This document shows, piece after piece, positions 1-64,000 of a stretch of 64,000 nt of DNA (position 1 is its first letter; each line of letters opens with the position of its first letter). A program made the position numbers and the translations under genes. The DNA comes from Eledone cirrhosa (taxonomy: Eukaryota): the NCBI GenBank assembly GCA_964016885.1, contig OZ024740.1, positions 424,018,001-424,082,000 of the forward strand. The letters are read 5' to 3'. The notes below the pieces were generated by a model. The model was not told the DNA's origin. It worked only from the letters and a program-made list of their open reading frames with translations, and searched no databases.

Positions 1-12435
<12,435 letters not shown>

Positions 12436-15400
12436 TCATCATCATCATTTTACGTCCGCTTTTCCCTGCTTGCAAGGGTGGGACGGGTCTTATTCAGCAC
12501 AGCATCTCTCCACTCGTCACGGTCCCTCGTCATCTCCACCGTGAGCTTCAATGATCTGAGGTCTGTTCTCACCACCTCCGCCCATGTTTTTCGTGGTCTA
12601 CCTCTACCACGTCTTCCTTCAACTGGCATTTCCTGGCACTTCTTCACCCATCGGTCATCCTCCATGCGCATCACATGTCCATACCACCTCAGTCTCCTCT
12701 CCCGTACACTACATTCTATCCCTCTCAGACACAGTTTCTCTCTCAACACATTTATGCTGGGTTGTTCACGCACATTTACACTGCACATCCAACGGAGCAT
12801 GCTTGCCTCATTTCTCTCCAGCCGTCGCATATCCTCTGCGGTTGCTGCCCATGTCTCACTACCATGCAGCATCGCGCTCCTCACACAGGCATCATACAAC
12901 CGGCCTTTCGTACGCAGGGAGAAACCCTTCTTCGTCAACAGAGGAAGCAGCTCCCTAAACTTCTTCCAACCCGTCCTTATTCTAGATACTATGGCCTCGG
13001 AACACCTTCCTCCCATGCTAATCTGATCTCCTAGGTACCGGAAGCTATCCACCACTTCTATAGCGCCCTCTCGCATTTGAAAAATGTGTCTATCAGTGCG
13101 ACTTCTACTGTCTAATTTCCCTGTACATCTACTGCATACATATTTCTTCCTACCTGTTAGTTTGCCTGCTATCCCGCTACATCTCTTGTGTACCCAGGAC
13201 CTGCATTGTGTGCATTTTATAGAGTATAGAATTTATGCCAGTTCCTTTTTTGCATATCGAACATGGCCATTTCTCTGACGGAATCTGTGTTTTGTCCTCT
13301 TTTCTACTCATCAACACTTTTGTCTTAGCTAGATTTACTCTCAGTCCTCTTGCTTCCAACTGCTGTTTCCATAGCCGGAATTTATTCTCTAGCTCCTCTA
13401 CTGATTCTGCTATAAGAGCCAGATCGTCAGCATAGAGAAGTTCCCATGGACAGCCAGTCTTAAACTCCTCTGTTATGGCTTGGAGGACTATAATGAACAA
13501 GAGCGGGCTGAGGACCGAACCCTGATGTACTCCTACTTGTATCTGGAATTCCTCACTAAACTCCATTCCTACCCTGACTTTACTGAGAGTACCTCTGTAC
13601 AAAGTTTGCACTGTCCTCACAAGCCATTCCTCAACACCTAGCTTCCTTAGGGACCACCAGATGACAGATCGGGGTACCCTATCAAAGGCCTTCTCTAGGT
13701 CAACAAAGGCTAAGTATAGTGGCTTATTCTTCTCTAAGAACCTCTCTTGCATTTGTCTCACCAAGAAGAGGGCATCTGTTGTACTCTTCCCAGGCACAAA
13801 ACGAAACTGCATCTCATCTAGTTTGACCCTTTCTCTAATTAGTTGTGCTAAAATCCTTTCTGCCACTTTCATAACCTGATCTATCAGTTTTATACCCCTA
13901 TAATTGCTCCTCTCCAAAGCATCCCCTTTACCTTAGTAGCAATTTATGAGAATACTGCTGCACCAGTCTTTGGGTATGACACCACCATATATAGCCTGAT
14001 TGATTATGCGTGCAACCAGTTTAGTGCCTACGTCCCCTGATGCCTTCAGCATCTCAGCAACTATTCCCGATGGTCCGGCCTCCTTACCATTTTTCATTTC
14101 CCTAATCGCCTCTTGGACCCTATATTCGTCAATCTCAATAGCTGGTCCCTCTGTCGGATCTACCAAGGGTAATTTCTCTCTCTCCCATTCGTTCTCCACA
14201 TTCATCAGTCTCTCATAATGACATTTCCAGACCTCCTTTTTCTGGTCATTTGTGACACTAAGTACACCGGCATCATCCCGGACACATTTATCTTCAACAA
14301 CATCCTGATTTGCATTGACACACTGCCTTGCAATGTGGAACACCGCACGCCTCTGATCTTCCCGTCGCAGAACATTGGCAAACCTTCTACTCTCTGCCTC
14401 CCTGCGTGCTAAGTACACCTGACGTCTAGCTTCTCTCTTAGTGGCTGTATATTCTTCCCTACTCCCACCCTTTTTCCAAGCCTTCCATGCTAGTCTTTTG
14501 TCTCTAATAGCCTTATCTACTGTGCTGTTCCACCACCAGGTCACTCTCTGTCTGGTTGGAGCTCTGCTCCAGCCACAGGTTTCATCAGTAGCCTGCAGCA
14601 AGTTGTCACGTAAGAACTTCCAGTTATTATCTATGTCATACGTCTCTAAATCGTCTTCTTTTTCGTCATATACATCTTGAAGGGCTTTCCTAAATTTGAA
14701 TTTTAGTGAAAGGTCTTTTAGCTTCCAGACCTTTCTTCTCCACACCTTCCTATATGTCTCATTCCATCTCATGCTTACTGAGATATCACTAACAACTAAC
14801 CTATGCTGTGGGGTACATTCTTCCCCAGGGTATGCCTTGGTATTAGACACTATCTGCCTGTCCCGCTGCCTAACTAGCAGGAAGTCAATCTGGCTTATGT
14901 GCTCACCAGATTTGTAGGTTATTAGGTGATTGGCAGGTTTCTGGAAGTTTGTGTTGCAAATAGTCAATGTACTTGCATCACAAAATTCAAGAAGTCTCAC
15001 TCCTTCTTCATTTCTTGAACCGTAACCGTGCCCACCATGTACCCCAGTGTAACCATCCTGGAGCTGTCCAACATGACCATTGAAGTCTCCTGCTAGCATA
15101 ACGATGTCTCCGTCCTCTGTCATTGTGGTTGTTTGCAAAAGTTGCTCATAAAAGCAGTCTTTCTCATCTTTGCCTAGGCCTGCTTGGGGAGCATAGACCG
15201 AGATGATTGTCAGTAGTCTCCTACCTACAACTAATCTAAGCTTAATTATTCGATTACTAACTCGAACTACCTCTATTGTCTTATTGATCCATTTCTCAGC
15301 CAGGAAAATGCCTATTCCCCCTAACCCATCATCCTTACCTATCCAGAATAGCTTATAGCTAAGACGCTTGCCTACGACTAGTCTCACAGAGGCACCTCTC

Positions 15401-15690
15401 CATCTCACCTCTTGCACGCAGCACACATCCACCTGCCTTCTCTCCAGCATCTCCGCTATTTCAGCAGATCTACCTCTGAGAGTGCCAACGTTAAGTGTTG
15501 CAACTCTGAGATGCGACGTCTTCATATTTTTCTATGCTGTTTTGTTGCTGTGCTGATAAGCTTTTTGGCATTGATACACTGGTTGGATGCCCTTCCCAGC
15601 ATGGACTGGGTGCTTTTATTTGGCCACCAGCACTAGAGAGGATGTCTTACTAGACTCAAGGGCCCTCTCTACCCCTCCATTTTACAGCAT
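12436..15690 (-). mobile_element. RTE-clade LINE, family A, copy A1, apparently full-length (5' end may extend to about 16419)
   Basis: APE endonuclease (TLNVGTL, VQEVRW, GDFNGH, SQIDF, QHRLV) plus RT ([25 protein letters not shown]) and RTE C-terminus ([18 protein letters not shown]). (ATG)n tail at 12436-12448. 5'UTR motif GGAAGGGCATCCA near 15585-15597. Confidence 0.95.
12450..15525 (-). pseudogene. RTE APE-RT ORF (about 1020 aa when repaired) broken by one nonsense codon and one frameshift
   Basis: Compared with copy A2: AAA>TAA at 13933-13935 (in frame with the next ORF) and a 7-nt tandem duplication (ttctata/ctctata) at about 13218-13231. Confidence 0.92.
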
Positions 15691-15699
15691 GGTCATTAA

Positions 15700-16419
15700 A
15701 AAAAAAAATAAAAAAAACAACTTATTGACACGACTCACACACCAATACTCATGCATACAAACCACAACCACACATACCAACACTCATTCATGCATACAAT
15801 CACACACACCACTCACAAACACATATATATATACATATATTACCGACAGTACTGATACAAAATCAAAATCAAAATCGTCAAAATCACTATCATGTCAACT
15901 GTTGACCTTTCCCAGTCCAGTTCCGCTTGTATATAATAACAATAACAATAATAATTGTTTGCTTTACGCTGGTAATGGCGGTGGTGGATGGTGTCAGTGT
16001 GGTGGTGGTGGTTGGTCAGTGATGGTGGTGGCATTTGTTGGTGCTGTAGTTGTTATTGTAGTTGTCGTTGTTGCTGTTGTTGTTGTCCTTCATTTCACTG
16101 CTGCTGTTGCTGCAGACAATGGTGTTGATGCTGTTATTGCTGTCGCATATATACAAATACATACACACACACACATTCAACACAGACGATGGTGTTGTTG
16201 CTGTTGTTGTTGTTGTTGCTGCTGTTGTTGTTGTAGTTGTTGGTGTGTTGAAATCTGGTCGCATCCACTGAGATATACATATACACATATGTATATACAC
16301 ATACATACATCAAAAGAGAGTCAGCAGTATGTCAACAGGGGACAGAACAGCGACCTTAGAGTAATGTGGTGATGGTGGGGGGGGGGGGGGGTGTAGTCGT
16401 TATTGTTATTGTGGTGGCG
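15700..16419. repeat. Low-complexity CA/GTT/GCT/GGT and poly-G region, possibly the 5'UTR of A1
   Basis: Mixed simple repeats lying between the A1 5'UTR motif and the next (TA)n tract. Confidence 0.6.
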
Positions 16420-16479
16420 TATATATGGTATATATATATATATATAGTATATATATATATATATATAGTATATATATAT

Positions 16480-16689
16480 TAGAAAGTGAGGTATTTTTTA
16501 CAAAATGAAAAATAACCAAGGTGTCCTACACTAGTGAAAGTATAAAGAAAAAGAGATGAAATCGAAAATGCAACTGAAGTCTTATTTAAAAAAAAAATAT
16601 ATATATTTATTTGGTTCCTTTACCTGTTTCGCAGTTCTTCTGCTTTTCAAAAGGTGAGTTGAGATGGAGGGTCTGTGGTTTTTCTCACA
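16480..16689 (-). mobile_element. Penelope-like terminal-repeat fragment with a decayed hammerhead motif
   Basis: Minus strand reads cctt-TTGAAAA-gcag-aagaa-ctgc-GAAA-cagg-TA-aagg (16617-16654), then AATAAA. Ends ...ttctaata into (TA)n. Confidence 0.5.
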
Positions 16690-16709
16690 TATATATATAT
16701 ATATATATA

Positions 16710-16757
<48 letters not shown>

Positions 16758-16871
16758 TATATATATATATATATATATATATGGTATATATATATATGGT
16801 ATATATATATATATATATATGGTATATATATATATGGTATATATATATATATATATGGTATATATATATAT

Positions 16872-16900
<29 letters not shown>

Positions 16901-16904
<4 letters not shown>

Positions 16905-18923
16905 GGTTGTTCCGAAGGAATGGCGTAGCAGCATCATCGTTAACTGCTATAAGGGAAAAGGAGATGCCCTAGATAGGAGTAACTATAGAGGCATTAAATT
17001 AATCGACCAGGTCATGAAGGTCACGGAAAAAGTAATAGCGCAACTAATCAGAGAGAGAATTGATCTAGATGAAATGCAGTTCGGGTTTGTGTCAGGCAAA
17101 AGTACCACAGACGCTCTTTTCATTGTACGACAACTACAGGAGAAGTACCTAGCTAAAAGTAAACCCCTATACTTAGCTTTTGTCGACTTGGAGAAAGCCT
17201 TCGACAGAGTCCCCCGTTCCATTATCTGGTGGTCTCTTAGAAAACTAGGTGTTGACGAATGGCTTGTGAGAGCTATACAAGCCATGTATAAAGAAACAGT
17301 CAGTAAGGTTAGAATTAACAACGAATATAGTGAAGAGTTTAGCGTAAAAGTTGGTGTCCATCAGGGCTCTGTACTTAGCCCCCTACTATTTATTATTGCC
17401 CTTCAGGCTATAACAGAGGAGTTCAAGACCGGCTGCCCATGGGAACTCCTATACGCAGATGATCTAACGCTCATAGCTGAATCAATGACCGAACTAGAGA
17501 AGAAATTCCAAACGTGGAAGCACGGCCTAGAATCAAAAGGCCTTAAAATTAACCTGGCTAAGACTAAAGTTCTAGTTTGTAGGAAAGAAAATAAGGCGGC
17601 GGTCCCATCGGGGAAATGGCCATGCTCAGTGTGTAGGAAAGGCGTAGGTAGAAACTCCATTTTATGTCCCAAATGCAAAGTATGGGTGCATAAAAGATGT
17701 AGTGGGATCACAGGTAAGCTAACTAAGAACATAGATTTTACATGTGGCCGGTGCTCTGGTGCAATAAGTAGCAGCAAGTGCCCACAAAATACTAGCTCCT
17801 TCAACTGCGCAGAGGGTTCTATAGAAATAGTGGATAGCTTCCGTTATCTGGGTGACAAAATCAGCAGTGGGGGAGGGTGCTCTGAAAGTACAGTAGCTAG
17901 AGTCAGAACTGGATGGAAAAAGTTCAGAGAGCTTATACCACTATTAGCCGCTAGAGGGTTCTCCCTAAAAATGAAAGGCAGGTTATACGATGCCTGCATA
18001 CGAACAGCAATGCTGCATGGCAGTGAGACCTGGGCATTGTGTGCAGAGGATATACGCAGACTAGAGAGGAACGAAGCTTGCATGCTCCGCTGGATGTGCA
18101 ATAGTAATATACGTGAACGGCAAAGCATAAACGAACTAAGGAAAAAATTAGAAATAAGAGGGATCAGATGTTGTTTACTCGAGAGAAGGCTACGTTGGTA
18201 CGGTCACGTGATGCGCATGAAAGACGACAGCTGTATAACAAAGTGCAGGGCAATAAAGATAGACGGTAGCCACGGAGTAGGCAGACCCAGAAAAACATGG
18301 GACGAGCTGATAATTTCCGACCTCACACGCTTACACCTCTCCAAGACAATGTCACTGGACCGAGACCTTTGGCGGTACTCAGTAATAGAGAAGACCCGCC
18401 TTACCTAAATACAAAGTAAAAACCTACTACAGTCAGTAGGCACCTCTATCAAAACACACCCCCGTCCCACCACCTCCACCTCCACCCCACCCACACCGCC
18501 CCTTTCAATGTAAAGTTATGTTGGCCCCACAACATCCAGGCCGAAACAAATGAGATCGTGTAGGTGTCACGACAAAAAACACACAGTCCACGCTGTAAAT
18601 GTGGCCGTGTAGGCAACACGGTAAAAACCTCCCGGCCCCACACTGTAAATGTGGTTGGTGTTAGGAAGGGCATCCAGCTGTAGAAAACCCGCCAGACAGT
18701 CCACGCTGTAATGTGGCCGTGTAGGCAACACGGTAAAAACCTCCCAGCCCCACACTGTAAATGTGGTTGGTGTTAGGAAGGGCATCCAACTGTAGAAAAC
18801 CCGCCAGACAGTCCTATGCGAGCAAGACAACCACTCTTGCCTCAAGTGGGAAAACCCCCGTCCAAACCCATGCAAGCGTGGAACACGGACGCTAAACCTG
18901 ATGATGATGATGATGATGATGAT
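16901..18923 (+). mobile_element. RTE LINE family B, copy B1, 5'-truncated (RT + PHD + C-terminus open to 18408, 3'UTR, (GAT)n tail)
   Basis: ORF 16819..18408 from GVVPKEW onward. 3'UTR carries a tandem duplication of about 113 bp (18583-18814). Both flanks are (TA)n. Confidence 0.96.
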
Positions 18924-18928
18924 ATATA

Positions 18929-18970
<42 letters not shown>

Positions 18971-18994
18971 TATATATATATGGTATATATATAT

Positions 18995-19027
<33 letters not shown>

Positions 19028-19044
19028 TATGTATATATATATAG

Positions 19045-19075
<31 letters not shown>

Positions 19076-19139
19076 TATATATATAGTATATATATATATA
19101 TGCTATGTATATATATATATAGTATATATATATATATGC

Positions 19140-19214
<75 letters not shown>

Positions 19215-19239
19215 GTATATATATATATATATAGTATAT

Positions 19240-21030
19240 ATCATCATCATCATCATCATCATTAACGTTTAACGTCCGTGTTCCACGCTTGCATGGGTTT
19301 GGACGGGGGTTTTCCCACTTGAGGCAAGAGTGATTGTCTTGCTCGCATAGGACTGTCTGGCAGGTTTTCTACAGTTGGATGCCCTTCCTAACACCAACCA
19401 CATTTACAGTGTGGGTCTGGGAGGTTTTTACTGTGTTGCCTACATGGCCACATTACAGCGTGGACTGTGTTTTTTTGTCGTGACACCTACACGATCTCAT
19501 TTGTTTCGGCCTGGATGGTGTGGCACCAACATAACTTTACATAGAAGGGGGCGGTGTGGATGGGGTGGGGGTGGTGGGACGGGGGTGTATTTTGTTAGAG
19601 ATGCCTACTGACTGTAGTAGGTTTTACTTTGTATTTAGGTAAGGCGGGTCTTCTCTATTACTGAGTACCGCCAAAGGTCTCGGTCCAGTGACATTGTCTT
19701 GGTGAGGTGTAAGTGTGTGAGGTCGGAGTTTATCAGCTCGTCCCAGGTTTTTCTGGGTCTGCCTATTCCGTGGCTACCGTCTATCTTTATTGCCCTGCAC
19801 TTTGTTATACAGCTTTCGTCCTTCATGCGCATCACATGACCATACCAACGTAGCCTTCTCTCTAGTAAACAACATCTGATCCCTCTTATTTCTAATTTTT
19901 TCCTTAGTTCGTTCATGCTTTGTCGTTCACGTATATTACTATTACACATCCAGCGGAGAATGCAAGCTTCGTTTCTCTCTAGTCTGCGTATATCCTCTGC
20001 ACACAATGCCCAGGTCTCACTGCCATGCAACATTGCTGTTCGTATGCAGGCATCGTACAGCCTGCCTTTCATTTTTAGGGAGAACCCTTTAGCGGCTAAT
20101 AGTGGTATAAGCTCTCTGAACTTTTTCCACCCAGTTCTGACTCTAGCTACTGTACTTTCAGAGCACCCTCCCCCACTGCTGATTTTGTCACCCAGGTAAC
20201 GGAAGCTGTCCACTATTTCTATAGAACCCTCTGCGCAGTTGAAAAAGGTAGTATTTGGTGGGCACTTGCTGCTACTTATTGCCCCAGAACACCGGCCACA
20301 TGTAAAATCTATGTTCTTAGTTAGCTTACCTGTGATCCCACTACATCTTTTATGCACCCAAACTTTGCATTTGGGACACAAAATGGAATTTCTACCTACG
20401 CCTTTCCTACACTCTGCGCATGGCCACTTCCCGGAGGGGACCGCCGCCTTATTTTCTTTCTTACAAACTAGAACTTTAGTCTTAGCCAGGTTAATTTTAA
20501 GGCCTTTTGATTCTAGGCCGTGCTTCCATGTTTGGAATTTCTTCTCTAGCTCGGCCATTGATTCAGCTATGAGCGTTAGATCATCTGCGTATAGGAGTTC
20601 CCATGGGCAGCCTGTCTTGAACTCCACTGTTATAGCCTGGAGGGCAATAATAAATAGTAGGGGGCTAAGAACAGAGCCCTGATGAACACCAACTTTTACA
20701 CTAAACTCTTCACTATATTCGTTGTTAATTCTAATCTTGCTGACTGTTTCTTTATACATGGCTTGTATAGCTCTCACAAGCCATTCATCAACACCTAGTT
20801 TTCTAAGAGCCCACCAGATAATGGAACGGGGGACTCTGTCGAAGGCCTTCTCCAAGTCGACGAAAGCTAGGTATAGGGGCTTACTTTTAGCTAGGTACTT
20901 CTCCTGTAGTTGTCGTACAATGAAAAGTGCGTCTGTGGTACTTTTTCCTGACACAAACCCGAACTGCATTTCATCTAGATCAATTCGCTCTCTGATTAGT
21001 TGCGCTATTACTTTTTCCGTGACCTTCATG
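19240..21030 (-). mobile_element. RTE LINE family B, copy B2, 5'-truncated
   Basis: ORF 19635..21030 (MKVTEKV...KTRLT). (CAT)n at 19240-19262. Same 3'UTR as B1. Confidence 0.96.
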
Positions 21031-21077
21031 TATATATATATATGGTATATATATATATATATATGGTATATATATAT

Positions 21078-21636
21078 GGAATGTTTAGCAGTATTAGTTA
21101 TAGATGTTATCGCCACTTTAGCGGGGTGGTAGAATCAGTGGTCGTTAGTTGCCAGTGTGGTAAGTGATAGTATCCTCGTTGGATTATCTTGTTGACATAG
21201 ACGTGAGGGAAGGTCCCTCGATCTATTTACCATCTATTTACAATATTCCTTTCGTCAGGTCGCCAATTCCAGCAGCATGGATTAAAGATGTTATTGAGAC
21301 ACGAGTAACATAATAACGACTTCAACCGCAGTAATTAGAGATGAAATGTTTGTTTATTTATATGGTTGAAGTTACAGATAAAAAGAGGTTACAAAAGGGA
21401 ATGTGCCATTGCGCCGTTAAGCCGGCGAGGCTAGGGGTGCAATATCTCACTGCTACATTATGCGTGTTGCTGGCTCGAAGTTTCTGGTACAAGAGCGAGA
21501 TTCTTCAAATCTTCGCGGTGAATTTCTTCCTCAGGGCGCGTAGGGATACATCCTCTTCTACTGGCGCTGATTGGCTGAACTGAGCCAAATCACGCACCGA
21601 GAATGTATGTGAGCCCGCGGAATGTAGGTCACTACA
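21078..21636. mobile_element. Unclassified CpG-rich insert, possibly a solo LTR
   Basis: About 555 bp bounded by TGT (21082) and CACTACA (21636). TATAAATAAA on the minus strand near 21354-21363. Embedded in (TA)n. No clear TSD. Confidence 0.35.
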
Positions 21637-21705
21637 TATGTGTATATATATATATATATATATGGTATGTATATATATATATATATATATAGTATATATA
21701 TATAT

Positions 21706-21750
<45 letters not shown>

Positions 21751-21881
21751 ATACTTTGGGAGGGTCATGTTGCCAATAAGAAACAGACGCACCAGTTGCT
21801 TTCACTTCAATTTATTAATTATAAATTTATAAATTTCTGGTTGGTTGGTTGGTTCCACAACCAGATAGTTGTTTATATATT

Positions 21882-21924
21882 GTCATATTTCTTTCGTCAC
21901 ACGCTCTGTGACCTCTTCAGTGAC
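21882..21924 (-). ncRNA. Minimal type I hammerhead ribozyme motif (inverted pLTR arm of PLE1)
   Basis: gtca-CTGAAGA-g-gtcaca-gagcg-tgtgac-GAAA-gaaa-TA-tgac. Confidence 0.65.
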
Positions 21925-22317
21925 TGGGGATTCCTTACTTTGTTTCTGTGCCTCCCCTTTGTTCTGTCCTACGCCATTTTGTTTCTGTGTGTGTGTTGTG
22001 TGCTCAGAAAAGACGCAATGTTTAGACGAATTACAGAGGCAATAAACATAAAAGAATTACAACCAAAATTAAATAGAAAATATGAGTGGAACCGCAACAT
22101 CACAACTTACAATTAAGGACAAAATGAAAACACACACACACATAGAACAAACAACCAACCAGTAACATGTAATTAAACAAATAAATAAATAAACATAAAC
22201 ACACACAGACACCCGGATGTGGTGCATGCGCAGACTGAGCACACAACACACACACAGAAACAAAATGGCGTAGGACAGAACAAAGGAGAGGCACAGAAAC
22301 AAAGAAAGGAATCCCCA

Positions 22318-22360
22318 GTCACTGAAGAGGTCACAGAGTGTGTGACGAAAGAACTATGAC
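22318..22360 (+). ncRNA. Minimal type I hammerhead ribozyme motif (PLE1 pLTR)
   Basis: gtca-CTGAAGA-g-gtcaca-gagtg-tgtgac-GAAA-gaac-TA-tgac: 4-bp stem I, 6-bp stem II, 2-bp stem III. Confidence 0.75.
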
Positions 22361-22584
22361 AATATATAAACAACTATCTAGTTGTGGAACCAACCAACCA
22401 ACCAGAAATTTATAAATTTATAAATTTATTATAATAAATTGAAGTGGAAGCAACTGGTGCGTGTGTTTCTTATTGGCAACATGACCCTCCCAAAGTATAA
22501 CAATATCGGTTTCAACACACGATTTCAGATAAAGAATCTTGGTAAACAAATTCAGAAACGAAATATATATATATATATATATAT

Positions 22585-22976
22585 GAAACTTGGACACTAA
22601 CATCACAACTTGAGAGGAGATTGGATGGCACATATACCCGCCTCTTAATGTGAGTGCAAAACCTATCCTGGAAACGACATCCCACCTTGTCTAAAATCTA
22701 TGGCAAACTCCCTCGAGCCTCTGCCCTTCTAAAATCCCGGAGAGCTCAATTTGCTGGCCACTGTCACCGTGCCAGCAATGAAATCATATCCGCTCTCTTG
22801 CTCTGGAACCCTGACTAGGAGTAGGAAGCTGTCATTCCCTGACGTTATCTCTAGGGATACGGGAATCAGTAGACAGGACCTGGTGGCAGCGATGGGGGAC
22901 AGGGAATTCTGGGGCATGAGAGTGAGATCCATCATCTCGACAGTAGTCGACGAATGAAGATGATGATGATGATGAT
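22585..22976 (+). mobile_element. RTE-type LINE family D, degenerate 3' fragment with (GAT)n tail
   Basis: Manual translation ETWTLTSQLERRLDGTYTRLLM*VQNLSWKRHPTLSKIYGKLP...RRAQFAGHCHR; after a frameshift FPDVISRDTG...AMGDREFW. Confidence 0.85.
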
Positions 22977-22987
22977 ATATATACTAT

Positions 22988-23100
22988 ATCATCGTCATTT
23001 CATTTTACGTCCGCTTTTTCCCTGCTTGCAAGGGTGGGACGGGAACTGATTCTGGCTTGATTTCTAACCAATGGTCTAACCACTGAGCCATGTGCCTCCA
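22988..23100 (-). mobile_element. Internally deleted mini-SINE (A-box head fused to the RTE-A-type tail)
   Basis: Minus strand GGAGGCACATGGCTCAGTGGTTAGACCATTGGT joins directly to TAGAAATCAAGCCAGAATCAGTTCCCGTCCCACCCTTGCAAGC... Confidence 0.85.
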
Positions 23101-23128
23101 TATATATATATGCTATATATATATATAC

Positions 23129-23153
<25 letters not shown>

Positions 23154-23159
<6 letters not shown>

Positions 23160-23746
23160 ATGAAAGTCAATAGCTGTATAACAAAGTGCAGGGCAATAAA
23201 GATAGACGGTAGTCACGGAATAGGCAGACCTAGAAAAACCTGGGACGAGCTGATAAACTCCGACATCACACACTTACACCTCTCCAAGACAATGTCACTG
23301 GACCGAGACTTTTGGCGGTACTCAGTAACAGAGAAGACCCGCCTTACCTAAATATATAGTAAAACCTACTCCAGCCAGTAGGCATCTCTAACAAAATACA
23401 CCCCGTCCCACCACCACCACCCCCACCCCATCCACACCACCCCGTTCTATGTAAAGTTATGTTGGTGCCGCGCCATCCAGGCCGAAACAAATGAGATCGT
23501 GTAGGTGTCACGACAAAAAAACACACAGTACACGCTGTAATGTGGCCGTGTAGGTAACACGGTAAAAACCTCCCAGTCCACACTGTAAACGTGGTTGGTT
23601 TTAGGAAGGGCATCCAACTGTAGAAAACCTGCCAGACAGTCCTATGCGAGCAAGACAATCACTCTTGCCTCAAGTGGGACTACCCCCGTCCAAACCCATG
23701 CAAGCGTGGAACACGGACGTTAAACGTTGATGATGATGATGATGAT
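23154..23746 (+). mobile_element. RTE family B, short 3' fragment (B3)
   Basis: MRMKVNSC...KTRLT* (23154-23351), then 3'UTR and (GAT)n. Confidence 0.95.
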
Positions 23747-23774
23747 ACATATGCATACATATATATACATATAC

Positions 23775-23806
<32 letters not shown>

Positions 23807-24072
23807 ATATGCATACATATATATATATATATGCATACATATATATACATATACATATATATATATATATATATATGTACATATGCATACATATATATAT
23901 ATATATACATATGCATACATATATATACATATACATATATATATATATATATATATACATATGCATACATATATATATATATACATATGCATACATATAT
24001 ATACATATACATATATATATATATACATATGCATACATATATATATATATACATATGCATACATATATATAC

Positions 24073-24108
<36 letters not shown>

Positions 24109-24442
24109 ATATGCATATATATATATATATATACATATGCAAACATATATATATATATACATATGCATACATATATATATATATACATATGCATACATAT
24201 ATATACATATACATATATATATATATATATATATACATATATATACATATACATATACATACATATATATATATATGCATATGCATATATATATATGCAT
24301 ATGCATATATATATATACATATGCATACATATATATACATATACATACATATATATATATACATATGCATACATATATATACATATGCATACATATATAT
24401 ACATATGCATACATATATATATATATACATATACATATATAC
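23747..24442. repeat. (TA)n with TACATA/TATGCA interruptions
   Basis: Read directly. Confidence 0.95.
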
Positions 24443-25030
24443 ATGGTGGCTGCCAACTCGTTTTCGAGTACGGCCTCTACTTTATATCCATGTAGGAGAA
24501 CTTCCACCGATGCGCTGAACGAGTGTGACTTTTTAGTCCAGCCAGCGACTTGAAAACTCTGGTACAAACACTACACTTGTGACAATTATTGACACATATT
24601 GCTGGGCCCATGGTACCATGTGACGACAAGTGCAGAGAGATCTCCAGATATAAAGCAATGCCTGTGCCCTGAAGCTTTTATAGTGGGCAAAGGCACTGCA
24701 CAAAGCCAGTCCCACTCTCTAAACCAAGATGATATTTACCAAAAAGAAGAACAAGTCAACATCATTGGATACCATCAGAGTTGCAGGTGTTATATCAGAG
24801 TTTTCCTTCTCCTAGAATTCTGCCTTAACAAAGGCTAAGGGGTCATCTCTCCCGGTGATTTTGGATGGCCATTGACTCTTAAGAGCTCCTTTGCCCTTTG
24901 ACAGGTTTTGTTTTTAGTCCTGCAGGATGTCCAAAGTCACCCTCCTCACCAAGAAATCTTGGTGGGATTGCCAGTTTAGTCGCCATCGACCCGACCCTGG
25001 GGCAGGTTGTACTGGAATACATGTTACCAG
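24443..25030 (-). mobile_element. Probable internally deleted, non-autonomous RTE-derived element
   Basis: Minus strand has CTAGGAGAAGGAAAACTCTGA, recalled as an RTE 5'UTR motif. Later [13 protein letters not shown]...ENELAATM resembles RTE C-terminal segments. Flanked by (TA)n. Confidence 0.45.
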
Positions 25031-25075
25031 ATATATATATATATATATACATACATACATACATACAGACATACA

Positions 25076-25109
<34 letters not shown>

Positions 25110-25153
25110 CATACATACATACATACATACATATACATATATATATATATATA

Positions 25154-25489
25154 GGAGGCATATGGCTTAGTGTTTAGAGCATTGGCCTTGCAATCGAAAG
25201 GTTGTGAGTTCAATTCTCGGACCGGGTGATGTGTTGTTTCCTTGAGCAAGAGGGTTTATTTCACATTGCTCCAGTTTACTCAGCTGTAGAAATGAGATGG
25301 TAGGGACTGATGTCCCTATCATTCCACTGCATAGTGGTCGTGGAGGTGCCACGGCAAAAAAGCACCCAGCACTCACTGTAAATGAGGTTGGTGTTAGGAA
25401 GGGCATCCAGCTGTAGAAATCAATCCAGAATCAATTCCTGTCCCACCCTTGCAAGCAGAGGAGTGCGCACGTAAAATGATGATGATGAT
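25154..25489 (+). mobile_element. tRNA-derived SINE (RTE-dependent), copy 1 of a head-to-tail pair
   Basis: A box TGGCTTAGTG, B box GAGTTCAATTC, body GTTTCCTTGAGCAAG, module GTTAGGAAGGGCATCCAGCTGTAGAAA, RTE-A 3' end, (ATG)n. Confidence 0.92.
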
Positions 25490-25490
25490 A

Positions 25491-25823
25491 CTCACACAGG
25501 GCTTAGTGGTTAGTGCATTGGCCTTGCAATCAAGAGATCGTGAGTTCAGTTCTCGGACCGGGTGATATGTTGTTTCCTTGAGCAAGAGACTTTATTTCAC
25601 GTTGCTCCAGTTTACTCAGCTGTAGAAATGAGATGATAGGGACTGGGTTCCCTATCATTCCACTGCAAAATGGTCGTGGAGGTGCCACGGAAAAATTTAC
25701 CCAGCACTCACTGTAAATGAGGTTGGTGTTAGGAAGGGCATCCAGCTGTAGAAATCAAGCCAGAATCAGTTCCCGTCCCACCCTTGCAAGCAGGGAAAAG
25801 CGGACGTAAAATGAAATGATGAT
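25491..25823 (+). mobile_element. tRNA-derived SINE, copy 2
   Basis: Same structure as copy 1. Starts right after the tail of copy 1. Confidence 0.92.
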
Positions 25824-25916
25824 ATATATATATACTATATATATATATATATATATGATGATGATAGTATATATATATATATATATAGTATATATATATA
25901 TATATATAGTATATAT

Positions 25917-27040
25917 AATGGAAAATTTGAACAGGATCAAAACAGAGAGGCAGTACAACAAATGTTTATTAATTTCACGCTCTCGAGAGTGGGGTGGTGG
26001 TGGGGAACGACGTTTCGAGCATAAGCCCTTCCTCAGGTGAGAAGTGTGTGGGAAGAGAGTTCAAAGGGTGTGTAGGGGAGTGGTGGAGAGACATATAGCG
26101 AAAAGGGGGTGGGAGGAAACGGTGCAAATGAAATTAAAAATAAAAATAAATGATCAAAATAAAATGAAATGAAATAAAAATAAATATAAAAGCATGATCA
26201 AAATAAACTGAAATTAAAAAGGGGTAAAACAGGCGGTGGAAGGGTGTGGGGTGTGTAGGGGTGGTGGAGTGGGGAGAGGGAGACGGGGGTGTGTATGAGC
26301 GGGGAGGGCTGAAGGTGGTGTGTGTGTGTAGGTGTACGTGTGTGCGTATGTGAAAGCAAGGGTTGGGGGGAAGAACGGGGTTGCATATTCAGGAAGAGGT
26401 GTGTGTGGGATGGGGTGTAGGTCGGAGTGTCTGTGCGTGTGTGGATAGAGGGGTGGGGGGAGAGGAATCCGGAGGCTGAAGGTGTAAATATGTGGTGGAA
26501 AGCACGTGTGTGTGGGGTTTAAGCATGTTGTAGGTGTAGGTGGCGTGTGGGAGAAAAACATTTTTTTGGGTGTGTGTGTGGGTGAGTTATATAGGGGATT
26601 CCGTAAGAGGATGTGGTTGAAATGTTGGCAAACTCCTATGATGTTAGTAGATTCCACGGTGGTCAAGTTCCACATACGAGTATTCCATGAAGAGATGGTC
26701 AGAGGAGAGATGTGGGGTGCGCGCGCAACAGGAAGTGGTCAAGGCGGTGGGAGTGCTGTGTGTCTGTTTGTGCTGGGAGGTGGTCAGAGGGCATAGCAAC
26801 AGTCGGGTGGAATGGTAAAGGGGCGAGGATGGGTAGGTGTGAAAGTTGGAGTGAAGAGGGTGTGTGTGTGTATTAGTAGAGGTGTTAGTGGGATGAGTGC
26901 GTGTGGAGAAAGGGTGTGGGTGGAGCGGGGAGAGAAGGGTGTGGGGGTCGATGGAGGGAGTGGTGTACTGGTGTGTGTGTAGTTTGATGAAGGGGGTGTT
27001 AGTGGGTGTTAGTATATGGGAGGTGGGGAAAGGGTTGAAA
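25917..27040 (-). mobile_element. Penelope-like element PLE3a (C/A-rich 3' region with hammerhead motif and AATAAA)
   Basis: 25917-26098 is the reverse complement of 49539-49722. Minus strand CTGAGGA-a-gggc-ttat-gctc-GAAACGTC at 26009-26036. Both copies end ttttccat|tata. Confidence 0.6.
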
Positions 27041-27066
27041 TATATATATATATATACTATATATAT

Positions 27067-27584
27067 ATCATCATCATCATCATCAACATCAACTTTTAAC
27101 GTCCGTGTTCCACGCTTGCATGGGTTTGGACGGGGGTTTTCCCACTTGAGGCAAGAGTGATTGTCTTGCTCGCATAGGACTGTCTGGCAGGTTTTCTACA
27201 GTTGGATGCCCTTCCTAACACCAACCACATTTACAGTGTGGGTCTGGGAGGTTTTTACCGTGTTGCCTACACGGCCACATTACAGCGTGGACTGTGTGTT
27301 TTTTTGTCGTGACACCTACACGATCTCATTTGTTTCGGCCTGGATGGTGTGGCACCAACATAACTTTACATAGAAGGGGGCGGTGTGGATGAGGTGGGGG
27401 TGGTGGGACGGGGGTGTATTTTGTTAGAGATGCCTACTGACTGTAGTAGGTTTTACTTTGTATTTAGGTAAGGCGGGTCTTCTCTATTACTGAGTACCGC
27501 CAAAGGTCTCGGTCCAGTGACATTGCTTGGTGAGGTGTAAGTGTGTGAGGTCGGAGTTTATCAGCTCGTCCCAAGTTTTTCTGG
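27067..27584 (-). mobile_element. RTE family B, short 3' fragment
   Basis: (CAT)n, B-type 3'UTR and the last ORF codons. Confidence 0.95.
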
Positions 27585-27628
27585 ATATATATATATATAG
27601 TATATATATATATATAGTTGATATATAG

Positions 27629-27661
<33 letters not shown>

Positions 27662-27807
27662 ATATATATTTCATTTTACTAGTCATTTTATTCTAGCTAA
27701 ATGTCCTTCCTATCAGCAACCAATTTACATGATGGACTAGTTCCGTATTATCATGCCACTAGCACAAGAGCTTCTGCTCCTGTTGACAACAAAATGTTTC
27801 TCTCTAC

Positions 27808-28012
27808 GGTGGTGGATTGGCAGTATCGGTAGAGTTGCAGCCCTTTGCGTTCTGGGTTCAAATCCTGCTACAGTTACCTTTGCCTTTCATCATTACATGG
27901 TCGATAAAATAAAGTACCAGTAACGCATTGGAGTCGATTTAGTCGACTTTACCCATCCCTTCAAATTACTGGCCTTGTTCCTAAATCAGAAACCATTATT
28001 ATTATTATTATT
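27808..28012 (+). mobile_element. Old tRNA-derived SINE with a Nin-like central domain and (ATT)n tail
   Basis: B box GGGTTCAAATCC. GCCTTTCATC...GGTCGATAAAATAAAGTACCAG resembles the Nin/Deu SINE core. Ends ATTATTATT. Confidence 0.7.
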
Positions 28013-28427
28013 AAACTATCTTGTTGAAGTAGTCAGTTTAACTGGTGCTTTTAATTCCTGATTGCCTGGCAATATATGTAACCACAAATGAGCTTTAGGA
28101 TTACCGCCAACCAATGGAGAACTGGGTAGATATATTTTATACAAGTGGAACGCTTGTGTTTTTTTATATATATTTATATATATATATATATATATTCATA
28201 AGATTATATATCTTCTTAGGCATGTTTGTTTTGTAGGAGATTTTGTGTTTTCTCGTGACATCATCAACACATATATTTATAATACTTAATATTCATATAG
28301 ACTGTAACAACATGATCAGCCCTGTTATATATACTCAATCACTTGCTGGTGTGTGTGTTGAGGTTGTGCATGTTGGGGATAAGACACGTTTGCATTTTTT
28401 TTTCTAGTATAAAGTGATGACTTAGCT

Positions 28428-28519
<92 letters not shown>

Positions 28520-28847
28520 CAGAGATCACAATTATACCAGTTTTTAACTCGTAACACCATTATTCAGCAGGGTATTCGATACTTGGGAAGTAAAATGTAA
28601 ATATCATAGTCTTGAATTTACTGTTGAAACAGCAAGAGCTCAGCCAGCAAGCCCTGACTCTCTACTATGTACATATACCGTACTGTCTGTTACTACATCA
28701 GATACATGATAGTTTTATAATGTGAGGTCGATATAAAAAAAAAAGTACCGGCATTTCTTTATCACTTTCATTCTCTCACTCTCTATCTTTCTCTCGAAGA
28801 GATCTGCTGTGTTCAGACCTGGAAAGGGATGGGTTCCACGAGGCATT

Positions 28848-28969
28848 TTAAATGCCTAAGAAATGCTCTATAGGAGTTACGGAACCATTCCATACTTTTA
28901 TATATGCATATAATCTATCATGGAATTGAGTGGGTGACCAGGTTGCAGAGAATGTAAAGAAAATTTCAA
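28848..28969 (-). CDS. Candidate terminal coding exon of an unknown host gene
   Basis: Acceptor tattttacag. The phase-1 frame is open: (V)EIFFTFSATWSPTQFHDRLYAYIKVWNGSVTPIEHFLGI*. Compatible with a donor after 29813. Confidence 0.25.
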
Positions 28970-29812
28970 CTGTAAAATAATATGGATTGTGAATATATCA
29001 GAGCTTTTACATGGTTTTAAATGGCTAACAGGGTTCATTCAGACCGTAATTGCTTCAACTTCAATACATAATCTCCTATGAAATCACTTGCCAAACAAGT
29101 ACAACTCCACAACTGATATTCCATTTAGATGTAAGCATTGAGATATGGGGCAATGGCGGGGTAAGGTTAGTGTGATTAATTAATATTTAGTTTCAAATGT
29201 TAAAAGTTATGAAATAAATAGCATGTGTCATATAGGTATTTTTTTTATTTGTTGTTGTTGTTGCTGTTGACATCTGAGGAGGTGTGAGATGATATAACAA
29301 ATAAATAAGTGAGTGTAGTGGCTAATGGTTTAGTTCAAAATATTGTAGAGAGAAAATTATTGGCAGGTTTTGAGTTTCAGTGAGGTGTCATGAAATTCAT
29401 TCTCTTGTGTCTCAAAGAATCGCTCCCACCCCCACCCCAGTTTATAATTTTACAAATCCCCCTCCCCTCACTTATTAAATTTTGCAAATCTATCTCTGTC
29501 GAAATTTTATTTTAAATTGTAACATTCCTGCGACAATTTTCTTTATACATTGAAAACATGGAAGAAAAAAAAGAACATTACTAGAGATCTCATATGTTAC
29601 AAAATATATAACTATAGTTTGGGGTTTCAATATGTAAACTAAACGATTAATTCTGGTTTTTAATAAAAAATCAAGGGACACAACCTGGAAAATTACTGAC
29701 TTTCACCCATCCCCGTTTATTCTTTTCTCTCTCTCCGCCCCCCCCCCCCTATTTCGGAGCTAAGAGGACTGGAGAATTAAGCTTAAATTTTACCTATGGA
29801 AGTCAACTTTAC

Positions 29813-29975
29813 CTTTTGTCCGTGAAATTCGTTCACCTTTTAATCTCTGGTACTTTGATGACAGGATGTGACACAACGACGTTGATGTTGAATCCATTAT
29901 TGATGAGCTTTGCATCAGTATTCCATTGTTATTCTCCCTTAGGCTTGAAATTAACTTGTTCAAGTCAAAAGTGAT
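29813..29975 (-). CDS. Candidate internal coding exon of an unknown host gene (alternative donor after 29794)
   Basis: Strong acceptor ttttaactttttcctttttcag. Only one frame is open (ITFDLNKLISSLRENNNG...RISRTK). Donors AAG|GTAAAA or TAG|GTAAAA. Confidence 0.4.
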
Positions 29976-30257
29976 CTGAAAAAGGAAAAAGTTAAAATGG
30001 TTATGGCTTAAACATCTTTGAACCATGTATCTGAGTTTGCCTGAGTCTAAACAACAACTACTGCTACCATCAACCAGCAAATGAGCATCACCACATTTGC
30101 TTAGCCTGCTAAAAGTAGCAGCTAAATCTACCTGAATGCACTCCTTACTTTGTCTGGGACCATGGACAGACAATAGCACCAATATATATGTGAGTGTGTG
30201 TGCATGTATATATGTGTGTGTGTGTGTGTGTCTATAACCAGTGTATATAGATCACAG

Positions 30258-30295
<38 letters not shown>

Positions 30296-31040
30296 ATGTA
30301 TGTCTATAATTCTCATCAAGAAAAAAAAGCAGCATTGGTGGGCCCAAATCCTCATTTGAACAGTACTCGGAAGTTGGCTATTTTTTTATGAAAGAACCAG
30401 TCTGAAACATTGAAATTACTTGGTTTTTCTTTAGTTCTCTTGTACTTACAACCCTTTTGTCCCTGAAAACTTTTTGGGTGAAATATTTATTCCCAGGTAC
30501 TAATGTTCTCAGATTGACTTCCTTCTTCTAACAGGAGGGCGGGGGCTATAAGTATTCACCTGTCCCACCCTGACACCACCACCTGATAACTTAAAGGAGT
30601 CGAATGTAATGAATATAGATTCTGTGAGTGTGTGTGTGTTTGAAATAATGAAGGAAAAAAAGGCACCAAAATCTCCTGTGTAAGTTAAAAAAGGAAGATT
30701 ATATAATTATAAAATACAAACAACAAAAGGAGAGAAAATAATTGCTTAGTTGTCAGGTTGTCTTTGAGGAAAAGAAAAGCTCCCCTTTCCAATATGATAT
30801 ACTTATTATTTAATGGAGAAACTATCTACATCATATATCAAACTTATCTATTCTTTCTATCTTTATTTAGGTTTTTATATATTTACTTTTTGGGTGGTGT
30901 GGTGGGGGTTACTGTACCTTTTAAATAATTATAGACCAGACTGTTTTATATTTTTACCCTGAAAGGAATGAAGGTGATTTGATTGCATTTTATTTTCAAT
31001 GAGATGTTGTTTATATATTACACACACATACAGACATTTT

Positions 31041-31109
<69 letters not shown>

Positions 31110-31490
31110 TGTGTATTATCTATATATATACTAAAAGTCTGTGATTGCTTGCTTGTCTGTAATGTAATACAGCCAAAAGGGTGCATAATGGAAAGAAAGT
31201 TGACCCTGAAATGGGAATACAAAGGGAATAAAACAAAGTTTTGCGTAAATCTGAACACAGGTTCCCAAGATATGGTGTTTTTCAGCTACCTTCATAAACA
31301 ACGAGAGAGACAGAGGAAGATATAGTGGTTGTGACAGAGTAGATTGAAAGAGAGATATAGAGATAGGTGGAGGAGACAGTCAAGGAGAATGGAAGAGAAC
31401 TGGTGGTGTTGTGTGTATATATATATGTGAGTGTGTGTGCATGTATATATGTGTGTGTGTGTGTCTATAACCAGTGTATATAGATCACAG

Positions 31491-31528
<38 letters not shown>

Positions 31529-31532
<4 letters not shown>

Positions 31533-32214
31533 ATAGATTATCGAGATTCGCATTTCGGCCCACAAAATCGCGAAAAACAACCTCCAAGATGTGAGGCAAG
31601 TGCTCAATGGTTCAGATGAACCAGAGCTATAACAAATGTTAAACGCCAAACACACTGAGACGATGGTTAAACAATAATTCGCATACCCAAAAAAACGATC
31701 ATGTAATTCGGGTATTGAAAATTTACCCGGACCCCTGGAAGGTTGGTAAAATCCAGTATTTGGGTTTCTGCGGCTCCTAAATCAAGTACCGTCCGTCCGC
31801 TTACATAAATAATGTCAGGCTTCTGGTAAGATGATTGAACAAGGAAGCCACTTTCTCAACAGGTTTTAGTTTAATGTTAATACAAGGACTGACTATTGCT
31901 GACTCCACGTGGGGATCGGCAAGGGAGGCAGCCCCTATATCAGGCGAATAAATTCAGTTGTGTATATTTTTGCAAGAATGCAAAAACAACACAAATCGAA
32001 TAGTGTTCTCAACAGAAGGGTTAAAATTAACATAAGCTATTCATCAGTCAATAGAATCAACTAAAAAATCAAGAAAATTAACTGGTCAATAGCTAGTCTG
32101 GAGATAAATACAAACATAAATTATCGAGATTCGCATTTCAGCCCACGAAATAACGAAAAACAACCTCCGAGATGTGAGGCAAGTGCTGAATGGTTCAGAT
32201 GAACCAGAGCTATA
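31529..32214. mobile_element. Unclassified 686-bp element with 103-bp direct terminal repeats, inserted in (TA)n
   Basis: 31529-31631 and 32112-32214 are near-identical direct repeats (period 583). (TA)n on both sides. Confidence 0.7.
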
Positions 32215-33289
32215 TATATACATACACATACACACACACACATATATATATATATATATGGGCCTGCCAGTTTCATTTCACATTGCATACATGTCTGTAT
32301 TTTAATTATTTAAAAATTATTTTGAAGTGAACGTGACCGAACGGGTCACGAGTAGTAGTAATGATGGTGGTGGTGTTTTGTAGGTCAGCTATTCCTGGTC
32401 ACACAAACCCATGAATATTTCATATACACATACACACACTAAAATATAGTGTATTCCTTCAATAGATTATTTGGAAAATATGAAATTAAAAATTGGAGGC
32501 AATTCAGTTATTTTACTTGTTGTTGTTGTTATTGTTATTTAGCCCTAGATTAGCTGTGTTATTTTATTTTATTTTTTTTTATTTTTAAAAGGACAGCTGA
32601 TCCTTTAAAAAGCATGCATAAGAATAATTATGATGATGATAATGATAGATGTGTGTGTATAGGGTTGTAAATAAATATTAATTCACATTTATACATAACC
32701 TTACACACAGACACAAACACATTCATATAAATGAGTACATTTATATATATATGTGTGTGTGTATTTTTTAGAGATGTAATAATACAATGCTTACAGAACG
32801 AAACCACAAACAAATAAACATGCATTTGTATATATAGCAAACAGTTTTGCTCATAAGCTAAAACTAGAAACATATATATATATATAATCAAAATTATTGT
32901 GTACAGTGCTCAGGACTCCAACATATATATTATTCAGAGGGAATTTTTACAGAATTAGTTGTATTTCATTACCAAATGTAACTACAAATCCTGTAAAAGT
33001 CACCCTCAATAAAAGTGAAACAATTGAAGAAGGGTCATGAAGCATTATTTTAATTTTTATTTCTGTTTTATAATAGTGTTATAACTAATGGGACCTGTGG
33101 ATGTCTTCAATTTTGCTTCATAGTTGAGGCTGTTTAAAGCATATCAACACTCAAACTATTTCCATTATGTTAAAAATTTATTTCCTATGTTAAAAGTTGT
33201 TAAAAGTGTAACATTCTGACACTTGAAGTGACAAGCTGAATAATGTTCTGAATAATGTTGCAGATACTATAAAGTGTCAAAAGTAGCTT

Positions 33290-33374
33290 TGTGTTACCAT
33301 CTTATATGACCTGGTCACTGACACAGATATTCTAGAATTGTGTCAGTAACCAGGTCAGCAAAGATGTAGAACAA
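33290..33374 (-). ncRNA. Candidate miRNA hairpin (pre-miRNA about 33303-33359)
   Basis: 19-bp stem TGACCTGGTTACTGACACA / TGTGTCAGTGACCAGGTCA with one G.U pair, 13-nt loop and a lower stem. UG at -14 and CNNC at +17 for a 57-nt precursor. Confidence 0.5.
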
Positions 33375-33681
33375 CACTTTGTTTTATCTCTGTGAGAACA
33401 TTACTCCCCCATAAAAGCAACTTTATTGAGTGAAATACATGAATAAATAACAAAAGGACTAGGAGGAATTCATTAAGAGACATAACTTCAAGCTTACATG
33501 CAATCACACACATGAATAAATGCTTCTATATAGATTTACAATAAAGCATGCACTCATCAAGTAAATATATATTTATATGGTTTGACTCGTAACTGACCTT
33601 AATAATTGTATTAAAACTTGCCCTATGGACATCAGTTACTCCATACCCTGGATATTTCTACCACGTTATTACCACAATATG

Positions 33682-33723
<42 letters not shown>

Positions 33724-33841
33724 AGGTATATGATTTTTAATGCGATGAAATACCAATGATCGTTGGCAAATCACTGATGAGGGACTCATTTTGTAACATG
33801 TTATCCATGTGCAACCATGCAGTATTCTTCTCCCCCATATT

Positions 33842-33959
<118 letters not shown>

Positions 33960-33964
33960 GTATG

Positions 33965-34013
<49 letters not shown>

Positions 34014-34065
34014 GTATGTATATATATATATATATGTATGTATGTATATATATATGTGTGTGTGT

Positions 34066-34185
34066 GAAGGCGTGTGGCTGAGTGATTAGAGAATTAGATT
34101 CACAATCTTGAGGTTGTGAGTTCGATTCCTGGACCGGGAGATGCGTTATGTCTTTGAGCAAGACACTTTATTTCACGTTGCTCCT
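34066..34185 (+). mobile_element. tRNA-derived SINE head and body (tail differs from the 25154 family)
   Basis: TGGCTGAGTGATTAGAG...GAGTTCGATTCC...GTCTTTGAGCAAGACACTTTATTTCACGTTGCTCC. Confidence 0.8.
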
Positions 34186-34668
34186 TCTACCTGGAGTTGC
34201 AACCGATAGATAGTACTGGCAACTGGCAAGACCGACGAAAACATTGTTTCCTCAGTCCGATTTGACGAAAGTCGATCGATCCTTGCATATATATACATAT
34301 ATATATGTAATTATTATTATTATTAATGTTATTATTTAAATATACATATTATTAGACTGCTTGTCTAACCCATGCTCATGTGGAAAATGGACATTAAACG
34401 ATGATGATATGTATGTGTGTGTGTGTGTGTGGAAGAGACGTGGAACATGAGAATTTACAAGTGCACAGGCCACATATATTGGTACACAAAGACTCATATA
34501 TTTTATATAGATGAACATAGGCATACACAAATGTGTGTATGTTTATATATCATCATCTAACATCTATTTTCCCATTTTACACACACATACATAGACTTGT
34601 AATTACTCACCTGATATATATTGATCCCACAAGCACAATACACACACACCACATATATATAACATGTC

Positions 34669-34705
<37 letters not shown>

Positions 34706-34987
34706 CTGCATATAAAGTGACCGTATGGTGATGATGTAATGATAACAACATAAACACATAGATATACATAAATGTATACATAATGAGATTTCTCTTCATT
34801 ATGTGTGTGTAAGTAAGATTATGTATATATATATATATGTGTGTATCATCATCATTTAACGTCTATCTTCCACACTAGTATGGGTTAGACGGGTTTGTCT
34901 CATTTGAAGCAAGTTTGGTCGAGTGATCATGTCTCACTTGTATAGAAATGTTTCTATATATGAAAAGTATGTATGTATGTGTGTGTG

Positions 34988-35028
<41 letters not shown>

Positions 35029-35116
35029 AGTATGTATGTGTGTATGTATATATATGTATATATATGTATATATATGTATATATATGTATATATATGTATA
35101 TATATATATATATATA

Positions 35117-35163
35117 CCCTTGCAAGCAGGGAAAAGCGGACGTAAAATGATGATGATGATGAT
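35117..35163 (+). mobile_element. Extreme 5'-truncated RTE-A/SINE 3' end
   Basis: CCCTTGCAAGCAGGGAAAAGCGGACGTAAA(ATG)n within (TA)n. Confidence 0.9.
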
Positions 35164-35254
35164 GTATATATATATTTATATATATGTATATATATATGTA
35201 TATGTATATGTATATATGTATATATATGTATATGTATATATATATTTATATATA

Positions 35255-35287
<33 letters not shown>

Positions 35288-35587
35288 ATATATGTATATG
35301 TATATATATATTTATATATATGTATATATATATATATATTTATATATATTTATATATATGTATATATATATTTATATATATGTATATATATATTTATATA
35401 TATGTATATATATATTTATATATATTTATATATATGTATATATATATTTATATATATGTATATATATATTTATATATATGTATATATATATTTATATATA
35501 TGTATATATATATATATATTTATATATATTTATATATATATTTATATATATGTATATATATATGTATATATATATATCTACATATAT

Positions 35588-36020
35588 AGAAATTACATGA
35601 ATCAAAGTTCTGTTTAAATCATTTATTTGCTTACAATTGTTTCTTCCAAAGCGAGGTTTGGAGTCTTCGGAGCAATTATTCAGTGATTTTTTACATACTT
35701 CACCTCCTTTTCAACACAAGAGACATATAGAAACAGATGTATATATTGACCCACAGTGGGTTGACATCCATTACAATAATATAGCATGATAGCATTTTAC
35801 ATACAAAGATTACAGTCATATTAAAGGACAAAATTAAAGTTAAAATTAAAATAAAACATTGGCAGTCTACTAAGATGAAGCAAGAGGATAGTTTGGAGTA
35901 GTCAGTGTATGCAACAGTCACACGTGTGGCATGCACGCGTGTCCTATTTATACAAGATTATAGTGCGGCAGATTGTTACAAGTAAAACAAGCAGTCAAAG
36001 CATGCTTTGACTGCTTGTTT
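35588..36020 (-). mobile_element. Penelope-like terminal-repeat fragment with hammerhead motif
   Basis: Minus strand ttgct-CCGAAGA-c-tccaaa-cctcgc-tttgga-a-GAA-acaattgt-A-agcaa (35627-35675) with a palindromic stem III, immediately followed by AATAAA. Ends ...tttcta|tata. Confidence 0.6.
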
Positions 36021-36038
36021 TATATGTATATATATATA

Positions 36039-36115
<77 letters not shown>

Positions 36116-36116
36116 T

Positions 36117-36171
<55 letters not shown>

Positions 36172-36188
36172 GTATATATATATATATT

Positions 36189-36219
<31 letters not shown>

Positions 36220-54414: not shown

Positions 54415-57031
54415 CCCTCCCTCCCTCCCCCATGAAGAATGCACCTCCCAACATAGACTGATAATTAGCGACCTCATAGTCAGGACGAGACGTACTCGAC
54501 AGCAGAAGAGGACTATCCTCAGGAGAAAAATATGGAAGCTAAAGGACCCCACAGCCAGAAATATATTTCAAAGCATATTACTTGATGCTTTCGACAGTAA
54601 GGAAGAACATTTAGAGTCGGACAATATAGAGGGACAGTGGGAATTCCCGAAAGCAAACTTGCTGATGGCGACAGACGAAGTCGGTGGCTGGAGCAGGCCT
54701 GTAGGCAGGAGGAGAGTAACATGGTGGTGGAACAGTAAGGTGGAGGGGTCAATTAAGGCCAAAAAGCAGGCTTGGAAAGTATGGCGGGATGGGGGAAGTA
54801 GAGAAGACTATCAAGTGGCCAGGAGGGAAGCTAGGAGACAAGTGTACTTAGCAAGAAGGGAAGCAGAGGAAAGAAAGTTCAAGCATGTTCTACAACGCGA
54901 GGACCAAAAACGTGAGGTGTTCAGGATTGCTAGGCAATGCGTCAAGGAAAACCGTGATATTGTCGGGGAGAAGTGTGTACTTAATGATGACGGCGTACTT
55001 GCCATCACCGACGCTGATAAGAATGTAGCTTGGAAGTGTCACTATGAAAGGCTACTAAATGAGGAGAATAAATGGGAGAAAGACAGTCTCCCCCACATCG
55101 ACCCAATAGAGGGACCAGCAGTGTTAGTCGAGGGGAGTATAATAAGTAAGGCAATCAAGGATATGAAGACGGGTAAGGCGGCTGGTCCTTCGGAAATAGT
55201 TGCTGAGATGTTGAAGGCATCTGGCACGGTGGGACACACCATGGTCACCCGCATAGTTAACCAAGTCGTACAGAATGGGGTTGTTCCGAAGGACTGGCAT
55301 AGCAGCATCATCGTTAACTGTTATAAGGGTAAAGGAGACGCCCTAGATAGGAGTAACTATAGAGGCATTAAATTAATCGACCATGTCATGAAGGTCACGG
55401 AAAAAGTAATAGCGCAACTAATCAGAGAGAGAATTGACCTAGATGAAATGCAGTTCGTGTTTGTGTCAGGCAAAAGTACCACAGACGCTCTTTTCATTGT
55501 ACGACAACTACAGGAGAAGTACCTAGCTAAAGGTAAACCCCTCTACTTAGCTTTTGTCGACTTGGAGAAAGCCTTCGACAGAGTCCCCCGCTCCATTATC
55601 TGGTGGGCTCTTAGAAAACTAGGTGTTGACGAATGGCTTGTGAGAGCTATACAAGCCATGTATAAAGAAACAGTCAGCAAGGTTAGAATTAACAACGAAT
55701 ATAGTGAAGAGTTTAGCGTAAAAGTTGGCGTCCATCGGGGCTCTGTTCTCAGCCCCCTACTATTTATTATTGCCCTTCAGGCTATAACAGAGGAGTTCAA
55801 GACCGGCTGCCCATGGGAGCTCCTATACGCAGACGACCTGACACTCATAGCTGAATCAATGGCCGAGCTAGAGAAGAAATTCCAAACATGGAAGCACGGC
55901 CTAGAATCAAAAGGGCTTAAAATTAACATGGCTAAGACTAAAGTTCTAGTTTGTAGGAAAGAAAATAAGGCGGCGGTCCCTTCTGGGAAATGGTCATGCT
56001 CAGTGTGTAGGAAAGGCGTAGGTAGAAACTCCATTTTATGTCCTAAATGCAAAGTATGGGTGCATAAAAAATGTAGTGGGATCACAGGTAAGCTAACTAA
56101 GAACATAGATTTTACATATGACCGGTGCTCTGGTGCAATAAGTAGCAGCAAGTGCCCACAAAATACTAGCTCCTTCAACTGCGCAGAGGGTTCTATAGAA
56201 ATAGTGGACAGCTTCCGTTACCTGGGTGACAAAATCAGCAGTGGGGGAGGGTGCTCCGAAAGTACAGTAGCTAGAGTCAGAACTGGATGGAAAAAGTTCA
56301 GAGAGCTTATACCACTATTAGCCGCTAAAGGGTTCTCCCTAAAAATGAAAGGCAGGTTGTATGATGCCTGCATACGAACAGCAATGTTGCATGGCAGTGA
56401 GACCTGGGCATTGTGCGCAGAGGATATACGCAGACTAGAGAGGAACGAAGCTTGCATGCTCCGCTGGATGTGTAATAGTAATATACGTGAACGGCAAAGC
56501 ATAAACGAACTAAGGAAAAAATTAGAAATAAGAGGGATCAGATGTTGTTTACTTGAGAGAAGGCTACGTTGGTACGGACACGTGATGCGCATGAAAGTCG
56601 ATAGCTGTATAACAAAGTGCAGGGCAATAAAGATAGACGGTAGCCACGGAATAGGCAGACCTAGAAAATCCTGGGACGAGCTGATAAACTCCGACCTCAC
56701 ACACTTACACCTCTCCAAGACAATGTCACTGGACCGAGACCTTTGGCGGTACTCAGTAATAGAGAAGACCCGCCTTACCTAAATACATAGTAAAACCTAC
56801 TACAGCCAGTAGGCATCTCTAACAAAATACACCCCCGTCCCACCACCCACACCCCCATCCACACTAACCCCTCCTATGTAAAGTTTTGTTGGTGCCACAA
56901 CATCCAGGCCGAAACAAATGAGATCGTGTAGGTGTCACGACAAAAAAACACACAGTCCACGCTGTAATGTGGCCGTGTAGGCAACACGGTAAAAACCTCC
57001 CAGTCCCACACTGTAAATGTGGTTGGTGTTA
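54414..57031 (+). mobile_element. RTE LINE family B, copy B5, 5'-truncated, ORF open to 56782, lacking its 3' terminus
   Basis: [11 protein letters not shown]...KTRLT*. The 3'UTR stops at GTTGGTGTTA with no tail. Confidence 0.96.
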
Positions 57032-57129
57032 TATTTTAATAAATATTTCCTCTACGGTTCTTATATATTTGATATATATTTATCCTTATCGAGCCCTCTT
57101 TGGATTTTAGTCTTCAAATTTATTATTAT

Positions 57130-57131
<2 letters not shown>

Positions 57132-57173
<42 letters not shown>

Positions 57174-57367
57174 ATATATGTATATATATATATATATGTA
57201 TATATGTATATATGTATATATATGTATATATGTATATATATGTATATATATATATATATGTATATATATGTATATATATGTATATATATGTATATATATG
57301 TATATATATGTATATATATGTATATATATCTATATATATGTATATATGTATGTATATGTATATGTAT

Positions 57368-57401
<34 letters not shown>

Positions 57402-57679
57402 GTATATATATGTATATATATATATATGTATATGTATATATATGTATACGTATATATATGTATATGTATATATATGTATATGTATATATATGTATATATA
57501 TGTATATGTATATATGTATATATATATATATATTTATATATATATGTATATGTATATATATATTTATATATATATATATTTATATATATATGTATATTTA
57601 TATATTTATATATATATATATTTATATATATATATTTATATATATATTATATATATATATATTTATATATATATATATT

Positions 57680-57712
<33 letters not shown>

Positions 57713-58073
57713 ATTTATATATATATATATTTATATATATATATATTTATATATGTATATGTATATATATATGTATATGTATATATATATATATTTATAT
57801 GTATATATATATATTTATATGTATATATATATATGTATATGTATATATATATATATGTATATGTATATATATATATTTATATGTATATGTATATATATAT
57901 TTATATATATATGTATATATACTATATTTATATTTATATGTATATGTATATATATTTATATGTATATATATATTTATATATATATGTATATATATATATT
58001 TATATTTATATGTATATGTATATATATTTATATGTATATGTATATATATTTATATGTATATTCATATATATAT
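57132..58073. repeat. Degenerate (TA)n
   Basis: Read directly. Confidence 0.95.
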
Positions 58074-59028
58074 ATCATCGTCATCATCATCATCACCGTT
58101 TAACGTCCGTGTTCCACGCTTACATGGGTTTGGACGGGGGTAGTCCCACTTGAGGCAAGAGTGATTGTCTTGCTCGCATAGGCCTGTCTGGCAGGTTTTC
58201 TACAGTTGGATGCCCTTCCTAACACCAACCACATTTACAGTGTGGGTCTGGGAGGTTTTTACCGTGTTGCCTACACGGCCACATTACAGCGTGGACTGTG
58301 TGTTTTTTTGTAGTGACACCTACACGATCTCATTTGTTTCGGCCTGGATGGTGTGGCACCAACACAACTTTACATAGAACGGGGTGGCGTGGATGGGTTG
58401 GGGTGGTGGGACGGGGGGGGGGGTATTTTGTTAGATGCCTACTGGCTGTAGTAGGTTTTACTATGTATTTAGGTAAGGCGGTTCTTCTCTGTTACTGAGT
58501 ACCGCCAAAGGTCTCGGTCCAGTGACATTGTCTTGGAGAGGTGTAAGTGTGTGAGGTCGGAGTTTATCAGCTCGTCCCAGGTTTTTCTAGGTCTGCCTAT
58601 TCCGTGGCTACCGTCTATCTTTATTGCCCTGCACTTTGTTATACAGCTATCGACTTTCATGCGCATCACGTGTCCATACCAACGTAGCCTTCTCTCGAGT
58701 AAACAACATCTGATCCCTCTTATTTCTAATTTTTTCCTTAGTTCGTTTATGCTTTGCCGTTCACGTATATTACTGTTACACATCCAGCGGAGCATGCAAG
58801 CTTCGTTCCTCTCTAGTCTGCGTATATCCTCTGCACACAATGCCCAGGTCTCACTGCCATGCAACATTGCTGTTCGTATGCAGGCATCGTACAACCTGCC
58901 TTTCATTTTTAGGGAGAACCCTTTAGCAGCTAATAGTGGTATAAGCTCTCTGAACTTTTTCCAACCAGTTCTCACTCTAGCTACTGTACTTTCAGAGCAC
59001 CCTCCCCCACTGCTGATTTTATCACCCA
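58074..59028 (-). mobile_element. RTE LINE family B, copy B6, 5'-truncated
   Basis: [10 protein letters not shown]...KNRLT*, then 3'UTR and (CAT)n. Confidence 0.95.
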
Positions 59029-59051
59029 TTTATATATATATGTATATATAT

Positions 59052-59096
<45 letters not shown>

Positions 59097-59134
59097 TATG
59101 TGTGTATATATATATATTTATATATATATGTATA

Positions 59135-59168
<34 letters not shown>

Positions 59169-59337
59169 ATGTGTGTGTATATATATATATTTATATATGT
59201 GTGTGTATATATATGTATATATATATTTATATATATGTGTGTGTGTGTGTGTATATATATATATGTGTGTTTATATATATATGTATATATATATTTATAT
59301 ATATATGTGTGTTTATATTTATATATATATGTATATA

Positions 59338-59416
<79 letters not shown>

Positions 59417-59422
59417 ATATAT

Positions 59423-59769
59423 GGAGGCACATGGCTTATTGGTTAGAGCATTGGCCTTGCAATCGAAAGGTTGTGTGTTCAATTCTCAGACCGGGTGATG
59501 TGTTGTTTCCTTGAGCAAGACACTTTATTTCACATTGCTCCAGTTTACTCAGCTGTAGAAATGAGATGATAGGGACTGGGGTCCCTATCATTCCACTGCA
59601 AAGTGGTCGTGGAGGTGCAACGGCAAAAAAGCACCCAGCACTCACTGTAAATGAGGTTGGTGTTAGGAAGGGCATCCAGCTTTAGAAATCAAGCCAGAAT
59701 CAGTTCCCTTCCCACCTTTACAAGCAGGGAAAAGTGGACATAAAATGAAATGATGATGAAATGATGATA
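59423..59769 (+). mobile_element. tRNA-derived SINE, same family as 25154
   Basis: GGAGGCACATGGCTTATTGGTTAGAGC head, shared module and RTE-A tail. Confidence 0.92.
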
Positions 59770-59779
59770 TCAAATTCAA

Positions 59780-60047
59780 AGATGAATGTTCCAGTTGTTT
59801 GATCAGTTAAACAGTCTGTTCATCAACATGCACACACACACAATGTAATTCTGAGAGAGATACAGTATGACTGTTACTTTGACTTACAAGTACAGTTGAT
59901 GTATTTCAAAACAGTTTCTGTCTAGTCAGTTTTGGTGGCAAGTGAGGTTAGGGTAAATGAAATAACATTTACTCAATAAGCCTGGCAGTGGGATCAAACA
60001 CAGGACCTCAGGGTTGGGAAGTAAATTTGTTACCCATATGGCTAAGC
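59780..60047 (-). mobile_element. Old diverged tRNA-derived SINE
   Basis: Minus strand TAGCCATATGGGTAAC...GTGTTTGATCCCAC (degenerate A and B boxes). Body recalled as similar to octopus SINEs. Confidence 0.5.
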
Positions 60048-60869
60048 TACATCCACTTATACATACATTCATATACACACACGTGTGTGTGTATATATAT
60101 ACATATATATGTGTGTGTGTGTTGTGTTATCTGTGTACAGCAGAACATGAAAGCATGCATAAGCAAGATACCAATCTTCCTGGCCTGTCCGTAAGATCAG
60201 TAGAAGCACTTCAGTACTGTCTTGGTCTGTATAGACCCATCCAACCCTTGCCAGCAGGGAGAGCAGGTATTAAAACAGTGACGATGAGGATACACACACT
60301 CTCGTGCATGCATACTGTCATGCATACACAATCACATACATATTCACACACTATCATAAACATAAATACGCAGACACACACACACACCTGTTTTAAAACA
60401 CATACACTCTCTTATAAACACATGCCTAAAGATAGTCGGCCAATTTTGGAATCCTCTATTTACTGTAAAAGGTCAATGGAAGGCTCTACTTTATATATAC
60501 AGTTTAGTTCAGTATAGAAAAGAGTATATACATTTTATAGCCAGATAATGATTAAAGGTTACTTTATCTTGTCTAATGATATTGTTTTAATGCCTTTCTG
60601 ATAATTTGTTAAACTTGGCTTCCTGCATCATTTAGTGCACACTAATATTAACTACTGTTCCATGTCCTTTGATTCTACTTTGCTGCCCTTGGAGAGAAGG
60701 GCTTCTATGTCGCTGTTTGTTTAATCTAAATTCCCCCCCCCCCCCCCCCCGTAAATGTTCACTTATGTGAGCGTGTGTATAACATGATGAGTTTCCTTGT
60801 ACTTTTTTGTGTACCAAATTCACTCATATGGCATTGGATTATCAAATCTCTCCCTTGCTCTCTTTCTAC

Positions 60870-61730
<861 letters not shown>

Positions 61731-61980
61731 ATCGTGTAGGTGTCACGACAAAAAAACACAGTCCACGCTGTAATGTGGCCGTGTAGGCAACACGGTAAAA
61801 ACCTCCCAGACCCACACTGTAAATGTGGTTGGTGTTAGGAAGGGCATCCAACTGTAGAAAACCTGCCAGACAGTCCTATGCGAGCAAGACAATCACTCTT
61901 GCCTCAAGTGGGACTACCCCCGTCCAAACCCATGCAAGCATGGAACACGGACGTTAAACGTTGATGATGATGATGATGAT
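61731..61980 (+). mobile_element. RTE family B, 3'UTR-only copy
   Basis: ATCGTGTAGGTGTCACGAC...GGACGTTAAACGT(TGA)n. Confidence 0.93.
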
Positions 61981-62020
61981 ATATATATATATATATATAT
62001 ATACATACGCATATATACAT

Positions 62021-62121
<101 letters not shown>

Positions 62122-62552
62122 TATATATAATGTTATGAAAAATCAGGTTATATCCAAAATTGGTAGGGCACTTAAGTCAAAGTATGGTCTGTTAAATGGA
62201 TATATATATATATCCCTCAATCTCTCCCTCTCATATGTGTGTATATGTATACATGACATGCTTTCTGAGAGTTCACACTGACTACCAAATGCTTTCACAC
62301 ACCTTTGAATAGCCCAAGGCTATATTAATAGTAAGATGGAACCAGAAATCAATTCTTAATCCCACATATATAGTCCACTTAAGAGTCCCAGCACTGTACC
62401 ACACCACAGACACAACCCGGGTGTTTACAATAAGAAGCAGCTTTTTCCATGCAGGTGGAGCTTAAGAACTTTGTAGAACTGTGTAGGTGTTTTTTTATTG
62501 GCCAACACGTTTCATCAAACTCTAAGATTCCTAGATATTTGTACCGATCCCC

Positions 62553-63293
62553 ACTTGGGTCACTCGGTCATTCAGGAAGGGACCCATCGTGACTTGGGTC
62601 AGTCAGTCATTCAGGAAGGGACTCATCATGACTTGGGTCAGTCAGTCATTCAGGAAGGGACACATTGTGACTTGGGTCAGTCAGTCATTCAGGAAAGGAC
62701 CTGTCATGACTTGAGTCAGTCAGTCATTCAGGAAGGGACTCATCATGACTTGGGTCAGTCAGTCATTCAGGAAGGGACTCATCATGACTTGGGTCAGTCA
62801 GTCATTCAGGAAGGGACTCATCATGACTTGGGTCAGTCAGTCATTCAGGAAGGGACACATTGTGACTTGGGTCAGTCAGTCATTCAGGAAGGAACTCATC
62901 GTGACTTGGGTCAGTCAGTCATTCAGGAAGGGACTCATCATGACTTGGGTCAGTCAGTCATTCAGGAAGGGACTCATCATGACTTGGGTCAGTCAGTCAT
63001 TCAGGAAGGGACTCATCATGACTTGGGTCAGTCAGTCATTCAGGAAGGGACTCATCATGACTTGGGTCAGTCAGTCATTCAGGAAGGGACACATTGTGAC
63101 TTGGGTCAGTCAGTCATTGAGGAAAGGACCTGTCATGACTTGGGTCAGTCAGTCATTCAGGAAGGGACTCATCATGACTTGGGTCAGTCCGTCATTAAGG
63201 AAGGGACCCATCGTGACTTGGGTCAGTCAGTCATTCAGGAAGGGACCCATCGTGACTTGGGTCAGTCAGTCATTCAGGAAAGGACCTATCATG
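62553..63293. repeat. Minisatellite, 19 x 39 bp (ACTTGGGTCAGTCAGTCATTCAGGAAGGGACTCATCATG)
   Basis: Unit starts at 62553, 62592 ... 63255, with no spacers and no indels. Confidence 0.97.
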
Positions 63294-63299
63294 ATAATG

Positions 63300-63620
63300 T
63301 GGAGAGAGGAGAGGAGAAGCAGAAAGAAGTTGTGAGGCAGAGAGATGTGAGATGAATGTTGTGTAAAAGAGGGAGAGTTGAGTGTTATGTGTGTGAGAGA
63401 GGGGGTAGATGAGCAGTGTGTGTGTGTGAGAGAGAGAGGGGGGAAGCTGAGTGTTGTATGTATGAGAGAAGGAGAGAGATGAGTGTTTTATGAGAGAGGG
63501 AGAGCCAAGTGTTGTGTGAGAGAAAGAGAGAGTTGTGTTGTGTGAGCGAGAGTTGAGTGTTGTGTGAGGGAGGAGAGAGAGAGATGAGTGTTGTATGAGA
63601 GAGGGAGAGGGTGTGTGTGA
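63300..63620. repeat. GA/GT-rich degenerate repeat (GAGTGTTGTGTGAGAG-like units)
   Basis: Read directly. Confidence 0.8.
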
Positions 63621-64000
63621 CTTGCTTGCTAAGCAGTTGTGTGTGATTCTTGCCAATTCTAAAAGGATTAGCATTCTCATTAATAAAAGCAAAAGACGTT
63701 GCAGAAATGTGACTAATAATTAGACAAGGACAACAATAACAACTGAAAACAGCAAGCATTATCACTAAAGGTTAAAAATACAAAACAGATAACAGCACTT
63801 TCTCAAGTAAAGCCCACAGTGCCAAAATTATTGACTTTCAGCTTCTCTCTAGAAACTTTGTCTTTGCAATGGGAAGAGCTGGGACCAAATTGATTTTTTT
63901 CCTTTAACTCAGCTCCAGATTTAGAAGAAAGTATATATAGGAAGAAACAATAATTAATAACAATGATGATGGTGATGATAGTGGTGATGATGGTGATGAT

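What the first reader, a model, noticed from the sequence alone, without database searches (positions are those of the whole stretch)
15582..19630. An RTE 5'UTR module reappears as the 3'UTR of families B and C: LINEs that appear to have annexed a bipartite SINE-like tail
Seen: the A1 5'UTR (15582-15633, minus) has AAAAGCACCCAG...GGAAGGGCATCCAAC. The same module (AAAAAGCACCCAG...GTTAGGAAGGGCATCCAGCTGTAGAAA) sits in the 3'UTR of C (40185-40317), in diverged form in B (18560-18800 and others) and in the SINE body. Family A has no 3'UTR (ORF ends [13 protein letters not shown] at the tail). B (KTRLT*) and C (TRPPMGTC*) diverge at exactly that point and then add a module-plus-new-tail of roughly 300-400 nt. 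Known: RTE-mobilised non-autonomous elements are often bipartite fusions of RTE 5' and 3' sequences. Inference: B and C gained their 3' ends by capturing such an element, which reverses the usual LINE-to-SINE direction of sequence flow.
Basis: partly seen in the sequence, partly recalled or inferred. Interest (0 to 1): 0.7.

Follow-up and report, generated by a model that had tools for sequence, protein, structure and literature searches.

The report
Retrotransposon front module relocated to tail
In this animal genome one lineage of RTE jumping genes carries at its tail end a conserved sequence block that its sister lineage carries at its front end, most likely from a single ancient copying accident, and the short parasitic repeat (SINE) nearby likely took the block from that tail rather than donating it.

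Summary
Observation confirmed. The module is in the family-A 5'UTR (27 of 30 loci intact; A1 has a ~19-nt deletion) and in the 3'UTR of B and C. Long B and C copies lack it at the 5' end. B and C did not gain it separately. With older families E and F they form one long-tailed clade, sister to short-tailed A and D (one change on the ORF tree, 100/100), and the module tree mirrors the ORF tree. The long tail is the derived state: published hagfish RTEs have the core in the 5'UTR and a short 3' end, and 22 of 120 outgroup proteins end in the tail peptide. The window's SINE is a recipient: its module nests inside C (96%), 4 of 25 copies keep C's tail, and the rest switched to A's. No free bipartite donor was shown; the best candidate was truncated 3'UTRs of F. 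Net result: a 5'-to-3' relocation of a deeply conserved RTE element, probably by template switching; donor and function are open. Earlier scan notes on this genome cover the module's fold, its 48-bp satellite and the 5' arrays, but not the relocation.

The parts
12444..16419 (-). Family A RTE copy A1: 5'-truncated long 5'UTR, single APE-RT-PHD ORF (ATG 15525, stop 12450, broken by a stop near 13933 and a frameshift); tail hairpin inside the ORF end, then (ATG)n
   Evidence: domains of the family from L109
15577..15635 (-). Module in the A1 5'UTR, with a ~19-nt internal deletion relative to the family
16912..18898 (+). Family B copy, 5'-truncated; stop at 18408; 3'UTR with C-rich spacer, two tandem modules (about 18603-18700 and 18715-18812), linker and tail
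19263..21023 (-). Family B copy, 5'-truncated; stop at 19635; one module (about 19350-19445)
23166..23727 (+). Family B 3' fragment
25164..25488 (+). SINE: tRNA-like head (judged by eye; ARAGORN finds no tRNA), body, C-type module, A-type tail
25495..25812 (+). SINE, second copy; last 41 nt identical to the A tail
27092..27577 (-). Family B 3' fragment
37444..39950 (+). Family A copy A2, 5'-truncated, no 3'UTR
40074..41168 (-). Family C copy; stop at 40356; 3'UTR with two pseudoknot-compatible units and core (40165-40317), linker and tail
46744..49486 (+). Family B copy with one module
51400..52605 (-). Family C copy, one-unit variant
54430..57031 (+). Family B copy cut inside its module
58096..59022 (-). 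Family B 3' fragment
59428..59744 (+). SINE, third copy
61731..61961 (+). Family B fragment of 3'UTR only (a truncated LINE that looks like a bipartite element)

Best explanation
One RTE lineage of this genome (B, C and older E, F) carries the module at its 3' end and not at its 5' end, its sister lineage (A, D) has the reverse, and this most likely arose once, when a cassette of 5'UTR module plus a second tail was joined behind the ORF of the common ancestor. Shown: the either-or placement, one change on the ORF tree, the congruent module tree, and the SINE module nested in C. Inferred: the join was made during target-primed reverse transcription, when the RT primed on a short RNA made of module plus tail (a bipartite RTE derivative) and jumped to the 3' end of a full-length LINE RNA. 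The new distal hairpin then became the RT handle, and the old tail inside the ORF end decayed. The lineage also has a new 5'UTR, with tandem arrays in B and C and no module; the order of the two events is unknown. Later a tRNA-head SINE likely took C's module, linker and tail, then switched to A's tail at a 5-nt microhomology. The module's job is untested. It is probably a structured cis-element kept by selection, since it persists and even multiplies in all long-tailed families.
For: Placement: no module in the 5'UTR of 8 of 8 long B copies or 3 of 3 C copies that reach the ORF start; 4 of 4 long A copies have it 5' only. Of 36 distinct ORF starts, 7 of 7 A-like and 14 of 16 D-like have it 53-220 nt upstream, and 0 of 13 B/C-like within 700 nt. 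None of 24 scored old long-lineage 5' ends has it inside the shared 5'UTR. Single origin: the DNA tree of 44 ORF ends needs one long/short change, 100/100; F is basal in the long clade (33 rows); B-C identity is 76% in the ORF end and 84% in core, linker and tail; module identities are SINE-C 0.96, C-E 0.91, B-C 0.86, E-F 0.82, F-D5' 0.80, C-A5' 0.69. [quoted passage not shown] SINE direction: of 25 copies, 4 have the old-C linker and tail and 21 the A tail; the same head and body carry other 3' ends in 20 of 27 hits in 600 kb; 28 of 54 A-tail matches start at one base, 27 of them SINE junctions. 3' accretion recurred: F copies carry two successive module-linker-tail blocks.
Against: No free bipartite donor was shown. 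Family N looked like one (0 of 25 with an ORF end upstream), but a 5'-anchored search tied it to ORF ends in 3 of 15 loci, so the same may hold for N2 (0 of 24 distinct loci with a contiguous ORF end). The tree root falls between the two clades, so polarity rests on outgroups; the 120 outside proteins come without DNA, and 98 of them do not match the tail-peptide pattern. The decayed old tail at the ORF end is only weakly detectable (C 207 and 39 of 2000 shuffles; E 1 and 614 of 2000). The module alignment is short (113 columns) and many forks are unsupported. A-like and D-like 5' loci were mostly found with queries that contained the module; L127, L164, L189 and L243 were not. Only 13 of the 24 old long-lineage 5' ends share 276 nt or more upstream. 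Pseudoknot covariation is not above shuffles (57 of 500). About 1.7 Mb of a 3-Gb genome was examined, and searches return only the best 40 candidates.
Confidence: 0.62

Rival explanations
1. Same single, derived 3' extension, but with no short-element intermediate. A head-to-tail LINE dimer or read-through RNA was internally deleted, or the RT jumped within or between full-length RNAs, so that a LINE's own 5'UTR module came to lie between two tails.
For: It gives the same product. No free donor was found, and family N turned out to be LINE 3'UTR. F shows serial duplication of the whole 3' block, each copy starting with a tail-like hairpin. Modules duplicate in tandem readily (1-3 copies in B; 48-nt arrays).
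Against: It needs two joins, whereas bipartite RTE derivatives are common ready-made units (PMC5786205, PMC7245038). N2, ORF-less so far, keeps 5'UTR-type flanks and lies between the 5' and 3' modules in identity (0.83 to D5', 0.78 to F).
Confidence: 0.25
2. One reading: B and C each annexed a SINE-like tail related to the SINE in the window, so sequence flowed from SINE to LINE.
For: SINE and C modules are 96% identical, and 4 of 25 SINE copies have C's linker and tail.
Against: C's 3'UTR descends from E and F along the ORF tree. The SINE shares C-specific variants, including the two-unit form, and nests among C copies. The SINE's head and body exist with other 3' ends. B's module is only 0.83 identical to the SINE's.
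Confidence: 0.05
3. The long 3'UTR with module is ancestral in this host, and the A/D lineage lost it (and kept or regained the module at the 5' end).
For: The root lies between the two clades, so the tree alone cannot tell gain from loss. The long form is old: F copies are about 75% identical to the query.
Against: Outside RTEs have the core 5' and the tail in or right at the ORF end. The distal tail of C still reads as the ORF-end peptide, as expected of a duplicate of a coding tail.
Confidence: 0.08

Closest known systems
Bipartite non-autonomous RTE elements and RTE-derived SINEs (Kojima 2018, PMC5786205; hagfish SINE2-9/2-10_EBu and SINE1-1_EBu, Kojima 2020, PMC7245038)
   Same: A 5'UTR segment fused to a 3' tail. 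[quoted passage not shown] SINE tail exchange is described there, as seen here for the window SINE.
   Different: Here the bipartite unit forms the 3'UTR of autonomous, protein-coding LINEs that lack the module at their own 5' end.
Ingi-3_AC and R4-1_ADi with RTE/Ceph-SINE-like sequence in their 5'UTR (PMC5786205)
   Same: An autonomous LINE has acquired a conserved RTE 5'UTR piece, possibly from a SINE, so SINE-to-LINE flow has a published precedent.
   Different: Those cases are in the 5'UTR, involve another conserved domain (the Ceph-type one), and replace no tail.
RTE-2_OV of Octopus vulgaris (PMC9115989, passages)
   Same: Single-ORF RTE whose microsatellite begins at the ORF end, the same short 3' layout as family A.
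   Different: No module-bearing 3'UTR is described in the passages seen; its sequence was not compared.
5' ribozymes of RTE elements (twister in Perere-3, PMC8501958 passages; HDV-like, as cited in PMC5786205)
   Same: In hagfish RTEs the core directly follows sequence that looks twister-like or HDV-like (recalled patterns, judged by eye, not tested). Here a pseudoknot-compatible unit takes that place.
   Different: No Rfam ribozyme match here, and truncated copies do not pile up at the module.
5'UTR replacement and monomer arrays in mammalian L1 (5'UTR replacement mentioned in PMC4758252; monomers recalled)
   Same: B and C have 5' ends unrelated to A's, built of tandem arrays (about 202 bp in B).
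   Different: Different clade, and here the lost 5' element survives at the 3' end.

Membership tests
RTE-clade LINE (families A, B, C) | Single long ORF with APE endonuclease and RT | tested here: met
   1022-1039 aa; Exo_endo_phos and RVT_1 above Pfam cut-offs, plus a PHD finger
RTE-clade LINE (families A, B, C) | RT phylogeny with named RTE references | tested here: inconclusive
   The tree used unnamed homologues only; resemblance to RTE-4_EBu was judged by eye from the supplement
RTE-clade LINE (families A, B, C) | Short 3' end with hairpin and microsatellite tail | tested here: met
   Met for A and D; B, C, E and F end in the same hairpin and (ATG)n but behind a 280-600 nt UTR
Bipartite RTE unit (3'UTR of B, C, E, F) | Contains a segment homologous to an RTE 5'UTR | tested here: met
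   0.68-0.80 identity to A and D 5' modules; core in hagfish RTE 5'UTRs
Bipartite RTE unit (3'UTR of B, C, E, F) | Ends in an RTE 3' tail | tested here: met
   0 of 2000 shuffles reach the score against A and D tails
Bipartite RTE unit (3'UTR of B, C, E, F) | Exists as an independent ORF-less family with its own 5' end | tested here: inconclusive
   Not met for N (LINE F 3'UTR); unresolved for N2 (variable 5' ends, no ORF found)
tRNA-head SINE with RTE tail (window SINE) | tRNA-derived head with A and B boxes | tested here: inconclusive
   Looks tRNA-like by eye; ARAGORN and Rfam give no hit
tRNA-head SINE with RTE tail (window SINE) | 3' tail shared with a partner LINE | tested here: met
   A tail in 21 of 25 copies and old-C tail in 4 of 25
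Self-cleaving ribozyme (twister, HDV-like, other Rfam families) | Match to a ribozyme covariance model | tested here: not met
   None at gathering score in the window; none at E up to 10 in the C, A or D modules
Self-cleaving ribozyme (twister, HDV-like, other Rfam families) | Cleavage in vitro | not testable with these tools
   Indirect only: 5' ends of truncated B and C copies are scattered
H-type pseudoknot (48-nt unit) | Two crossing stems with compensatory changes | tested here: inconclusive
   83% of cells paired against about 40% for slid controls; one pair takes four pair types; covariation reached by 57 of 500 shuffles (12 rows, one misaligned)

The most novel reading that the evidence does not exclude
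A cis-element conserved in RTE 5'UTRs from hagfish to this animal is needed by the RNA but works from either end. One lineage moved it behind the ORF by annexing a bipartite parasite RNA, which freed its 5' end for promoter replacement. The sister lineages would then be a natural swap experiment on the unexplained conserved RTE 5'UTR and SINE-body domains, and a case of a LINE rebuilt from its own parasite.
Probability: 0.3. Interest if true: 0.72.

Novelty: new variant of a known kind. Interest (0 to 1): 0.47.

Why it matters
Why RTE 5'UTR segments are so conserved, and why SINEs keep borrowing them, is an open question raised in PMC5786205. Two long-lived sister lineages with the same element at opposite ends make it testable: delete or move the module in an A and a C reporter. 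The case also warns that abundant 'bipartite SINEs' in this genome can be truncated 3'UTRs of long-tailed LINEs, which affects repeat annotation. It documents a three-step SINE history (head and body, then C's 3'UTR, then A's tail) with intermediates still in the genome. It remains retrotransposon natural history; no host function is indicated.

Tried and rejected
Family N as free donor: rejected after 3 of 15 5'-anchored loci ran into RTE ORF ends (L250, L253, L258); L252's upstream ORF end is an unrelated A insertion. Known RNA family or ribozyme: no Rfam match. Folding z-scores of four modules were weak (0.58 to -1.34). Self-cleavage in the 3'UTR: no pile-up of 5' ends; the pile at B +166 is the tandem-duplication junction. 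5'-3' complementarity in B: duplex of -38 kcal/mol, but alignment score 26 against a shuffle maximum of 30, and no covariation in an older B copy. The first relic-tail shuffle test was mis-sliced and was redone. The Bold_L129m row has a long branch, probably because my slice held non-ORF sequence. L318 was mis-oriented and left out of the count. Metagenome scan: 13 contigs hold the 22-nt core, none near an RTE ORF, so no outgroup architecture came from them. Sequencing runs: no RNA holder listed. The core was not found in the Kojima 2018 supplement text (figure S4 held almost no text) or in four PMC4758252 files (file 1 not searched). A BovB paper that I recall as reporting SINE pieces inside BovB ends is not held, so that precedent is unverified. 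Paper searches that returned no report of a module-bearing RTE 3'UTR; the library lacks most subscription journals and Repbase.
Full report
Setting. The window is G000:C1:424018001-424082000 of a 3.0-Gb animal genome. It is probably an octopus; that comes from earlier scan notes and my recall of the repeats, and was not tested. About 29 kb is simple repeat, with retrotransposon pieces in between. Self-comparison gives three LINE families and one SINE. Long genomic copies encode single proteins of about 1020-1040 aa with APE, RT and PHD domains. A shares 67-69% DNA identity with B and C, and B shares 75% with C.

Observation. The 13-nt core occurs 14 times against 0.36 by chance, at the places named. 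A1 carries a deletion of about 19 nt; 27 of 30 A 5' loci have the complete module. The module is about 95 nt: a 48-nt unit compatible with an H-type pseudoknot, a hairpin with a CTGTAAA loop, and the core. In A the stop codon lies within the terminal hairpin. In B and C the ORF ends at the homologous place and is followed by a C-rich spacer, one to three modules, a linker and a second copy of the tail.

Do B and C keep it at the 5' end? No. I fetched 8 long B, 8 long C and 4 long A regions. All 8 B copies and the 3 C copies that reach the ORF start have 5'UTRs without the module, most with tandem arrays (about 202 bp in B; about 98 bp in L102). All 4 A copies have it only at the 5' end. Of 36 distinct ORF starts among the held loci, 7 of 7 A-like and 14 of 16 older D-like have it 53-220 nt upstream, and 0 of 13 B/C-like do (two of these are truncated near the start). 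A search with an old long-lineage 5' end gave 25 loci, 24 scored. Seventeen have no module within 1.5 kb. Three hits inspected belong to separate insertions, and four lie more than 1.2 kb away, beyond the shared 5'UTR of at most 536 nt.

How many origins? ORF ends in the held loci (96 rows, some duplicated) fall into short and long classes. On a tree of 44 chosen ORF ends with the last 60 nt removed, the label changes once (100/100). With the oldest long family F added (33 rows), F is basal to B, C and E. The module tree (46 rows, 113 columns, many open forks) gives the 5' modules of A and D together with N2, then F, then E, B and C with the SINE. The 3' module was therefore inherited vertically from one event.

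Which state is ancestral? In a protein tree with 24 of 120 outside homologues, the host families form one clade (100), short and long are sisters (99 each), and the nearest outside protein ends TRPTHASMENGR. Broken copies were read with X at the breaks. The root alone cannot tell gain from loss. Three outside lines favour gain. First, 22 of 120 homologues end in the tail peptide, some reading through to KRTLKR. [quoted passage not shown] Third, the distal tail of C still translates TRLTHASVEERT*, and the B, C and E distal tails match the A and D ORF-end tails beyond all 2000 shuffles. The decayed tail at the ORF end of the long families is only weakly significant.

The donor. An evenly spaced 600-kb sample held 45 core-covering module hits in many contexts (output partly cut). 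An old family N of 48-nt units, module, linker and tail had no ORF end upstream in 25 of 25 loci and looked like the donor. A 5'-anchored pattern gave 15 loci, of which 3 run into an RTE ORF end and several others share their upstream 3'UTR. N is therefore truncated family F. F copies carry two successive module-linker-tail blocks (above the shuffle maximum in L250, L251 and L253, borderline in L247), so 3' accretion happened more than once. A second family, N2, has 140-nt units with the 5'UTR-type flank and a tail. No contiguous ORF end was found in 24 distinct loci, but the lesson of N makes that weak. Capture of a bipartite RNA and rearrangement of LINE RNA give the same product and cannot be separated here.

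The SINE. Its module is 0.96 identical to C's and nests among C copies. Of 25 copies, 4 keep the linker and tail of the older C subfamily and 21 have the A tail; one- and two-unit forms match C's. The switch to A's tail is at one base in 27 SINE junctions, at a CCCGT shared by old C and A. The same head and body carry other 3' ends in 20 of 27 hits in the 600-kb sample. This is ordinary LINE-to-SINE flow with tail exchange.

Function. There is no Rfam match. Truncation points do not cluster at the module. The core also occurs in 13 metagenome contigs of other origin, two of them behind a tRNA-like head by eye, none near an RTE ORF. Retention in every family examined at one end or the other suggests selection, but this is inference.

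Literature seen. PMC5786205: parts 1-4 of 5 of the text, supplement part 1 and term searches. PMC7245038: passages, plus supplement file 2 as passages and part 2. Passages only: PMC4758252, PMC4824008, PMC13282606, PMC9115989, PMC8501958. Bipartite RTE elements, SINE tail exchange and capture of RTE 5' sequence into other LINEs' 5'UTRs are published. Ten searches gave no report of an RTE lineage with this module in its 3'UTR; Repbase entries and unheld papers may describe these families.

Verdict. The feature is real and the gain is well supported. The more interesting result is the either-or position of a deeply conserved element in two sister lineages. New variant of a known kind; interest 0.47.

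Noticed in passing
L092-L098 and L099, L102, L103, upstream of the ORF: B 5' ends are arrays of a ~202-bp monomer, up to kilobases long; C 5' ends have different arrays (~98 bp in L102) and differ between subfamilies.
   Followed up: partly
window 15590-15600; L003, L030: Three of 30 A copies have ~19-20-nt deletions at the same place in the module hairpin, with slightly different breakpoints, as RT skipping across a hairpin would give.
   Followed up: no
L288-L305, about 1400-1660: Old short-lineage 5'UTRs carry tandem ~80-nt repeats resembling, by eye, the RTE-derived half of the Ceph domain, upstream of the module; modern A has lost them.
   Followed up: no
L093 oriented 4275-4304 and 3'UTR +91 to +126: B has a 5'-3' complementary stretch (predicted -38 kcal/mol), not above shuffles by alignment score and not covarying in an older copy.
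   Followed up: yes
L107:468-1433: A tandem array of the 48-nt module unit ends in a complete core; minisatellite growth from the module.
   Followed up: no
window 16912-21023: Two B copies sit tail to tail around a (TA)n tract; almost all retrotransposon copies in the window are flanked by TA-rich microsatellite.
   Followed up: no
window 15640-16419: The A 5'UTR is about 1.6 kb in the longest copies and contains an internal poly-T tract and microsatellite-like blocks conserved between copies.
   Followed up: partly
L334, L340, L332, L333, L337, L342, L343 (metagenome contigs): The 22-nt core occurs in repeats of other organisms, behind a tRNA-like head or behind an HDV-like-looking hairpin (by eye, recalled pattern).
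   Followed up: no
L105 near 4152-3925 and L111 near 7804-7616, minus strand: A more distant LINE family (35% protein identity at the C-terminus) that also ends right at its ORF end.
   Followed up: no
window 21759-22490, 25927-26103 with 49534-49710, 50942-51049 with 53259-53366: Inverted-repeat pairs unrelated to the RTEs, possibly ends of DNA transposons or MITEs.
   Followed up: no
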